Shown here: one piece after another, positions 1 through 64,000 of the stretch | How positions within the stretch are numbered: the stretch's first letter is position 1 | How the letters are laid out: each line of letters opens with the position of its first letter | Assembly (NCBI GenBank): GCA_965207275.1 | Contig: CBDBMH010000001.1 | Location: forward strand, 970,444-1,034,443 | DNA length: 64,000 nt | Origin: Dehalococcoidia bacterium | GTDB taxonomy: Bacteria; Chloroflexota; Dehalococcoidia; Lucifugimonadales; UBA3495 | Direction of reading: 5' to 3' | Made by a program: the position numbers and the translations under genes | Notes under the pieces: model-generated | Databases searched by the model: none | What the model was told of the DNA's origin: nothing | Seen by the model: the letters and a program-made list of their open reading frames with translations, nothing else

Positions 1-72
1 AGCGCCCCCGCAAACGCTCCCTCCCGACGCGCCACCCCCCACCCCCGTCTGGTCCGGAGGCCGAATACGCAG

Positions 73-101
73 CGGTCCGGCTCAGGCGGATGGCTGCCCT
101 G
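73..101. repeat. 29-nt direct repeat, copy 1 (cggtccggctcaggcggatggctgccctg); second copy at 390..418
   Basis: Exact 29/29 identity read from the sequence; both copies lie in the non-coding first 550 nt. Confidence 0.9.
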
Positions 102-134
102 TCCCAAAGTTGGCAAGTAATCACGGCTGGAAAG

Positions 135-240
135 CATGTCACTCTGAGCTTGCCTTCCTGTTGCCCTGAGCTTGCCTTCCTGTCGCCCTGAGCTTGCCGA
201 AAGGCCTAAAATCTCTCCCCTCAGCCCGGTCTCAGTCCCC
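135..240 (+). repeat. Family-1 palindromic-element material: three tandem arm copies (gtc..ctgagcttgcc) followed by the conserved core ggcctaaaatctctcccctcagcccgg
   Basis: Arm units at 135..159, 160..181 and 182..203. The core resembles 10827..10855 and the reverse complement of 9781..9800. Confidence 0.7.
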
Positions 241-389
241 AAAACCCAGTCAGTGGGCTTAAGTAAGAAGCCCCGGCCTAATTTACCCTGCCCCAACCCA
301 ACCTCTCCCTGTAATTCCAAGCGCCGCTCCATGACCGCAGCCAACGGCATCCATTACATCTAGCTGGTCCGTTCCTCCCGTATTTGCAC

Positions 390-418
390 CGGTCCGGCTC
401 AGGCGGATGGCTGCCCTG
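390..418. repeat. 29-nt direct repeat, copy 2
   Basis: Identical to 73..101. Confidence 0.9.
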
Positions 419-551
419 GTCTCACCCGCGAAACCACCTGAAACGAAACCCTGTCTCGCCATCCCCCACCCTACCCAACCTGCCAACCCCGGTCTATAAT
501 CAGTATTGAATAACTTGTACCGACCCCAGCCTGCCGCATTGGGAGGCCGCC

Positions 552-920
552 ATGTCGCGTTTCCTGTTTCCCATCCTTATGATGATGTTGCCCAGGTTCC
601 TGCCCAACATTATCAAGTATGTCTTGCTGATCTGGCGGCTGACCGTGGACCGGCGGGTCAACTTCATTCTGCGGTGCCTGGTGCCCCTGGCCCTGGTCTA
701 CTTTCTCTGGCCCTTCGACCTGATTAAGGACAACATCCCCCTCATCGGTCGGGTGGACGACATCATAATCCTGGGATTGGCCATACTTTTCCTGATAAAG
801 CTGGCGCCGTCTCACGTGGTGGACGAACACCTGGGACGAGCGGCTCCCTCCGACCGCCCTGAGGACAAGGACCCGTCCCAGGTGGTGGATGGCAAGGCCC
901 GTTTCCTTGACGACGAGTAA
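552..920 (+). CDS. DUF1232 (YkvA-like) small membrane protein
   Basis: Hydrophobic N-terminal half and the motif FDLIKDNIPLIGRVDDIIILG typical of DUF1232. ATG start and coding-like codon bias. Confidence 0.7.
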   Translation: MSRFLFPILMMMLPRFLPNIIKYVLLIWRLTVDRRVNFILRCLVPLALVYFLWPFDLIKDNIPLIGRVDDIIILGLAILFLIKLAPSHVVDEHLGRAAPSDRPEDKDPSQVVDGKARFLDDE

Positions 921-2202
921 ACGCGGCAGGCCGTCCTCGCTGGCCGGGTTCGGGGCCGAAACGGCCGGCGGCCGGGAAGTTCGTCCGGGCCATAACCTGG
1001 CCTCCCTCCAGGATACGGGCATTTCCCTCTACGTCCACGTGCCTTTCTGCCAGACCAAGTGCCCCTACTGCGACTTCAATACCTACCAGGGCATTGAGAG
1101 CCTGATGTCGCCTTACCTGGATGCCCTGCTCGCCGAGATCAGCGCCTGGGGTCAGGCCCTGGGTCATCCCCCCATTGACACTATTTTCTTCGGCGGTGGG
1201 ACCCCTTCCTACCTGCCCGATGGCACGCTGGGCCGGATCATTGCCACCGCCGGCGAGGCATTTTCCATTCGCGGAGACGCCGAAATAACGGCCGAGGCCA
1301 ATCCGGGCGATCTTACTCCCGCCCGGGCCTCCGGCCTGCTCGCCCAGGGGCTGAACCGTGTGAGCATCGGGGTGCAGTCGCTGGATAACGACCTGCTGAA
1401 CCTGCTGGGTCGCCGCCACGACGGCGAACAGGCTATAGCTGCCTTTCGCAACGTGCGCGACGCGGGGTTCGACAACGTCAACCTGGACCTGATTTACGGT
1501 CTCCCGCGCCAGTCCCTGCCCCAATGGCAGGACACCCTGAAGCGGTTGGCTTCCCTGGAGCCGGCCCACATCTCTCTGTACTGCCTGACGGTGGAAGAGG
1601 GTACGCCCCTGCACCGCTGGGTAGAGCGGGGAGAGGTGCCCCATCCGGATCCCGACCTGGCGGCCGATATGTACCAGTACTCGCGGGAATTGCTGGGTGG
1701 CCTGGGCTACCATCACTACGAGATATCCAACTGGTCGCTGCCGGGGCTGGCTTCCCGGCATAACCTGGCCTACTGGCGCAACCTGCCCTACCTGGGCGTG
1801 GGCCCCGGCGCCCATTCCTGCCTGGGCGGGATCCGATTCTGGGACATGGACTCTCCCCGGGGCTACATCGAGGCGGCGCGGCGGTGGGCCGCTGACGCGG
1901 CAGCTCCCCCCGGCGAAATAACGGCCGATTGGCTGGACGACGTCGGTCCCGTGGGCGGCTACGAGTCGATTGACGACGACCTGGCGGCAGCGGAAACAAT
2001 GTTCCTGGGCCTGCGCCTCCTGGACGGGCTGGACTTGACCGGGGCTTCAGCACGGCTGGGCGCCGACCTGGCCGCTCGCTACCACACCCAGCTGGCCGAA
2101 CTGGTCGAACTGGGGCTGCTGGTAAGGGAGGATACCGTTTACCGGCTGCATCCTTCCGCTTACCTGGTAGCCAACCAGGTATTCCAACGGTTCCTGGGCT
2201 GA
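889..2202 (+). CDS. hemW: Radical SAM HemN/HemW-family protein (oxygen-independent coproporphyrinogen oxidase-like / heme chaperone)
   Basis: YVHVPFCQTKCPYCDFNT carries the CxxxCxxC radical SAM motif. GGGTPS and the overall length match the HemW family. Start is uncertain: ATG 889 overlaps the upstream gene by 32 nt. Confidence 0.8.
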   Translation: MARPVSLTTSKRGRPSSLAGFGAETAGGREVRPGHNLASLQDTGISLYVHVPFCQTKCPYCDFNTYQGIESLMSPYLDALLAEISAWGQALGHPPIDTIFFGGGTPSYLPDGTLGRIIATAGEAFSIRGDAEITAEANPGDLTPARASGLLAQGLNRVSIGVQSLDNDLLNLLGRRHDGEQAIAAFRNVRDAGFDNVNLDLIYGLPRQSLPQWQDTLKRLASLEPAHISLYCLTVEEGTPLHRWVERGEVPHPDPDLAADMYQYSRELLGGLGYHHYEISNWSLPGLASRHNLAYWRNLPYLGVGPGAHSCLGGIRFWDMDSPRGYIEAARRWAADAAAPPGEITADWLDDVGPVGGYESIDDDLAAAETMFLGLRLLDGLDLTGASARLGADLAARYHTQLAELVELGLLVREDTVYRLHPSAYLVANQVFQRFLG

Positions 2203-2340
2203 CGCAATCCATTCAAGCCAACCGGCCTCTGTTCATGGAATCCCCATTCCTTCAACTTGCCAAGGCTTTACATAAGCTATAGCCTATATAGGTGGCCCGT
2301 TCATCCGGGCCCCGAATAATCTCCCGGAGTGTAGCCAGTC

Positions 2341-3675
2341 TTGGAATACATTAACGCCACAGCCCAACTACGGTTCCGCCCCCTTAACCTGAAGGCAATT
2401 ATAACTCTTCCTCTTATTCTGATCGCCGTGTCCCTTATGGCAGCCTGTCAGGCCGAGCCCACTCCGGCGCCGGCAAGCACGCCCACTCCTGTGCCTCCGC
2501 CCACCCCGAACATCCAGGCCACTATTGACGCGGCGGTGGCCGCGGCCATTAGTCTCCAGGGATCACAGACATCTGAAACCCCCGACGAAGAGGCCACCGA
2601 GGAGCCGACCGAGGAACCCACTGAAGAACCCACGGCCGCTCCCGAGCCCACCGGCGCTCCCGCGGCCACGGCTACCCCCATCCCTCCGCCCACCGCCGCC
2701 CCGCTGCCCACGGCAACGGCGGCTCCGACGGTTGCGCCCACGCCCCTGCCGGAACCTGCGGCCACTCCCATCCCGTTGCCGACTCCCACGCCCTTGCCCC
2801 TTGCTACGCCGACGCCCCGTCCGCCCACTCCCACCCCCACGCCGGCAGTGGTGACTATCGCCAAGATCGACAGCAACGGCGCCCACACTTGCGTCCTGTT
2901 TTCCGATGGCTCGGTAGACTGCTGGGGCAGCGACGTAAACTCACAGTTGAGCGTGCCGCTGGGTGTCACCTTCTCGGACATCAGCGCGGGAAGTTCCTTC
3001 ACCTGCGGCATCCAGGCCGACGAACCCAGGGTGGGAGCCGCATTCTGCTGGGGCAAGGACCTGCTCGGCACCTTCCAGGTCGACCGCAGCCTGAGACTCA
3101 AGGCGATTGACGCCGGTGGTCAACACATTTGCGGAGTCCAGATGGACGATACTATCGTGTGCTGGGGCAACAACGACCACCACCAGACGGAGGCTCCCCT
3201 GGTCCAGACCTTCGTTGACGTCAGCGCCGGCGGTGACTTTTCCTGCGGTTTGAAGGCCGACGGTACCGTCCAATGCTGGGGGGCCAACAACTATCAGCAA
3301 AGTACTGTTCCTGAAGGGGAGCTTTTTGTCGCCATAGACTCGGGAGACCGGCACACTTGCGGCCTGCAGGAGCTGGGGACCATAGTCTGTTGGGGAGGTC
3401 TCCTGGCTGACCCGCCTGCTCTCGAAGGATTCACCGCCGTGGGGTCGGGTACCGAGTTCGCTTGCGGTGTCCAGGCCGATAGCACTGTTGCCTGTTGGGG
3501 TCGGGGATCACAGAGAGACCTGGAACCACCCGACCGGAGGGGGTTTGAAATCCTCAGCAGCGGCGACCAGCATACCTGCGCCGTGAGGCACGACGGAGTT
3601 GTGGTTTGCTGGGGAGGCAACAGGTACTTGGGGGCCACAAATCCACCCGACTACCTGGAGGCCCCGCGCTATTGA
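2341..3675 (+). CDS. Secreted or lipid-anchored RCC1-repeat (7-blade beta-propeller) protein with a Pro/Thr/Ala-rich linker
   Basis: Signal-like N-terminus ending LMAAC, an acidic EEPT repeat and a PT-rich tract. Seven repeats follow of the type HxCG....DG.v.CWG. TTG start as given in the track. Confidence 0.75.
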   Translation: MEYINATAQLRFRPLNLKAIITLPLILIAVSLMAACQAEPTPAPASTPTPVPPPTPNIQATIDAAVAAAISLQGSQTSETPDEEATEEPTEEPTEEPTAAPEPTGAPAATATPIPPPTAAPLPTATAAPTVAPTPLPEPAATPIPLPTPTPLPLATPTPRPPTPTPTPAVVTIAKIDSNGAHTCVLFSDGSVDCWGSDVNSQLSVPLGVTFSDISAGSSFTCGIQADEPRVGAAFCWGKDLLGTFQVDRSLRLKAIDAGGQHICGVQMDDTIVCWGNNDHHQTEAPLVQTFVDVSAGGDFSCGLKADGTVQCWGANNYQQSTVPEGELFVAIDSGDRHTCGLQELGTIVCWGGLLADPPALEGFTAVGSGTEFACGVQADSTVACWGRGSQRDLEPPDRRGFEILSSGDQHTCAVRHDGVVVCWGGNRYLGATNPPDYLEAPRY

Positions 3676-3731
3676 TGGGTTTACTGGTGTAGCGTGAACC
3701 GGCGCTGCCCCTGAGCGCCGCGGGGAAGGCC

Positions 3732-3756
3732 GGCGGGCAACTAGGAATTGCCCGCC
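3732..3756 (+). terminator. Hairpin downstream of the RCC1 gene
   Basis: 9-bp stem ggcgggcaa/ttgcccgcc with a 7-nt loop, followed by a T-containing tail cgtttctcgcttg. Confidence 0.4.
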
Positions 3757-3927
3757 CGTTTCTCGCTTGTCTGCCGGGGTTTCCAGGCGGTGTCGCCAAA
3801 ATGACGATATCTGGCTATCCCGGCGAAAGTCGGAATCTGGCGCCAGCATCCGGTGTCGGAACATTCACCACAAAACGCCTGGATTCCGGCTCGGGGCCGG
3901 AATGACACGATAAACTGACGACAGGCC

Positions 3928-4635
3928 CTAGCGCTTTGTCGCCTTCTCGGCTGCTGCCTTAGCCTTTTGCCGGCGGCGGTCCAGGGTGCGGCGGATGTAG
4001 TCCGCGGCGTCGGGGGTTTTACAGCCCGTCTCCCCGTGGTCCACCTCCACCTTGCCGATGCGGGCGGCGGCGGTCAGCGCCTGTTGCTCCAGCCCGTCGT
4101 TGCGGATGCCGATAGCGATCAGCGCCGAGTTCATTGCGTCCCTAACCCGGTTCTTCCTGGCGTGAATTTCGCCCTCTATGGTTGCCAGGTGGGCGGTGAA
4201 GTAGGTGTCGGACAATTCCTGCTCCTTCATAGCCAGGTGGGCTACCAGGTGCCATCCGGCCCGGCCTGTCCATTCCGCTTCGGAAACAGTCCATTCTTCG
4301 CTCTTCCGCTGTGCCAGGCCCGTCTTGCCAACGAAACCGGAGAAGGCGTCGGTAATCACGTAGCTGTCCAGGTCATTCAGCCAGGCGCCCAGCAGCGATT
4401 CATCGGCCCGGCCGGGGTCGGCAACCATGGTTGCCAGCACCCTGGCATCGTGATTGCCCGTGGCCCACAGTTCCAGGGCCAGGGAATGGTCCCGCCGAAT
4501 GGCCTTGGCCAGCTTGTTGAGATTGGTGTAGCTTACCCCGAACATGTCGTCGCGGACGCCGTGGCGGGCGTACACCTTCCGATTCTGCGCGGTGCCCATT
4601 TCCTGCAATTGTTGCATCGCTTCCTGGAGGTTCAT
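3928..4635 (-). CDS. DNA alkylation repair protein (AlkD-like HEAT-repeat family)
   Basis: N-terminus MNLQEAMQQLQEMGTAQNRKVYARHGV..FGVSYTNLNKLAKAI..LALELWATGNHDARVLA matches the family pattern as I recall it. Confidence 0.7.
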   Translation of the reverse strand: MNLQEAMQQLQEMGTAQNRKVYARHGVRDDMFGVSYTNLNKLAKAIRRDHSLALELWATGNHDARVLATMVADPGRADESLLGAWLNDLDSYVITDAFSGFVGKTGLAQRKSEEWTVSEAEWTGRAGWHLVAHLAMKEQELSDTYFTAHLATIEGEIHARKNRVRDAMNSALIAIGIRNDGLEQQALTAAARIGKVEVDHGETGCKTPDAADYIRRTLDRRRQKAKAAAEKATKR

Positions 4636-4801
4636 TACTCTTCCCGCCTGAGTAAGATGCTTGTCAACGATGCCTTACTATACAGGAGTGCAGGCGAATC
4701 GGGGCATAATCAGTCGATCTGCATTTCCGGCAGTTTCCTCTGAAATCGCCTATCCCGGCTTGTGCATGAATGCTATGCTTAAGGGAGCAAGGAGATTCTT
4801 T

Positions 4802-5083
4802 ATGAGTTCAGCCAGCATCCAGACAAACTACATTGTACAGGATGAGGGTATCTGCGGCGGCAAGCCCCGCATTGCCGGAACCCGGATGAAGGTGCAGCAT
4901 ATTGCCCTGGAGTACGTTCATATGGGTTTAAATGTGGAGCAGATCTGCAAGTCCCATCCTCACATCACTCGCGGCCAGATCCACGCCGCTCTTTCGTATT
5001 ACTATGACCACCAGGATGAGATCGAGAAGGATATCAAGGATGACGAGGAGTTTGCCAAGAGAATGGAAGCAGAGCAGCGCTGA
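4802..5083 (+). CDS. DUF433 protein (putative antitoxin)
   Basis: CGGKPRIAGTRMKVQHIALEY...GQIHAALSYYYDHQDEI is typical of DUF433. AAGGAG lies 7 nt upstream of ATG 4802. The longer track ORF from 4661 lacks an RBS. Confidence 0.75.
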   Translation: MSSASIQTNYIVQDEGICGGKPRIAGTRMKVQHIALEYVHMGLNVEQICKSHPHITRGQIHAALSYYYDHQDEIEKDIKDDEEFAKRMEAEQR

Positions 5084-5412
5084 TGCCCCTTTCATTGCTC
5101 TGTGACGAGCACGTGCGCTTCGATGTCATAAATGGTTTAAGGGTACAGGGTATTGATATAGTCTCGGTGCAAGACTTAGGCTTGAGGGGTAGACCCGACC
5201 CGGAAGTGCTGTCCGCAGCACAGCAAGCCGGGCGCATCGTATATACGAGCGATACCGATTTTGTTCGCCTTAGTAACTCCGGGGTTCCGCACTCCGGAGT
5301 TTTCTTCCATCACATTCGAAAGTACTCGCCCAGCGCGGCCATCAATGTGGTGTACCTAGCCTGCCAAGTTCTATCCTCCGGCGAAATGCGCAATCGTGTA
5401 GAATTCCTCTAA
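5083..5412 (+). CDS. DUF5615 / Mut7-C-like PIN-fold protein (putative toxin)
   Basis: LLCDEHV...GIDIVSVQDLGLRG.PDPEVL..A...GRIVYTSDTDF. Its start ATG overlaps the upstream TGA by 1 nt (translational coupling). Confidence 0.7.
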   Translation: MPLSLLCDEHVRFDVINGLRVQGIDIVSVQDLGLRGRPDPEVLSAAQQAGRIVYTSDTDFVRLSNSGVPHSGVFFHHIRKYSPSAAINVVYLACQVLSSGEMRNRVEFL

Positions 5413-5436
5413 ACGCCATACCAGAGGCACTATTCC

Positions 5437-7302
5437 ATGTACGTCATCGGCACTGCCGGCCACGTTGACCACGGCAAGTCCACCCTGGTCAAAGCCCTTA
5501 CCAACATCGACCCGGATCGCCTGCCCGAAGAAAAAGAGCGGGAGATGACCGTCGACCTGGGATTTGCCTGGATGACCCTGCCCAGCGGGCGGGAAGTCAG
5601 CATCGTGGACGTACCCGGCCACGAACGGCTGATCAAGAACATGCTGGCCGGCGTGGGCGCCATCGACCTGGCCCTGCTCATCGTGGCTGCCGACGAGAGT
5701 GTGATGCAGCAGACCCGGGAACACCTGGCCATTCTTGACATCCTGCAGATCAGGCGGGGCCTGGTGGTGATTACCAAGGCCGACCTGGTGGACGAAGAAC
5801 TGGTCGACCTGGTCAAGGCCGAAGTGGAAGACGTGGTGGCTGGCACGTCCTTCGAGGGCTGCCCGATGATCGGTGTTTCGGCCTTTACCGGCGCCGGCCT
5901 GGATGAACTCAAGGCCACCATAGACGAAATCCTGGACGAGACCGGGGCGCGGCGGGACCTGGGCCGGCCCCGCCTTCCGGTGGACCGCTGCTTCTCCATA
6001 TCGGGATTCGGCACCGTGGTTACCGGAACCCTGATCGACGGTATGTTCGCCGTGGGCCAGGAGGTGGAATTGACCCCTTCGGGTATGCGGGGACGCATCC
6101 GTGGGCTGCAGAGCCACCGGGAACGGGTGGACCGCAGCGACCCCGGCGTCCGGCTGGCGGTCAACCTGTCCGGCGTAGCCAGGTCCGACATTGAACGGGG
6201 AGAGGTGGTGACGCTGCCCGGCTGGCTCACCTCCACCCGCCGCCTGGACGCCCACATCCGCATGGTGCGGGGCGCGCCCCATCCGCTGCGCCACAACGCC
6301 GGCGTAACCTTCCACCTGTTCACCAGCGAGACCACGGCCCGGGTGCGGCTGCTGGATGCCGACCGCCTGGCGCCGGGCGATGAGGGCTGGATCCAGATAC
6401 TGCTGGACGACCCCATCCCAATGGTCAAGGGCGACTACTTTGTCCTGCGCTCCGCCGAGGACACCCTGGGTGGTGGACAGGTGGTGGACCCTGCCCCTCG
6501 CCGCCGCCACCGCCGGTTCAGCCCCGAGACCATCGAACAACTGATGATGCTGGACCAGGGCACTGGCGAAGACATCATCTACAGCGTGGCCGACCAGGGC
6601 GGCCCCTGCGACCTGCGAACCCTGTCCCAGCGCTCCAACCTGTCCACGGAGGAGGCGTTGGAGAGGGCGGTGCAACTGGCCGATGCGGGCGACCTAGTCA
6701 TCCTGGGCGAACTGGGATCGGAGAGTGACGCGGTGGTCTATTCGGCCCAGGGCTGGGACATCTTCAGGAACCGGGTGGCGGTGGAACTGCAGACCTACCA
6801 TCACAGTTATCCCCTGCGCCGGGGGGCGCCCACCCAGGAAATCCGCAGCCGCACCGGCCTTTCCCAGGGGGTGTACCTGAAAGCGCTGGCCCGGCTGGTT
6901 GAGGAGGGCCGCTTGGTGGAGGAAGGCCAGCAGGTACGACTTCCCGACCACCGGGTGACGCTGACGCCGGAACTGGAGAAGCGGGCCACCGACTACGTAC
7001 AGTCTCTGGAGCGGGAACCCTACTCCCCACCCACCGAGCATCACCCGGAGCCGGAACTGCTGGGCTACCTGGTCGACGAGGGCCAGGTGGTGCGGGTCAA
7101 CGAGTCGGTAATCTTCGCCGCCGCGGCCTACCGGGAACTGACGGAGCGGATTGTGGCGCACCTGCGCGAGAACGGCTCAATAACAGTGGCCGATGTCCGA
7201 ACCATGTTCGACACCAGCCGCAAATACAGCCTCCCTCTCCTGGAACACATGGACCAGCAGCGCATAACCCGCCGGGTAGGGGATGAGCGGGTGCTGCGGT
7301 AG
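5437..7302 (+). CDS. selB: Selenocysteine-specific translation elongation factor SelB
   Basis: GTPase N-terminus VIGTAGHVDHGKSTLVKALT, DVPGHERLIKNM and ITKADL. The long C-terminal extension with winged-helix-like repeats is typical of bacterial SelB (621 aa). Confidence 0.9.
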   Translation: MYVIGTAGHVDHGKSTLVKALTNIDPDRLPEEKEREMTVDLGFAWMTLPSGREVSIVDVPGHERLIKNMLAGVGAIDLALLIVAADESVMQQTREHLAILDILQIRRGLVVITKADLVDEELVDLVKAEVEDVVAGTSFEGCPMIGVSAFTGAGLDELKATIDEILDETGARRDLGRPRLPVDRCFSISGFGTVVTGTLIDGMFAVGQEVELTPSGMRGRIRGLQSHRERVDRSDPGVRLAVNLSGVARSDIERGEVVTLPGWLTSTRRLDAHIRMVRGAPHPLRHNAGVTFHLFTSETTARVRLLDADRLAPGDEGWIQILLDDPIPMVKGDYFVLRSAEDTLGGGQVVDPAPRRRHRRFSPETIEQLMMLDQGTGEDIIYSVADQGGPCDLRTLSQRSNLSTEEALERAVQLADAGDLVILGELGSESDAVVYSAQGWDIFRNRVAVELQTYHHSYPLRRGAPTQEIRSRTGLSQGVYLKALARLVEEGRLVEEGQQVRLPDHRVTLTPELEKRATDYVQSLEREPYSPPTEHHPEPELLGYLVDEGQVVRVNESVIFAAAAYRELTERIVAHLRENGSITVADVRTMFDTSRKYSLPLLEHMDQQRITRRVGDERVLR

Positions 7303-7645
7303 GGGGAGCCACCTACCAATTGAAGCCTGAATCGATTACGCCCTTCATCATTCCGGGCGCGGGTCAGGTCAAGATTCGGGTCCTCACTAAGCCGCCCATA
7401 GTGGGCCGGTGCAACTATTCTTAGCTTTGGGGTTGCCTTAGACGGGCCGGGACCAAAGGGGGAAAAGCCGTCCCTTTTGGCCTTCCATTATTCCAGAGCA
7501 TGTTCTCCATGGAGATCGCACTTGGAACGGTCCGCCTGAATACCAGCCTCTTCGATATATGAGACAGGTGTCCCCGATTACGGGATCCCTACCTCCGCGA
7601 GAATGACGGGTTTTACCTGAAGCTATATGCCGTTGCCCACCTTTC

Positions 7646-8524
7646 CTACCCCCGCTCGTACCAGTCGGGGTGGACGGCCTGGAGGCCCAGCTGAGGCCAG
7701 GCTGCGGGGGCGCCGCACTTTTCCAGGCGCTCTTCCAGCGGCAGTGATTCGTCCCAGTAGTAGGCGATGATGCGTCGGCCGGTCCAGTCGGCGGCATCGT
7801 CCGAGGCGATCCACACCGCCGGGGCCTGCATTACCTCGGGCTGGATGAGGGTGCGGGAGCTGGCGCCGCCGGGAGGAATGACCATGTTGGTGGCGGTGGC
7901 GCCGCCGGGAGTAAGCACGTTGGCGGTTACCCCGGTGCCCTCCAGGTCCTGGGCCATGATTGCCACCAGGGCCTCGTGGCCCGCCTTGGAGGGGCCGTAG
8001 GGCGCGCCGCCTCTGCGCCACATGGTGTCCATGCTGGTGGTAACGCTGATGATACGCCCGAAACCCTGCCGCATCATGTGGGGGACCACGGCGTGGGACA
8101 TTATGAAAGGGCCGCTGAGGTTCACGGCGATGACTCGCAGCCACCCGGCGGGGTCGATGGTCCAGAAGTCGGTGCGGCGGCCCGATTCCTCGGGACCGGT
8201 GAAGCCGCCGGAACGCAGGTTAATGCCGGCGTTGTTCACCAGGATATGCAGGCCACCCATCTCGTTGATGGTGCGTTCTACGGCTTGGGCCACCGAGTCG
8301 GGACTGGTGACGTCGGCAACGATGGGAAGAACCGCGTCGTCGCCGCCCAGTTCCTGCATCACGCTGGCAGTCTCGTCCAGCCAGTCCTCATTAATGTCGA
8401 GCATAGCCACCCTGGCGCCGGCCCGCACCAGGCCCTCGGTTATGGAGCGGCCCATGCCGATGGGGCTGGCCGCCCCGGTCACAATGGCTATCCTTCCTTC
8501 CAGTGTCCGGGGAGACGAGGTCAT
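7646..8524 (-). CDS. SDR-family oxidoreductase
   Basis: IAIVTGAASPIGMG Rossmann motif, NNAG and a Y..xK-type catalytic region. ATG 8524 is preceded by GGAGG. Confidence 0.85.
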   Translation of the reverse strand: MTSSPRTLEGRIAIVTGAASPIGMGRSITEGLVRAGARVAMLDINEDWLDETASVMQELGGDDAVLPIVADVTSPDSVAQAVERTINEMGGLHILVNNAGINLRSGGFTGPEESGRRTDFWTIDPAGWLRVIAVNLSGPFIMSHAVVPHMMRQGFGRIISVTTSMDTMWRRGGAPYGPSKAGHEALVAIMAQDLEGTGVTANVLTPGGATATNMVIPPGGASSRTLIQPEVMQAPAVWIASDDAADWTGRRIIAYYWDESLPLEERLEKCGAPAAWPQLGLQAVHPDWYERG

Positions 8525-8863
8525 TTTGCACCTCCGCAATAACGCAACCGAGTTGCGCAAGAAGTTTTCCGGTTATACGGTTCACCATGTTAGCAGAGTT
8601 TACCAACCGCCGCCTGAGAGTGGATGGACTCATTTGACTACAAAGGGAACGCTCTTCCATGACTCCAGGATAAGCGGCCTTCCTCCAGCAGGTCCGCCCC
8701 TACGGCAATGGTTTTGTATTCTTACGGTAGGGGGTTATGCGGTGTAGCAAGGTGGGAGTGTCAGTAGTTCAGCGCGCCGGGAGGAGAATAGATATCGGGG
8801 GAGGGACGAGGCGCACGGTGGTGCGTCCCTGCCACGTCCTTTTGGGGCTTTAACCGTCGCGTG

Positions 8864-9049
8864 CTAGGCGCGCATGTTGGGCGGCAGCAGGTTGGGGATG
8901 GCATCCGTGATGGGGTAGGTTTCCGGGCATTTGCGACAGACCAGCGATCCCTCGATGACCTCTTCGTCCTCGTCCTCCGTTTCCACCGTCAGTACCAGTT
9001 CTCCCTTGCAGACAGGGCAGGCCAGTATTTCCATCAGGTCTTTCTTCAA
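8864..9049 (-). CDS. Trm112-family zinc-ribbon protein
   Basis: LEILACPVCKGEL...LVCRKCPETYPITDAIPNLL. TTG 9049 sits 4 nt after GGAGG and gives the family-typical MKKDLMEIL N-terminus. Confidence 0.7.
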   Translation of the reverse strand: MKKDLMEILACPVCKGELVLTVETEDEDEEVIEGSLVCRKCPETYPITDAIPNLLPPNMRA

Positions 9050-9097
9050 TGGTCCTCCGTTTCCATGATATGGGCCCATGCCGGCAATACGGTTACC

Positions 9098-9577
9098 CTA
9101 GCGGACCAGGCTGTCTTCAAACAGGGCGGCCAGCACGTCGGCCAGTCCGAATATTATAACGCCGATAAGCAGCAGGGCAGTGGGGCCGGTCAGCGCCTCC
9201 TTGATCCTGGTTCCCCGACGGGCGGGAGGAACGTGCTGCCCTGTTTCCCGCGGCCGGCGGAAGCGTATTACGGCCATCATGTAAAGGGCCAGCGCTATCT
9301 TCAGGACCAGTATCGCCACGTAGGGCGGGGTAACGGTGTCCAGGGTCAGTCGGCTGGCGGTAAGGATCGCTCCGGTAACCACCAGCACCACAATGGCCGT
9401 GTTGACCAGTCCGCGAAATTCCTGGCCGATGGAGCGGTTGACCTCGGGATCAGGACCGGTTCGGCGCAAGGCCGGGCGCAGTACCATCAGATAAAAGATG
9501 CCGCCACCTACCCAGGCCACGGCGCCCAAGGCATGGGCCCAGCGAATAAGAAGCAGTATCCAGTCCAGGACAGCCAT
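9098..9577 (-). CDS. Integral membrane protein (4 TM, CopD-like topology), function unknown
   Basis: Four hydrophobic segments, coding codon bias, and only 18 nt from the downstream Trm112 gene. Confidence 0.55.
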   Translation of the reverse strand: MAVLDWILLLIRWAHALGAVAWVGGGIFYLMVLRPALRRTGPDPEVNRSIGQEFRGLVNTAIVVLVVTGAILTASRLTLDTVTPPYVAILVLKIALALYMMAVIRFRRPRETGQHVPPARRGTRIKEALTGPTALLLIGVIIFGLADVLAALFEDSLVR

Positions 9578-9701
9578 AAGCAGAGTTCGATTATCCCGCA
9601 GGTTCTGAATTGAGGGTGACGGGGCCGGAACATTCTATTGGCGGGAAGAACGCAGGTCAAATGGATGGACCGGCCCCACGGCAATCTCCCTTTGAATGAG
9701 T

Positions 9702-9847
9702 GTCATGCTGAGCGAAGCCGAACCCGCCGCGGCGGGTAAACTTCACTCCACGAACCACCTGTCAAACCCGTAACTAAGCTGGTGAGAGGGATTTAGGCCC
9801 CCGCCAAGGGCGGACGTTCCGCTTCGGCAAGCTCAGGGAGGCATGAC
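9702..9847 (-). repeat. Family-1 MITE-like palindromic element (146 bp)
   Basis: Terminal inverted arms gtcatgctgagcgaagccgaa ... ttcggcaagctcagggaggcatgac. Internal hairpin modules acccgccgcggcgggt and ccgccaagggcgg. Confidence 0.75.
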
Positions 9848-9978
9848 TTCAGCCTTCAACGGACAACAAAGATTAGGATGTTGTAGCCAGGCGCTCCCTT
9901 GACTATAACCCTGCCCAAGTTACAATCCCAACAACAGGGTCAAGTGCCTAATTCACTATTGATCAGAGAGGTAGCAGT

Positions 9979-10728
9979 ATGCGTTTGGAAGGAAAGGTAG
10001 CGTTGATCAGCGGCGGCGCCAGGGGCCAGGGAGCCGTCGAGGCCAGGATGTTCGCCACCGAGGGGGCCCGGGTGGTCATCGCCGACGTGCTGGATGACGA
10101 GGGACGGCAGGTGGAGGCGGAAATCAACGAGCAGGGCGGGGAATGCCTGTTCCTGCGGCTGGACGTGACCAGCGAGGCCAACTGGCAGGATGTGGTGGCC
10201 GCCACGGTGGAGCGGTTCGGCAAGCTGGATATCCTGGTCAACAACGCTGGCATCTACCGCACGGAGACGGTGGAGGAGACCTCGGAGGAACTGTGGGACC
10301 AGGTAATGGACATCAACGGCAAGGGCGTGTTCCTGGGTACAAAGGCTGCCATACCGGAGATGCGCAAGGCCGGTGGCGGCTCCATCATCAACATCTCGTC
10401 GGTAGCGGGGCTGGTGGGCAGCGAGCTGTCGGCGGCCTACGGCTCGTCCAAGGGGGCGGTGCGGATTTTCACCAAGGCCACGGCCATTCAGTACGCCGGC
10501 GAGAAGATACGGGCCAATTCCATCCACCCGGGCATCATCGAGACTCCCATGACGGCGGAACTGCTGGCTGACGAAGAACACCGCCAATACCGGCTGAACC
10601 GAACGCCCCTGCGGCGCATTGGCCGGCCGGAGGACGTGGCCTATGGGGCCCTGTACCTGGCCTCGGACGAGTCGTCCTTCGTTACCGGCAGCGAACTGGT
10701 GATCGACGGAGGCAGGACGGCGATGTAG
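9979..10728 (+). CDS. SDR-family oxidoreductase (3-oxoacyl-ACP reductase / hydroxysteroid dehydrogenase-like)
   Basis: VALISGGARGQG, NNAGI and SSVAG...YGSSK motifs. GAGAGG RBS. Confidence 0.9.
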   Translation: MRLEGKVALISGGARGQGAVEARMFATEGARVVIADVLDDEGRQVEAEINEQGGECLFLRLDVTSEANWQDVVAATVERFGKLDILVNNAGIYRTETVEETSEELWDQVMDINGKGVFLGTKAAIPEMRKAGGGSIINISSVAGLVGSELSAAYGSSKGAVRIFTKATAIQYAGEKIRANSIHPGIIETPMTAELLADEEHRQYRLNRTPLRRIGRPEDVAYGALYLASDESSFVTGSELVIDGGRTAM

Positions 10729-10737
10729 GAGAATCTA

Positions 10738-10760
10738 ATCCACGAATAGTCACGAGGTCA
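10738..10760 (+). repeat. Family-3 CCACGAA motif copy (aatccacgaatagtcacgaggtc)
   Basis: Similar to the inverted repeats flanking the GxxExxY pseudogene at 48727 and 49156. An inverted partner lies at 10960..10991. Confidence 0.5.
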
Positions 10761-10802
10761 AGGCAGCCATGTCTTGCAGACGGATTCCTCTCTTGAAATG
10801 AA

Positions 10803-10918
10803 GTCATGTCGTCCTGAGCTTGCCGAAGGACCTAAAGTCTTTCCCCTCTGTCTGGTAACGAGTCCGAAACCCGGATCGTGGGACGGATTCTGGATACTTC
10901 GGCTTCGCTCAGCATGAC
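10803..10918 (+). repeat. Family-1 MITE-like palindromic element (116 bp)
   Basis: Arms gtcatgtcgtcctgagcttgccgaagg ... cttcggcttcgctcagcatgac. Orientation is opposite to the copy at 9702..9847. Confidence 0.8.
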
Positions 10919-10959
10919 ATTGACCTATGGCGTGATGGCCCTGCCACTAATGACAGAAT

Positions 10960-10991
10960 CCTCATCCGCGCCTATTCGTGGTTGAAAAAGG
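10960..10991 (-). repeat. Family-3 CCACGAA motif copy (reverse complement ttttcaaccacgaataggcgcggatgagg)
   Basis: Inverted with respect to 10738..10760. Together they bracket the family-1 element. Confidence 0.5.
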
Positions 10992-12758
10992 CTACCGGCC
11001 CATGGCGTAGTTGTCACGGCGCAGGTCGGCGCCCACCTCCAGGGTTTCCCGCTCGCGGTTAATGGTGATGGCATTCAGGGCGCCCATGCGCGGCGTCCAG
11101 TCGTCCCATACGTCCACCACGTGGCCGCGCCGTTCCAACTCTTTGACGGTTTCGGGGTCTATGCGGCCCTCGGCGGACATCGCCGCCGGGGTGTGGCCGT
11201 GGGGGAAGCCCGAGTCGGGGAAGCTCCAGCTGGCCACCCGGGGCTGCTCGATGGCCTGCTGCACGTCCATGCCGAACTCGGCTACATTGAGGAAAAGCTG
11301 GGTCATGGACTGGCACTGGACGTCGCCGCCGGGCGTACCGAAGGGCATCCACAGCTTGCCGTCGCGGAAGGCCATGGCGGGATTGGGAGTCAGACGGGGC
11401 CGCTTACCGGGCATCAGGCAGGCCGGATGGTCCCGGTCCAGCCAGGTCTGGTAGCCGCGGGTGGACATGGCAAAGCCCAGACCTGGGACCGCGGCCGCGC
11501 TGCCAATGCCGTCGCTGGGGGTAGCCGAGAAGCCGTTACCCCACCGGTCCACCACGCAGACATAGCTGGTGTCCGGTTCTGCCGCGCCGGCCACCGGCTC
11601 CGGGTGGGCCGGCTTCACCCGGTTTCCGTCCTGGCCTCCGTAGCCCTGGTAGGCCCAGGGGTCGCCGGCCCGGGGCATGTCGGGGCAGGCGCGGGCCGGG
11701 TCGATTTCCTGGCGGCGCCGAGCGGCGTAGTCCGGGTCCAGCAGGCCCTTCATGGGCACGTTAACGAAGTCGGGGTCGCCATACCAGGCGTGGCGGTCGG
11801 AGAAGGCCAACTTCAGGGACTCGATGAGGGTGTGGAGATAATCGGGGCTGTTGTGGCCCATGGCCCGCAGGTCGAAGCCCGACAGGATGCCCAATGCCTG
11901 GATTGTAGTGGGGCCCTGGCACCAGGGGCCGCAGGTGAAGACCTCGATGCCCTTGTAATCGACGGAGGCCGGCGGCTCCAGCTTGGCCTCGAACCCGGCC
12001 ATGTCCTCCAGGGACAGCAGACCGCCCTGGGCCCGGTTGAACTCCACCATCTTGTGGGCCATGTCGCCCCGGTAGAACAGGTCGCGGGCAGCCTGGATGG
12101 CCATGACCCGCCCCTTGGCGGAGGCGGCGCGCTCGGCAGAGATGAGCCGCTTGAAGGTGTTGGCCAGTTCCTTCTGGACGGCCACTTCGCCGGTTGCCAG
12201 GGCTTTTCCGCCAGGGAAGAAGACGTCCAGGGTGCTGCCCCAGATGCGGGGATCGCGGTTGCCGCTGGCGAACTTTTCCTCCTCCCGGGCCAGGGCGCGG
12301 TGCAGCGACTGGGGACTGGGGAAGCCCTTTTCCGCCAGTTCCAGGGCCGGGGTGACTACCCGCGCTAAGGACATGGTGCCGTATAACTGAATGGCGGTCA
12401 GCCAGGCATCGGCGGCCGACGGGGTGACGGTACGCAGGACGCCGCCGGGAAGCTGGCCCCCATGATTGGCTTCGAAGTAGTCCACGCTGGCGGCCTTGGG
12501 CCAGCGACCCAGGCCGGCGATGGTTACCGTTTCGCCTCGGGCGGCGTCGTGGACCATGATGGGGGCCACGCCGCCGAAGCTGGTGTACTGGGGCAGGGTG
12601 ACGTTAAGAACGATGCCGGCGGCAACGCCGGCGTCGGTGGCGTTGCCGCCCTCTTCCAGGATGCGGTAGGCGGCAGCGGTAGCCAGGTAGTGGCCGGCCG
12701 CAGCCATGTGGGTGCGCCCCGCTATCAGGGGGCGGTAAGTCCTGAGTCCCAGCGCCAT
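10992..12758 (-). CDS. ggt: Gamma-glutamyltransferase
   Basis: Family-typical AAGHYLATAAAYRILEEGGNATDAGVAA and the autoprocessing-site region DTSYVCVVDRWGN. ATG 12758 is preceded by GGAGGTG. The track ORF extends upstream without support. Confidence 0.9.
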   Translation of the reverse strand: MALGLRTYRPLIAGRTHMAAAGHYLATAAAYRILEEGGNATDAGVAAGIVLNVTLPQYTSFGGVAPIMVHDAARGETVTIAGLGRWPKAASVDYFEANHGGQLPGGVLRTVTPSAADAWLTAIQLYGTMSLARVVTPALELAEKGFPSPQSLHRALAREEEKFASGNRDPRIWGSTLDVFFPGGKALATGEVAVQKELANTFKRLISAERAASAKGRVMAIQAARDLFYRGDMAHKMVEFNRAQGGLLSLEDMAGFEAKLEPPASVDYKGIEVFTCGPWCQGPTTIQALGILSGFDLRAMGHNSPDYLHTLIESLKLAFSDRHAWYGDPDFVNVPMKGLLDPDYAARRRQEIDPARACPDMPRAGDPWAYQGYGGQDGNRVKPAHPEPVAGAAEPDTSYVCVVDRWGNGFSATPSDGIGSAAAVPGLGFAMSTRGYQTWLDRDHPACLMPGKRPRLTPNPAMAFRDGKLWMPFGTPGGDVQCQSMTQLFLNVAEFGMDVQQAIEQPRVASWSFPDSGFPHGHTPAAMSAEGRIDPETVKELERRGHVVDVWDDWTPRMGALNAITINRERETLEVGADLRRDNYAMGR

Positions 12759-12775
12759 GTCAGCACCTCCAGGGA

Positions 12776-12811
12776 TTTTTCGTCCACGAAGGGACGCGAA
12801 GATTTGCGAAG
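12776..12811 (+). repeat. Family-3 motif, solo copy (tttttcgtccacgaagggacgcgaagatttgcgaag)
   Basis: Close match to the left IR at 48727..48762. Lies in the 53-nt spacer between two minus-strand genes. Confidence 0.6.
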
Positions 12812-13894
12812 TTAGTTCAGGTCGGCCAGGCGGGGCATGACGTCCCGGGCCAGGCTGGTTACCGAGTTGATCCAGCCCTCCTCCGGGTCCCATTCGTGGC
12901 CCATGGCCAGGAGAACACCGAAGCCACCCACGTCCTGGTGCATCTGCCGCAGCTTCTCGGTAACGTCGTCGGGGCTGCCGACGATCCATACGTTGTCCAC
13001 CAGGTACTCCGGGGTTATTGCCTCGTCGGGAGTTTCGGAGTCGGTCTTGAACAGGCTCAGGGCTTCCATGTATTGCATCAAGGGAATGAAATACTGGCGG
13101 AAGTCGCGGCCGATGGTCCCGTTCAGTACTTCGTCCCGGGCCTGCTCGGTAGTCTCGGCAACGTAGATTTCACGGGCAATGCGCCATTCCGAGCGATCGG
13201 GAGTGCGGCCCGTTACCTTCGCGCCGGCCTCCACCGCTTCCCAGTGGCTCTTCAGGGTTGCCGTCGGCACCAGGTTGATGCTTAAGGGCAGCCAGCCCTT
13301 TTCACCCGCCAGCAGCAGGGTGTCGGACCTGGCCGATACGCCGGCCACGCCGATGGGTGGATGGGGCTTCTGGTAGGGGGTGACGTGGAACTGCAGGCCG
13401 ATTTCAGGCACGGGCTGGGGGATGGCGAACTTCCAGTAGGGATGCTGGTAGTCTCCGGGCCGGGGATTCTCCCACATGTCCAGGATAAGCTCGATCATCT
13501 GGCGGGACATGCCCCGGTGGGCGCCTTCGGAGGCGTCCATGCCGAACACCTCGAAGTCGCCGGGAAACCCGCCGGAACCCACGCCCCAGTAGAAACGGCC
13601 CCGGGCCAGGTTGTCCAGCTGGGCCACCCGGTGGGCGATCATAAAGGGGTCGTGGTTGGGCATGCAGGTAACGCCGGTGCCGAAGACGATGTTCCTGGTG
13701 CGGGGCAGCGCGGCGGCGATAAATTGGTCCGGCGCGGGAATGTTCTCCCAGACGGTGGTGAAGTGCTCGCCGATCCAGGCTTCGCAGTAGCCCAGGCGGT
13801 CGAGGGTTTCCATCTGGACCAGGTCCGATTCCAGGGTGGCGGACAGGTCGGAGCCTGGGGGATGGAGGGGCATCGTAAAGTAACCAAGCCGCAT
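12812..13894 (-). CDS. LLM-class (luciferase-like) flavin-dependent oxidoreductase
   Basis: MRLGYFTMP...LGYCEAWIGEHF... is typical of luciferase-like monooxygenases. AAGGAG lies 7 nt upstream of ATG 13894. Confidence 0.85.
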   Translation of the reverse strand: MRLGYFTMPLHPPGSDLSATLESDLVQMETLDRLGYCEAWIGEHFTTVWENIPAPDQFIAAALPRTRNIVFGTGVTCMPNHDPFMIAHRVAQLDNLARGRFYWGVGSGGFPGDFEVFGMDASEGAHRGMSRQMIELILDMWENPRPGDYQHPYWKFAIPQPVPEIGLQFHVTPYQKPHPPIGVAGVSARSDTLLLAGEKGWLPLSINLVPTATLKSHWEAVEAGAKVTGRTPDRSEWRIAREIYVAETTEQARDEVLNGTIGRDFRQYFIPLMQYMEALSLFKTDSETPDEAITPEYLVDNVWIVGSPDDVTEKLRQMHQDVGGFGVLLAMGHEWDPEEGWINSVTSLARDVMPRLADLN

Positions 13895-14061
13895 AACCGA
13901 CTCCTTCCGGGGCATGGAGATTTGGCGTAAGTATAGTGTATCGACAGGGAAGAATGAAAGGCGAAGACCGGGGGTTCGCCAAACCCCCTTTCACCACCGC
14001 ACCAGGAGAAAACCCGGGCAACATTTTCAAAAAATGACCAAAAATCCGAACAGAAACCCCA

Positions 14062-14091
14062 TTGACACTATCAGAACAGCCGTTCTATACT
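14062..14091 (+). promoter_or_regulatory. Sigma-70-type promoter TTGACA-N18-TATACT
   Basis: TTGACA at 14062..14067 and TATACT at 14086..14091. Positioned 45-50 nt upstream of the 14136/14142 start codons. Confidence 0.65.
14074..14085. promoter_or_regulatory. LexA-type (Cheo) box GAACagccGTTC, perfect GAAC-N4-GTTC
   Basis: Palindrome aGAACagccGTTCt lies in the promoter spacer and abuts the -10 element. Confidence 0.6.
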
Positions 14092-14104
14092 CATCCTGCG
14101 ATTA

Positions 14105-14116
14105 GAACAAACGTTT
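14105..14116. promoter_or_regulatory. Second, imperfect LexA-type box GAACaaacGTTT; overlaps the perfect 12-bp palindrome acaaacgtttgt (14107..14118)
   Basis: One mismatch to GAAC-N4-GTTC. Located just downstream of the predicted transcription start. Confidence 0.45.
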
Positions 14117-14135
14117 GTGCAAGTAGGTGAGGGAA

Positions 14136-14471
14136 ATGACAATGACGGCAGTTTTGACAACGAACCAGGAATCCATGGACACCATACCCGAGTTTTGCCA
14201 CTACGAGGATACAGGCTGCGAGGTGTCCACCGCCTGCCTCGATTGCCCGCTGCCCCGGTGCAAATTCGACGACCCGGCGTGGTACCAGCGCAACCGCCGT
14301 CTGGCCCGGGACTTCCGGGTGATGTACACCATTCAGCAGGAGAGCCTTTCCATGGAGGAGGCGGCCGAGAGGTTTTCGGTCACAGTGCGAACCATCTTCC
14401 GCACCCTCCAACGGTGTCGCAATGCCCTGGGAACGGTGGACGGGCAGCAGCTGGAGGCCTTTGCGGCCTAA
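14136..14471 (+). CDS. Small Cys-rich protein with C-terminal helix-turn-helix (putative SOS-controlled regulator)
   Basis: N-terminal C-x6-C-x5-C-x2-C-x4-C cluster. The C-terminal segment LSMEEAAERFSVTVRTIFRTLQR looks like an HTH. Start is ambiguous among GTG 14127, ATG 14136 and ATG 14142; GGTGAGGG is the RBS. Confidence 0.55.
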   Translation: MTMTAVLTTNQESMDTIPEFCHYEDTGCEVSTACLDCPLPRCKFDDPAWYQRNRRLARDFRVMYTIQQESLSMEEAAERFSVTVRTIFRTLQRCRNALGTVDGQQLEAFAA

Positions 14472-14549
14472 TTCCCTTTAACCCTGGCGAACAAAAAATC
14501 GGGGCAGGTATGTGGCCCGCCCCGATTGTTTTACCGATATAGCGGATAG

Positions 14550-15725
14550 CTACCCTCGCGGCAGCCCAAGCCCCCGGCTGGCAATGATGTTTCGCTGTAC
14601 TTCGGAGGTGCCGGCGGCGATTTTGTGGGAGAAGCTGGTCATCCAGTGCTCCTGGATGCGGCCCCGCAGCGGCGCGAACTTGTCGTTGCGATCCAGCGCC
14701 CCGTACAGGCCCAGAATTTCCATGCCGGCGATGGTTACTCGCTGCAGGGTCTCACTGCCGAACACCTTGCTCATGGAGGCTTCCTTGTTGGGCACCAGGC
14801 CCTGTCCCTGCATCCAGGCCACGTTGTAGGCCATCAGGCGGGCGACCTCGCACTCGATATACCGGTCGGCCAGCAGGTTGCGCACCCAGGGGGTTTGCAG
14901 CATGGGTTGGCCGTTCTGGTTCGTCTCGGTAGTGTAGTTCTTTACCTCGTCCAGCAGTCGGCGGCCCATGGCCGAATAGTCGATGCCGGAGCGCTCGAAG
15001 TCCAGCAGGGTTACGGCTACGTACCAACCCCGGTTCTCTTCGCCCACAACGTTGCCCACGGGCACCCGAACGTTGTCGAAGATTATCTGGTTGAACTCGT
15101 GGCCGCCGGCCATGTTGATGATGGGCCGCACCTGGATGCCCGGCGTCTTCATGTCCACCAGGATGAAGGAAATGCCCCGGTGCTTGGGGGCGTCGGGGTC
15201 GGTGCGAGCCAGCAGCATGATCCAGTCGGCGCGGTGGCCCAGGGTGGTCCAGATCTTGGCGCCGTTGATGACGTACTCGTCGCCGTCCCGCACCGCCCGG
15301 GTGCTGAGGGAGGCCAGGTCGGAGCCGGATTCAGGTTCGCTGTAGCCCTGGCACCATTGCACCTCGCCCCGGGCCACGGGCTGGAGGTGGGCCTGTTTTT
15401 GTTCCTCGTTGCCGTGAATCATCAGGGTGGGGCCCAACATCCGGACGCCGAAGATGTCGCGGCCAGGGGCGCGCATATAGGCCAGTTCCTCGTTGTAGAT
15501 GGCCGAGCGTACGGGGGAAGCGTCTTGGCCGCCGTATTCACTGGGCCAGTGCATGGTGAGCCAGCCGTTCTGGGCCATCTTGCGGCGCATGTCCCGGGTC
15601 AGTTCCCAGTTCCACTCCTCGGGCCAGCGGCCACCGCCCTCCCAGTCCGGGGGCAGTTCCCGCTGCACAAAGTCGCGCAACTCCTGGCGAAAGGCATCGT
15701 CTTCGGGAGTAAATCTAAAGTCCAC
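14550..15725 (-). CDS. Acyl-CoA dehydrogenase
   Basis: MDFRFTPEDDAFRQELRDF N-terminus, internal W..GYSEPESGSDLASL, and C-terminal ...IAAGTSEVQRNIIA. GTG 15725 sits 5 nt after GGGGAGG. Confidence 0.9.
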   Translation of the reverse strand: MDFRFTPEDDAFRQELRDFVQRELPPDWEGGGRWPEEWNWELTRDMRRKMAQNGWLTMHWPSEYGGQDASPVRSAIYNEELAYMRAPGRDIFGVRMLGPTLMIHGNEEQKQAHLQPVARGEVQWCQGYSEPESGSDLASLSTRAVRDGDEYVINGAKIWTTLGHRADWIMLLARTDPDAPKHRGISFILVDMKTPGIQVRPIINMAGGHEFNQIIFDNVRVPVGNVVGEENRGWYVAVTLLDFERSGIDYSAMGRRLLDEVKNYTTETNQNGQPMLQTPWVRNLLADRYIECEVARLMAYNVAWMQGQGLVPNKEASMSKVFGSETLQRVTIAGMEILGLYGALDRNDKFAPLRGRIQEHWMTSFSHKIAAGTSEVQRNIIASRGLGLPRG

Positions 15726-15815
15726 GGTAACCTCCCCGATGGTTGGAGGATACTGGCCGAGACGGCCGGTATTAACATTCATAAACGCCGCTGGCAACCC
15801 GGCGGCGTTTGAGGG

Positions 15816-16052
15816 CTAAAGGTCGACCACTGGGTATGAGGTAGCACGCACTATGCCGGGAATGGTATGCACCTTCTCGGTTACCAGGATTCCCACCTGG
15901 GTAAAGTCCGCCACGTTGATGACCGCAATAACGTCGAAGGGGCCGGTTACCACGTCCGCCGATTCGATGCCCTCCACCCCGCGCAACGACGTCGCCACGT
16001 CACGGGTGGTCCCAATCGCGGTCTCCACGAGCAGAAAAGCCTTGATTGCCAT
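15816..16052 (-). CDS. Stand-alone Lrp/AsnC-type ligand-binding (RAM) domain protein
   Basis: 78 aa. AFLLVETAIG...V.GPFDVIAVINV.. matches the AsnC_trans_reg pattern. Confidence 0.7.
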   Translation of the reverse strand: MAIKAFLLVETAIGTTRDVATSLRGVEGIESADVVTGPFDVIAVINVADFTQVGILVTEKVHTIPGIVRATSYPVVDL

Positions 16053-16209
16053 TTGCTACCTCTCAACAGCGTCTATTTGGTCGTCCGGCTAATTCTAAGG
16101 CGGCCCCAAAGTAGTGTCAATTGAGCCTGTCGGATGGGTCGTGGTCTCCATTGGTGCAAATCGGCTACAATTCGTGGATAATTGAGCAAAAGCGCGTGGA
16201 GTGAGAGTC

Positions 16210-16761
16210 ATGGTTTCCAAGCCTCGACTGGTAACTGCCGAAGAATTACTGGAAATGCCCGACGACGGGTCCCGGTATGAATTGGTGCGAGGAGAGTTGC
16301 GGAAGATGGCGCCTGCAGGAGCTAGACACGGGAGATCGGCCGGCAAGGTAGCCAGGCCGCTCATGAATCACGTGGCCACCAACAACTTGGGAGAGGTATA
16401 TATAGCTGAAGCAGGTTTTCTGCTGTCCACCGACCCTGACATTGTCCGCGTGCCAGACGTTGCTTTCGTACGTCGGGAGCGATTTGAGCTCGTGGGCGAC
16501 GTAGATGGCTTTTTCCCTGGCCCCCCCGACCTGGTCGTTGAAGTAATCTCTCCCAACGACCGCTATACCGAGGTTGCCGAAAAGGTGGAAGATTGGCTGG
16601 CCGCAGGTACCCGGATGGTGGTGGTAGTTGATTCCCGCCGCCGGGTAGCCGTCGTCCATCTGCCTGGCAGGGAGCCAATAACGCTGACGGAGCAGGATAC
16701 GCTGGACGGCGGCGACGTGGTGCCGGGCTGGAGTATCACCGTGGCCGAAATCTTCGTCTAA
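16210..16761 (+). CDS. Uma2-family (DUF820) endonuclease
   Basis: YELVRGEL..MAPAG..H, VPDVAFV and PDLVVEVISPND motifs. Confidence 0.85.
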   Translation: MVSKPRLVTAEELLEMPDDGSRYELVRGELRKMAPAGARHGRSAGKVARPLMNHVATNNLGEVYIAEAGFLLSTDPDIVRVPDVAFVRRERFELVGDVDGFFPGPPDLVVEVISPNDRYTEVAEKVEDWLAAGTRMVVVVDSRRRVAVVHLPGREPITLTEQDTLDGGDVVPGWSITVAEIFV

Positions 16762-16817
16762 GCCCTATCTACACTCAAAGCCCGCCGTAATCTGTGAATA
16801 ACCAAAAAGTAGCCGCC

Positions 16818-17537
16818 ATGGAACTGCTGGCCCGAGGCGCACCGGAACTGGGGCTGTCCCTGGACGCCGACCAATTGGCCCGGTTCGAGACCTATTACCG
16901 GCAACTGGCTGACTGGAACGGACGGATGAACCTAACCTCGGTCATCCAGTATGAAGAGGTGCAGGTCAAGCACTTTCTCGACTCGCTGACCGTGCTCCCG
17001 GCCATTGGCTCGTCCCTTTCTACCAACCCCAGAGTTGTTGACGTGGGGGCCGGCGCTGGTTTACCCGGCCTGCCCCTGAAGCTGGCCTGCCCGGGCATAA
17101 CGCTGGCCCTGGTTGAATCTACCGGCAAGAAGACAACCTTCCTGCGCCACATGGTCGAAACCCTGGCCCTGAATGATGTTGAGGTCCACACCGGCCGTGC
17201 CGAGGAACTGGGACACCGTCCCGAGCTGCGGGAGAGCTATGACGTTGCCCTGGCCCGGGGCCTGGCCCGCCTGCCCACCCTGCTGGAGTGTACCCTGCCC
17301 TTCACGAGCGGAGGCGGCCTGGTGGCGGCCTGGAAGCATGGGGGCGACGGCCTGAGAGCCGAGTTGGATTCCGCGCGCCGGGCGTTGCAAATATTGGGTG
17401 GCCGGGTGAAGTCCATCTATCCGGTTAAAGCGACGGGGCTCGAGGACAACCGGGTGGTGGTAATAATAGAAAAGGTGAAGGAAACTCCGGAAGAGTACCC
17501 GCGCAGGCCCGGGGTTCCGAGGAAACAGCCGCTGTAG
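16818..17537 (+). CDS. rsmG: 16S rRNA (guanine527-N7)-methyltransferase RsmG
   Basis: L..WN.RMNLTS, DVGAGAGLPGLPLK, and ESTGKKTTFL. The start could also be GTG 16794. Confidence 0.85.
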   Translation: MELLARGAPELGLSLDADQLARFETYYRQLADWNGRMNLTSVIQYEEVQVKHFLDSLTVLPAIGSSLSTNPRVVDVGAGAGLPGLPLKLACPGITLALVESTGKKTTFLRHMVETLALNDVEVHTGRAEELGHRPELRESYDVALARGLARLPTLLECTLPFTSGGGLVAAWKHGGDGLRAELDSARRALQILGGRVKSIYPVKATGLEDNRVVVIIEKVKETPEEYPRRPGVPRKQPL

Positions 17538-17591
17538 TATTGGCGGCGCTTCGTGTTTAGTCGTGGATTAACCAAACTCGGAGGAACAACG

Positions 17592-18539
17592 ATGACAGTC
17601 ATGGTAACCGGGGGCAATGGTCTCATCGGCTCCCGCATAATACGCAAGCTGCAGGAACGGGGCGAGGACGTGATGTCCTTTGACCTGGCTCCGCCGCGGT
17701 CCAACCTGCCCCTGCACCGGCACCTGGGGAGTGCGCCGTTCTACCGGGGCGACATTACCCAGATCCCCCACCTGCTGGAAGCGGTGAACACCCATGGCGT
17801 CGACCGCATCATCCATATGGCGGCCCTGCTGCCCCCGGATACGGAGGACCGGCCCCACTTCGGGATGCAGGTCAACATCGTGGGGACCAACAACGTCTTC
17901 GAGGTGGCCCGCTGGACCGGAGTGCAGCGGGTGGTTTATGCCAGTTCCATCGCCGTGTACGGGGTGCAGGAGACCTTCGGTGAGCGGCCCCTGGTGGAGG
18001 ATGACCTGACCGCCCCCATCAACGTGTACGGCATGACCAAAGCGGCCAACGATTTTTCAGCCTGGAAGTACCGGGACCGGTACGGGCTGGACCTGCGGGG
18101 AATCCGCATCGGCACCGTCTTCGGCCATGGCCGCACCACCGGCATGACGGGGATGATCGGCGGCCTGATGGTGTCGCTGCCGGCCCTGGGGCAGCCCGTG
18201 GCAATGCCCTTCGACCCAAGCGAGGCGTCACCCATGATTCACGCGGAAGACGCCGCCGAAATTTTCGTCCAGGTGGCCCTCTCCGGCGCACTGAACCACC
18301 ACTTGTACCTGACCGGCGGCCACCTGGCAACCATTGGAGACATGGCGGAGGTGGTGCGCCGATTCATACCCGACGCCCAGATAACTACTGGCCAGCAGGC
18401 TGTGCCTCACGTGTACCTGGTGGACAACAGCCGTATGCTGGGCGAGGTGGGCTACGAAATGGCCCCCCTGGAGGTGCGGGTGCTGGAACACATCAACGAC
18501 GCGCGGGAAGAGGCGGGGTTGGAACCGATACCCGGTTAG
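17592..18539 (+). CDS. NAD-dependent epimerase/dehydratase family protein
   Basis: VMVTGGNGLIGSRI Rossmann motif and YGMTKAANDF (YxxxK). GGAGG lies upstream of ATG 17592. Confidence 0.85.
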   Translation: MTVMVTGGNGLIGSRIIRKLQERGEDVMSFDLAPPRSNLPLHRHLGSAPFYRGDITQIPHLLEAVNTHGVDRIIHMAALLPPDTEDRPHFGMQVNIVGTNNVFEVARWTGVQRVVYASSIAVYGVQETFGERPLVEDDLTAPINVYGMTKAANDFSAWKYRDRYGLDLRGIRIGTVFGHGRTTGMTGMIGGLMVSLPALGQPVAMPFDPSEASPMIHAEDAAEIFVQVALSGALNHHLYLTGGHLATIGDMAEVVRRFIPDAQITTGQQAVPHVYLVDNSRMLGEVGYEMAPLEVRVLEHINDAREEAGLEPIPG

Positions 18540-18615
18540 CTGAGTCAAACAATGATGAACAGGATGGGGTTTTGATGCGATTCCGTACATCCGGCGCATC
18601 TATGGTTTTATCCCC

Positions 18616-19899
18616 CTACTCCGCCTGTCGCGCCTGGCCGCCCAGCTGCCGTATTTTCCCGTTGAACGCTCCCGTGGCCAGGGAGAACAGGACCACCGCC
18701 GCGCCGCCGATGGCCACGGCGAAGGGGGCGCCAATCCACGAAACGCTGGCCAGGGCGCCGGCCTGCAGGCCGCCCAGGGGCATAATACTGTAGGTCATTC
18801 CGTAGAAACCCATCACCCGACCCCGCACGTTGTCCGGCACCAGTACCTGCAGGGAACTCTGGATGGAGATCATGTAGACGGAGTTGCTGCAGCCCAGCAC
18901 TGCCATCAGCGCCAGGGCCAGGGGGAAGTTGCCCAGGAATTGGGAAGTCAGGCCAAAGGCGATGATGCCCAGGCCGAATACGACGGCCCCGGCCAGGATG
19001 GCAAGGCCCCGCCGTTCCAGGCCGCCCCGGGCGCCCAGCCAGATAGTGGTTACCAGGGAGCCCACGCCTCCCACGCCCAGCAGGATGCCCAGCCCCCGGC
19101 CTCCCACTTCCAGGACGTCTACCGCGAAAACGGGCATCAGCAGCACGTAGGCCATGCCGAAGAAGCTGTTGAAGAAGGTCATACCGATCAGGAAGGCGAA
19201 GATGCTGTTCTTCCCGATGAAGGCCATGCCCTCCCAAAGGGCGCGAGCCGGGTTACGGGGCGCCCCCGCGGGTATGGGGGGAATGCGCAGGAAGAGCATC
19301 ACCACGGCCATTACGAAGAATCCGGCGGAGGATACCACCAGGGCCGTACCGGTGTTGACCAGGTCGATGAGGAACCCGGCGACGGCCGGCGCCACAATGC
19401 GGGTGCCCTGCCAGATGCAGGAGTTAAGGGCCACGGCGCTGGTCATGGCGGAGCGTTCAATGAGGTGGGGGTAGAGGGCCTGGCGAGCCGGAGTGTCGAA
19501 GGCCTCAGCCGCCCCGGCCAGGAAGGCAATCACCAGGACGTGCCACACTTCCACCACGCCCAGCAGCGTCAGCAGGCCCATGACCAGTATGAACAGGCCG
19601 GTGCTGCCCTGGGTGCTGAATACCAGGGCGCGCTTGTCCAGGCGGTCGGCAAAGACACCGCCCACCAGGTTGAAGACAATGCCGGGCACGGCGTTGGCGG
19701 CCAGGGCATAACCCAGGTAGAGGGGAGAACCGGTCAGCTCGTACACCAGCCAGCCCTGGGCCACCCGGAACATCTGGAATCCGGTCACGGCGCAGAGCAT
19801 GCCGGTCCAATAAGCACGGAAGGCGGGGTAACGAAAGGCGGGCGGTACCCGGCTGCGATGCCGGTCAGCGCCGGGGCTGACGGTTGGCGTTTGCTGCAT
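18616..19899 (-). CDS. MFS transporter
   Basis: About 12 predicted TM segments. FRAYW N-terminus and a GGVFADRLDKR loop motif. Confidence 0.85.
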   Translation of the reverse strand: MQQTPTVSPGADRHRSRVPPAFRYPAFRAYWTGMLCAVTGFQMFRVAQGWLVYELTGSPLYLGYALAANAVPGIVFNLVGGVFADRLDKRALVFSTQGSTGLFILVMGLLTLLGVVEVWHVLVIAFLAGAAEAFDTPARQALYPHLIERSAMTSAVALNSCIWQGTRIVAPAVAGFLIDLVNTGTALVVSSAGFFVMAVVMLFLRIPPIPAGAPRNPARALWEGMAFIGKNSIFAFLIGMTFFNSFFGMAYVLLMPVFAVDVLEVGGRGLGILLGVGGVGSLVTTIWLGARGGLERRGLAILAGAVVFGLGIIAFGLTSQFLGNFPLALALMAVLGCSNSVYMISIQSSLQVLVPDNVRGRVMGFYGMTYSIMPLGGLQAGALASVSWIGAPFAVAIGGAAVVLFSLATGAFNGKIRQLGGQARQAE

Positions 19900-20027
19900 T
19901 AATCCAGGGAACCTCTGAAGAACATCATTCCCGCATTGTCGGGAATCTTAACATGGCAAGAACGGGGTTCCCGCCCGTTGGGAAATGAAGGCTGTATGGC
20001 AAGTGTTTCGACTTGTCCAAAGATTCC

Positions 20028-20579
20028 CTATGCAAAGATATCCGCCACGGGCATCTGCCATCCGGGTACTACATCGCCACCGTCCAGAGTATCACCCTCA
20101 TGCAGGATAACCGGGTTCATTCCGGCAACACGAACGGTGGCGGTGCGGTTCCGGGGATTGACCACCACCACCATACCGGCCCCGGCCTCCAGCCACTCGT
20201 CCACCTTCTCGTAAACTTCGGTATAGCGGTCATTGGGCGAGATAATCTCGATAGCCAGGTCGGGCGGGCCGGGCCAGTAGCCGGAGGGTATGCCCACCCC
20301 TTCCACGCGCTCCCGGCGGACAAAGGCGGCATCCGGGGCGCGCACGGTGTCCGGGTTCCTTGCCAGCAGGAACCCGGCGTCAGCCCCGAAAACTCTTCCC
20401 AGATTGTTGGCCTTGACATGGCCAAAAAGTGAAGCCCCTATTTGTATCCCACAAATTGAATGTTCCGAGCCGGCCGGCGCCATCTTCCGCAACTCACCTC
20501 GCACCAGTTCATACATGAACCCGTCATCGGGCATATCCAGCAATTCTTCGGCAGTTACCAGTTGAGTCTTGGCAACCAT
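20028..20579 (-). CDS. Uma2-family (DUF820) endonuclease, paralog of 16210..16761
   Basis: Roughly 60-65 percent amino-acid identity by eye to the first copy (YELVRGELRKMAPAG, PDLAIEIISPNDRYTEV, DTLDGGDVVPGW). Confidence 0.85.
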   Translation of the reverse strand: MVAKTQLVTAEELLDMPDDGFMYELVRGELRKMAPAGSEHSICGIQIGASLFGHVKANNLGRVFGADAGFLLARNPDTVRAPDAAFVRRERVEGVGIPSGYWPGPPDLAIEIISPNDRYTEVYEKVDEWLEAGAGMVVVVNPRNRTATVRVAGMNPVILHEGDTLDGGDVVPGWQMPVADIFA

Positions 20580-20649
20580 AATTTTCGCTCCCTGTGGGAT
20601 TCCCTGACTATGCGCTTAGCGGGGGGAGAAAATTTCCCCAAAGGGTTAC

Positions 20650-21576
20650 TTACCTGTGAAACCGGGGCAGGATTTCCTGGCCCATTATGTCCAGTTGCTC
20701 AACCGACTCCTCGCCGGAGCATAGGGGGCGCACCACGAACTTGGAGGCGCCGGCGTCGACGTAGCGCTGAATAACCTCGCTGACGTCGTCCACGTCGCCC
20801 AGGGCGCTGTACTCGGTAAAGTTCACGTCGGGACGGTGGCGGGTGACGTACTGGTGGGTCTGGGCCACGGCCTTGTCCCGGTCGGGGCAGATGTAGTAGC
20901 CCAGCAGCATCCCGATATGGTCTTCCTCGATCTCCCGCTCGCACTTGTCGGCGGTCTCGAAGACAATGTCCCGGCCGTCGCTGATCTCCTGGGTGGTAGC
21001 GCCCGAGACCAGCCAGCCGTCCCCGACCCGGCCCACCCGGCGGGCGGCGGCGGGGCTGCGACCGCCGATCCACACTGGCGGCGAAGGCTTGAAGCAGGTC
21101 TTGGGGGTGATGCTGACGTTGTGGCAGGTGAAGAACCGGCCCTCATGGGTTACGTTGTCTTCTTCCCACAGGCGGCGCATGAGGACGATGGCCTCGTCGG
21201 TGCGGCGGCTGCGGTCCTCCTTGGGGACGCCGCAGGCCTCGTACTCCTCGATTTCCTCGCCGCCCAGGCCCACGGCAGGGAAGCATCGGCCCTGGGACAG
21301 GAAGTCGAGAGTGGCGATCTGTTTGGCCAGGACCACGGGGTTGCGCAGGGGCAGGGCCAGGACGCTGGTGCCGAACTTCATGCGGTCGGACCAGGCGGCC
21401 ACCATGGAAAGGGCCACCATGGGTTCCAGGCTGAACCGGTCGCTGACGATGCGGTCGCTGAGCCAGATAGAGTCGTAGCCGTACCTGTCGCCCAGTTCCA
21501 CCAACTGACGCAGGAAGTCGGGGTCGTCGCCCCCCTGTCCGTAGGCGCCTGGCACGTATCCTATGGCAACGCTCAT
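20650..21576 (-). CDS. LLM-class F420-dependent-type oxidoreductase
   Basis: YDSIWLSDRI, FGTSVLALPLRNPVVLAKQIATLDFLSQGR, and PPVWIGG. GGGAGGA lies upstream of ATG 21576. Confidence 0.85.
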   Translation of the reverse strand: MSVAIGYVPGAYGQGGDDPDFLRQLVELGDRYGYDSIWLSDRIVSDRFSLEPMVALSMVAAWSDRMKFGTSVLALPLRNPVVLAKQIATLDFLSQGRCFPAVGLGGEEIEEYEACGVPKEDRSRRTDEAIVLMRRLWEEDNVTHEGRFFTCHNVSITPKTCFKPSPPVWIGGRSPAAARRVGRVGDGWLVSGATTQEISDGRDIVFETADKCEREIEEDHIGMLLGYYICPDRDKAVAQTHQYVTRHRPDVNFTEYSALGDVDDVSEVIQRYVDAGASKFVVRPLCSGEESVEQLDIMGQEILPRFHR

Positions 21577-21607
21577 GCTTCCTCCCAAGGTGGACCGAAT
21601 TGGGGTA

Positions 21608-21616
21608 ATTCTAGCA
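21608..21616 (-). promoter_or_regulatory. Extended -10 element TGCTAGAAT (minus strand) upstream of the LLM gene
   Basis: Reverse complement reads gTGcTAGAATta, about 32 nt upstream of ATG 21576. The same motif occurs at 47409 and 54128. Confidence 0.5.
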
Positions 21617-21626
21617 CAAGGGGAGG

Positions 21627-21694
21627 TTTATCCACGAACGGGCGCCAACACTTGCGAATTAAGGGCGAAAGGGGCACCTTTATTCGTGACGATT
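21627..21694. repeat. Family-3 motif pair with almost no insert (tttatccacgaacgggcgccaacacttgcgaa ... tttattcgtgacgatt)
   Basis: Left half resembles 12776..12811 and 48727..48762. The right half is an inverted CACGAA-type arm. Confidence 0.45.
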
Positions 21695-21737
21695 AGTGGG
21701 CATTAGGGGATTAGGACATCCTTCGAGGATCTTCGGG

Positions 21738-23168
21738 TTACTTCATGGATGAATCATCTTCCGGATCTTCAGGATGCCGCGTATGCCACTCCGTCCGAGC
21801 CTGGAATTCCCGGGCGATGGCCACGCAGATGTTTTCGTCGTAGGCGCGGGCCATGAACTGGATGCCGGTGGGCAGTCCATCGCTGTCGAAACCGCTGGGC
21901 ACGGATATGGACGGCAGGCCGCAACCGTTGCCGATGGAGCCCATCAGGTCGCCGGCGCCGGCGGAGGTCATGGAGCGGCTGCGAAACTCCTGGTCAATGG
22001 GCGTAGCGGTGTTCATGGCCGTGGGCGCCGCGATGGCGTCGTACTCTGCCATTGTTTCGTCCACCTGGCGTGCCATCACTCCGCGCAGGCGCAAGGCCTT
22101 GATGTAGTCGGTGGCCAGCACCGCCGGACGGGCGTAGGGACTGCGGCCGTGCCAGCCCGGGGCCGACAGTTCCCGGGGGCCGCCTTCGGCCAAGAAGTCC
22201 TCAAAGGCGCTGGCCGACTCCACCATAAGGATGACTGACGTTATTTCCACGTAGGGAAATTCCGGGAATGCCATTTCCTCCACGTCGGCCACGTCCCTCA
22301 AAACCTCGACTGCCGCCTCGAAGTTTTCCCTTACCGCATCGGAAGCCTCGTCCAGCGCGCCCCGGGGCACCCCTATGCGATAGCGACGTCCGAGGCTGAA
22401 GTCCGGGTTGTAGATGAAGGGTTCAGGGTGGGTGGAACCATCCTGTGGGTCGGGGCCGGAGATGGCCTCCAGCACAATACCGCAGTCGTCGGCGGTCAGG
22501 CACAGGGGCCCCAGCTTGTCCAGGGTCCAGCACAGGGCCATGGCCCCGTGACGGCTGACGCGTCCGTAGGTGGGACGCAGGCCGGCCAGGCCGCAGTTGT
22601 TGGCCGGAATCAGTATCGAACCCCAGGTTTCCGACCCGATGGCGAAGGGCGCCAGCCCTGCCGCCACCGCCGCGCCGGACCCGCTGGAGGATCCTCCCGT
22701 CCAGCGTCCCGTGTCCCAGGGATTCCTGGGCGGGCCGGTCAGCGATGCGTCCGGGTGGATGTAGCCCATCCCGCCGGCCAGTTCAATCATGGCCAGCTTG
22801 CCAGCCAGGGGAGCGCCGGCCGCTTCCAGCCTGTTCACCACGGTGGCATCGTAGTCAAACTGCTGGTCTTTGAATGGCGCCGCGCCCCAGGTGGTGGGGA
22901 TTCCACCGCTCGTCGCCAGCAGGTCCTTGGCGCCCCAGGGGATGCCATGCAGCAGTCCCCGGTTGCGTCCCGCCGCTAAATCCGATTGGGCCCGGCGGGC
23001 CGTAGCCAGGGCACGCTCGGCGGTAAGAGTCACCAGGGCATTGAAATAGGGGCCGTATTGTTCCAGCCGGTCCAGGAAGGCCTGGGTTAACTCGACAGGA
23101 GAGACCTGCTTGCCGGCGATAAGTCCGGCGAGTTCCCGGATGGGTTTGAAGGTGAATGTGTCGGCCAT
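21738..23168 (-). CDS. Amidase-signature family amidase (GatA/AtzE-like)
   Basis: GGSSSGSGAAVAAG amidase signature and LHGIPWGAKD. ATG 23168 sits 1 nt after the stop of the upstream small ORF. Confidence 0.9.
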   Translation of the reverse strand: MADTFTFKPIRELAGLIAGKQVSPVELTQAFLDRLEQYGPYFNALVTLTAERALATARRAQSDLAAGRNRGLLHGIPWGAKDLLATSGGIPTTWGAAPFKDQQFDYDATVVNRLEAAGAPLAGKLAMIELAGGMGYIHPDASLTGPPRNPWDTGRWTGGSSSGSGAAVAAGLAPFAIGSETWGSILIPANNCGLAGLRPTYGRVSRHGAMALCWTLDKLGPLCLTADDCGIVLEAISGPDPQDGSTHPEPFIYNPDFSLGRRYRIGVPRGALDEASDAVRENFEAAVEVLRDVADVEEMAFPEFPYVEITSVILMVESASAFEDFLAEGGPRELSAPGWHGRSPYARPAVLATDYIKALRLRGVMARQVDETMAEYDAIAAPTAMNTATPIDQEFRSRSMTSAGAGDLMGSIGNGCGLPSISVPSGFDSDGLPTGIQFMARAYDENICVAIAREFQARTEWHTRHPEDPEDDSSMK

Positions 23169-23169
23169 G

Positions 23170-23379
23170 TTAATCCCCCCGGAAGGGCCTGAAATTGGAG
23201 AAGGGCTCCACATTGTTGGCCAGCCGGAACTCGCGGATAGGTCGGAACACCTCCCGCTGGCCGACGATGGCGGTACGGACGCTGTCCAGTTGTTCATCAT
23301 TAAGCAGGTGGCCGTACTTTTCCTTGATGATGGCAAAAAGGAGTTCCGGTTCCAGGGAGTTTTGGGCTTCTGTAGTCAT
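23170..23379 (-). CDS. 69-aa GatC/AtzG-like small subunit candidate
   Basis: AGGAGG RBS and translational coupling to the amidase. The C-terminus ...LANNVEPFSNFRP resembles the GatC ..NVEPT.. motif. Confidence 0.55.
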   Translation of the reverse strand: MTTEAQNSLEPELLFAIIKEKYGHLLNDEQLDSVRTAIVGQREVFRPIREFRLANNVEPFSNFRPFRGD

Positions 23380-23426
23380 GGTGGCCTCCTGAGGTAAGCC
23401 TGTCCAATACAAAATGGCGCTTAGTT

Positions 23427-24719
23427 CTACCCGGTGTGCCGGTAGCGGTTTCGGGCGGTGAGGCGTACTCCCCAGATGAGAAAAACCGACCCGGTAGTGA
23501 GCGTGGCGGAAATGAGAAAGGCCCAGAAGTAATCGCCCTGCAGGTCGAAGAGCAGGCCGGCCAGGATGGGGCCCAGTCCGATACCGATGCCCCGTCCCAC
23601 TTCCATCATGCCCATCACCCTGCCCAGCATCCGGGGCGGGTACAGGTCCGCAGCCTTGGCCCCAATGAGCAGGCCGCTGATGCCGTCGCTGAGCCCGTTG
23701 AGGGCAACGAAAGTCACCAGCACCCACCACGTTCCGCCGGCGCTGAAAAAGAGCACCAGCACCACGGCAGCTACGGACATGGCCATACCGATGGTATAGA
23801 CAATCTCCCGTCCGATAATGTCGGACAGCAGGCCGGTGGCCGGGCGGCCGCCAATGCCCAGCATACCGGCGATTCCAATTGCCAGGGCGGCCTCGATCTT
23901 GCCGTAGCCAGCCAGGAAGAGGAAGGCCAGGATGTGGACCATTATCATGTGGTTGCCCACGGAATTGACGGCCCGGGCGCTCAGCAGGAGCCACACCGCC
24001 GGCTCGCGAAGAACCTCGCCCAACGGGGTTGGGGCCGGTTCTTCTGCCAGGGACGGCGGACCGGCCGGCGCAACGGGAACGCCAGCCGCTTCACTGGCGC
24101 TATCCTCTGTTCCGCCTGTTTCCCCCCACCCTGCCGGAGGCCTTTTCTGGAATAGCAGATTGGGAATGGCCACCAGAATGAAGAATGCCACGCCGAATAT
24201 CCGAAAGGCCCATTGCCATCCCAGGGTCGAGACGATCAACTGGGCCAGGGGAACCACAATGGCCTGGCCGGCCGGATTGCCAGCGTCGGCCATTCCCAGC
24301 GCAACACCCCTGGAGCGGGGGAACCAGGGCGCCAGCGTGGCAGTGGCGGAAAAGGAGGAAATGCCAACCTGGCCTACGGTGGCAACCACGCTGTAGAAGA
24401 AAAACAGTTGCCACACTTCGCTGACCATGCTGCTGGCCAGCCAGCCGGCGAGGATGAAACATCCGGCAATAGGGAACAGCACCCTGGGGCCAAAACGGTC
24501 CAGGACGATTCCCAGCAGGGGGGCGATAAAGGCCCCGAAAAGGCCCGAAGCGGAAAATACGGCGGCAGTGAACGCCACGCTGCTGCGGAAGTGGTCCCGC
24601 AGGGCGACCAGAAACACGCTCTGGACGTTCTTGGACCCGCCCTCAACGGTGAGGTTGGAAAAGGTCAGGAGGAAAATCACCCAACCGTAGTGAAGCCGGC
24701 GCTTGACGGCGGTTAACAA
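23427..24719 (-). CDS. MFS transporter
   Basis: 12 TM-like segments with a central hydrophilic loop. Confidence 0.85.
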   Translation of the reverse strand: MLTAVKRRLHYGWVIFLLTFSNLTVEGGSKNVQSVFLVALRDHFRSSVAFTAAVFSASGLFGAFIAPLLGIVLDRFGPRVLFPIAGCFILAGWLASSMVSEVWQLFFFYSVVATVGQVGISSFSATATLAPWFPRSRGVALGMADAGNPAGQAIVVPLAQLIVSTLGWQWAFRIFGVAFFILVAIPNLLFQKRPPAGWGETGGTEDSASEAAGVPVAPAGPPSLAEEPAPTPLGEVLREPAVWLLLSARAVNSVGNHMIMVHILAFLFLAGYGKIEAALAIGIAGMLGIGGRPATGLLSDIIGREIVYTIGMAMSVAAVVLVLFFSAGGTWWVLVTFVALNGLSDGISGLLIGAKAADLYPPRMLGRVMGMMEVGRGIGIGLGPILAGLLFDLQGDYFWAFLISATLTTGSVFLIWGVRLTARNRYRHTG

Positions 24720-25001
24720 GAGGCACCGGTTTTCATGATCGTGTCCGGATTGGTAATGGGAGGCATAAACGGTTTCGAATTTAAATGAATGCGTAGAAGC
24801 ATACCCGATACTGGTGATTCTTGAAACCGTTGCCTGTGGCCATGCCGGGTTCCGACTTGGGTAGACCCCTGTGTGAGGTCAGGCCAGGCAGTCAGGTCTG
24901 CCCTTACAGTTTGAACTTCCAGCTCCCCTACTTGAGAACGCTCCGGCCCAACTTGTCCAGGGCAATCGCGTCTTAAATTCGGCCCGCTACTTTAAAAAGA
25001 G

Positions 25002-25189
25002 GTCATGTCGCCCTGAGCTTGCCGAAGCAGGATGTCCGCCCTTGGCGGGGGCCTAATCCGCCTATGGCGGATCCTATCAGCCTCCGCCGCGGCGGACGGG
25101 TGTGAAAGCCCGTCTGTAGGTTGGAGTTTACCCGCCGCGGCGGGTTCGGAGGAGTTTAGCCTGAGCCCGGCCGAAGGGCTCAGTGTGAC
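25002..25189 (+). repeat. Family-1 palindromic element, long variant (188 bp)
   Basis: Starts gtcatgtcgccctgagcttgccgaag. Contains hairpin modules gtccgcccttggcggggg and tttacccgccgcggcgggttcgg. Ends ctgagcccggccgaagggctcagtgtgac. Confidence 0.7.
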
Positions 25190-25579
25190 AATTGGCTAAG
25201 GCGCGATTGCCCTGGGATTTATTCAGAGTATTCCCAAAACTCCTGGCTGGCAGTCCTGGATTGGGTCCCAATGCCTGGCTGGCAGCTGCGAACTCCGATT
25301 TTCGGCGGCCGCCCCGGTAGAATACCCGCCTTTGGCGGGCGGACTGAGCTTGACCGAAGGGCTCGGCATGACATTCTTTAAAACGCCATTGCCCTGCTGA
25401 CACCTGCCTCTTGATTCCCTGGGTAACGCTTCCCTACCATACTTTCATGGCCCATTCACGACATAGCCCTGCCAAGCTCGAATTAACCCTTTCCCTCAGG
25501 GAGCAGCATTCGCCTCAGGCGGACCCCTGGCGGGAGCGGCCGGAGGTCGGAAAACCTCCCTGGCTCCAGGCTGGACAGT

Positions 25580-25625
25580 GGCCCAAAACGGCCCAAAACG
25601 GCCCAAAACGGCCCGGAATGGCCCA
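25580..25625 (+). repeat. 10-bp tandem array GGCCCAAAAC x3 followed by GGCCCGGAAT and a partial unit GGCCCA (phased A-tracts)
   Basis: Read directly from the sequence; the period is exactly 10 nt. Confidence 0.9.
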
Positions 25626-25709
25626 CCCAGTCTGCCCTTTTCCTATCTGGCCAGCGGCCCATTTTCGGGCCACCGGGGCGCCATCTGACCCATATTCCAG
25701 ATACGAAAC

Positions 25710-25761
25710 GGCCCAAAATGGCCCAAAATGGCGCGGAAATCAAAAAAACTTGCATTATCTG
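25710..25761 (+). repeat. GGCCCAAAAT x2 + GGCGCGGAAAT + A7 + TTGCATTATCTG block; inverted homolog at 39683..39730
   Basis: About 45 of 48 positions match the reverse complement of 39683..39730, with small indels. Confidence 0.85.
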
Positions 25762-26208
25762 AGAAACCCGAGACAGGCGTGAACCCATTGGCTGGCCCAC
25801 GATTCAGGCTCTTAAGTCGGTTGTTGGCGTTTCCGTTCCCGGGGAACCTGGAGGCGGCCGGTCACCAGGCCAACGGCAATATGCTATGGGGAAGACCCGT
25901 CGCTCCCGTGCCGGTAGAATATCCGCCTCTGGCGGGCGGGATATTCGAACCGGGAGAAAGAGCGCTTTTCCCTCATACGTCAGCTGAAAGCCTATTGTCG
26001 GAATCAAAATGCCATTGCCCTTCCGAACCTGTCCCGTTGCGGCGCCCCGGTCCTTCCGCTAGACTACCCTACGGCCCGGATAGTGGGCCGCACTTGGAAA
26101 GTATCACCCTTGGGAAGCGGGGCGGGGCGTTACGTCACTTCCGGATTCCACCCGGCTTATCTCCCACAGCAAGTCTTGACCGCAAGCAGGTATACGGAGG
26201 GTAAATTA

Positions 26209-27570
26209 ATGTCCAGCGTTAGCAGCATCACCCCGGAACTGATCCATTACCTCTCCGGCGCCCTGGACGCCGAGCTTCCCCCCAACGTGCTGGAAAAGGC
26301 CAAGCACCATATCCTGGATACCCTGGCCGCGATGGTGTCCGGTTCCGTCCTGAAACCTGGAGTCCTGGCCCGTCAATACATTCAGCAGCAGGCAGGGCCC
26401 GAGGAGGCCCAGGTGGTCGGCAGCTCGATGGTAGTTTCGGCGGTGAATGCCGCCATCGCCAACGGTATGATGGCCCACGCTGATGAGACGGACGACTCCA
26501 ACGGGTCGGCGGGTATCCACCCGGGTTGCGCTATTCTGCCCGCCGCCATGGCCATGGCTGAGCGGGAAAACGCCAATGGTTCGGACTTCATCAAGGCCGT
26601 GGCGCTGGGTTACGACATCGGCAGCCGCACTACCAAGGCCCTGGGCCGGGAAGAGATGCGAGCCCGCAATCACCTGCCCTTCAGCATCGGCGGCACCATT
26701 GGAGCCACCGCCGCGGCGGGTTGCCTGGCCGGCCTGAAGGAAGACCAGTACCGCGACCTGCTGTCCTACGGCGCCCAGCAGGCGTCGGGGATTATGACCT
26801 ATCCAAGAGACGTGGAACACATCGAGAAGGCCTTCATTTTCGGCGGAATGAACGCCCGCAACGGGGTAATGGCCGCCGAGATGGTGCAGATGGGTTTCAC
26901 CGGCGTGTATGACACCTTTACCGGCGACGGCAATTTCCTGGTGGCCTACGCAGATAATCCCAGGGGTGAGCAACTTGTGGCCGAACTGGGCAGCCGCTAC
27001 GAGGTGATGCTGACCAACATCAAGAAGTTCTGCGTGGGCTTCCCCATCCAGTCACCGGCTGAGGGCTTGATCATGATTATGGACAAGCACGGTGTCGGCG
27101 CTGGCGACGTGGAGAAGATCGTCGCCCGGCTGCCGGAGGGCGGGGCACACACCGTCAATGACCGGGAGATGCCGGACATTAACCTGCAGTACATCTTCGC
27201 CATCGCCCTGCTGGATGGCCGAGTTTCCTTCGAGGCGGCCCATTCCTTCGAGCGGATGGCGGACCCGGACGTGGTGGACCTGCGCTCCCGGGTAACGCTC
27301 ATTGGCGACCCGGAACTCAGCGGAGCCCAGCCCGACTACCAGGCCATCGTCGAGGTAACCACGAAAGACGGCACAGTGCATGAGGAGCGGGTTACCAGTT
27401 TCCGGGGTCGGGCGGAGAATCCCCTGTCCCGGGAGGAAGTGGGCGAAAAGGCCCTGGACCTGATGGAACCGGTGCTGGGGAATGCTCAGTCCACGGAACT
27501 GATAGACGCCGTCAACCGGATGGAGACCCTGCCCAGCGTCCGGGAGTTGCGGCCGCTGCTGTCGGTGTAA
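26209..27570 (+). CDS. MmgE/PrpD-family protein (2-methylcitrate dehydratase-like)
   Basis: KHHILDTLAAMVSG, AHADETDDS, and length 453 aa. GGAGG lies 8 nt upstream of ATG 26209. Confidence 0.9.
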   Translation: MSSVSSITPELIHYLSGALDAELPPNVLEKAKHHILDTLAAMVSGSVLKPGVLARQYIQQQAGPEEAQVVGSSMVVSAVNAAIANGMMAHADETDDSNGSAGIHPGCAILPAAMAMAERENANGSDFIKAVALGYDIGSRTTKALGREEMRARNHLPFSIGGTIGATAAAGCLAGLKEDQYRDLLSYGAQQASGIMTYPRDVEHIEKAFIFGGMNARNGVMAAEMVQMGFTGVYDTFTGDGNFLVAYADNPRGEQLVAELGSRYEVMLTNIKKFCVGFPIQSPAEGLIMIMDKHGVGAGDVEKIVARLPEGGAHTVNDREMPDINLQYIFAIALLDGRVSFEAAHSFERMADPDVVDLRSRVTLIGDPELSGAQPDYQAIVEVTTKDGTVHEERVTSFRGRAENPLSREEVGEKALDLMEPVLGNAQSTELIDAVNRMETLPSVRELRPLLSV

Positions 27571-27602
27571 AAGGGGGTCCGTTTCCGTAGTAGGCCATCG
27601 CT

Positions 27603-27713
27603 ATTGGATTGATGGCTACAATGGGAGTCCGTTCGTGGTGAGCTTGTCGAACCACCAGCGGAAGGCCCGTCGACAAGAGCGGGGCGAACGGCAAATCACC
27701 CATCAATCCAAAT
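27603..27713. repeat. 111-bp nested imperfect palindrome between convergent genes
   Basis: Outer arms attggattgatgg / ccatcaatccaaat. Inner arms gtccgttcg / cgaacgg and cttgtcga / tcgacaag. Confidence 0.75.
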
Positions 27714-27795
27714 AATTTGATCTACTAGACCCGAAATACCGTGGGCGCATGGCCATGCGCCCCTACACTTGATTCCGGCGTTTTTCGTTCTACTA

Positions 27796-28779
<984 letters not shown>

Positions 28780-28780
28780 G

Positions 28781-29779
28781 CTACCTTCCCTCCTCGGTCA
28801 ACCAGCAATGCACAAAGTCCTGGCCGCCCAGGGATGTCCGGGGCGGGTACTGTTCCCTGCACTTGTCCATGGCCTCCGGACAGCGGGGCCAGAAGGGGCA
28901 GCCTTCGGGGATGCTGCGCAGGTCGGGGGGTTGCCCTTCAATCTGGTACAACTTTTCCCGGCGAGCGCCCATCAGGGGTACCGAGTCCAGCAATGCCCGG
29001 GTGTAAGGGTGCTGGGGTTCCTTGTATATCTGCCGCACCCGCCCGCTCTCCACGATGCGGCCGGCGTACATCACGTTCACCCGGTCGCACATCTGCGCGA
29101 CGATACCCAGGTCGTGGGTAACCCAGATGACGCTGGTGCCGCTCTCCTGCTGAAGCTCCCGGATCAGGCGCAGGAACTGGGCCTGGATCGTAACGTCCAG
29201 GGACGTGGTGGGCTCGTCGGCGATGAGCAGCTCCGGCTGGGTGGTCAGGCCCATGGCGGCCACCACCCTCTGTCGCATGCCGCCGCTGAACTGGTGAGGA
29301 TACTGGACCAGTCGTTGTTCGGGACGGGGAATGCGCACCGCTCGCAGGGCATCCAGCACTCGCGCCATGGCCTGCTGGCCCCGCTCCTTCAGATGCAGGC
29401 GGACCGGCTCAGCCACCTGTTCGCCGATGGAATAAACCGGATTCAGGGAAGTTTGCGGGTCCTGCATGATGATGGCCATGCGATGCCCCCGGTAGGCCCT
29501 CATCTCATGCTCAGTAATGTCGAGGAGGTTTTCGTCCTTGAACCAGATTTCGCCTTCGACGATGCGGGCGCCGGGCTGGGGCACCAGGCGCATCAGCGAG
29601 AGGCAGGTCATGGTCTTGCCGCTGCCCGACTCGCCGACCAGGCCCACGGCCTCCCCCTGGGCAACGGTGAAGCTGACGCCGTCCACCGCCTTCAGCACGG
29701 CGTTGCGCTGGAAGAACCAGGTTTTCAGCCCCTCCACCCGCAGCAGAATGTCGTCTTCTATATTCCGGCTAAGCATCAA
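28781..29779 (-). CDS. Peptide ABC transporter ATP-binding protein (OppD/DppD type)
   Basis: GESGSGKT, FSGGMRQR, and LLIADEPTTSLD. Tightly coupled to the downstream ATPase gene. Confidence 0.9.
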   Translation of the reverse strand: MMLSRNIEDDILLRVEGLKTWFFQRNAVLKAVDGVSFTVAQGEAVGLVGESGSGKTMTCLSLMRLVPQPGARIVEGEIWFKDENLLDITEHEMRAYRGHRMAIIMQDPQTSLNPVYSIGEQVAEPVRLHLKERGQQAMARVLDALRAVRIPRPEQRLVQYPHQFSGGMRQRVVAAMGLTTQPELLIADEPTTSLDVTIQAQFLRLIRELQQESGTSVIWVTHDLGIVAQMCDRVNVMYAGRIVESGRVRQIYKEPQHPYTRALLDSVPLMGARREKLYQIEGQPPDLRSIPEGCPFWPRCPEAMDKCREQYPPRTSLGGQDFVHCWLTEEGR

Positions 29780-29830
29780 CCTTTAAACCCTGGGTGAATT
29801 CCTGACATTTTCGACCATGGGATGAATGCG

Positions 29831-29872
29831 CTCACCCCCATCCTGACCTTCCCCATTTGAGGGGGAAGGGAC
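29831..29872 (+). repeat. Family-2 repeat (ctcacccccatcctgaccttccccatttgagggggaagggac) with hairpin ccttcccc/ggggaagg
   Basis: Lies inside the operon between the permease and ATPase genes. Related copies at 51402..51442 and 54210..54239. Confidence 0.7.
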
Positions 29873-29886
29873 TATTTGGACGCTCC

Positions 29887-30780
29887 CTACAGTTGGCGGC
29901 GCCTGGGATCCAGCGTATCCCGCAGCCAGTCGCCGAACAGGTTCAGGGACAATACGGCCGCCAGGATGCACAGGCCGGGGAACAGGGTAATCCAGTAGGC
30001 GGAAGTCAGGAACTCCCGACCATCGGCCACCATCAGCCCCCAGGCCGGCTGCGGTGGCGGCACGCCGACACCCAGGAAGCTGAGGGAGGATTCCAGCAGA
30101 ATCAGGTGTCCCACTTCCAGGGTGGCCAGCACGATGATGGTGTTGAACACGTTGGGCAGGATGTGGCGCACCATGATCATCCAGGCGGGAGTCCCAATGA
30201 CTTTGGCAATGGCCACGAAGTCGCGCTCCCGAACGCTGAGGGTTTCGCCCCGTACGATGCGGGCAAACCGGGCCGCCAGGAAGGGCGACAGGATGAGAAT
30301 GACGCTCTCAAAGCTGCGGCCCACCGCAAACACGAACACCAGGGCCACCAGGATGGTTGGCATGGCGAGAATAACCTCGATGCCGCGCTGCATCACTGCA
30401 TCAACCTTGCCGCCGGCGTAGCCGGAAATGAGACCCAACGCCACGCCCACGCCGCCCCCTAAGGCTATTACGAACAGGGACAGGGAAAGGGAGACACGGG
30501 CGCCCCGGATCAGCCGGCTCAAAATGTCCCGGCCCAGCTTGTCGGTGCCCAGCAGGTTGGAGGCTGTCCCCTCTTCCTGCCATACGGGTGGGGCAAATGA
30601 GTTGCCCATGTCCACGGCCACCGGGCTGTGGGGAGCGATCCACTGCCCAAAGATGGCGAAAATCATCAGCACCAGAAGCACTGTCGTGGGTATCTTGGGG
30701 ACCCGCCGCGCCACGGTAAGGCCGGAACGGACTCGCACAGCCCAGGCGGAGGACGTTACTTGCATTGTCGTGTCTGCCAT
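29887..30780 (-). CDS. Peptide ABC transporter permease (OppC/DppC type)
   Basis: Six TM-like segments and a family-typical N-terminal region. Confidence 0.85.
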   Translation of the reverse strand: MADTTMQVTSSAWAVRVRSGLTVARRVPKIPTTVLLVLMIFAIFGQWIAPHSPVAVDMGNSFAPPVWQEEGTASNLLGTDKLGRDILSRLIRGARVSLSLSLFVIALGGGVGVALGLISGYAGGKVDAVMQRGIEVILAMPTILVALVFVFAVGRSFESVILILSPFLAARFARIVRGETLSVRERDFVAIAKVIGTPAWMIMVRHILPNVFNTIIVLATLEVGHLILLESSLSFLGVGVPPPQPAWGLMVADGREFLTSAYWITLFPGLCILAAVLSLNLFGDWLRDTLDPRRRQL

Positions 30781-30790
30781 AGGCTACCTG

Positions 30791-31711
30791 CTAATTGGTG
30801 TACTTGATGCGGGGGTCAATAACCGCGTACATGATGTCCACGAGGAGATTGATGAGGATGAAGAAACTGCCGAAGACTATGACCACGCCCTGGATGACGG
30901 GAAAGTCTCGTCGTACCACGCTCTGCACCGCCGACGTGCCGATACCGGGCCAGGCGAACACCTGCTCCACCACCACCGAGCCATTCATAAAGGCGCCCAG
31001 CACCAGGCTGCTGTAGGTGAGGACCGGCAGCAGGGCGTTTCGCAAGGCGTGCTTTCCGATAACCACGGCTTCTGGCAGGCCCTTCGCCCGGGCCATGGCC
31101 ACATAGTCGCTGTCCAGCACGTCCATCATGCTGGAACGCACCAACCGCACCATGCCGGCCATCACGCCCCAGCCCAGGGTAAAACCGGGCAGAACGTACG
31201 ACTGCCAGCCGCCCTTGCCGGCCGGAGGCAGCATCTCCCACACCACGGCAAAGAGAATTATCAGCATTATGCCCGACCAGAAGGGAGGCATGGACTGACC
31301 GAGGAAGGCCAGCACTTTGGCGATCCAGTCGATGGCGGAATCGCGGTACACCGCGCCCAGCACCCCCAGTGGTAAGGAAAACGCCAGGGCAAAGATTAAA
31401 GCCACCAGCCCCAGGGTAAAGGTGGCCGGCATCCGCTCCACCAGTATCTGGGTAACGGGAATGCCGTTGCTTACCGAATCGCCCAGGTCCAGCCTTACCA
31501 GTTGACCGAGGAACTTCAGGTATTGCTCGTGGATGGGTCGGTCCAGCCCCAGCTTGGCGGCCATTATCTCCCGGGCGTCCACCCCGGAGTTGCGGGCGGT
31601 GAAGACCTCTGCCGGGTCGCCGATGGAGCGGGACAGAATGAACACCAGGGTTGCAATGAACCACAGGCCCAGCAGGGCCTGAAATATGCGAAACCCGATG
31701 TACTTGAGCAT
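30791..31711 (-). CDS. Peptide ABC transporter permease (OppB/DppB type)
   Basis: MLKYIGFRIFQALLGLW N-terminus is typical of the family. Six TM-like segments. Confidence 0.85.
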   Translation of the reverse strand: MLKYIGFRIFQALLGLWFIATLVFILSRSIGDPAEVFTARNSGVDAREIMAAKLGLDRPIHEQYLKFLGQLVRLDLGDSVSNGIPVTQILVERMPATFTLGLVALIFALAFSLPLGVLGAVYRDSAIDWIAKVLAFLGQSMPPFWSGIMLIILFAVVWEMLPPAGKGGWQSYVLPGFTLGWGVMAGMVRLVRSSMMDVLDSDYVAMARAKGLPEAVVIGKHALRNALLPVLTYSSLVLGAFMNGSVVVEQVFAWPGIGTSAVQSVVRRDFPVIQGVVIVFGSFFILINLLVDIMYAVIDPRIKYTN

Positions 31712-31806
31712 GGAAGAGTCCTTAAACCCGAAGGCCTGCCGGCAGTTTCAGCGTAACCGGCAGACCTTCGCCGCGATTGCAGTCTGCGTCAGCGGACGGG
31801 CGCTCC

Positions 31807-33627
31807 TTACGGCCTTATGGTCCAGTGGTTGTGCGGGTAGGGTTTGCCCGTGATGGGAGTCCATGCGCCGACCTTGTCGCTGGCGCCGAACACGGCTCCC
31901 GCCTCCAGCAGGGGCCCGGCCCAGAAGTCCCGGTTCAGCAGGCGGTGGAACTCGGCCATGGCCTCGTGCTGGTCCTGGAGGTCAAAGGACGAGCCGGCCT
32001 TATCCAGCAAGGGGTCCAGAATGTCCGGCAGGCGCATCATCTGCCGACGGCCTTCGGAGTGGTAGTAAATGTGGGACCCCCGGTAGGAATGCAGGCGTGT
32101 GTCGCTGCCTCGCACCGCTATCTGGTAGGGAGGCTGGTCCTTCACGATGGCTTCTATTTCGTCGTCTGTCTTGATAGCGTTATCGAAGGTCTCGCGCAGG
32201 ACTGGGCCGTCCACAACGGAGACGAAGGTGCTGAGGCCGATGGCCTCCAGGTATCCGGCAACCGCTTCCGACAGGCCCGGCTGGTCAACGAAGTCGGCGT
32301 CGCCGGAGAAGGTCAATATCTCGATCTCCTCCCCGTCGAAGCCGGCTTCCTGGATGAGCTGGGCGGCCCGGGCCGGATCGTAGGGGTGGGGGCCGATGTC
32401 ACCGGGGTATCCGATGTTGCCTTCCACCACCCAGTAGCAGCAGGCGGGAGTGGTCTGGCCGGCGTAGAGGCCATTGCCGATGGCCTCGCGGTCGATGGCG
32501 ATGGAGATTGCTTCCCTGATGCGCTTGTCATTGAAGGGATGGCCCGGCACCCATGCGTAGTTGTACCAGATCCAGGAGATGTTGGCAGCCGGCGACTGCA
32601 GCACCTGGAGATCGGCGGACTGCAGTTCCTCCACGCTGCGAACCGAGGCGGTGATCAGGTCGGCGTTGCCGCTCTTGAGCATGGCCATGCGGGTGTTGAG
32701 CTCGGCCACGTCCCATATCTGCAAAATCTTGTAGCCGGGGTTTTTCTCGTAGTGATCCTCGAAAGCCTCCATCTGGATGTACTGGCCGGGGACGCGGTCG
32801 GCCCACTTGTAGGGGCCGGACCCGACGGGCGCCTCGCGGAAGTTGTCGATGCCGCCCACACTTTCGAAATAGGCCTGGGGGAATACTACGGAACGCGGCG
32901 GAGACGCCGAGGCGAAGAAAAGGGGCAACGTTGACCGAGGTTCCTTGGTGGAAACGCTTACCGTGTTGCCCGCCACCTCAAAACCCGAACTCAGCAGCGG
33001 ACCCACTTCCAGGGCGAACCCGCCCAGGGCGTCCTCTCCCACGGCCCGAGTCCAGGTCCAGGCAACGTCCTGCGGGGTGATGTCGTCGCCGTTGTGGAAC
33101 TTCATTCCCTCACGAATGGTGAAGGTCCAGGTCAGCTGGTCCGGCGACACCTCCCAGCCGGTGGCGAAGCCGGGCGTCAGGGTGCCGTCGGGGTTCTGGC
33201 CGATGGCGTAGTCAAACACCTCGTCGTAGTAAACCTTGGTGGCGCTGTCCTGGGAGATATTGGTGTCAACTCCCTGGAAACCCAGGTAGGAGCTAACCGA
33301 GATGATGGAACCGGCGGGGTCCACCCTGCCGGGAAGCCTGCCTGACTCCGGTATTTGCACCGGCGTCGGGGTGGCCACCACAATCCTTTCTACCTCTTTC
33401 TCCACTTCGCGAATAGTTTCAATTTCTATCGGAACTTCTTTCTCCACTTCGCGAATGAGCTCAACATCTATTGGCACTTGTTTTTCCACTTCGACTTCGC
33501 GGATGGTCTCGACTTCGACCACCCGTTCAACCTCTACCACTTCCGGCGAGGCAGAGCCACACGCCACCAGCAGCATCAGGCAGAAGAGGCTTCCCAGGAT
33601 AAGCAACAATCTACTCATATAATTCAC
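31807..33627 (-). CDS. ABC transporter substrate-binding lipoprotein (family 5, peptide/nickel type) with repeated E/V/I-rich tether
   Basis: Lipobox LLVAC and the length and pattern of an SBP_bac_5 protein. First gene of the five-gene operon. Confidence 0.85.
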   Translation of the reverse strand: MNYMSRLLLILGSLFCLMLLVACGSASPEVVEVERVVEVETIREVEVEKQVPIDVELIREVEKEVPIEIETIREVEKEVERIVVATPTPVQIPESGRLPGRVDPAGSIISVSSYLGFQGVDTNISQDSATKVYYDEVFDYAIGQNPDGTLTPGFATGWEVSPDQLTWTFTIREGMKFHNGDDITPQDVAWTWTRAVGEDALGGFALEVGPLLSSGFEVAGNTVSVSTKEPRSTLPLFFASASPPRSVVFPQAYFESVGGIDNFREAPVGSGPYKWADRVPGQYIQMEAFEDHYEKNPGYKILQIWDVAELNTRMAMLKSGNADLITASVRSVEELQSADLQVLQSPAANISWIWYNYAWVPGHPFNDKRIREAISIAIDREAIGNGLYAGQTTPACCYWVVEGNIGYPGDIGPHPYDPARAAQLIQEAGFDGEEIEILTFSGDADFVDQPGLSEAVAGYLEAIGLSTFVSVVDGPVLRETFDNAIKTDDEIEAIVKDQPPYQIAVRGSDTRLHSYRGSHIYYHSEGRRQMMRLPDILDPLLDKAGSSFDLQDQHEAMAEFHRLLNRDFWAGPLLEAGAVFGASDKVGAWTPITGKPYPHNHWTIRP

Positions 33628-34170
33628 CTTTCCGTAATTGTTAGACGTGGGCCGGATGAGGAGTCCAGTTGACGTAATGAAGGATTTATATCATTCTCGC
33701 ACTGGATGTAGCGTTTTCTTTACCGGTTAATGGGCATTTCGCTAACGCGGCAATTCTGTGCGTGAAAATATAGCGCGACTCTCCGTCGCAAAGGTGGCGG
33801 GATTATACCCACCGCAAGTGTTGGTGTCAATTTGAGCTGGCAACTGCTGCAGTTCTGAGAGGAAGGCTGTTGGTCCAGCCCCGTACGTCTGTCCGGCGCA
33901 AACCGGTATCCGGAAAGGCTAACCAAAGTCGGACGCAGTTGAAATGAGGAATGCTGTTTATCCGTCAAGGCCGGTATGACGCGTATAGCTTCGGCAAGTA
34001 GGGCCGCGTCAACCTTGGGCAGTTGCGCCCGCAGCAGGTCGGTTGACAAGGGCCCCAAAGCGGGGTGGAATATGGGGTATGAGCCAGGCCGGCGATACCC
34101 GCCCACCAGCCCCTCTCACCAGGATCAGGAAGTTAAAGGATATTCATCGCGCAGTTCAAAGGAGGCCGCA

Positions 34171-34503
34171 ATGGCAATCTACCGGTTTTATTCGGACGAA
34201 GATGGCGAGAGCCATGTTGAGGACATTATCCTGGAGGAACGCCCGGAAGTGGCCGAAATGCTTAATGTGTCCGACGTAAGCATTCGGGAGTTCGACGGGT
34301 CGAGGCACATGGACTTTCATCCCCTGCCGGAGCGGCGGCTGATCATCCACCTGTCTGGCGAAGTACAGATCGGGGCCAGTGACGGCTCCAGCCGAGTATT
34401 GCGGGCCGGGGATATCCGGTTGATGGAGGACGTGAGCGGCAAGGGCCACAAGCATGACGACCTCTCCCCGTCGTCCGCCGTCTACGTGGTGTTGACGGAC
34501 TAA
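34171..34503 (+). CDS. Small cupin-domain protein
   Basis: 110 aa. FHPLPERRLIIHLSGEVQI...LRAGDIRLMEDVSGKGH pattern. AAGGAGG RBS. Confidence 0.65.
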   Translation: MAIYRFYSDEDGESHVEDIILEERPEVAEMLNVSDVSIREFDGSRHMDFHPLPERRLIIHLSGEVQIGASDGSSRVLRAGDIRLMEDVSGKGHKHDDLSPSSAVYVVLTD

Positions 34504-34626
34504 CGGGCCCACCCTCGGGAGAGAGCCGGGGCGGATAGTGATGCGACTGGGATGCCGGCCCGAAACCCGGGCCGGCATACCTGCCGGCCAGGGGACCACA
34601 CCAACGACACATCCGGGAGGAAGGCA

Positions 34627-36210
34627 ATGAAATACAATTACATCGTCATTGGCGCAGGGTCGGCCGGCGCCATCCTGGCAACCAGGCTCTCCGAAGACCC
34701 CAACGTCTCGGTGCTGCTGCTGGAAGCGGGCCAGGACTATCCCGACATAGAGACCCTCCCGGAAGAGGTCAAGTATGGTTACATGTCCACCAAGAGCGTC
34801 TGGGACAGCGACCACAATTGGCAGTACCGGGCCCGGGCTACCGACCAGGCGGATATCGAGATACCCCGGGGGAAGGTGACCGGCGGTTCCAGCGCCATCA
34901 ACGGGCAGATCTTCATCCGCGGCATTCCCGAGGACTATGACAACTGGGCGGAGTGGGGTAACGATGAATGGAACTTCGGGAAGCTGGTGCCCTACTTCAA
35001 CAGGGTGGAGACGGATACCACCTACCAGGATGACCCCGGGGACTTTCACGGCAACAGCGGGCCCATTATTTGCCACAGGTTTCCCGAAGACCAGTGGCGC
35101 CAGGGAAACCGGGCCTGGTTTGCGGCCTGGCGGGACAATGGACATCCGTACTGTGAAGACCATAACCTGCCGGGAACCACCGGCGTGGGCCCCACCACCC
35201 TGAACAACCCCAACGGCATACGCTGGTCTACGGCAATCGGGTACCTGGGCCTGTCGCGTCACCGCCTGAATCTGACCATCAGGCCGGGCGTGACGGTCAA
35301 GCGGGTCCTCTTCGATACTACCGGGGAGCGTCCCAGGGCCACCGGCGTAGAGGCGGTTTCCGGCGAAGAGATCTTCACAGTTGGGGCCGACGAGGTCATC
35401 CTCAGCGCCGGAGCCATCGGGTCGCCGCAAATACTGATGCTATCCGGTGTGGGCCCTGCGGACCATCTGAGTGAGCACGGCATTGAGACAGTCATTAACT
35501 CGCCGGGAGTGGGCCAGAACCTGGCGGACCATCCCCTGATCAATATGCTGTGGGCCACGAAACCCGAGGTGGACCTTACGCCATTCCTGCCCAGCGCCCA
35601 GCTGCTGGTAAGGTATACGGCCGAGGGCTCGCCCCTGGAAAACGACATGATCGTCTACCTGAACGCCGCCGCGGGAATGTCACGAAACCGGGGCGGAATG
35701 CGCGGCGGGGCAGATGGCACGAGCGCGGTAGTGGGCCTGGGCGCCAGCCTGGGACTGAACCTGGCCATGTCCAAGGGCGAGATAAGACTCCGGTCCGGCG
35801 ACTACCGGGACTATCCCTATCTCAACTACAACCTGCTGGACCACGAGGAGGACCTGCGCCGGTACCGGGACGGCATCCGAATGATCGTCGACCTGGAGGA
35901 CCACCCGGAGATGGCTGCCGTCATCAAAGATCGGGTGTACCCCGAGGACTCGGACCTGGAGTCGGACGAAACTCTCAACCTGTGGATGAAGCGGTGGGTT
36001 GGCACCGGCCATCATGTGTCCTGCACTGCCAGGATGGGGCCCGGCTCCGACCCCATGGCCGTGGTAGACCAGTACGGCAAAGTGTACGGAGCGGACGGGC
36101 TTCGGGTGGTGGACGCCTCCATCATGCCCGAATGCGTCCGGGCCAACATCAATGTCACGGTCCTGATGATTGGGGAGAGGATTGCCGACTTCATCAGGCA
36201 GGGCAGGTAA
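34627..36210 (+). CDS. GMC-family FAD oxidoreductase (choline/alcohol dehydrogenase-like)
   Basis: YNYIVIGAGSAGAILATRLSEDPNVSVLLLEAG and GGSSAINGQIF. The C-terminal ...TGHHVSCTARMG region carries the catalytic His. Confidence 0.9.
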   Translation: MKYNYIVIGAGSAGAILATRLSEDPNVSVLLLEAGQDYPDIETLPEEVKYGYMSTKSVWDSDHNWQYRARATDQADIEIPRGKVTGGSSAINGQIFIRGIPEDYDNWAEWGNDEWNFGKLVPYFNRVETDTTYQDDPGDFHGNSGPIICHRFPEDQWRQGNRAWFAAWRDNGHPYCEDHNLPGTTGVGPTTLNNPNGIRWSTAIGYLGLSRHRLNLTIRPGVTVKRVLFDTTGERPRATGVEAVSGEEIFTVGADEVILSAGAIGSPQILMLSGVGPADHLSEHGIETVINSPGVGQNLADHPLINMLWATKPEVDLTPFLPSAQLLVRYTAEGSPLENDMIVYLNAAAGMSRNRGGMRGGADGTSAVVGLGASLGLNLAMSKGEIRLRSGDYRDYPYLNYNLLDHEEDLRRYRDGIRMIVDLEDHPEMAAVIKDRVYPEDSDLESDETLNLWMKRWVGTGHHVSCTARMGPGSDPMAVVDQYGKVYGADGLRVVDASIMPECVRANINVTVLMIGERIADFIRQGR

Positions 36211-36712
36211 AGATGCCGGTCCTTTTCACCAGGGGAACGGCTGGACAAGGCCGTTAAGAGACCTAACCGGGGTCATGCGGCCCGGAGATTGGTTGCCAGT
36301 TACAACTTGAACCCAAAATGCAATTGCCTCAGGCATGGACGCAGGACAATCGCGCTTTAGATGAATGGCATTGTGGGCCTTTCGGCCCGTCTCAGGGCAG
36401 CGCGGCGGCGGCATAAGGATCTGAACTTGACCCTATTAACGGACTCTCGTACACGCAACTGAGAGGATGGAGATGAGTTCAGGCCCTTCGGCCAGCTCAT
36501 GTCGACATGGCTTCAAACCATGGCGTTGAGAGATCCGAAATGCGATTCATCTGGGCGTTATTGACCTGGGAGATTTCTGAAAGAGAACTTCAGGGTATAA
36601 TGCCTACCGACGCACATCCTTCCCGTCTCTACTCACGTAACCTGGCCGCCCGGCTTCCCTAATTCACACAGGGATCCTATCTATCCAGGGAGCTTTCCAA
36701 GGAGGCGCCCAC

Positions 36713-38026
36713 ACGGCTACATCGGAACCACGCGACGCCGGTACCGCTCCTGCCCAGGGAGAACCTCCCGACCCGGAGCGCCGCCGAGGCCGGCGGAGTC
36801 CCGCCCGCTTTAACACCTTCGTCTCCCTGCGCCACCGGGACTTTCTGCTGCTGTGGCTGAGCAACCTGTGCAACGCGTCGGCGGTATGGTTCCAGCAGAT
36901 AACCATACCCTGGGTGGTCTGGGAGATTTCCGGCTCCCCCTTCCTGGTGGGGATAGCCGCCGGTATGCGCTCCATCCCTTTCCTGGTTATAGGGCCCATG
37001 GCCGGAGTGTTTGCCGACCGGGTGGACCGCCGCAAGATGGTACTGGTAACCCAGTCGATCATGGCCATGGTAGTGCTCACCTTTGCTGGCGCGGTACAGC
37101 TGGGCGTGGTGGTGGGTACCCTGGGCGTAATCTACGCCCTGCTATTCTCGTTTGTCACCGGCACCCTCCATTCACTTATCCAGCCGGTGCGCCATGCCAT
37201 GGTAGCCAACACCGTGCCCCGGGAGGACCTGTGGAACGCGGTAGCGCTCAATTCCATTGCCGGCAACGTGGCCCGGGTGGTTGGACCGGGGCTGGGGGGC
37301 GTCCTCATCGCCTGGCTGGGGCCGGCCCTTAACTTCTTCCTGGAGGGGATTCTCTACGTCCTGATGGTGCTGGTGATGATTCCCATAGCTCTGCCCTACC
37401 GGGAGGCCGTCACCGCCCGGCGGACGTCAATGCTGGCCAACCTGAAGCAGGGATTCGCCTACGTTGTCAGCGAGCAGGTAGTGCTGCGCCTGCTGCTGGT
37501 GGCGTGTATCTCCGACATCCTGCTGGCGCCGGTGATTCACCTGATGCCGGTAATCGCCACCGAGGTGCTGGGTCAGGGTTCCGAGGTATACGGATTCCTT
37601 GTGCTGGCCACGGGAGTGGGAGGAATAATTTCCACCATCGCCTTCGCTTCGCTGGGGGGCATATTTCGCCGGGGTACCGTTGGCCTGCTGGCGCTGATGC
37701 TGTTGGCCTGTTCGGCAATTCTGCTGGGCCTTTCCACCTGGGTATGGGTGTCATTGTTAGCCATGTTTGGGTTTGGGTTCTTCCGGCTGGCCTTCAAGAT
37801 CAACAACAACACCCTGGTGCAGACCACCATACCGGATGCGCTGCGGGGCCGGGTGATGTCAATTTACAACCTGGACAACGGACTCACGCCCCTGGCCAGC
37901 ATGACCCTGGGATTGGTGGCAGAGTTCTGGCCGGCAAACCTGGTAGTGGTACTGGTGGGTGTAATCTGCCTGGCCCTTACCATCTTTGCGTTCATCACTT
38001 TTTCCGATATGCGGCGAATGAGCTGA
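36713..38026 (+). CDS. MFS transporter (EntS/DUF894-like); start codon unresolved
   Basis: The conserved N-terminal segment RFNTFVSLRHRDFLLLWLSN lies upstream of the track start (GTG 36914), in the same open frame. No ATG/GTG/TTG occurs in frame between the TAA at 36659 and 36914. AAGGAGG lies 7 nt upstream of ACG 36713. Confidence 0.6.
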   Translation, partial: TATSEPRDAGTAPAQGEPPDPERRRGRRSPARFNTFVSLRHRDFLLLWLSNLCNASAVWFQQITIPWVVWEISGSPFLVGIAAGMRSIPFLVIGPMAGVFADRVDRRKMVLVTQSIMAMVVLTFAGAVQLGVVVGTLGVIYALLFSFVTGTLHSLIQPVRHAMVANTVPREDLWNAVALNSIAGNVARVVGPGLGGVLIAWLGPALNFFLEGILYVLMVLVMIPIALPYREAVTARRTSMLANLKQGFAYVVSEQVVLRLLLVACISDILLAPVIHLMPVIATEVLGQGSEVYGFLVLATGVGGIISTIAFASLGGIFRRGTVGLLALMLLACSAILLGLSTWVWVSLLAMFGFGFFRLAFKINNNTLVQTTIPDALRGRVMSIYNLDNGLTPLASMTLGLVAEFWPANLVVVLVGVICLALTIFAFITFSDMRRMS

Positions 38027-38063
38027 GGGGTGGGGTTCACTGACTCGCCGCCATACCGGCAGG

Positions 38064-38744
38064 CTACCGATTCGGCAGGCTGAAAACGTGGGCGCCTCCG
38101 GCTTCTGCCTGCCGTCGGTCTTCGTCCGGGACGTTCGCTCCGGCGACCACGGGTGTCGTGTCGGCGCCGCTGAGCCACCGCAGCGCCTCGGCTCTTTCCA
38201 GTGCCCTTTCGACATCGTGACGTTCCACGGTGATGGAAATTTCGCAGACCGCGTATGTTGGGCCCTGCCCCTCAATGATCAGGTCGGCGTTATGAATTTC
38301 GCTCAGAGCCTGTGTCGCCTTCCGGACCTGGGCCGGGTCTTGCGTTTCTGCTATACGATCCATAGCCTCTTGCAACAGGGAAGTGAACCTGGGGTTGACG
38401 TTGCCTTTCCGGCTTAGGACGGTCCGAGGCGAGCGCATACCGAGGTCTAGCATTGCCCTGGCAATCAGCTTGGGCTCCACCAGTTCTTCGTAGCTGTCAC
38501 CTGCCAGATTGCCCAAATGACCTTCCGCTTCAGTCATCCGTTCGCTGAGGCGTTCCAGGGCCGGCGACAGCCTTCTGGTGGTGGCGCTCAACTCCTTGAT
38601 CGCTTTAGACAGGGCGTCAACGTTGGCCGGAAGCTCCGAGATATCCTTCCCAACCAGGGCCAGTTTCAACCGTTCGGCCAGTTCCGGCTCCTCCGCCAGC
38701 AGGCGAATCAGGTCGTCAAAGTCGTTGATTTCGTAGTTCTGCAT
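38064..38744 (-). CDS. Hypothetical protein: N-terminal coiled-coil plus C-terminal PD-(D/E)XK-like domain
   Basis: The C-terminus ADLIIEG..YAVCEISITVERHDVERALERAEAL...PVVAG resembles, from memory, a multi-copy family in Chloroflexi and Deinococcus-Thermus. No search was done. Confidence 0.5.
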   Translation of the reverse strand: MQNYEINDFDDLIRLLAEEPELAERLKLALVGKDISELPANVDALSKAIKELSATTRRLSPALERLSERMTEAEGHLGNLAGDSYEELVEPKLIARAMLDLGMRSPRTVLSRKGNVNPRFTSLLQEAMDRIAETQDPAQVRKATQALSEIHNADLIIEGQGPTYAVCEISITVERHDVERALERAEALRWLSGADTTPVVAGANVPDEDRRQAEAGGAHVFSLPNR

Positions 38745-38846
38745 ACCGGTATTCTATTCCTTCTTTGAATCCCACGAAACCCGGGCAAGGCGAAAGCCTT
38801 TGCTGCGGTCGCTTAGGGTTATCATGTCGCGGTCTTGCATTCTCCC

Positions 38847-39551
38847 CTACTCCCCCACTCCCAGGTAATTCTCCGCCATTTCGAAATTCAGCTTTCCGCG
38901 GGACATTACGGCGGCGCGGGTGGACCAGGCCAGGCCCAGTCCCACGTTGTGGGTGGTCATTACCACCGAGCGGCCCGAGGCCGTCCATTCCTCCAGCAGG
39001 CCGGCCAGGGCCGCAACGGACTCCTGGTCCAGGCCTGACTCGGGTTCGTCCAGCAGCAGCAGCGACGGGCGGTGGAGGATAGCCCGGGCGATGGCCAGGC
39101 GTTTCTGCATCCCGTGGGACAGGCTGCGCACCCGTCGGTCGGCCCGGTGGGACAGGCCCAGCCGCTCCAGGACTTCGGCAACCCGTGCCGGCAGGCCTTC
39201 GACGCTGTAGAGGCGGCCGTAAAAGGCCAGGTTCTCGCGGCAGGTGAGGTCGTCGTACAGGTAGCCACTGTGGGCCACCACGCCCACCTGCCGGCGGGCC
39301 GCCGCGGGCCGCCGACGCAGGTCGTAACCGGCAATACGGACAGCGCCTTCGTCGGGGCGGGCCTGACCGGCTAACGTGCGCAGCAGGGTTGTCTTGCCGG
39401 AGCCGTTGGCCCCGAACAGGGCCAGGAACTCGCCCCAGCCCAGGGACAGGTCCAGGTCCCACAGGACGGGCAGGTCGCCGAATCCCTTGCGAAGGCCGGT
39501 AACTTCTATGGCGTTGGCGATGCCGGACGGGCTGCCGCGGTTCGAGTCCAA
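38847..39551 (-). CDS. ABC transporter ATP-binding protein with no adjacent permease
   Basis: Walker A GANGSGKTT, signature-like LSHGMQKR, and Walker B LLLLDEP. TTG start as in the track. Confidence 0.8.
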   Translation of the reverse strand: MDSNRGSPSGIANAIEVTGLRKGFGDLPVLWDLDLSLGWGEFLALFGANGSGKTTLLRTLAGQARPDEGAVRIAGYDLRRRPAAARRQVGVVAHSGYLYDDLTCRENLAFYGRLYSVEGLPARVAEVLERLGLSHRADRRVRSLSHGMQKRLAIARAILHRPSLLLLDEPESGLDQESVAALAGLLEEWTASGRSVVMTTHNVGLGLAWSTRAAVMSRGKLNFEMAENYLGVGE

Positions 39552-39614
39552 TAGAGTGTCCTTTCACCAATCACCCAGCGTAGCCGCTAACATGGGCTGG
39601 GGTTTGGCGTTCCA

Positions 39615-39656
39615 GTTTTGACCCGTTTGCGGGCCGTTTTGGGCCGTTTTTGGGCC
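39615..39656 (-). repeat. 10/11-bp tandem array; reverse complement reads GGCCCAAAAAC GGCCCAAAAC GGCCCGCAAAC GGGTCAAAAC
   Basis: Read directly; same unit as 25580..25625 but on the opposite strand. Confidence 0.85.
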
Positions 39657-39682
39657 GGGTTTCAGCTTGGGAAAGAGCCGTC

Positions 39683-39730
39683 CAGATAGCAATTTTTTTA
39701 TTTCCGTGCCATTTTGGGCCATTTTGGGCC
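39683..39730 (-). repeat. Inverted homolog of the 25710..25761 block
   Basis: Reverse complement reads ggcccaaaatggcccaaaatggcacggaaataaaaaaattgctatctg. Confidence 0.85.
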
Positions 39731-40038
39731 GCTGCCGGTTTGCGGGGCCGAAATCGCCTTCCCGCCCCTGCCGGGATTGGGACTTGAACAGGCTGTGGAA
39801 AAGGCGCTTGAATGATTATGGTATTGAGTGGTCACCCAGGGTGGCAAGGGGGAGAGAGCATTTACTTTCCCAATCCAGACAAAGGGCTAAAGTGGCATAT
39901 ATGGCTTTGCCATGCGATGTATTCGGGAGTTTTCCGGGCCGGTCAGATATAATTTCGTAATCCCTAGCCTGGATTACAGTCATTCCGGAGAGAGGCCGCA
40001 ATCCCGCCGAGAGCCTACCGAGATTTCCACGAAGACAG

Positions 40039-40794
40039 TTGCCATTGTCAACTCCACGCAAGATTGCCATAGCCCTTCTGCTCGCCCTGGGCGTCCTGCT
40101 GGTCGCCGCATTCTTTCTGGTCTATTTCCGGGGGAATGATGCGGGCCAGGTGGAACTGACTTCCCCAGTTGATGAGGGTGGGGCCGGCGCCGCGTCCCGT
40201 AGTCCCGAAAATCCTGCAATAGAACCGACGCCACCACAGGTTACCTCAGAAGATGAGGTAACGGAATTGCGGGTATACGTGGCCGGCGCCGTGAAAAACC
40301 CGGGAGTGTACCCACTGGCGGCGGGGGACCGGCTGGTGGACGCGGTGGAGGCCGCCGACGGGGCCACGGAAGAAGCAGACCTGGAGGCCGTCAACCTGGC
40401 GATGCGGGTGGAGGATGAGGGGTATTACTACATCCCAGCCAGGTCGGCCGGGCCGGCATCCAATGTCGATGAGAAGGCCACAGTCGCTTTGCCACCCACC
40501 CCGCGATTTCCCCAAGCGGCGACAAACCGGCGCGCTTCCGGATCTCCTGGCGAGGCGGAAGAGTCCGGTGAAGAAGATGGCGAACCCGCCGCCCTGGTGG
40601 ACTTGAACACCGCCACCCAAGTCGAACTGGAGACGCTGCCCAGCATCGGGCCGGCACGGGCCAGGGCGATCATCGCCTACCGGCAGGAGAGCGGCCCTTT
40701 CGCCGCCGTCGATGAAATTACCGCGGTTTCGGGAATAGGGCAGGGCATTCTGGACAATCTCCAGGGTCTTATTACCGTGGGCGAGGCGCCTTAG
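40039..40794 (+). CDS. comEA: ComEA-family DNA-binding competence protein
   Basis: N-terminal TM, an SLBB-like segment VYVAGAVKNPGVYPL..GDRLVDAVEAA, and a C-terminal helix-hairpin-helix LNTATQVELETLPSIGPARARAIIAYR. Confidence 0.85.
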   Translation: MPLSTPRKIAIALLLALGVLLVAAFFLVYFRGNDAGQVELTSPVDEGGAGAASRSPENPAIEPTPPQVTSEDEVTELRVYVAGAVKNPGVYPLAAGDRLVDAVEAADGATEEADLEAVNLAMRVEDEGYYYIPARSAGPASNVDEKATVALPPTPRFPQAATNRRASGSPGEAEESGEEDGEPAALVDLNTATQVELETLPSIGPARARAIIAYRQESGPFAAVDEITAVSGIGQGILDNLQGLITVGEAP

Positions 40795-40862
40795 GTCGCC
40801 GGCGGACTTATCCCGAATCTTCCAGATAAATACTGCCGAATGACGAACTCAGGCCTGCCGGC

Positions 40863-43385
40863 ATGAAGCTGACGACACTGGCGGCGGCCTGGCTGGCGGG
40901 AATGGCCCTGGCCTATGGGTGGTACGAGGCCGACTCGATGCCCTTGCTGTTGCTGGTGGGAGTGGCGGCGGCGGTAGCATTGGCCTGCCGTTTGCTGGGG
41001 GTTGCCGCCTGGCCTGCCCTGATGGCGGCGGCTTGCCTGCTGGGGCTTTGGCGGTACGAAGTATGGCAAGCGGCTCCTCCGCCACTACTAACGGACCATG
41101 GGGGGAGTACCCACATCCGGGGCAGGGTTGAAAGCGACCCGGAGGCTACGGCCACCCGGATCAAGTTCACTCTACAGCTTACGGATATTGGGCGCCCCGG
41201 GGTTGGCGGCGAACCCGTCTGGCGGCCCAAAGATTCCAAAGCGCTGGTCTACGCCCATCCCCCGGCGGCGTTGGTGGGGCAAAGGGAGTTGCCGTACTTC
41301 CGGTACGGGGACCGGGTGGAACTGTCGGGTACACTACAGCAGCCCGAACCCATCGAGCGGTTCGACTACCCGGCCTACCTGGAGAGCCTGGGCATCTTCG
41401 GGATATTCTGGGCGCAGGACGCCGCCATCATTCCCGACACGGGGCCCGATACCGGGCCTGATACCGGGGGTGATGCCCTGGGTAGCCTTCGGGGCGCGGT
41501 GTTCGGCCTGCGCGGTAGCCTGGCCCGGGGCCTGGACAACTCCCTGCCGCCGACGGAAGGGGCGCTGGCCGAGGCCCTGCTGCTGGGGTTGCGAGGGCAA
41601 TTGCCCGATTCGGTGAGGGAAGACTTCCGGCAATCAGGCACGTCGCACCTGCTGGCCATTTCGGGTCTGCACCTGGGCATCCTGCTGCTGATGACGGTGG
41701 GTCTGTTGAACTGGGCGCTGGGCCGGCATACGTGTATTCCCGTGCTACTGGCCCTGGCAGCAGTGTGGCTGTACGTGCTGGTCAGCGGGGCGCCGGTGTC
41801 GGTGGTGCGAGCGGCGTTGATGGGCAGCGTATACCTGGCGGCGCTGGGCCTGGGTCGGCCCCGGGAGTCGCTGCTGCCGGCCCTGGCGCTGAGCGCGGTG
41901 GCGATGACCGCCACGGACCCGGGGGCGGCCTCCCGCATTTCCTTCCAGCTCAGCTTCGCGGCAATGGCAGGCATTGCGCTGGCCCTGCCCTGGCAGGAGG
42001 CCCTGTCCCGCAGCATTGCCGGGCGGTTTGAACGGACGGGCTGGCGGTGGGCGCCATTCGGCGGAACCGCAGCGGGGTGGCTGGCGTCGGGTGTCCTGAT
42101 TTCGGCGGCGGCCACTCTGGCCACCTTTCCCCTGGTGGCCCTGAATTTTGGGAGGCTGCCCCTGCTGGGAATACCGGCCACCGTCGTGGCAACGCCCCTG
42201 CTCCCCTTTGCCCTGGCTGGCGGGCTGGCGTCGGCGGCGGCGGGAATGGTCCATCCCACCCTGGGGCAACTGGTGGGTCTGCCCGCGTCGATGCCGTTGA
42301 TCGCGTTGATGGCGCTGGTGGACGCAGTACCCAAGTGGGCGGTGGAGCTGGATAGGGTGGATACCGGGTGGCTGTGGGCCTGGTACGGCGTGCTGCTGGG
42401 AACGCTGACGCTGGCGGACACGCGATGGTACCGGATTGGCGGGTTGCGGAGATTGAATCGAGTTTTGGGCGTGGGCGGAGGACCGACGCAAGCAAACACG
42501 GGAGTGGCGCAATCGGGGGCTTACCTGGCCCTGGGCGGAATAGGGCTGGCGCTGGCGGCAGCCTTGCTTCTCTTGCTAGCGGGGGTGTGGGACAGGGCCG
42601 ACGGCCGGCTGCACGTTTACTTTCTCGACGTGGGTCAGGGCGACGCCGTTTACATCGTTACCCCCACGGGGAAGCAGGCGCTGGTGGACGGCGGTCCGGA
42701 GTTTGGCGGCGCGGCGCGGGCTCTGTCCGAACGCCTGCCGCCCTGGGACCGCACCCTCGACCTGGTGGCGTCAACTCACCTGGACGTGGACCACAGCCGG
42801 GGCTTGCTGCAGGTTTTGGAACGGTACCAGACGGGGGCCGTAGTCGCGGGATTGCCCGACCCGGAGAGCCACCTGCACCCCCAGTGGCGAAAGGCGGTGG
42901 AGAGGGGGAACCACAGTCTGGTGCACCTGTCCTCAGGCCAGGAACTAACGCTGGACGAAGGTGTTACCCTGGCTGCGCTGCACCCGCCGGTCGTTCCATT
43001 GCGGGGGCCGGCGTGGGATTCCAACAACAACAGCCTGGTGCTGCGCCTTTCCTACGGCGAGATCAGCTTTCTGTTGACCGGGGATATTGAGGAGGAGGCC
43101 GAGCGTTACCTGGCCGGCACGGCGTCGGGCCTGGAGAGCGATGTTCTGAAGGCCGGGCACCACGGCAGCAGGTCTTCCACCACGGCGGCCTTCCTGCGGG
43201 CCGTCGATCCCCGTTGGGCCGTCATTTCCGCCGGGGCGGAAAACCAGTACGGGCACCCCCACGCCGACGTGGTTGACCGGCTGGAGGATACGGTGGGTGA
43301 AACCAATGTTTTCAGCACCGCCACTCAGGGTACGGTACACTTCACCACCGACGGCCAGCGGTTGTGGGTGGAGACGGAGCGGTGA
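40863..43385 (+). CDS. comEC: ComEC/Rec2 DNA internalization protein with C-terminal metallo-beta-lactamase domain
   Basis: Polytopic competence domain (GTSHLLAISGLHLG). The C-terminal region has VYFLDVGQGDA... and ...HLDVDH...GHHGS. Confidence 0.9.
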   Translation: MKLTTLAAAWLAGMALAYGWYEADSMPLLLLVGVAAAVALACRLLGVAAWPALMAAACLLGLWRYEVWQAAPPPLLTDHGGSTHIRGRVESDPEATATRIKFTLQLTDIGRPGVGGEPVWRPKDSKALVYAHPPAALVGQRELPYFRYGDRVELSGTLQQPEPIERFDYPAYLESLGIFGIFWAQDAAIIPDTGPDTGPDTGGDALGSLRGAVFGLRGSLARGLDNSLPPTEGALAEALLLGLRGQLPDSVREDFRQSGTSHLLAISGLHLGILLLMTVGLLNWALGRHTCIPVLLALAAVWLYVLVSGAPVSVVRAALMGSVYLAALGLGRPRESLLPALALSAVAMTATDPGAASRISFQLSFAAMAGIALALPWQEALSRSIAGRFERTGWRWAPFGGTAAGWLASGVLISAAATLATFPLVALNFGRLPLLGIPATVVATPLLPFALAGGLASAAAGMVHPTLGQLVGLPASMPLIALMALVDAVPKWAVELDRVDTGWLWAWYGVLLGTLTLADTRWYRIGGLRRLNRVLGVGGGPTQANTGVAQSGAYLALGGIGLALAAALLLLLAGVWDRADGRLHVYFLDVGQGDAVYIVTPTGKQALVDGGPEFGGAARALSERLPPWDRTLDLVASTHLDVDHSRGLLQVLERYQTGAVVAGLPDPESHLHPQWRKAVERGNHSLVHLSSGQELTLDEGVTLAALHPPVVPLRGPAWDSNNNSLVLRLSYGEISFLLTGDIEEEAERYLAGTASGLESDVLKAGHHGSRSSTTAAFLRAVDPRWAVISAGAENQYGHPHADVVDRLEDTVGETNVFSTATQGTVHFTTDGQRLWVETER

Positions 43386-43440
43386 TGATTCAAACCCGGT
43401 TTGAGTTAGTATAATTGGCAGCAAGCAACAAAGGGCACAG

Positions 43441-44184
43441 GTGAGTAATTTGGCAAGACTTGACGGACGGCGGTGGGACGAGCCCCGTCCCATTACCATA
43501 ACCCCGGGCTACCAGCGGTTCGCAGAGGGTTCGGCGCTGATTGAAACAGGGCTGACCCGGGTGCTGTGCGCCGCGTCGCTGGAGGAGCGGGTGCCCCCGT
43601 TCCTGCGAGGCCAGGGACGGGGATGGGTTACGGCCGAGTACAACATGCTTCCCCGCTCCACCAACACGCGCACCGCCCGGGACCGAGATGCGGGGAGAAT
43701 CAGCGGCCGTTCCCAGGAAATCCAGCGGCTCATCGGGCGCGCCCTGCGGTCGGTAACGGATATGGAGGCCCTGGGCGAGCGTACCGTTACAATCGACTGC
43801 GACGTGCTGCAGGCCGACGGGGGCACTCGCACCGCGTCCATTACCGGGGCCTACGTGGCCCTGCGCCAGGCGATGCAGGCGCTGGTGGACAACCGGGCGC
43901 TGCGCCGGGCGCCCCTGCACAGCGGGGTGGCAGCCGTGAGCGTGGGCCTTGTGGAGGGCGACCTGCTGCTGGACCTGTGCTACCAGGAGGACTTTGACGC
44001 GCAGGTTGACTTCAACGTGGTGATGACGGACCGGGGGCAACTGGTGGAATTGCAGGGAGCCACCGAGGGCGCACCTTTCCCCCGCCACCGGGCGGAGGAG
44101 GCGCTGGCCCTGGCGGCGAGGGGCATGGAACCGTTGTTCGCGGCGCAGAGAGCGGCGTTACGGGAGGCGGGGGTCAAGGGTTGA
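43441..44184 (+). CDS. rph: Ribonuclease PH
   Basis: RLDGRRWDEPRPI, GSALIETGLTRVLCAAS, and AEYNMLPRST. GTG start. Confidence 0.9.
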   Translation: MSNLARLDGRRWDEPRPITITPGYQRFAEGSALIETGLTRVLCAASLEERVPPFLRGQGRGWVTAEYNMLPRSTNTRTARDRDAGRISGRSQEIQRLIGRALRSVTDMEALGERTVTIDCDVLQADGGTRTASITGAYVALRQAMQALVDNRALRRAPLHSGVAAVSVGLVEGDLLLDLCYQEDFDAQVDFNVVMTDRGQLVELQGATEGAPFPRHRAEEALALAARGMEPLFAAQRAALREAGVKG

Positions 44185-44392
44185 CGATCATCGGTTTTAC
44201 CGGGTCCACGCCGTCTTCGAGGCAAGACTCCAGGTAAATGTCCACCGACAGGCAGAACTCCATGTAAAGCTGCTCTTCATTATCTGATTCGAAGGTTACT
44301 ATGGAGTAGGGCCCGGAGTTTGTTACATATCCGCAGTAGACCCTTTCGACATCGTCAAATTCTACTTCCGCTATGTATCCCTTGTATTCCAT
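44174..44392 (-). CDS. hicB: HicB-like antitoxin (N-terminal domain only)
   Basis: MEYKGYIAEVEFDDVERVYCGYV pattern. Overlaps the upstream hicA stop by 1 nt. Confidence 0.65.
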   Translation of the reverse strand: MEYKGYIAEVEFDDVERVYCGYVTNSGPYSIVTFESDNEEQLYMEFCLSVDIYLESCLEDGVDPVKPMIVNP

Positions 44393-44652
44393 CAGGGTGT
44401 AACTCCCAGGGCGACGAGAAAATCGCGCAGTTTCCGCACTGCCGGTCTAACCAGGTGTGGCCGCGGGTGGGGTCGATGCAGGACAACCCTTTCCCGGCCC
44501 TTCCGCACTAACACCCGCGACCCCGCGCGCTCCACGACTTCGATATCGAGCGCTGTCAGCAGCGATTCTACCTCCGCCCAGCGTATATCTGAGGGTGTCG
44601 GAGTCTCGGACATCCTTTCGAGTGTACGCCGGTGCCTTGAGCTTAAGTACAT
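44392..44652 (-). CDS. hicA: HicA-family toxin
   Basis: RTLE......P..IRW.EVESLL.AL....VERAGSRV......V.LHRPHP...V.P..VRKLRDFL pattern. Confidence 0.65.
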   Translation of the reverse strand: MYLSSRHRRTLERMSETPTPSDIRWAEVESLLTALDIEVVERAGSRVLVRKGRERVVLHRPHPRPHLVRPAVRKLRDFLVALGVTP

Positions 44653-44681
44653 TTTATACCGAAATGGGAGGGAGAGGGTTT

Positions 44682-47369
44682 TTACGTTGCTGACGGTTCT
44701 ACCTTCGCTCCTTCGCTGTCCAGCAGGACTACCGGCAGGTCCAGCTCGCGCAGGCCCGGCTCTACGGCGGAGCGATCGCCCACTACCAGGATGTTCAGGC
44801 CATCGGGATGCACTCTTTCGGCGCCTGCCCGCCTTACGTCGTCCAGGGCTATGGCGGTTACGCGGTCGCGATAGGTCTGGAAGTAGTCGTCGGGGAGGCC
44901 GTGCTGGAGCAGGTTGATTACCTGGGCCAGCACTTGCCCCGGCCGTTCAAAGCCGGCGGGGTAGCCCAGCATCATTCCCGCCCGGGCGGCTTCCAGTTCA
45001 TCGTCGGTTACGGGACGGTCGGCGTGAATGTCCTGGAACTCCTTGAGGGTTTCAACCACCGATTCCCTGGTAACGTCGGTCTGGACGCTGCCGCCGGCCA
45101 CCAGCAGGGAAGGTTCCCGGAACCAGGAAATGCCCGAGTGGAAACCGTAGCTGTAGCCCTTGTCCTGGCGCAGGTTCTGGTTCAGGCGGGCGGAAAACTG
45201 GCCGCCGAAGCAGAAGTTGAGCAGGGTCAGGGCCCCGTAGTCGTCGTGGCCTCGGGGGACGGTAACGTGGCCGGCGCGTATGACGGACTGGGCGGCGCCC
45301 GGCTTGTCCACCAGGTAGATGGTGGTGGACCGGGCCGCTAGATCTCCGTCTGCGGCCGAGGAGACAGGGGACGGAACTCCCGCGGGCGTGTCCGTCCAGT
45401 CGCCGAAGGTTTTCTCCGCCTGTTCCACCACATCGTCCAGGCTTACATCGCCCACCACCACCAGGTTTGCCCGAGAGGGGCTGAAGGTGGCGCGGAAGTG
45501 AGTTTCCAGGTCGGAACGGATGAAGGCCGCCACCGAGTCTTCGGTGCCAAGGGAGGGGTGGCCGTAGCGGGAGTCGGGGCCGAAAACCAGGCCGGGCATT
45601 ATCCGCTCCGCCACGAAGGTGGGGTCATCCTTGCCCCGGCGGATGTCGGTCAGGTGCTCCCGCCGCACCCGCTCAATTTCGTGCTCCGGGAAGGTCGGGT
45701 TGCGGGCCACGTCGGCCATCAGTTCCAGGGCCGTGCTCCAGTGCTTGCTCAGGGTCTCGGTGGACAGCAGGCTGACTTCCTTGCGGGTCTCGGTGGACAG
45801 GCGGGAACCGATGAACTCAAAGGCGTTGGCTACGTCCTGGCTGGAACGGGTGGTGGTGCCTTCGGGCAGCAGCTGGGTGGTAAAGGATGCCAGGCCGGGC
45901 AGGCCCACCGGGTCGGTGACGGCGCCGGCCTGCACCATGAGGGAGAAGGCGACGATGGGTACGCTTTTCTTTTCGACCACCGTTACCCGCAGGCCGTTGG
46001 CCAGGGTACGGTGGACGGGTACCGGGGGCGTGAATTCCGGTTCTTCGGCGGCGGGCGGCATTACGGTGCGGTCCAGGCCGTTGGTGGAGGCCGCCTGCAG
46101 GGGGTTTTCGGGCAGCACCCGCATCCGCACCTGCCGCTGGTCCAGCACCTGCCGGCCCACCCGCAGGATGTCTTCGGGTTCCACCGCCAGGTATTTTTCC
46201 AGGCCGGTGTTGATCATATTGGGGTCGCCGTAGAAGACGTTGTAGTGGTTAAGCACGTCAGCCCTCCCACCAAAGCCGCCGATACGGGCCAGTTGGCGGA
46301 AATGGGAGCTTTCCAGCCGGTTGCGGGCCCGCTGCAGCTCTTCGTCCGTGGGTCCTCCCCCGGCGGACCAAATGCGGGCGATCTCCGCATCGACGGCGGC
46401 CTCCACCTCGTCCAGGGAATGGCCGGCCGCCGCGGTAACGTCAACTATGAACTGGCCTGCAATCTCCGCCGAATAGTTGCGCACGCCTACGCTCTGGGCA
46501 ATCTGCTGGTCGTAAACCAGGGAGCGGTAGAGGCGGGAGCTTTGGCCGTCGGCCAGCACGGCCCGCAGCATTTCCAAAGCCCCTTCGTCCGGGTCGTTGT
46601 CGGGCAGGGAGGGCCAGACGATATAAAGGCGGGGCAGGGACACCCGGTCCCGCATTTCCAGTTCCACCCGGCCGGCCAAGCCCGAGTCGAAGCGGCCGAT
46701 GCGGCGCACCGCAGGGCCAGGCGACAGGTCGCCAAAGTAGCGGTTGACCAGCTCCAGGGTCTCATCCCGCCGGATGTCGCCGGCGATGGCCAGGCTGGCG
46801 TTGGAGGGAGAGTAGAACCGTCGGAAGAAGTCCTTGATGTCATCCAGGCTGGCGGCGTCCAGGTCTTCCTGGGAGCCGATGGTCATCCAGTGGTAGGGGT
46901 GGGGAAGGGGAAAGACGGCTTCCTGGATGTTCCACTGGGCCATTCCGTAGGGCCGGTTCTCGTAGCTCTGGCGGCGTTCGTTTTTCACCACGTCGCGCTG
47001 GACCTCGAACCGATTCTGGTCCAGGGCGTCCAGCAGGAAGCCCATGCGGTCCGATTCCAGCCACAGGGCCAGTTCCAGGTAGTTGGAAGGCACGTCTTCC
47101 CAGTAGTTGGTGCGGTCGGGGTTGGTGGAGCCGTTCAGGTTGGCTCCTACCTTCTGCAGGGGTTCAAAGTGGCTGCTGTTGTGGTGGCCGGAACCTTCGA
47201 ACATGACGTGCTCGAACAGGTGGGCAAAGCCGGTGCGGCCGGGTACTTCGTTCTTGGAGCCAACGTGGTACCAGACGTTGACCGATGCCAGCGGGATAGA
47301 ATGGTCTTCGTGGAGGATAACGTCCAAACCATTGGAGAGGGTGACCTTTTCGTAGGCGATGGAGACCAT
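44682..47369 (-). CDS. M16-family (insulinase-like) zinc peptidase, tandem double-unit form
   Basis: HxxEH zinc motif in FAHLFEHVMFEG. A second inactive M16 pair follows in the C-terminal half. ATG 47369 has a GGAG RBS. Confidence 0.9.
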   Translation of the reverse strand: MVSIAYEKVTLSNGLDVILHEDHSIPLASVNVWYHVGSKNEVPGRTGFAHLFEHVMFEGSGHHNSSHFEPLQKVGANLNGSTNPDRTNYWEDVPSNYLELALWLESDRMGFLLDALDQNRFEVQRDVVKNERRQSYENRPYGMAQWNIQEAVFPLPHPYHWMTIGSQEDLDAASLDDIKDFFRRFYSPSNASLAIAGDIRRDETLELVNRYFGDLSPGPAVRRIGRFDSGLAGRVELEMRDRVSLPRLYIVWPSLPDNDPDEGALEMLRAVLADGQSSRLYRSLVYDQQIAQSVGVRNYSAEIAGQFIVDVTAAAGHSLDEVEAAVDAEIARIWSAGGGPTDEELQRARNRLESSHFRQLARIGGFGGRADVLNHYNVFYGDPNMINTGLEKYLAVEPEDILRVGRQVLDQRQVRMRVLPENPLQAASTNGLDRTVMPPAAEEPEFTPPVPVHRTLANGLRVTVVEKKSVPIVAFSLMVQAGAVTDPVGLPGLASFTTQLLPEGTTTRSSQDVANAFEFIGSRLSTETRKEVSLLSTETLSKHWSTALELMADVARNPTFPEHEIERVRREHLTDIRRGKDDPTFVAERIMPGLVFGPDSRYGHPSLGTEDSVAAFIRSDLETHFRATFSPSRANLVVVGDVSLDDVVEQAEKTFGDWTDTPAGVPSPVSSAADGDLAARSTTIYLVDKPGAAQSVIRAGHVTVPRGHDDYGALTLLNFCFGGQFSARLNQNLRQDKGYSYGFHSGISWFREPSLLVAGGSVQTDVTRESVVETLKEFQDIHADRPVTDDELEAARAGMMLGYPAGFERPGQVLAQVINLLQHGLPDDYFQTYRDRVTAIALDDVRRAGAERVHPDGLNILVVGDRSAVEPGLRELDLPVVLLDSEGAKVEPSAT

Positions 47370-47408
47370 ACAAATACTCCGTTTCAATAAGCAGTTAGAG
47401 CCTGCCCA

Positions 47409-47417
47409 ATTCTAACA
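47409..47417 (-). promoter_or_regulatory. Extended -10 element TGTTAGAAT (minus strand) upstream of the M16 peptidase gene
   Basis: Reverse complement reads cTGtTAGAATtg, about 40 nt upstream of ATG 47369. Confidence 0.45.
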
Positions 47418-47565
47418 CAGGGGGATCGGTCCGCCCGGGCAGCGCCACATTGGTTGGGGGCAATCGCGCCTCAACCAAATGGGGCGCGAAGCCCTGCGGC
47501 CTGGCCCAGGAAAATTCTACCAAAGCATCGAACCGGCGCTCTTGAGGCGCTCTAGAGAATCAAAA

Positions 47566-47604
47566 CCTGGTATTTGGGCCTGGTATTTGGGCCTGGTATT
47601 TGGG
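47566..47604 (-). repeat. Perfect 13-nt tandem repeat x3 (cctggtatttggg); reverse complement contains the GGCCCAAAT core
   Basis: Three exact units read from the sequence. Confidence 0.9.
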
Positions 47605-47611
47605 AACGATT

Positions 47612-47676
47612 CCAGGCCTTTCGGCAAGCACAGGGGTCCGCCCGCCGTGGCGGACCCCTGGCGGGGGTGGCATGAC
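47612..47676 (-). repeat. Family-1-related fragment ending catgac, with hairpin ggtccgcc..ggcggacc
   Basis: cctttcggcaagc resembles the family-1 arm. ggcggacccctggcggg also occurs at 25518. Confidence 0.45.
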
Positions 47677-47750
47677 TCTTCCCTTCCGAATGTTGGCCGG
47701 CCATAGGACAAAGCTAGAATGGGAATGCGCTGGCTCCCAACGCTTCTTTC

Positions 47751-47779
47751 TTGAACGACTCCTTGAATTGATATATCAT
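47751..47779 (+). promoter_or_regulatory. Candidate promoter TTGAAC-N17-TATCAT for argF, overlapped by the 10-bp palindrome TGATATATCA (47769..47778)
   Basis: Hexamers and spacing read directly. The transcription start would give a leader of about 20 nt. Confidence 0.45.
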
Positions 47780-47802
47780 TGCGCCGCCGGAGAGAAGGAA
47801 TC

Positions 47803-48726
47803 ATGCCAAGCAATCGTCATTTACTGTCAGTTACCGACCTTAGCGCTCAGGAAACCGGTTCCCTGATAGGGCGGGCCCTGGCAATGAAGCAACCCGACCA
47901 GGGCGGCGCGGCCAAAGCCCTGGAGGGCAAGAGCGTGGCCCTGCTGTTCGAGAAGCCATCGCTGCGCACCAAGGTCAGCTTCATGGTGGGAATCCAGGAA
48001 ATGGGTGGTTATTCGCTGTACCTGGGGCCGGAAGAGGTTGGACTGGGGACCAGGGAGCCGGTGTCCGACGTGGCGAGGGTGCTGTCGGGATACGTGGACT
48101 GCATCGTGGCGCGGGTCAACTCCCACCGCAGCCTGGAGGAACTGGCCGAGTACGGCAGCGTACCGGTGATCAACGCCCTGTCCGACTGGGAGCACCCCTG
48201 CCAGATAATGGCCGACCTGGTGACGGTGGCGGAGCACCAGGGCGAGCTGGCAGGCCGAAAGCTGGCCTTCATCGGCGACGGCAACAACGTGGCCCGCAGC
48301 CTGTGCCTGGCCTTGCCGGCGGTGGGCATGAACTTTGCCATCGCATCGCCCATGGGCTACACCCTGGAGGACTCAACGCTGCAAAGGGCCGCGGGGATTG
48401 GCGGCGACAGCGGAGCTGTTGAGTCGGTGAGGGAACCCACGGAAGCGGTAAAGAACGCCGACATTGTCTATACCGACGTGTGGACCAGCATGGGAGACGA
48501 GGCAGAACGGTACGCCCGGTTGGAGGCGTTCCAGGGTTACACGGTAGACCCGGGGCTGGTGCGTCAGGCCAAGCCCACCGCCAGTTTCATGCACGATATG
48601 CCCGCCCATTACGGTGAAGAAGTGTCGCCGGGAATGCTGGAGCACCCCCAGTCCGTAGCCTACGCCCAGGCGCACAACCGCAAACACGCGCAGAAAGCCG
48701 TGCTTGAGTTCCTGCTCAGCCAGTAA
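47803..48726 (+). CDS. argF: Ornithine carbamoyltransferase
   Basis: FEKPSLRTKVSF (carbamoyl-phosphate motif), HPCQIMADL, and a C-terminal HDMP..Y-type ornithine-binding region. Confidence 0.9.
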   Translation: MPSNRHLLSVTDLSAQETGSLIGRALAMKQPDQGGAAKALEGKSVALLFEKPSLRTKVSFMVGIQEMGGYSLYLGPEEVGLGTREPVSDVARVLSGYVDCIVARVNSHRSLEELAEYGSVPVINALSDWEHPCQIMADLVTVAEHQGELAGRKLAFIGDGNNVARSLCLALPAVGMNFAIASPMGYTLEDSTLQRAAGIGGDSGAVESVREPTEAVKNADIVYTDVWTSMGDEAERYARLEAFQGYTVDPGLVRQAKPTASFMHDMPAHYGEEVSPGMLEHPQSVAYAQAHNRKHAQKAVLEFLLSQ

Positions 48727-48762
48727 TTTTTCCACGAAGGACACGAAGAAGCACGAAGGGAC
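48727..48762 (+). repeat. Family-3 inverted repeat, left arm (ttttccacgaaggacacgaagaagcacgaagggac)
   Basis: 28 of 35 positions match the reverse complement of 49156..49190. Confidence 0.8.
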
Positions 48763-48777
48763 TCTTGAGAAAGGCGG

Positions 48778-49154
48778 ATGGCCAATTGAGTACTGCGTGA
48801 CGAAGTTTATGCCATCATAGGGGCCGCCATCGAGGTACATCGGCAGTAGGGACCCGGCTTTCTGGAAGCGGTTTATCAGGAAGCAATGGAACGAGAGTTG
48901 GCCGAGCGTGACATTGCTTACAACTCCCAGGAACGGTTGAGAATTGACTACAAGGTAAACCCCTGGAGAGCTCATATATCGCTGACTTGCGCTGCTTCGA
49001 CCAGGTAATAGTAAAACTAGAGGCCCTCAACCGACTTTCGGGCACAGAGGAAGCACAGGTGCTAAATTAGCTGAAGGCTACCGGGCTGCAGGTCGGCCCG
49101 CTGATCAGTTTCGGCAGCCACGGCCGGCTGGAATAGAAGCGCTTGGTAATGTAA
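48778..49154 (+). pseudogene. Degraded GxxExxY-family (PD-(D/E)XK nuclease-like) gene
   Basis: Translation gives MAN*VLRDEVYAIIGAAIEVHRQ*GPGFLEAVYQEAMERELAERDIAYNSQERLRIDYK. After a frameshift near 48950 it continues GKPLESSYIADL..VIVKLEAL....EEAQVLN*LKATGLQVGPLISFGSHGRLE*KRLV. In-frame stops are at 48787, 48847, 49068 and 49134. Confidence 0.75.
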
Positions 49155-49155
49155 T

Positions 49156-49190
49156 GGGCCTTCGTGAAACTTCGTGCCCTTTGTGGAAAA
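49156..49190 (-). repeat. Family-3 inverted repeat, right arm
   Basis: Reverse complement reads ttttccacaaagggcacgaagtttcacgaaggccc. Confidence 0.8.
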
Positions 49191-49212
49191 ACTGAGGGGG
49201 ATTGCAAGAGAA

Positions 49213-50637
49213 ATGGTTCAGATGGCGCAGGAGACATTGCCCATTGTGGCGGTGGTGGGGAGGCCCAACGTGGGCAAATCCTCGCTTTTTAACCGCATCC
49301 TCTCCCGTCGTCATGCCATTGTGTCCGACGTGGCGGGGACCACCCGCGACCGCCTCATGTCCGAGGTGGAATGGGATTCCTATCGCTTCATCCTGATAGA
49401 CACCGGGGGGCTGGAGTCGGACCCTGAAGGGCACATCCGGCAGATGGTGCAGGAACAAGCGGACATGGCCATGTCAGGGGCCGACGTTATTGTCTTCGTT
49501 ACCGACGCCGCCGACGGCATGACTCCCACCGACCTGGAGATTGCCGACCGGCTGCGGCGGGCCCGTAAACCGGTGATCCTGGCGGTCAACAAGATCGATA
49601 ACGACGGCCGGGAGGTGGCCGCGGCCGAGTTCTACCAGATAGGCCTGGAAGAGACGGTGATGATCAGCGCCTATCATAACTACGGCATTTACGATCTGAT
49701 GGACCGGGTGTTGTTCCACCTGCCCGCCCCGGCGTACTTTCCGCCCGATGATGAAGACGACGAGTGGGATGAAGAGTTCGGCGAGGATGAAGACATTGCC
49801 GTCAACCCGCCCCCGCAGGCTGCGGCCACGGAAATGCGCCTGGCCATCGTTGGGCGCACCAATGTGGGCAAGTCCATGCTGCTGAACGCCATCCTGGGCC
49901 AGGAGCGGTCTATAGTCAGCGACGTGGCCGGCACCACCCGGGATGCTCTGGACACCCAGATGACCTACCTGGACCGTCCCGTCACCCTCATCGACACGGC
50001 CGGCATCCGGCGGCCTGGGCAGGTCCAGCCCGGTATCGAAAAATACAGTGTCCTGCGCTCGGTAAACGCCGTGAGCCGGGCCGACATCACCCTGGTAGTC
50101 GCCGACGCGTCGGAATTGGCCACGGCCCAGGATGCCCACATATCGGGGCTGGCGTGGGACCTGTGCAAGGGCATCATAGTGGTGGTGAACAAGTGGGACC
50201 TGGTACCGGAGAACAACCGGTGGGCCCGGGAGGAAGCCATTGCCCGCATCCAGGACCGGTTTCACTTCATGCCCTACGTGCCCATCTGCTTCACTTCGGC
50301 GCTGAACCGGCAGGGAATTAGCGCGCTGATGAATACAGCCATTGAATTGTGGAACGAGCGGATGCGGTGGATACCGGGACGGGACCTGCAGTACCTGCTG
50401 GCGGAAGCCCTGTCGGAACACCATCCGCCGCCGGTGAAGGGAAAGGGCATCCGGCGGGGCGAGTTCCTGCGCATCACTCGGGTCAACCAGGTGGGGGTGA
50501 ATCCGCCGACTTTCCTGTTTTCCTGCAACAACCCCCGGCTGGTGCACTTCACGTACCAGCGCTACCTGGAGAACCGTATTCGCGACCGTTTCCGGTTTGA
50601 CCATACCCACCTGAAGATGGTGTTCCGACGACGATGA
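49213..50637 (+). CDS. der: Ribosome-associated GTPase Der (EngA), two GTPase domains with an acidic linker
   Basis: Two copies of the G1 motif (GRPNVGKSSLFN and GRTNVGKSMLLN), DTGG/DTAG, NKID/NKWD, and a KH-like C-terminus. The track start GTG 49174 lies inside the family-3 repeat, so ATG 49213 is preferred. Confidence 0.9.
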   Translation: MVQMAQETLPIVAVVGRPNVGKSSLFNRILSRRHAIVSDVAGTTRDRLMSEVEWDSYRFILIDTGGLESDPEGHIRQMVQEQADMAMSGADVIVFVTDAADGMTPTDLEIADRLRRARKPVILAVNKIDNDGREVAAAEFYQIGLEETVMISAYHNYGIYDLMDRVLFHLPAPAYFPPDDEDDEWDEEFGEDEDIAVNPPPQAAATEMRLAIVGRTNVGKSMLLNAILGQERSIVSDVAGTTRDALDTQMTYLDRPVTLIDTAGIRRPGQVQPGIEKYSVLRSVNAVSRADITLVVADASELATAQDAHISGLAWDLCKGIIVVVNKWDLVPENNRWAREEAIARIQDRFHFMPYVPICFTSALNRQGISALMNTAIELWNERMRWIPGRDLQYLLAEALSEHHPPPVKGKGIRRGEFLRITRVNQVGVNPPTFLFSCNNPRLVHFTYQRYLENRIRDRFRFDHTHLKMVFRRR

Positions 50638-51374
50638 AGGGATACATGACCCCGTCGGCGCTGAGTTCTCTGATCGCCGTGCCGGTGCTGGCGGCGGCAT
50701 CCCTGGCGGCACTGCTCACCCTGTCGGACGCTCCGACCCTTTATCGGTACGCCGCGGCGCTGCCCCTGGCCTACATGATGGGCGCGCTATCCTGGGGCTA
50801 CGTGGTGCTGCTGATGCACCGAGGCATCGACATCCGTGAGTACGGCAGCGGGCGGACCGGGGTGTCCAACGCCCTGCGCACCGCCGGTTACAAGCTGGCG
50901 GGACTGGTGCTGGCGTTGGACCTGGTGAAGGGCATTGCCGCGGTGCTGCTGGCCCGGGCCCTGATTGGAGACCCGACGGCGGAGGTTGTGGCCGGACTGA
51001 TGGCGCTGGCAGGGCACAACTGGCCGGTTTTCCTGGGGTTCCGCGGCGGCCGGGGCATAGCGCCGGGCCTGGGGGGCCTGGCGGTGATGTCGCCGTTGTC
51101 CGCCGTCAGCGGCGTGGTGGTGTTTCTGCCCGTCTGCATTTTCACCCGCTACCTGTCCCTGGGATCCATGCTGGGGGTGGGGGCGGCCTGCCTCGTCCTG
51201 GTAGCGCTGATGCTGCTGGGCTTCAACCCCCTGGGCGGTATATCCAACCTGTACCTGATCTATGGGCTGCTGGGCGGGCCAGTGATAATCTGGCAACACC
51301 GGGACAACATCCAGCGCCTGCTTAATGGCACGGAGCGGCGGATAGGGAATCCGGCGGCGCGGATTGAGCAGTAG
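50634..51374 (+). CDS. plsY: Glycerol-3-phosphate acyltransferase PlsY
   Basis: DIREYGSGRTGVSNALR, D..KG, and AGHNWPVFLGFRGGRGIA. ATGA overlap with the der stop. Confidence 0.85.
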   Translation: MKGYMTPSALSSLIAVPVLAAASLAALLTLSDAPTLYRYAAALPLAYMMGALSWGYVVLLMHRGIDIREYGSGRTGVSNALRTAGYKLAGLVLALDLVKGIAAVLLARALIGDPTAEVVAGLMALAGHNWPVFLGFRGGRGIAPGLGGLAVMSPLSAVSGVVVFLPVCIFTRYLSLGSMLGVGAACLVLVALMLLGFNPLGGISNLYLIYGLLGGPVIIWQHRDNIQRLLNGTERRIGNPAARIEQ

Positions 51375-51401
51375 GGGTGAAGGCGGAATGGGTGGCAGGA
51401 A

Positions 51402-51442
51402 GTCACCGCCACCCTAACCCTCCCGCATCAAAGGGGAGGGGC
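51402..51442 (+). repeat. Family-2 repeat (gtcaccgccaccctaaccctcccgcatcaaaggggaggggc)
   Basis: About 70 percent identical by eye to 29831..29872. Confidence 0.65.
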
Positions 51443-51465
51443 TTGCTCAAATCCGCTGGCAGGGG

Positions 51466-51957
51466 TTAGCCGCGGGATTCGCGGACGCACTCTTCCAGCA
51501 GGTCCAAGGCCGCCTGGGCAAAGACCCACATGTTGGCTTCCCGGTTGTCGTCGCCCGTCTCCACGGTGATCACCTTTTCCACCGGGCCGGAGACGGCGAT
51601 GCAGGCGTGGCCGGCGGAGTCGCCGTAGCGGTTGCCGGTGGGGCCGCTGGCGCCCGTTTCACTGACGGCCCAGGTGACGCCCAGCCGTTCGCGGATGGTG
51701 CGGGCGTTAAGCTGGGCGTAGGGTTCGCTGCTGGCGCGGATGCCTTCCATGGCCGACTCGGGGACGTCCAGCAGGCCCCGCTGGGCGGCGCGGGTGTAGA
51801 CCACGGAGCCGCCCACGTAATAGGCCGACGCGCCGGGCACGGCCACCAGGGTCGCGGAGATCAGGCCCCCGCAACTGGACTCGGAAACGGCCAGCGAATC
51901 CCCCGTCTCCTTCAGCAAGGCTCCCACCGATTCGGATACCGAAGTCAGGTCCGGCAT
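51466..51957 (-). CDS. CinA C-terminal domain / nicotinamide-nucleotide amidohydrolase (PncC) family protein
   Basis: LAVSESSCGGLISATL..VPGAS.YY.GG.V.Y pattern. Confidence 0.8.
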   Translation of the reverse strand: MPDLTSVSESVGALLKETGDSLAVSESSCGGLISATLVAVPGASAYYVGGSVVYTRAAQRGLLDVPESAMEGIRASSEPYAQLNARTIRERLGVTWAVSETGASGPTGNRYGDSAGHACIAVSGPVEKVITVETGDDNREANMWVFAQAALDLLEECVRESRG

Positions 51958-51970
51958 GTTACAACTCCTT

Positions 51971-52144
51971 TCAGTCGCGAAAAGTTTTTCTGAAACGCAG
52001 TACGAAGATTACCACCAGGGTCGCCACCAGCAAAACCAGGAAAAAGGCGCCGGGTATGCGCCCGGGGGCCCAGGCCTGGATCAGGGCGAAGAGGATGATG
52101 AAGAGTAGCGGAATGCCCAGCCAGAGGGCGTGGTTCCGGTGCAT
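51971..52144 (-). CDS. 57-aa two-TM membrane protein (not in the ORF track)
   Basis: MHRNHALWLGIPLLFIILFALIQAWAPGRIPGAFFLVLLVATLVVIFVLRFRKTFRD. The stop is 13 nt before the cinA-like ATG, and that spacer carries the cinA RBS. Confidence 0.35.
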   Translation of the reverse strand: MHRNHALWLGIPLLFIILFALIQAWAPGRIPGAFFLVLLVATLVVIFVLRFRKTFRD

Positions 52145-52256
52145 CTATCGCCTCAGATGATTAAACGTGGATGAACAGGGTATACAGGATAGGGTGATGC
52201 CAGTGCAAGAGGGTTTGCCCTCCATTCATCATCCTGGTGAACCACGTTTGCGTTTG

Positions 52257-53300
52257 TCAATCCAGGGTGGGGTCAAGGATAACCTTGCCCAGGGGTTCGT
52301 TGCTGTCCACCAGCCTGTGGGCCTGGACGGCCTGGGACAGGGGCAGGGTGCGGTCGATAAGCACCTGGAAATCGCCATTGGCCGTGTGGGCCAGGGATTC
52401 CTCCAGTTCGGCGCGGCCCTCGGCGCCCAGGCCGCTCATTACCTGCAGACGACGCTGGTAGAGTTTCTTCAGGTCGAGAGTAACCATGCCCCCTCCGTGA
52501 GCGCCGACGGTCACCAATCGGCCACCCCGGGCCATGCTGTTGAAGGCCCCGTCCCACTGGGTGGGGTCGCCGATGTTTTCGAACACCACGTCCACGCCCC
52601 GGCCGCCGGTAATGCGCATGACCTCGGCTTCCAGGTCGTCGCGCCGGTAGTTGATCCCGTGCGCGGCGCCCAGGTCCAGGCCCACCGCCACGCGCTCGTC
52701 GGCCCCGGCTCCGGCGATGATGTTGGCGCCGATGGCGCGGGCCACCTGGACGATGCAGCTGCCCAGGCCGCCAGCCGCGCCCATAACCAGGGCCCAGTCG
52801 CCGGCCTGCAGGTTGGTCAGGCGGGTCTGGGCGATGGCCAGGGGGAAATGGCGGGCCACGACCGTGGCCTGGCCGTAGGACAGACCGGCGGGGATTGCGA
52901 CGCAGTTGGATGCCGGCGCCTTGACGTACTCGGCGTAGCCGCCCCACAGGTGAATCCCCAGCATGGACCGGTTGGCGCACCGGAAGGGGCTGCCCGAACT
53001 GCACTGCACACAGGCGCTGCAGTGTATTCCCTGGGAAATGGCCACCCGTTCACCAATGCGGGGGGACTCAACATCATCTCCGGCATCCACCACTTCGCCG
53101 GCGGGGTCGTTGCCCAGCACCAGGGGCAGTATGGCTCCATAGCCTCCGCCGTCCTGCCGCACCTGCAGGTCCAGGGTCCGGTTGACGGACACGGAGTGGA
53201 CCTTGACCAGTACCTCGCCAGGGCCGGGCTCTGGAGTGCGGGCTTCTTCCCACTGCATGACCTCGGGCCCTCCGAATTGGTGGATGACCATGGCTTTCAT
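52257..53300 (-). CDS. Zinc-type alcohol dehydrogenase / NADPH:quinone oxidoreductase family protein
   Basis: MDR fold pattern: GEVLVKVHSVSVN, GNDPAGEV, and the Rossmann segment ALVMGAAGGLGS. Confidence 0.85.
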   Translation of the reverse strand: MKAMVIHQFGGPEVMQWEEARTPEPGPGEVLVKVHSVSVNRTLDLQVRQDGGGYGAILPLVLGNDPAGEVVDAGDDVESPRIGERVAISQGIHCSACVQCSSGSPFRCANRSMLGIHLWGGYAEYVKAPASNCVAIPAGLSYGQATVVARHFPLAIAQTRLTNLQAGDWALVMGAAGGLGSCIVQVARAIGANIIAGAGADERVAVGLDLGAAHGINYRRDDLEAEVMRITGGRGVDVVFENIGDPTQWDGAFNSMARGGRLVTVGAHGGGMVTLDLKKLYQRRLQVMSGLGAEGRAELEESLAHTANGDFQVLIDRTLPLSQAVQAHRLVDSNEPLGKVILDPTLD

Positions 53301-53364
53301 GGCGCGTCCTCGTCGCTGATGGTGTCCGCGTTCTTTGGGTTGGCTGGCGGTTCTGGAGGGTATG

Positions 53365-53625
53365 TTACCTTAGTTTCCGGGCCGGTATAACCGCCGCCAC
53401 TATCACCGGCATAGCAGCGAAGACGCCAATGGCTGCCAGCCTGGCGTAGGGCCCGCCAAAAACGGTGCTCACCGCCCAGATTACGCCGAAGCCCACAATG
53501 CCAATCAACAGGCCTACCAGGATGATCAGGTTGGGCTGGTGGTTCTTGCGCAGGGCCAACTGGCGGGCGCCGAAGTAGCTGCCGGCGAAAATTATGAACA
53601 ATACGATGGCGGCCGGAATGATCAA
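53365..53625 (-). CDS. 86-aa three-TM membrane protein, unknown function
   Basis: Hydrophobicity pattern and position in a co-directional gene string. Confidence 0.45.
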   Translation of the reverse strand: MIIPAAIVLFIIFAGSYFGARQLALRKNHQPNLIILVGLLIGIVGFGVIWAVSTVFGGPYARLAAIGVFAAMPVIVAAVIPARKLR

Positions 53626-53648
53626 GGCAAGCTCTCAGCAGCCGGAAC

Positions 53649-54074
53649 TTAGCCGTGGTCTTTGAAGCGGACCATGAAACTGGCCTCGCCGAGAGGTGTC
53701 CCGTCCAGGAGGATGGCGGCGACGTGGGTGCCGGCCCGCTGCACCGGAATGCGAAAGGCTTTGATCCATCGCTGGAACAGGATGCCCTCTTCCCACTCAA
53801 TGGCCTGGGGCGGCGGCGTGTCCAGGGGTATGCCGGGGGCCTTGACCGCTACCATCAGGTGGTGCGCGCCCGGCGTGGCGCCGGCGATGCAGAAGGCCAG
53901 ATTTACGTCCACCTGGGCCAGGATTGGCGTCTCGGGACCGGGTGTTTCTGCCGGGGCGGGCAGCTCAACCAGGTCGATTATTCCCTTGAAGGTGAGTTCG
54001 TCGTCGGAACCGGTCTCCGTATCGTGGCAAAACAGGGCGTATTTGAGGTAGGGTTCGGCTGGGCTGGTGGTCAA
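53649..54074 (-). CDS. Hypothetical protein (141 aa)
   Basis: AAGGAG lies 8 nt upstream of TTG 54074. The longer track ORF start overlaps the predicted -10 element. Confidence 0.5.
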   Translation of the reverse strand: MTTSPAEPYLKYALFCHDTETGSDDELTFKGIIDLVELPAPAETPGPETPILAQVDVNLAFCIAGATPGAHHLMVAVKAPGIPLDTPPPQAIEWEEGILFQRWIKAFRIPVQRAGTHVAAILLDGTPLGEASFMVRFKDHG

Positions 54075-54127
54075 CCGGAAGGCTCCTTTTGACGGACGCC
54101 GGCAGGCGGTCCGAAATTGGTTGGCTA

Positions 54128-54136
54128 ATTCTAGCA
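54128..54136 (-). promoter_or_regulatory. Extended -10 element TGCTAGAAT (minus strand)
   Basis: Reverse complement reads gTGcTAGAATta, identical to the element at 21608..21616. Confidence 0.5.
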
Positions 54137-54209
54137 CTTTCCCGCTGGCGCACCAAAGGGTGGCAGCGCGGGTGAAAGTTCAGAAATGGATGGAGGCCCG
54201 CACTCCGGG

Positions 54210-54239
54210 CCCCTCTCCCTTTGGGAGGCCTGAGGTGAC
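54210..54239 (-). repeat. Family-2 repeat, short variant (reverse complement gtcacctcaggcctcccaaagggagaggggc)
   Basis: Shares the gtcacc...cctccc...aaagggga(g)gggc layout with 51402..51442. Confidence 0.5.
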
Positions 54240-54364
54240 AGAAAGCTTCGCAACTCTGACCTGCACTGTGCGGCGATGGAGGTGGCGGTAGAATAGTTGG
54301 GGTGGAAGGCGTAGGATATCCGTCAGGCAATAGGGGTGGTGGCTTTATTCAAGGCGGCAACGGT

Positions 54365-54757
54365 ATGCAGCACAGGCAGATTGGCGACTCCATCAAGATT
54401 GGGTGGCCCGACTTTGGGAGGTCGGAACAGGCCTTCACCATAGTTGACCTGGACCAACTGGGACAGGTTTTCCGCGTCCGCGTAACCGACGGGGAGCGGC
54501 AAGGCGGGTTCCTGGTCATATACGACTGCCCCGACGTGGTGCTGGAGCAACTGGCCGAGCAAGCCACCAATGCTGTAGGGTTCCGAGTGATCGTGTCCAG
54601 CCTACGCTGCAGCGTGGACGGCGAAGTGCTGCGCAGCTTTGACTACGAATGGTATCCCACGCCCGAGTACGCGGAACGGCCGCGTCAACTGGCCCAGGCC
54701 CTGGCCGGCCTGCTGGAAGGAATGCGCGGCGGCGCTGCCTCGGAGCCGGATACGTAG
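54365..54757 (+). CDS. Hypothetical protein (130 aa)
   Basis: Coding-like codon bias and ATG 54365. No family recognised. Confidence 0.45.
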   Translation: MQHRQIGDSIKIGWPDFGRSEQAFTIVDLDQLGQVFRVRVTDGERQGGFLVIYDCPDVVLEQLAEQATNAVGFRVIVSSLRCSVDGEVLRSFDYEWYPTPEYAERPRQLAQALAGLLEGMRGGAASEPDT

Positions 54758-54801
54758 GAGGAAACGGAGCCCGTTTCCTTTTATTCCATTCCCGTGGGGC
54801 A

Positions 54802-54807
54802 TATAAT
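54802..54807 (+). promoter_or_regulatory. TATAAT -10 hexamer 6 nt upstream of the moeA ATG (candidate leaderless transcript)
   Basis: catTATAATtgatttATG. No Shine-Dalgarno-like purine run precedes the ATG. Confidence 0.4.
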
Positions 54808-54813
54808 TGATTT

Positions 54814-56052
54814 ATGCCCGAATTCTTCAATGTTCTCCCCCCGGAACGGGGGCTGCAAGCCCTGTTGGATGTGATGCCGCTACCCGGTTTGGGTGAGGAC
54901 GAAGTGGCGTCTGACGAAGCCCTGGGCCGCATTACAGCGGTTGACCTTTGCGCTGCAGAAGACCTGCCAGCCTTCCCCCGCGCCACGGTGGACGGGTACT
55001 CCCTGAGAGCCGCAGATACTTTCGGAGCTTCGGAAGGGCTGCCGGCCTACTTTGCTGTAGTCGGCGAGGTGCCCATGGGGCGTCCCGCAACCGTTTCCCT
55101 TTCACTGGGTAAGGCCGCCGGGGCCTATACCGGCGGGATGCTGGCCCATAACGCGGACGCCGTGGTGATGGTGGAGCACACCCAGCAGGTGGACGCCACC
55201 ACCATCGAAGTGGTGAGCCCAGTGGCCCCGGGCGAAAACGTGGTGCAGCCCGGGGAGGACATACGCCAAGGCGAAACCATCCTGCCCCGGGGCCACCTGC
55301 TCCGTCCTCAGGACCTGGGGGGGCTGACGGCCCTGGGCATCACCAGGGTCAATGTGAAGCGCCGTCCTCGGGTGGCCATTCTTTCCATGGGCGACGAGGT
55401 GGTGGCCCCGGGGGTTACCCCGGCTCCCGGCCAGATAAGGGACGTCAACAGCTACACCATTGCCGCGCAGGTCAGTCGGGCTGGCGGCGAACCGGTCCGC
55501 CTGGGCGTGGTGGGCGATGACTATGAGGATCAGTTGGCCGCGGCGCGAGAAGGGTTGGAGGGGGCTGAAGTCCTGGTATTGTCCGCCGGCAGTTCCGTCA
55601 GCAGCCGCGACCTGACCGCCGACATTATCAATGCCCTGGGTGAGCCCGGGGTGCTGGTCCACGGCCTGTCCATCCGCCCTGGCAAGCCGGCCATACTGGG
55701 CCTGGTGCAGGGGAAGCCGGCATTCGGCCTGCCGGGCAATCCGGTTTCGGCCATGGTCGTATTCGACCTGGTGGTGCGGCCCACCCTTTATCACCTGGCC
55801 GGTTGCGTCCAACCGCCCGAGCCGGCGACTACGCAGGCCGCGTTGACCCACGACATCGCCTCGGCCCCGGGACGTGAGGACTACGTGCCGGTGCGGATTT
55901 CCAGCAACGGGAGCGGCGGTTTGAAGGCCGAACCGGTATTCGGCAAGTCAAACCTGATTTTCACCCTCATCCGCGCTGACGGCCTGGTACAGGTGCCGCT
56001 GGACCAGGCCGGCCTGTACGCCGGGGAGACGGTGCCGGTGCGGCTGTTTTAG
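54814..56052 (+). CDS. moeA: Molybdopterin molybdotransferase MoeA
   Basis: P.FPRATVDGYSLRA, GG....ADAVVMVE, and SGSVS-type and C-terminal domain patterns. 412 aa. Confidence 0.9.
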   Translation: MPEFFNVLPPERGLQALLDVMPLPGLGEDEVASDEALGRITAVDLCAAEDLPAFPRATVDGYSLRAADTFGASEGLPAYFAVVGEVPMGRPATVSLSLGKAAGAYTGGMLAHNADAVVMVEHTQQVDATTIEVVSPVAPGENVVQPGEDIRQGETILPRGHLLRPQDLGGLTALGITRVNVKRRPRVAILSMGDEVVAPGVTPAPGQIRDVNSYTIAAQVSRAGGEPVRLGVVGDDYEDQLAAAREGLEGAEVLVLSAGSSVSSRDLTADIINALGEPGVLVHGLSIRPGKPAILGLVQGKPAFGLPGNPVSAMVVFDLVVRPTLYHLAGCVQPPEPATTQAALTHDIASAPGREDYVPVRISSNGSGGLKAEPVFGKSNLIFTLIRADGLVQVPLDQAGLYAGETVPVRLF

Positions 56053-56093
56053 CCAAAAGAGGTAAACTCGCCAGGAACGCCAAGGAAGTAAGG

Positions 56094-56810
56094 ATGCCCG
56101 CAAGACTACCTCCGGCCATCATCTTCGATATGGACGACACCATCCTTTCTAATGACGAAACCGCCGGCAAGTGATGGCGCCAAGTGTGCCGCGACTTCGG
56201 TCATCGCCTGGATTTCGCCGACTCAGAAAGCCTATCTGCCGGTATCCTGGAGGTAGGCCGTTGGTTCTGGGCAGACCCGGAGCGCAACCGGCGCGGTGGA
56301 GAAGACTTGCTGAAAGCCCGCAGGGATGTACTGGCCATGGCATTTGATCGCTATGCCATCGAGGACGAAACGCTCTTGGACGAAATGGCGGCCGCCTTCC
56401 AGCAACTTAAAACAGCCACTATCGAACTGTTTCCCGGCGCCCTGGATGCCCTGCATTCCCTCCGCGGCCAGGGCATCAAGCTTGGCCTGATTACCAACGG
56501 CAACGCCCTGGGACAACGTACAAAGGTGCATGGGGCCGGCCTGGAACCCATTTTTGAGTCCATTCTAATTGAAGGAGAATTCGGCGTTGGGAAACCCGAC
56601 GCCCGCGTGTTCCGCCATACCCTGGAACAGTTGCAGATCAGAGCTGACCAAGCCTGGATGGTCGGCGATAACCTGGTAAACGACGTGGGCGGCGCGCAGA
56701 GCGTGGGGATTTACGGGGTGTGGGTTGACTGGCGCGGCCAGGGCTTGCCTCCAGATAGTGCAGTTCAACCGGACCGCACCATTCGTTCCATAGTGGAGCT
56801 TGTAAGCTGA
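56094..56810 (+). CDS. HAD-IA family hydrolase, paralog 1, with in-frame TGA at 56172..56174 (candidate selenocysteine; alternatively a nonsense mutation)
   Basis: Motif I IIFDMDDTIL lies before the TGA. The same frame continues WRQVCRDF... into ORF 56184..56810, which carries LITNG, GKPD and VGDNLVNDVGGA. The TGA aligns with Cys in paralogs 2 and 3. Confidence 0.6.
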
Positions 56811-56895
56811 CATCGTGCTTTAAGTAGGCGGTTAGTCAAGAAATCGGAAACCCAGGGTAAAATCCGAACAAACCATACCGGGCACTGAAAGAGAC

Positions 56896-57612
56896 ATGAA
56901 CGAACAACTACCCCCAGTCATCATCTTTGATTTGGACGACACCATTATTGCTGATTCTGAAATGTCCGAGAGGTGCTGGGAGGAGGTCTGTGCCACTTTT
57001 GCGCCCCGCTTAGGCGATGCCCCAGGCGATACTTTGCTTGAGACAATTCGCGAAATTCGTCGGGGAAATTTGGCGAGGAGGGAGCAACTGGAAAGGGGCG
57101 GCAGCGACCTGAGGACCGTGCGCCAGAACGTCCTTTCCTCGGCCTTCGATTTTTTGGGAATCAAGAATACTTCATTGGTACAAGAAATGACCGATTCGTA
57201 CATGGGCTTGAAGTCGGTTATAGTCCAGCCCTATCCTGGCGCCAAAGATACTTTGCGCAGACTGAAGCAGGGCGGGACCAGGCTGGCGATGATAACCAAT
57301 GGGCCGGCGTGTGAGCAGCAGGCCAAGATAAACCGCGCTGACTTAGGACACTTCTTTGAGTCCATCGTCATTGAAGGGGAATTTGGAGCCGGTAAACCCG
57401 ATCACCGCGTGTTCCGCCATACCCTGGAACAGATGCAGATTCGAGCTGACCAGGCCTGGATGGTGGGCGATAACCTGGTAAACGACGTGGGCGGCGCGCA
57501 GGCTGTGGGAATTTACGGCGTGTGGGTTGACTGGCGGGGTAAGGGGCTACCTGACGACAGCGCGGTGACGCCGGACCGCACTATAGGTTCCATAGTGGAA
57601 CTGGTGAGCTGA
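56896..57612 (+). CDS. HAD-IA family hydrolase, paralog 2
   Basis: IIFDLDDTII, MITNG, GKPD, and VGDNLVNDVGGA. Confidence 0.85.
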   Translation: MNEQLPPVIIFDLDDTIIADSEMSERCWEEVCATFAPRLGDAPGDTLLETIREIRRGNLARREQLERGGSDLRTVRQNVLSSAFDFLGIKNTSLVQEMTDSYMGLKSVIVQPYPGAKDTLRRLKQGGTRLAMITNGPACEQQAKINRADLGHFFESIVIEGEFGAGKPDHRVFRHTLEQMQIRADQAWMVGDNLVNDVGGAQAVGIYGVWVDWRGKGLPDDSAVTPDRTIGSIVELVS

Positions 57613-57663
57613 GGCTGCGCCGATTACTTCAAGACATCTCAGAATATTGGAAACAGGACAAGC

Positions 57664-58392
57664 ATGGGCGAGCAGTTACCCCCAGCCATAATATTTGACA
57701 TGGACGACACCATACTTTCCGACGATCGGGCTGCGGAGCGATGCTTTCGCCAGGTGTGCCATGAAATGTTCCACCGGTTTCGGCCGGTCACCCCCGAGGC
57801 ACTTCTAGCCGACATTACGGAAGTGCGCCGCTGGTACTGGGCCGACCCGGAGCGGATACGCCGCGGCAGCCTCAACCTGGCCCTGGCCCGTCGGGAACTG
57901 CTCTCCATGGCCTTTGAGCGGCATGGAATTGACGACGACGATCTGCTGGAAGAGATGTCTGCCGAATACCAGCAGCTCAAGGCGGCGACCATAGAACTTA
58001 TACCCGGCGCCCTGGACACCGTGGAGTCACTGCGAGACAACGGTATCCGGCTGGGACTGATTACCAATGGGGATGCCGAGGGCCAGCGGGCCAAGGTCCG
58101 GAAGGCCGGCCTGGAACCCCTCTTTGATGCCATCCTGGTAGCCGGAGAGTTCGGCGTGGCCAAGCCGGACCCGCGGGTCTTCCGCCACACCCTGGAAAGT
58201 CTCGCGGTGGCATCACACGAGGCCTGGATGGTGGGCGACAATCTTTACGCCGACATCGGTGGAGCCCAGGGCGTGGGCATTTACGGTATCTGGGTGGACT
58301 GGCGGGGCAACGGCCTGCCGGAAAACACGCCGGTCATTCCCAACCGGACCATACAGTCCATAGTTGAGTTGAATCCAGCGAACACGGAGTGA
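57664..58392 (+). CDS. HAD-IA family hydrolase, paralog 3
   Basis: IIFDMDDTIL, LITNG, AKPD, and VGDNLYADIGGA. Confidence 0.85.
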   Translation: MGEQLPPAIIFDMDDTILSDDRAAERCFRQVCHEMFHRFRPVTPEALLADITEVRRWYWADPERIRRGSLNLALARRELLSMAFERHGIDDDDLLEEMSAEYQQLKAATIELIPGALDTVESLRDNGIRLGLITNGDAEGQRAKVRKAGLEPLFDAILVAGEFGVAKPDPRVFRHTLESLAVASHEAWMVGDNLYADIGGAQGVGIYGIWVDWRGNGLPENTPVIPNRTIQSIVELNPANTE

Positions 58393-60353
58393 CCGTCGTG
58401 ACCCAGTCCCACCATTCCCAGCGACGCTACTACCTTTCCGATATCCCGCTGGAAGAAGCCCGGGACAGGTTTAACTCGGCCCTCCTGGACGCCGGCGCCC
58501 TGGAACCGATGCCTGCCGAGCAAGTTCTCCTGGCAAGCGCCAGGGGACGCATGACGGCGGGCCCCATCTGGGCCGTTACGTCCTCACCTCACTACGATGC
58601 CGCCGCCATGGACGGCATAGCAGTCCGCGCGGCCGATACCGCCGGCGCCACCGAAACCTCGCCCATCACCCTGACGGTCGGGTGCGCTGAACCCCAGGCG
58701 GTGTGGGTGGATACGGGCGATCCCATGCCTCAGGGCTTTGACGCGGTTATCATGGTGGAACACCTGCACCTGGTGGGGGACGACCACGTCAGTATCATGG
58801 CGCCCGTAGCCCCATGGCAGCACGTGCGGCCCCTGGGCGAGGATATTGTCGCTACCGAGTTGGTGCTGCCCGAGAACCACCGCCTGACACCAGCGGACCT
58901 GGGGGCCTGCGCCGCCGCCGGGCTCAGCGAAGTTCCGGTGCGCCGTCGTCCGTCGGTGGCCATCATCCCAACGGGCAACGAACTGGTGCCGGTGGGCACT
59001 GAACTGCAGCCCGGTGACATAGTGGAGTTTAACTCCCTGATGCTCTCGGGTTTGCTGGAGGAATGGGGCGCTGATCCGACGGTTTTCGACCCGGCGCCGG
59101 ACGTTTTCGTTTCCATACGCGATGCCGCCAGGGCAGCCTTGGCCGAACACGACCTGGTGATAATCAACGCCGGCTCCTCGGCCGGAGCCGAGGACTACAC
59201 CGCCCTGGTGGTGGAAGAACTGGGAGAATTGCTGGTTCACGGTGTCGCCGTGCGGCCCGGTCACCCGGTGGTGCTGGGCATTGCCGATGGCAAGCCGCTG
59301 GTGGGGCTGCCCGGTTACCCCGTTTCCGCCGTACTCACCGCAGAACTGCTGCTCAGGCCGCTGATTGAGTCGTGGCTGGGGCAGGCGGATTCCGGCCAGC
59401 GTCCCACGGTGAGAGCGAACATCACGCGCAAGGTAATGTCGCCACCCGGTGAGGACGAGTTCTTGCGGGTGAAGCTGGGCCGGGTGGGCGCGAATATGGT
59501 GGCCACTCCGGTGCAGCGGGGCGCCGGAGTCATCATGTCCCTGGTGCGGGCGGACGGCCTGGTGAAGATACCCCGCTTCTCCGAGGGGGTTGACGTTGGG
59601 GCGGAAGTAACAGTGGAGTTGCTGCGGCCCCTGGCCGAGGTGGAGAACACCATCGTGGCCATCGGCAGCCATGACCTGACCCTGGACCTGATGTCCAGCT
59701 TCCTTCGCCGGTCGCCTGGCGGTGTCAACCTGTCGTCATCCCACATAGGCTCTCTGGGCGGCCTTATCGCCCTGCGGCGGGACGAGGCCCACCTGGCCGG
59801 TACCCACCTGCTGGACGAGGACACGGGAGAATACAACCTCTCCTACATCGAGCGGTTCTTGCCCGGGGCGGCGGTTATGCTGGTCAACTTGGTGGGACGG
59901 GTGCAGGGCCTCATGGTGAGGCTAGGCAACCCGAAGCAGATTACCTCCCTGTCGGACCTGCTGCGTTCCGACATTACCTTTGTGAACCGTCAGCGGGGAT
60001 CCGGCACCCGGGTGCTGCTGGACTACAAGCTCCAGGAAATGGGGGCCACGCCGGAGCAGGTGCGGGGGTACGAGCGGGAGGAGTACAGCCACCTGGCCGT
60101 GGCGGCGGCAGTGAACGGCGGCGCCGCCGACGTGGGTCTGGGCATCCTCAGCGCGGCCCGAGCCCTGAACCTGGACTTTGTACCGCTGCTGAACGAACAG
60201 TTCGACCTGGTAATACCCCGAACTTACTACGAGAGCGACCTGCTGCAACCGCTGCTGACCCTGCTGACCAACGAGGAGTTCCGGCGGGCGGTCCATGACC
60301 TGGGCGGCTATGACGTGAGCCGAATGGGGATGGTGCAGGCGAAGTTGGGGTAA
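58389..60353 (+). CDS. moeA: MoeA fused to a C-terminal periplasmic-binding-protein-like (molybdate/tungstate-binding type) domain
   Basis: The N-terminal ~410 aa match MoeA (AAMDGIAVRA, AVIMVE). The C-terminal ~240 aa look like a PBP type-2 fold (VAIGSHD...GSGTR...VAAAVNGGAADVGLG). GTG start overlaps the HAD3 stop. Confidence 0.8.
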   Translation: MTVVTQSHHSQRRYYLSDIPLEEARDRFNSALLDAGALEPMPAEQVLLASARGRMTAGPIWAVTSSPHYDAAAMDGIAVRAADTAGATETSPITLTVGCAEPQAVWVDTGDPMPQGFDAVIMVEHLHLVGDDHVSIMAPVAPWQHVRPLGEDIVATELVLPENHRLTPADLGACAAAGLSEVPVRRRPSVAIIPTGNELVPVGTELQPGDIVEFNSLMLSGLLEEWGADPTVFDPAPDVFVSIRDAARAALAEHDLVIINAGSSAGAEDYTALVVEELGELLVHGVAVRPGHPVVLGIADGKPLVGLPGYPVSAVLTAELLLRPLIESWLGQADSGQRPTVRANITRKVMSPPGEDEFLRVKLGRVGANMVATPVQRGAGVIMSLVRADGLVKIPRFSEGVDVGAEVTVELLRPLAEVENTIVAIGSHDLTLDLMSSFLRRSPGGVNLSSSHIGSLGGLIALRRDEAHLAGTHLLDEDTGEYNLSYIERFLPGAAVMLVNLVGRVQGLMVRLGNPKQITSLSDLLRSDITFVNRQRGSGTRVLLDYKLQEMGATPEQVRGYEREEYSHLAVAAAVNGGAADVGLGILSAARALNLDFVPLLNEQFDLVIPRTYYESDLLQPLLTLLTNEEFRRAVHDLGGYDVSRMGMVQAKLG

Positions 60354-60637
60354 GGACGGTTCTTCCACTGGAGATCCACTGAACAAAAATGCCGGCAAGG
60401 TTTATGACCGGACCCCCCGAGTCCACCACAACCTCATTTCCAGCAGCTGGATTATGGGCCAGATGCGAGTGGACGGATGAGGCACGGTCAGCCACTCTTA
60501 GTCCCACTTCCCGGAAACCGATATCAGCGGCGCCGTGGGGGCATTGAAGCGCTAAGTGGATATTGGCTGAATCTGCTGTGCTACAATCTCTTCAGGACCC
60601 TTGAATTCGGTCCCCTTCTAAATTTCAGGAGGTATCC

Positions 60638-61684
60638 ATGCAGAGCAGCGAAATCCGCTTGACCGAACTGTCGCACTGCGCCGGTTGAGCGGCCAAGATC
60701 AGCCTGGAGGACCTGGTACAGGTCCTGAGCCAATTCCCCCAGCTCTCCCACCCGGACCTGCTGGTGGGCAACGAGACGGGCGATGATGCCGCCGTTTACC
60801 GCATTAACGACGACACCGCCCTGATTATGACGGTGGATTTCTTCCCCCCCATTACCGACGACGCCTTCGAGTTTGGGGCCATCGCCGCCGCCAATGCCCT
60901 GAGCGACGTTTACGCCATGGGCGGCAAGCCCCTGGTGGCGCTCAACATCTGCGGCTTCCCCTCGGCCCTGGACAAGGCCATCCTGGGCGAGATCCTGCGG
61001 GGCGGCTACGCCAAGACGGCCGAGGCCGAATGCCTGATCGTGGGCGGCCACACGGTGGACGACCCGGAACCCAAGTACGGCCTGTCGGTGGTGGGCATAG
61101 TAGAACCGGGCAAGCAGGTCACCAACTCCGGCGCAAAGGTGGGGGATTCCCTGATTCTCAGCAAGCCGCTGGGTACCGGTATTATCACGACCGCGGGAAA
61201 GCAGGAACGGGTTGCCCCGGATGTACTCCAGGGGGCGATAGACAACATGGCCACCCTGAACCGGGGAGCTTCCGAGGCCATGAACAGGGTGGGCGTTCAC
61301 TCATGCACCGACATAACCGGCTTCGGCCTGATGGGCCACCTCAAGTCCATGGTCAGGGGCAGCGGGGTCTGTGCCGAGATTAACCTGGGCAGCGTCCCAA
61401 CCCTGCCGGGGACCTGGGACTTGCTGGAACAGGGGATTGCCCCGGGCGGAACCGGCCGAAACCGGGACAGCGTGGCCGACACGGTGCGCTGGCATCCGGA
61501 CCTGACGGACAACGACCAGTTGCTGCTGTGCGACGCTCAGACCTCGGGCGGCCTGCTGATGGCAGTCTCCCGCGAGAAGGAAGAGCAATTGCTGGCGGAG
61601 TTGACGGCCCACGGCACCCCCTGCGCCACCGTGGTGGGCCGCATCACCGATGGGCCAGCAGGGACGATTGTTGCCAACCCGTAA
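60638..61684 (+). CDS. selD: Selenide, water dikinase SelD with in-frame TGA (Sec) at codon 17
   Basis: AGGAGG lies 5 nt upstream of ATG 60638. MQSSEIRLTELSHCAG-TGA-AAKIS aligns with the E. coli ..YSHGAGCGCKIS active-site loop. The frame continues into ORF 60764..61684 (DDAAVY, DFFPP, GGHT). Confidence 0.85.
60708..60726 (+). promoter_or_regulatory. Candidate SECIS hairpin for selD
   Basis: Perfect 8-bp stem aggacctg/caggtcct with loop GUA, starting 20 nt after the TGA. Confidence 0.5.
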
Positions 61685-61691
61685 GTAACTT

Positions 61692-61724
61692 GGCCCCGTT
61701 GTCCTATTGGACGGGTTCGGGGCC
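61692..61724 (+). terminator. Hairpin after selD
   Basis: ggccccg ... cggggcc stem with an internal helix, followed by ttccttcc. Confidence 0.35.
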
Positions 61725-62024
61725 TTCCTTCCTGGCCAACCTGCCGAAGCGATCCGTCCGGTTTCCCTGCACCCAGTCAAGCCGGAATCAACAAGCATAT
61801 ATGCCATCTTGGGCAAGATTATTCATGCGATGGTCAAGAGGGGCTGAATCCTGTTGGCCGCATGTTGAGAAGGCTCCAGGACATTGCGGCGGTATTGCGG
61901 GTTGGGATACATAATATGACCGCCCTGAGATGTCGGCGTTGGAGCGGCAGGGGCCTGGCCATCATCCTCGGACTGATGCACCCGCGGGCGTCTCGTTTGA
62001 CACTCGAAAGACGGGGGACTTAAT

Positions 62025-62702
62025 ATGAGCGCTGGCGCCCCGGGCATAACCTCAATACTCAGCAGGTGGTTGAATAAATTGGAACCGCAGTTTGGCTTGA
62101 AGCGTCCCGACCAGATTAAGGAAGCCCCCGATCAGGGGGAGCGAGTACCACCCGGCCAGTTTCTGAGCAAGCGCTTTCCCGTACTGACCTATGGGTCGAG
62201 GCCGGAGGTTGACATTAGCCTCTGGACCTTCCGGGTGTTCGGCGTGGTGGATAAGGAAGTTACCCTCAACTGGAAGCAGTTCACTGAATTGGACTGGGTG
62301 GCTTTTGCCGCCGACTTCCACTGCGTTACCCAGTGGAGCGCCCTGGACCAGTCCTGGGAGGGGGTTCGCGCGGCCACAGTGCTGGACTTGGCCGGCGTAA
62401 GGCCCCAGGCAAAATTTGTCATGGCCCATTGCTTCGGCGGGTACACCACCAACCTGCCCCTGGACATGGTGCTGGAAGAGGGATTCCTGGCCCACCGGCA
62501 CAACGGCTCGGAACTGGGGAAGGATCACGGGTGGCCCCTGCGCTTGATCGTCCCCAGCCGCTACGCCTGGAAGAGCGCCAAGTGGGTGAACGGGCTGGAA
62601 TTGATGACTGAGGACTCACCCGGTTTCTGGGAACAGCGGGGTTACAACAACAACGCCGACCCCTGGAAAGAGGAACGGTTCTGGCCGGAACTGACGCGTT
62701 AG
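62025..62702 (+). CDS. Sulfite-oxidase-fold molybdopterin-binding oxidoreductase (small, cytoplasmic type)
   Basis: FHCVTQWS, GYTTNLP, HGWPLRLIVP..YAWKSAKWV, and FWE.RGY. Confidence 0.8.
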   Translation: MSAGAPGITSILSRWLNKLEPQFGLKRPDQIKEAPDQGERVPPGQFLSKRFPVLTYGSRPEVDISLWTFRVFGVVDKEVTLNWKQFTELDWVAFAADFHCVTQWSALDQSWEGVRAATVLDLAGVRPQAKFVMAHCFGGYTTNLPLDMVLEEGFLAHRHNGSELGKDHGWPLRLIVPSRYAWKSAKWVNGLELMTEDSPGFWEQRGYNNNADPWKEERFWPELTR

Positions 62703-62974
62703 GCCGGCGCAGCTACGGGTTACCGATACGATTTGATCGCCCCGGTTGGAAGAACCGGGGCGGTTGCTTTGGCGTGGGCGCAGTTCCAGCCAATTAAATC
62801 GCTGGAAGGAGCTTCGCGTCACGAGGTTTCTCGCAGGCTATGGCCGCCGGGTATTGGCAAACCCATAGCGATACCTTATTTTCAATATGCTCCTATCCGC
62901 CTCCGGGGTGACCCATCCGAACTCAAGCAGGCCTGGACCGGGCATTCCAATACCAAACACGGGAGAAATTTGAC

Positions 62975-63712
62975 ATGGCAAGTTCGGAAGGGAACCAGGC
63001 CCCCAGGCCAGGCGGCCGGGCCAATAACGACACTGTTATTCGCCGCATTGCACGCCATATACAGGGAAGAACCTTTGGCGGGTTAATGGAACTGTTCCCC
63101 CTGCTGGTTACGATCCTGGTAATTGCGGTGATAATCCGCTATGCAGACAGTTTCGTCCTCCCCCTGATCAAATTTCTCCCCTGGGAAGCTCCCCTTATCG
63201 GGGGGCTGACGTTTACCGGCGTGGGCCTGATAGTCCTGGCCATCCTTTTCTACCTCACGGGTCTGGCTATCTCATCCTCCCTTGGCAAGGCATTTTTCAG
63301 GATAACCGGCAAGGTCTTGACCAGGACACCCCTGGTGGGGAGCATATACGGACTGACCCAGACCGTGGCGACCGTCATGTCCTCCCAGTACCGCTTCAGC
63401 CGGGTAGTATTCCTGGAGTGGCCCAGGGAGGGGATGATCGCCATGGGGTTCGTCACGGGCCGGGCTATTTCTCCCTCTACCGGCGAATCCGTGGTGGTCA
63501 TCTATATACCGACGGTGCCTAATCCCACCTCCGGCAATATGGCGATTGTGGTAGAGGATGACGTATTCGAGACAGACCTTTCCGTGGAGGACGCCATGAA
63601 GATGGTATTTTCCGGGGGCATAGTGCTGCCCGACTCCCTGGCCTTCGCCCGCCTGCCCCGGGAAGCTGGCCAGCATGAGTTCGTGGGCCGGTTCGATTCG
63701 GTAGGGAACTAG
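62975..63712 (+). CDS. DUF502 membrane protein
   Basis: Two N-terminal TM segments. The motif PLVGSIYG...FLEWPREGMIAMGFVTG....YIPTVPNPTSGNM...V.....SVEDAMK..FSGG is family-typical. Confidence 0.8.
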   Translation: MASSEGNQAPRPGGRANNDTVIRRIARHIQGRTFGGLMELFPLLVTILVIAVIIRYADSFVLPLIKFLPWEAPLIGGLTFTGVGLIVLAILFYLTGLAISSSLGKAFFRITGKVLTRTPLVGSIYGLTQTVATVMSSQYRFSRVVFLEWPREGMIAMGFVTGRAISPSTGESVVVIYIPTVPNPTSGNMAIVVEDDVFETDLSVEDAMKMVFSGGIVLPDSLAFARLPREAGQHEFVGRFDSVGN

Positions 63713-63844
63713 TAGCCCAACCGGAATGAAATGATGACTGACACTTAGTGCTCGTCATACCGCCGAAAGCCGGCATCCACTTTCGGGACCTTCTGGAATC
63801 ACTAAACTCACAAACGAAGTGCAACACTTGGTTAGAGTGTTGCC

Positions 63845-64000
63845 ATGGGAAATGTATATCAGCACCTCACCATTGAAGAGCGGTGTGAACTGGCCCGTTT
63901 ACGCGGCCAGGGACACTCAATGCGCCAAATCGCGACAATTATGGATCGGTCGACATCGACAATTTCGCGGGAGTTGAACCGCAATGGTTCCCGCAAGGAG
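63845..64000 (+). mobile_element. IS30-family transposase, N-terminal 52 codons (truncated by the window edge)
   Basis: MGNVYQHLTIEERCELARLRGQGHSMRQIATIMDRSTSTISRELNRNG is the typical IS30 HTH N-terminus. The hairpin gcaacact/agtgttgc lies immediately upstream. Confidence 0.75.

Follow-up and report, generated by a model that had tools for sequence, protein, structure and literature searches.

A conserved LexA-type operator overlaps the promoter of a small Cys4 helix-turn-helix protein gene in Dehalococcoidia

The locus described here lies in a 64,000-nucleotide stretch of Dehalococcoidia DNA, which is referred to as the window. A gene for a 111-aa protein is preceded on the plus strand by a strong promoter, by palindromic boxes that overlap the promoter and the beginning of the predicted transcript, and by a ribosome-binding site, and is followed by a hairpin. 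The features are as follows.

14040-14051, plus strand: degenerate remnant of a third box, AAAAatccGAAC, which aligns with box 0 of relatives; its GAAC half-site is at 14048-14051
14062-14067, plus strand: -35 hexamer TTGACA, read from the sequence; TTGACA in 64 of 80 orthologous promoters, TTGACN in 80 of 80
14074-14085, plus strand: box 1, a perfect GAACagccGTTC palindrome that fills the promoter spacer, its right half-site abutting the -10 hexamer
14086-14091, plus strand: -10 hexamer TATACT, separated from the -35 hexamer by an 18-nt spacer; relatives have TATACT, TATAAT, TAAACT or TAAATT
14105-14116, plus strand: box 2, GAACaaacGTTT, with one mismatch (GTTT), 31 bp after box 1 and roughly at +7 to +19 of a transcript whose 5' end is predicted near 14097-14099
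14125-14133, plus strand: ribosome-binding site AGGTGAGGG, read from the sequence; relatives have GGAG or GGTGAG at the equivalent place
14136-14471, plus strand: gene for the 111-aa protein, with ATG at 14136 and the stop codon at 14469-14471
14497-14527, no strand assigned: G+C-rich hairpin that separates the convergent genes; TTGTTTT follows it on the plus strand and a T-rich stretch on the minus strand

The original prediction had placed TTGACA at 14062 and TATACT at 14086 around an 18-nt spacer, and these coordinates were confirmed on the sequence. By consensus scan, this TTGACA-N18-TATACT promoter matches 11 of 12 consensus positions. It had also been called the best promoter in the window, a ranking that was lost to a 12/12 consensus match on the minus strand at 33830, while an 11/12 match on the minus strand at 16120 equals it. 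The perfect GAAC-N4-GTTC palindrome reported in the promoter spacer was found as described, with its core at 14074-14085 and an extended form, aGAACagccGTTCt, at 14073-14086. Likewise present beyond the predicted start were the second, near-copy box at 14105-14116 and a perfect 12-bp palindrome, ACAAACGTTTGT, which overlaps it at 14107-14118. The right half of the third-box remnant reads GAAC rather than GTTC, so that it repeats the left half of box 1 in direct orientation, and the remnant at 14040-14051 is probably non-functional at this locus.

The leader of the 111-aa gene was searched for known RNA elements and none was found. Downstream, the 74-nt segment at 14472-14545, which includes the 9+3-bp stem of the hairpin, folds at -24.8 kcal/mol, and the hairpin at 14497-14527 is likely a two-way terminator. 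With this predicted terminator behind it, and with an RNA contig that extends over 14108-14477, the 111-aa gene reads as a single-gene transcription unit. Its GC content by codon position (0.57/0.46/0.79) is typical of genes in the window.

Within the window, the number of motif copies is not above chance: GAAC-N4-GTTC with at most one mismatch occurs at 26 sites, compared with 20.4 +/- 4.6 expected. Only two of the sites are perfect, and the second, at 44128, lies inside the RNase PH gene and was taken as a chance occurrence. Taken by itself, this count would be compatible with chance palindromes in an ordinary promoter that have no operator function. The significance of the boxes comes instead from comparison across genomes.

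A scan of one genome per species identified 160 genomes with a relative of the 111-aa protein, and the best 80 loci of the 160 were compared; all 80 were labelled Dehalococcoidia, Chloroflexota or SAR202. Carriers of the gene include complete chromosomes, among them OZ219949.1, OY761558.1, OZ244885.1 and OZ244136.1. The promoter set (n = 80) consisted of the window and 79 loci anchored on the -10 hexamer, one locus (L035) being omitted for having too little upstream sequence. At the compared loci the protein was 53-87% identical, and 79 of the 80 promoter sequences were distinct. The 80 promoters share the layout [A-rich]-TTGACN-6 nt-GAAC-N4-GTTC-TAnAnT-~13-16 nt-TTAGAAC-N4-GTTT-GGAG-ATG. Box 1 was found at the equivalent position in 80/80 loci, as a perfect copy in 60 and with one mismatch in 20, with 37 variants of the N4 spacer. 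The one-mismatch form GAAC-N4-GTTT was present as box 2 in 72/80 loci, here with 32 N4 spacer variants. Placement of box 1 between the -35 and -10 hexamers and of box 2 at about +7 to +19 was common to the window and all 80 loci, and the start-to-start distance between the two boxes was 30-33 bp, or three helical turns, in 71/80. Many lineages carry a third upstream box, TTAGAA(C/A)-N4-GTTC, that starts 33 or 43-44 bp before box 1.

The boxes are also largely confined to this promoter within the sequence compared. Across the 1.53 Mb of fetched loci, 65 of 80 perfect GAAC-N4-GTTC sites and 170 of 184 matches to a 16-nt weight matrix (at least 13 bits) lie in the promoter of the 111-aa gene. Over the 80 loci the motif has the consensus GAAC-RNNY-GTT(C/T). 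Purines occupy the first spacer position in 79% of box 1 sites and in 100% of box 2 sites, and pyrimidines the fourth position in 91% and 89%, respectively. The flanks are A...T, giving an extended consensus of TTAGAAC-N4-GTTCTAA. One sub-clade of loci has GTAC-N4-GTTC at box 1, the variant known from cyanobacterial LexA boxes. Boxes were retained even in two relatives whose protein is only 39-41% identical, one with AGAACgtatATTCT in the promoter spacer (L203) and the other with three boxes (L208).

The neighbouring RsmG is 49-83% identical across the compared genomes, and at this divergence unconstrained intergenic DNA would be randomised. Box positions are kept while the N4 spacers and flanks vary, which argues that the boxes are functional. 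Such position-specific conservation in 80 genomes refutes the explanation by chance, to which we assign next to no probability, and bears out the earlier reading of the palindromes as an operator. On this comparative evidence, the palindromes form an operator that is functional and strongly conserved and that overlaps a strong promoter.

The gene product was confirmed to be, as anticipated, a cysteine-rich protein of about 110 aa with a C-terminal helix-turn-helix. It consists of an N-terminal Cys4 motif (C28, C34, C37 and C42), a C-terminal sigma-region-4-like helix-turn-helix at about residues 47-100 and a tail ending in AFAA. There were 281 close homologues, all of about 110 aa; none carried a functional annotation from the source, and the few organism labels shown were Dehalococcoidia. 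In an alignment of 30 close relatives, C28, C34, C37, C42 and C94 were among 30 invariant positions. The pattern C-x5-C-x2-C-x4-C was present in 120/120 close and 142/149 distant relatives. The cysteine cluster first proposed, C-x6-C-x5-C-x2-C-x4-C, thus stands for its last four members and fails for its first, C21, which is Tyr or Phe in most relatives and Cys in 34 of 120 close ones.

A profile search of 1.84 billion representative proteins uncovered a wider family of 2450 clusters at 50% identity (E <=0.001), 732 of them at E <=1e-10. Its members are about 100 aa in length, the match spans both the cysteine motif and the helix-turn-helix, and G27, C28, C34, C37, C42 and R85 were invariant in a 30-sequence sample. 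The four invariant cysteines would be expected to form a metal site, binding Zn or an Fe-S cluster, and in view of them the earlier suggestion of a redox- or metal-sensing regulator is a possible one.

Consistent with the earlier statement that the product is no recognisable SOS gene, HMM searches of Pfam, NCBIfam and PHROG matched no curated family, and no model in these collections reached significance for the 111-aa protein. The best profiles below threshold were Sigma70_r4_2 (18.7 bits, cut-off 25.7), YlxM and a PHROG 'late transcriptional activator' (E 0.002). A generic helix-turn-helix likeness, or nothing, came from PDB sequence profiles, from Foldseek comparisons with PDB and BFVD, and from tblastn searches of cultured phages and plasmids. 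An AlphaFold model built from a 150-sequence alignment had a pLDDT of 82-96 for residues 21-100; in it, the Cys4 segment is mostly non-helical and is followed by helices at 47-69, 73-80 and 84-100. Foldseek matches were confined to generic helix-turn-helix domains (sigma-region-4, LuxR, Lrp-N and YlxM), at E >0.2. In fold the protein came closest to the three-helix domains of sigma-70 region 4, YlxM and LuxR, with a TM of about 0.6-0.7 on the target and an rmsd of 1-2 A across some 40 residues; they differ in that the N-terminal Cys4 module of the 111-aa protein is without a solved counterpart. A sigma-70 or ECF sigma factor was rejected, the protein being only 111 aa long with no region 2 and with a Sigma70_r4_2 score below the cut-off.

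The C-terminus is Ala-Ala in 73/120 close relatives and Ala-Ala-Asp in 40/120, and the tail is rare in distant relatives. It is possible that the Ala-Ala tail acts as an ssrA-like ClpXP tag and that the product is short-lived, an idea weakened by the close relatives that end in Ala-Ala-Asp.

Gene neighbourhoods indicate that the chromosomal copy has been stably inherited. In about 65 of the 80 loci the downstream neighbours are kept, namely a convergent pimC-like acyl-CoA dehydrogenase (74-98% identical across loci), a 78-aa AsnC-type ligand-domain protein, rsmG and an epimerase, whereas the upstream neighbours vary among loci. This arrangement argues for a vertically inherited core gene and against a prophage remnant. 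An AidB-like role in DNA damage was considered for the acyl-CoA dehydrogenase and rejected, the enzyme being pimC-like.

Distant members of the family were found inside co-directional phage or mobile-element arrays with genes for D5-type primase-helicase, integrase, ThyX, dCTP deaminase, ArdC and UvrD-like helicases, and on an IMG/VR contig one member is flanked by tail and endolysin genes. One 4.45-Mb genome carries a core copy and a phage-array copy together. The earlier suggestion of a checkpoint or division regulator found no support: the product is a soluble DNA binder of the sigma-region-4-like type whose relatives include phage-borne proteins, and these features indicate a transcription factor.

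Small phage activators such as Mor/C, the middle and late activators of phage Mu, resemble the protein in size (about 100-130 aa), in their C-terminal helix-turn-helix and in the sequence R-D-x-x-I...L...(F/Y)-x-V-(T/S)-x-x-T-(V/I)-(F/Y)-(R/K). The likeness extends to weak matches with the profiles of Mor (PDB 1rr7, E 0.2) and of the PHROG late activators (E 0.002), and to the presence of family members in phage gene arrays. Mor differs in having no cysteine cluster, and the copy in the window is chromosomal with gene neighbours kept across the class. Membership of the Mor/C family was rejected because the match to 1rr7 covered only 43 residues at E 0.2, Pfam gave no Mor match and Foldseek did not rank Mor.

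A second likeness is to the WhiB-like (Wbl) proteins of Actinobacteria and their phages, which are also about 100 aa long, have four invariant cysteines followed by a Trp and a basic part that contacts DNA or RNA polymerase, and occur both in chromosomes and in phages within a single phylum. Their cysteine spacing is C-Xn-C-X2-C-X5-C, as against C-x5-C-x2-C-x4-C here, and the 111-aa protein has a true helix-turn-helix. Membership, which would call for their spacing, a G(V/I)WGG turn and a Pfam Whib match, was rejected; there was no Whib match at E <=10, and hhalign against WhiB1 gave a probability of 0.4%. The 111-aa protein is at most an analogue of the WhiB-like proteins and not a member.

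The gene is transcribed in natural samples. One marine metatranscriptome contains a 372-nt RNA contig, derived from a related strain, that covers 14108-14477 and so reaches from shortly past the predicted start to the stop codon. In two metatranscriptomes the RNA contigs over the gene had a depth of 7.6-13, much like the neighbouring genes, with the caveat that the depth of contigs measures expression poorly. The gene is thus not silent in nature, which counts against the reading of an SOS-repressed promoter. The run of the second metatranscriptome also contained a low-depth contig that passes through the promoter and could be DNA.

The identity of the protein that occupies the boxes was approached through the motif. 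GAAC-N4-GTTC had been named as the LexA-box type of Gram-positive bacteria and Chloroflexi, and the motif agrees with this type, including the R...Y preference in the spacer; we take it to be the Cheo box of Bacillus, CGAACRNRYGTTYC. The 12-bp palindrome that defines this box is perfect in box 1, and the GTTT of box 2 is allowed by GTTY. A purine at the first and a pyrimidine at the fourth spacer position, as in the Cheo box, were found across the 80 loci, and placement that would block the promoter or the transcription start was seen in the window and in the 80 loci. Counting against LexA-box identity, the C...G that flanks the Bacillus box is not kept and is replaced here by A...T. Retention of the boxes despite divergence of the protein to 39-41% identity fits a constant trans-acting factor. 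From motif identity and the literature, LexA is quite likely to be the protein that binds the boxes.

These flanks leave some room for another lineage-specific repressor that is neither LexA nor the gene product, for instance a Dehalococcoidia stress regulator with a GAAC-type palindrome, since TTAGAAC-N4-GTTCTAA is unlike the LexA box of Bacillus or Mycobacterium in this respect and the identity of the binder is read from sequence. Speaking against such a repressor, a 2002 study of Dehalococcoides reportedly showed that LexA of Dehalococcoides ethenogenes, which belongs to the class Dehalococcoidia, binds GAAC-N4-GTTC. We know of no other regulator that uses GAAC-N4-GTTC, and the operators of Rex, HrcA (CIRCE), the Fur family and NrdR differ in half-site or spacing. 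We regard this alternative as quite improbable.

Searches around the locus and in the literature added little on the LexA regulon itself. No lexA, recA, uvrA, uvrB, dinB or ruvB was detected by tblastn in the 64-kb window or in any of the 80 fetched loci; the queries were LexA, RecA, UvrA, UvrB, DinB, RuvB, SSB and UvrD of E. coli and B. subtilis, and they gave only weak ATPase or helicase matches. A tblastn search of LexA against PLSDB yielded no Chloroflexota LexA on plasmids among the 120 matches listed. The matches listed for the pattern TTAGAACNNNNGTTCTAA on viral contigs were arbitrary, this being a pattern of low specificity. Text searches of the literature for LexA motifs in Chloroflexi, Chloroflexota or SAR202 found nothing; apart from the 2002 report, publications on LexA motifs or regulons of Chloroflexota were not found.

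Near-confinement of the motif to a single promoter in 1.53 Mb, where it was seen at no second gene, is predicted equally by autoregulation, in which a dimer of the 111-aa protein would bind the GAAC-N4-GTT(C/T) boxes and shut its own promoter, the Cys4 metal site sensing redox, iron or zinc rather than DNA damage. The product is itself a DNA-binding protein whose recognition-helix core, R85-T-x-F-R, is invariant, its four invariant cysteines would suit a sensor, and transcription of the gene in natural samples also speaks for this explanation. Several observations point the other way. The motif, including its R...Y preference, is presumably identical to the LexA box of the class and of Gram-positive bacteria, and one operator serving two regulators per cell is unlikely. 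Phage-borne members of the family (L204-L207) keep the core R-T-x-F-R, yet no such sites occur in their 6-12-kb surroundings. The boxes are still present where the protein has diverged to the level noted above, and the model is without an obvious dimerisation domain. These observations lean against autorepression rather than dismiss it, and we consider it unlikely.

The promoter was compared with known multi-box LexA promoters of Gram-positive bacteria (lexA/yneA and recA of Bacillus subtilis) and with the Dehalococcoides ethenogenes box. Shared elements are GAAC-N4-GTTC itself, the R...Y spacer and tolerance of GTTT, as well as two or three boxes at whole-helical-turn spacing that overlap a strong promoter of sigma-70 type and the beginning of the transcript. 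Differences are the flanks (TTA...TAA here, C...G there), a controlled gene that is no known SOS gene, and an operator that is known here from its sequence. Such a layout, in which one site occludes the promoter, another falls on the early transcript and sometimes a third lies upstream, each a whole number of helical turns from the next, is characteristic of SOS genes under tight control.

The small SOS effectors SulA, YneA, SidA, DivS, SosA and ChiZ offer a further parallel: like theirs, the gene described here is a small single-gene unit with a tightly operated strong promoter, and its product is perhaps short-lived. Those effectors are FtsZ binders or small membrane or LysM division blockers, whereas the present product is a soluble helix-turn-helix and Cys4 protein. 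An SOS cell-division inhibitor of the SulA or YneA kind was rejected, given that Pfam and NCBIfam produced no SulA-fold, LysM or membrane match and that the model is a soluble helical DNA-binding domain with a Cys4 loop.

On the reading that we favour, a dimeric repressor, most likely LexA, would sit on box 1, and because box 1 fills the -35/-10 spacer, RNA polymerase would be excluded. The repressor would also occupy box 2, which closely follows the transcription start and immediately precedes the ribosome-binding site, and in many relatives the third box upstream of the -35 hexamer. Spaced at three or four helical turns, the boxes would place bound dimers on one face of the DNA, where they could reinforce each other. 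DNA damage would lead to RecA-stimulated self-cleavage of LexA, the near-consensus promoter would be freed, and a burst of the 111-aa product would follow. The product, with a putative Cys4 metal site (Zn or Fe-S) and a sigma-region-4/Mor-like helix-turn-helix that would act on DNA, would then switch second-tier genes on or off, and its conserved C-terminal Ala-Ala(-Asp) tail might make it short-lived. The switch is, judged from its operator, probably controlled by DNA damage. As a whole, the reading of an SOS-repressed promoter of a second-tier transcription factor, with LexA as the most likely binder, seems to us moderately probable.

A LexA-type operated promoter is a known kind of element; neither the controlled gene nor its family has been described before. 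The gene would add to the regulon a member with a regulatory function of its own, which implies a cascade. If LexA binds, this would be among the most heavily operated promoters of SOS genes in the group, with two or three boxes, and heavy operation of an SOS promoter usually marks a product that needs to be kept tightly off. The locus also gives a handle on a large unnamed family of Cys4 helix-turn-helix proteins of about 100 residues that is common to Chloroflexota chromosomes and phages.

More speculatively, and with considerable doubt, the class as a whole, including marine SAR202 and sponge symbionts, might possess a second SOS tier in which a phage-related metal-cluster factor with a sigma-region-4-like domain is under triple LexA control. 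Its paralogues might serve as middle or late activators of Chloroflexota phages, and the host copy might link the gene programmes of host and prophage to DNA damage and, by way of the Cys4 site, perhaps to redox or iron status, as an independently arisen functional analogue of the actinobacterial WhiB-like proteins. Dehalococcoidia, including SAR202 and sponge symbionts, are abundant and mostly uncultured, and their gene regulation is almost unknown; an operator conserved across the class could seed reconstruction of the SOS regulon from whole genomes. The organism of the window was itself placed in sponge samples by its occurrence in sequencing runs.

The small regulator gene and a pimC-like acyl-CoA dehydrogenase gene are convergent in every case. 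The dehydrogenase is 74-98% identical class-wide, a conservation far above that of its neighbours (RsmG, 49-83%). In the window, it lies on the minus strand with a 78-aa gene encoding only an AsnC-type ligand domain (14550-16120), downstream of a promoter-like site:

16120-16092, minus strand, promoter-like TTGACA-17-TAGAAT, within the 14550-16120 region

The whole block, comprising the regulator, acyl-CoA dehydrogenase, AsnC-type gene and rsmG, was found in two copies 3 Mb apart (loci L060 and L073) on the 4.07-Mb contig CBDFLW010000004.1. Either a large stretch was duplicated, or the assembly is a chimera of two strains.

Box 1 of the regulator's promoter is replaced in one sub-clade, where it reads GTAC-N4-GTTC in place of GAAC-N4-GTTC and the -10 element is TAAATT. 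In these loci (L050, L053-L055, L058-L061, L065, L067, L069, L070, L073, L074, L077 and L079), box 2 is still TTAGAAC-N4-GTTT, and the upstream TTAGAAC half-site is also kept.

The original prediction had ranked the regulator's promoter first in the window; the strongest promoter-like site is a perfect consensus elsewhere, upstream of a solute-binding protein gene. The matrix scan detected no GAAC-type box at either the AlkD-like gene or the comEA-comEC pair of the window. These features are as follows:

33830..33802, minus strand, sigma-70 consensus TTGACA, 17 nt, TATAAT, perfect 12/12
31807-33627, minus strand, family-5 solute-binding protein gene
3928-4635, minus strand, AlkD-like DNA-alkylation repair gene
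40039-43385, comEA-comEC pair

Relatives of the regulator were also found in phage- or mobile-element-like surroundings. P0194, a 97-aa paralogue at 6001-6294 in loci L201 and L202, lies in such an array, accompanied by helicases of the SNF2 and UvrD-like types, a Mom-like protein and DUF5131. Its contig measures 4,445,995 bp, the same figure as recorded for the contig of the core copy P0097. The 650-bp gap preceding the helicase operon contains, at L202:3310, a box-like site, AAAC-N4-GTTT (16 bits). On an IMG/VR viral contig (L207), a 38%-identical relative (4776-5276) is flanked by genes for a minor tail protein and an endolysin, and other relatives (L204, L205) adjoin phage replication and nucleotide-metabolism genes.

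On a close relative's contig (L200, 895-3100), defence-like genes, Nmad2 and two of the ThsB-type TIR class, adjoin selB, and the regulator follows about 7 kb downstream. The window's counterpart position is occupied by DUF433 and DUF5615 genes.
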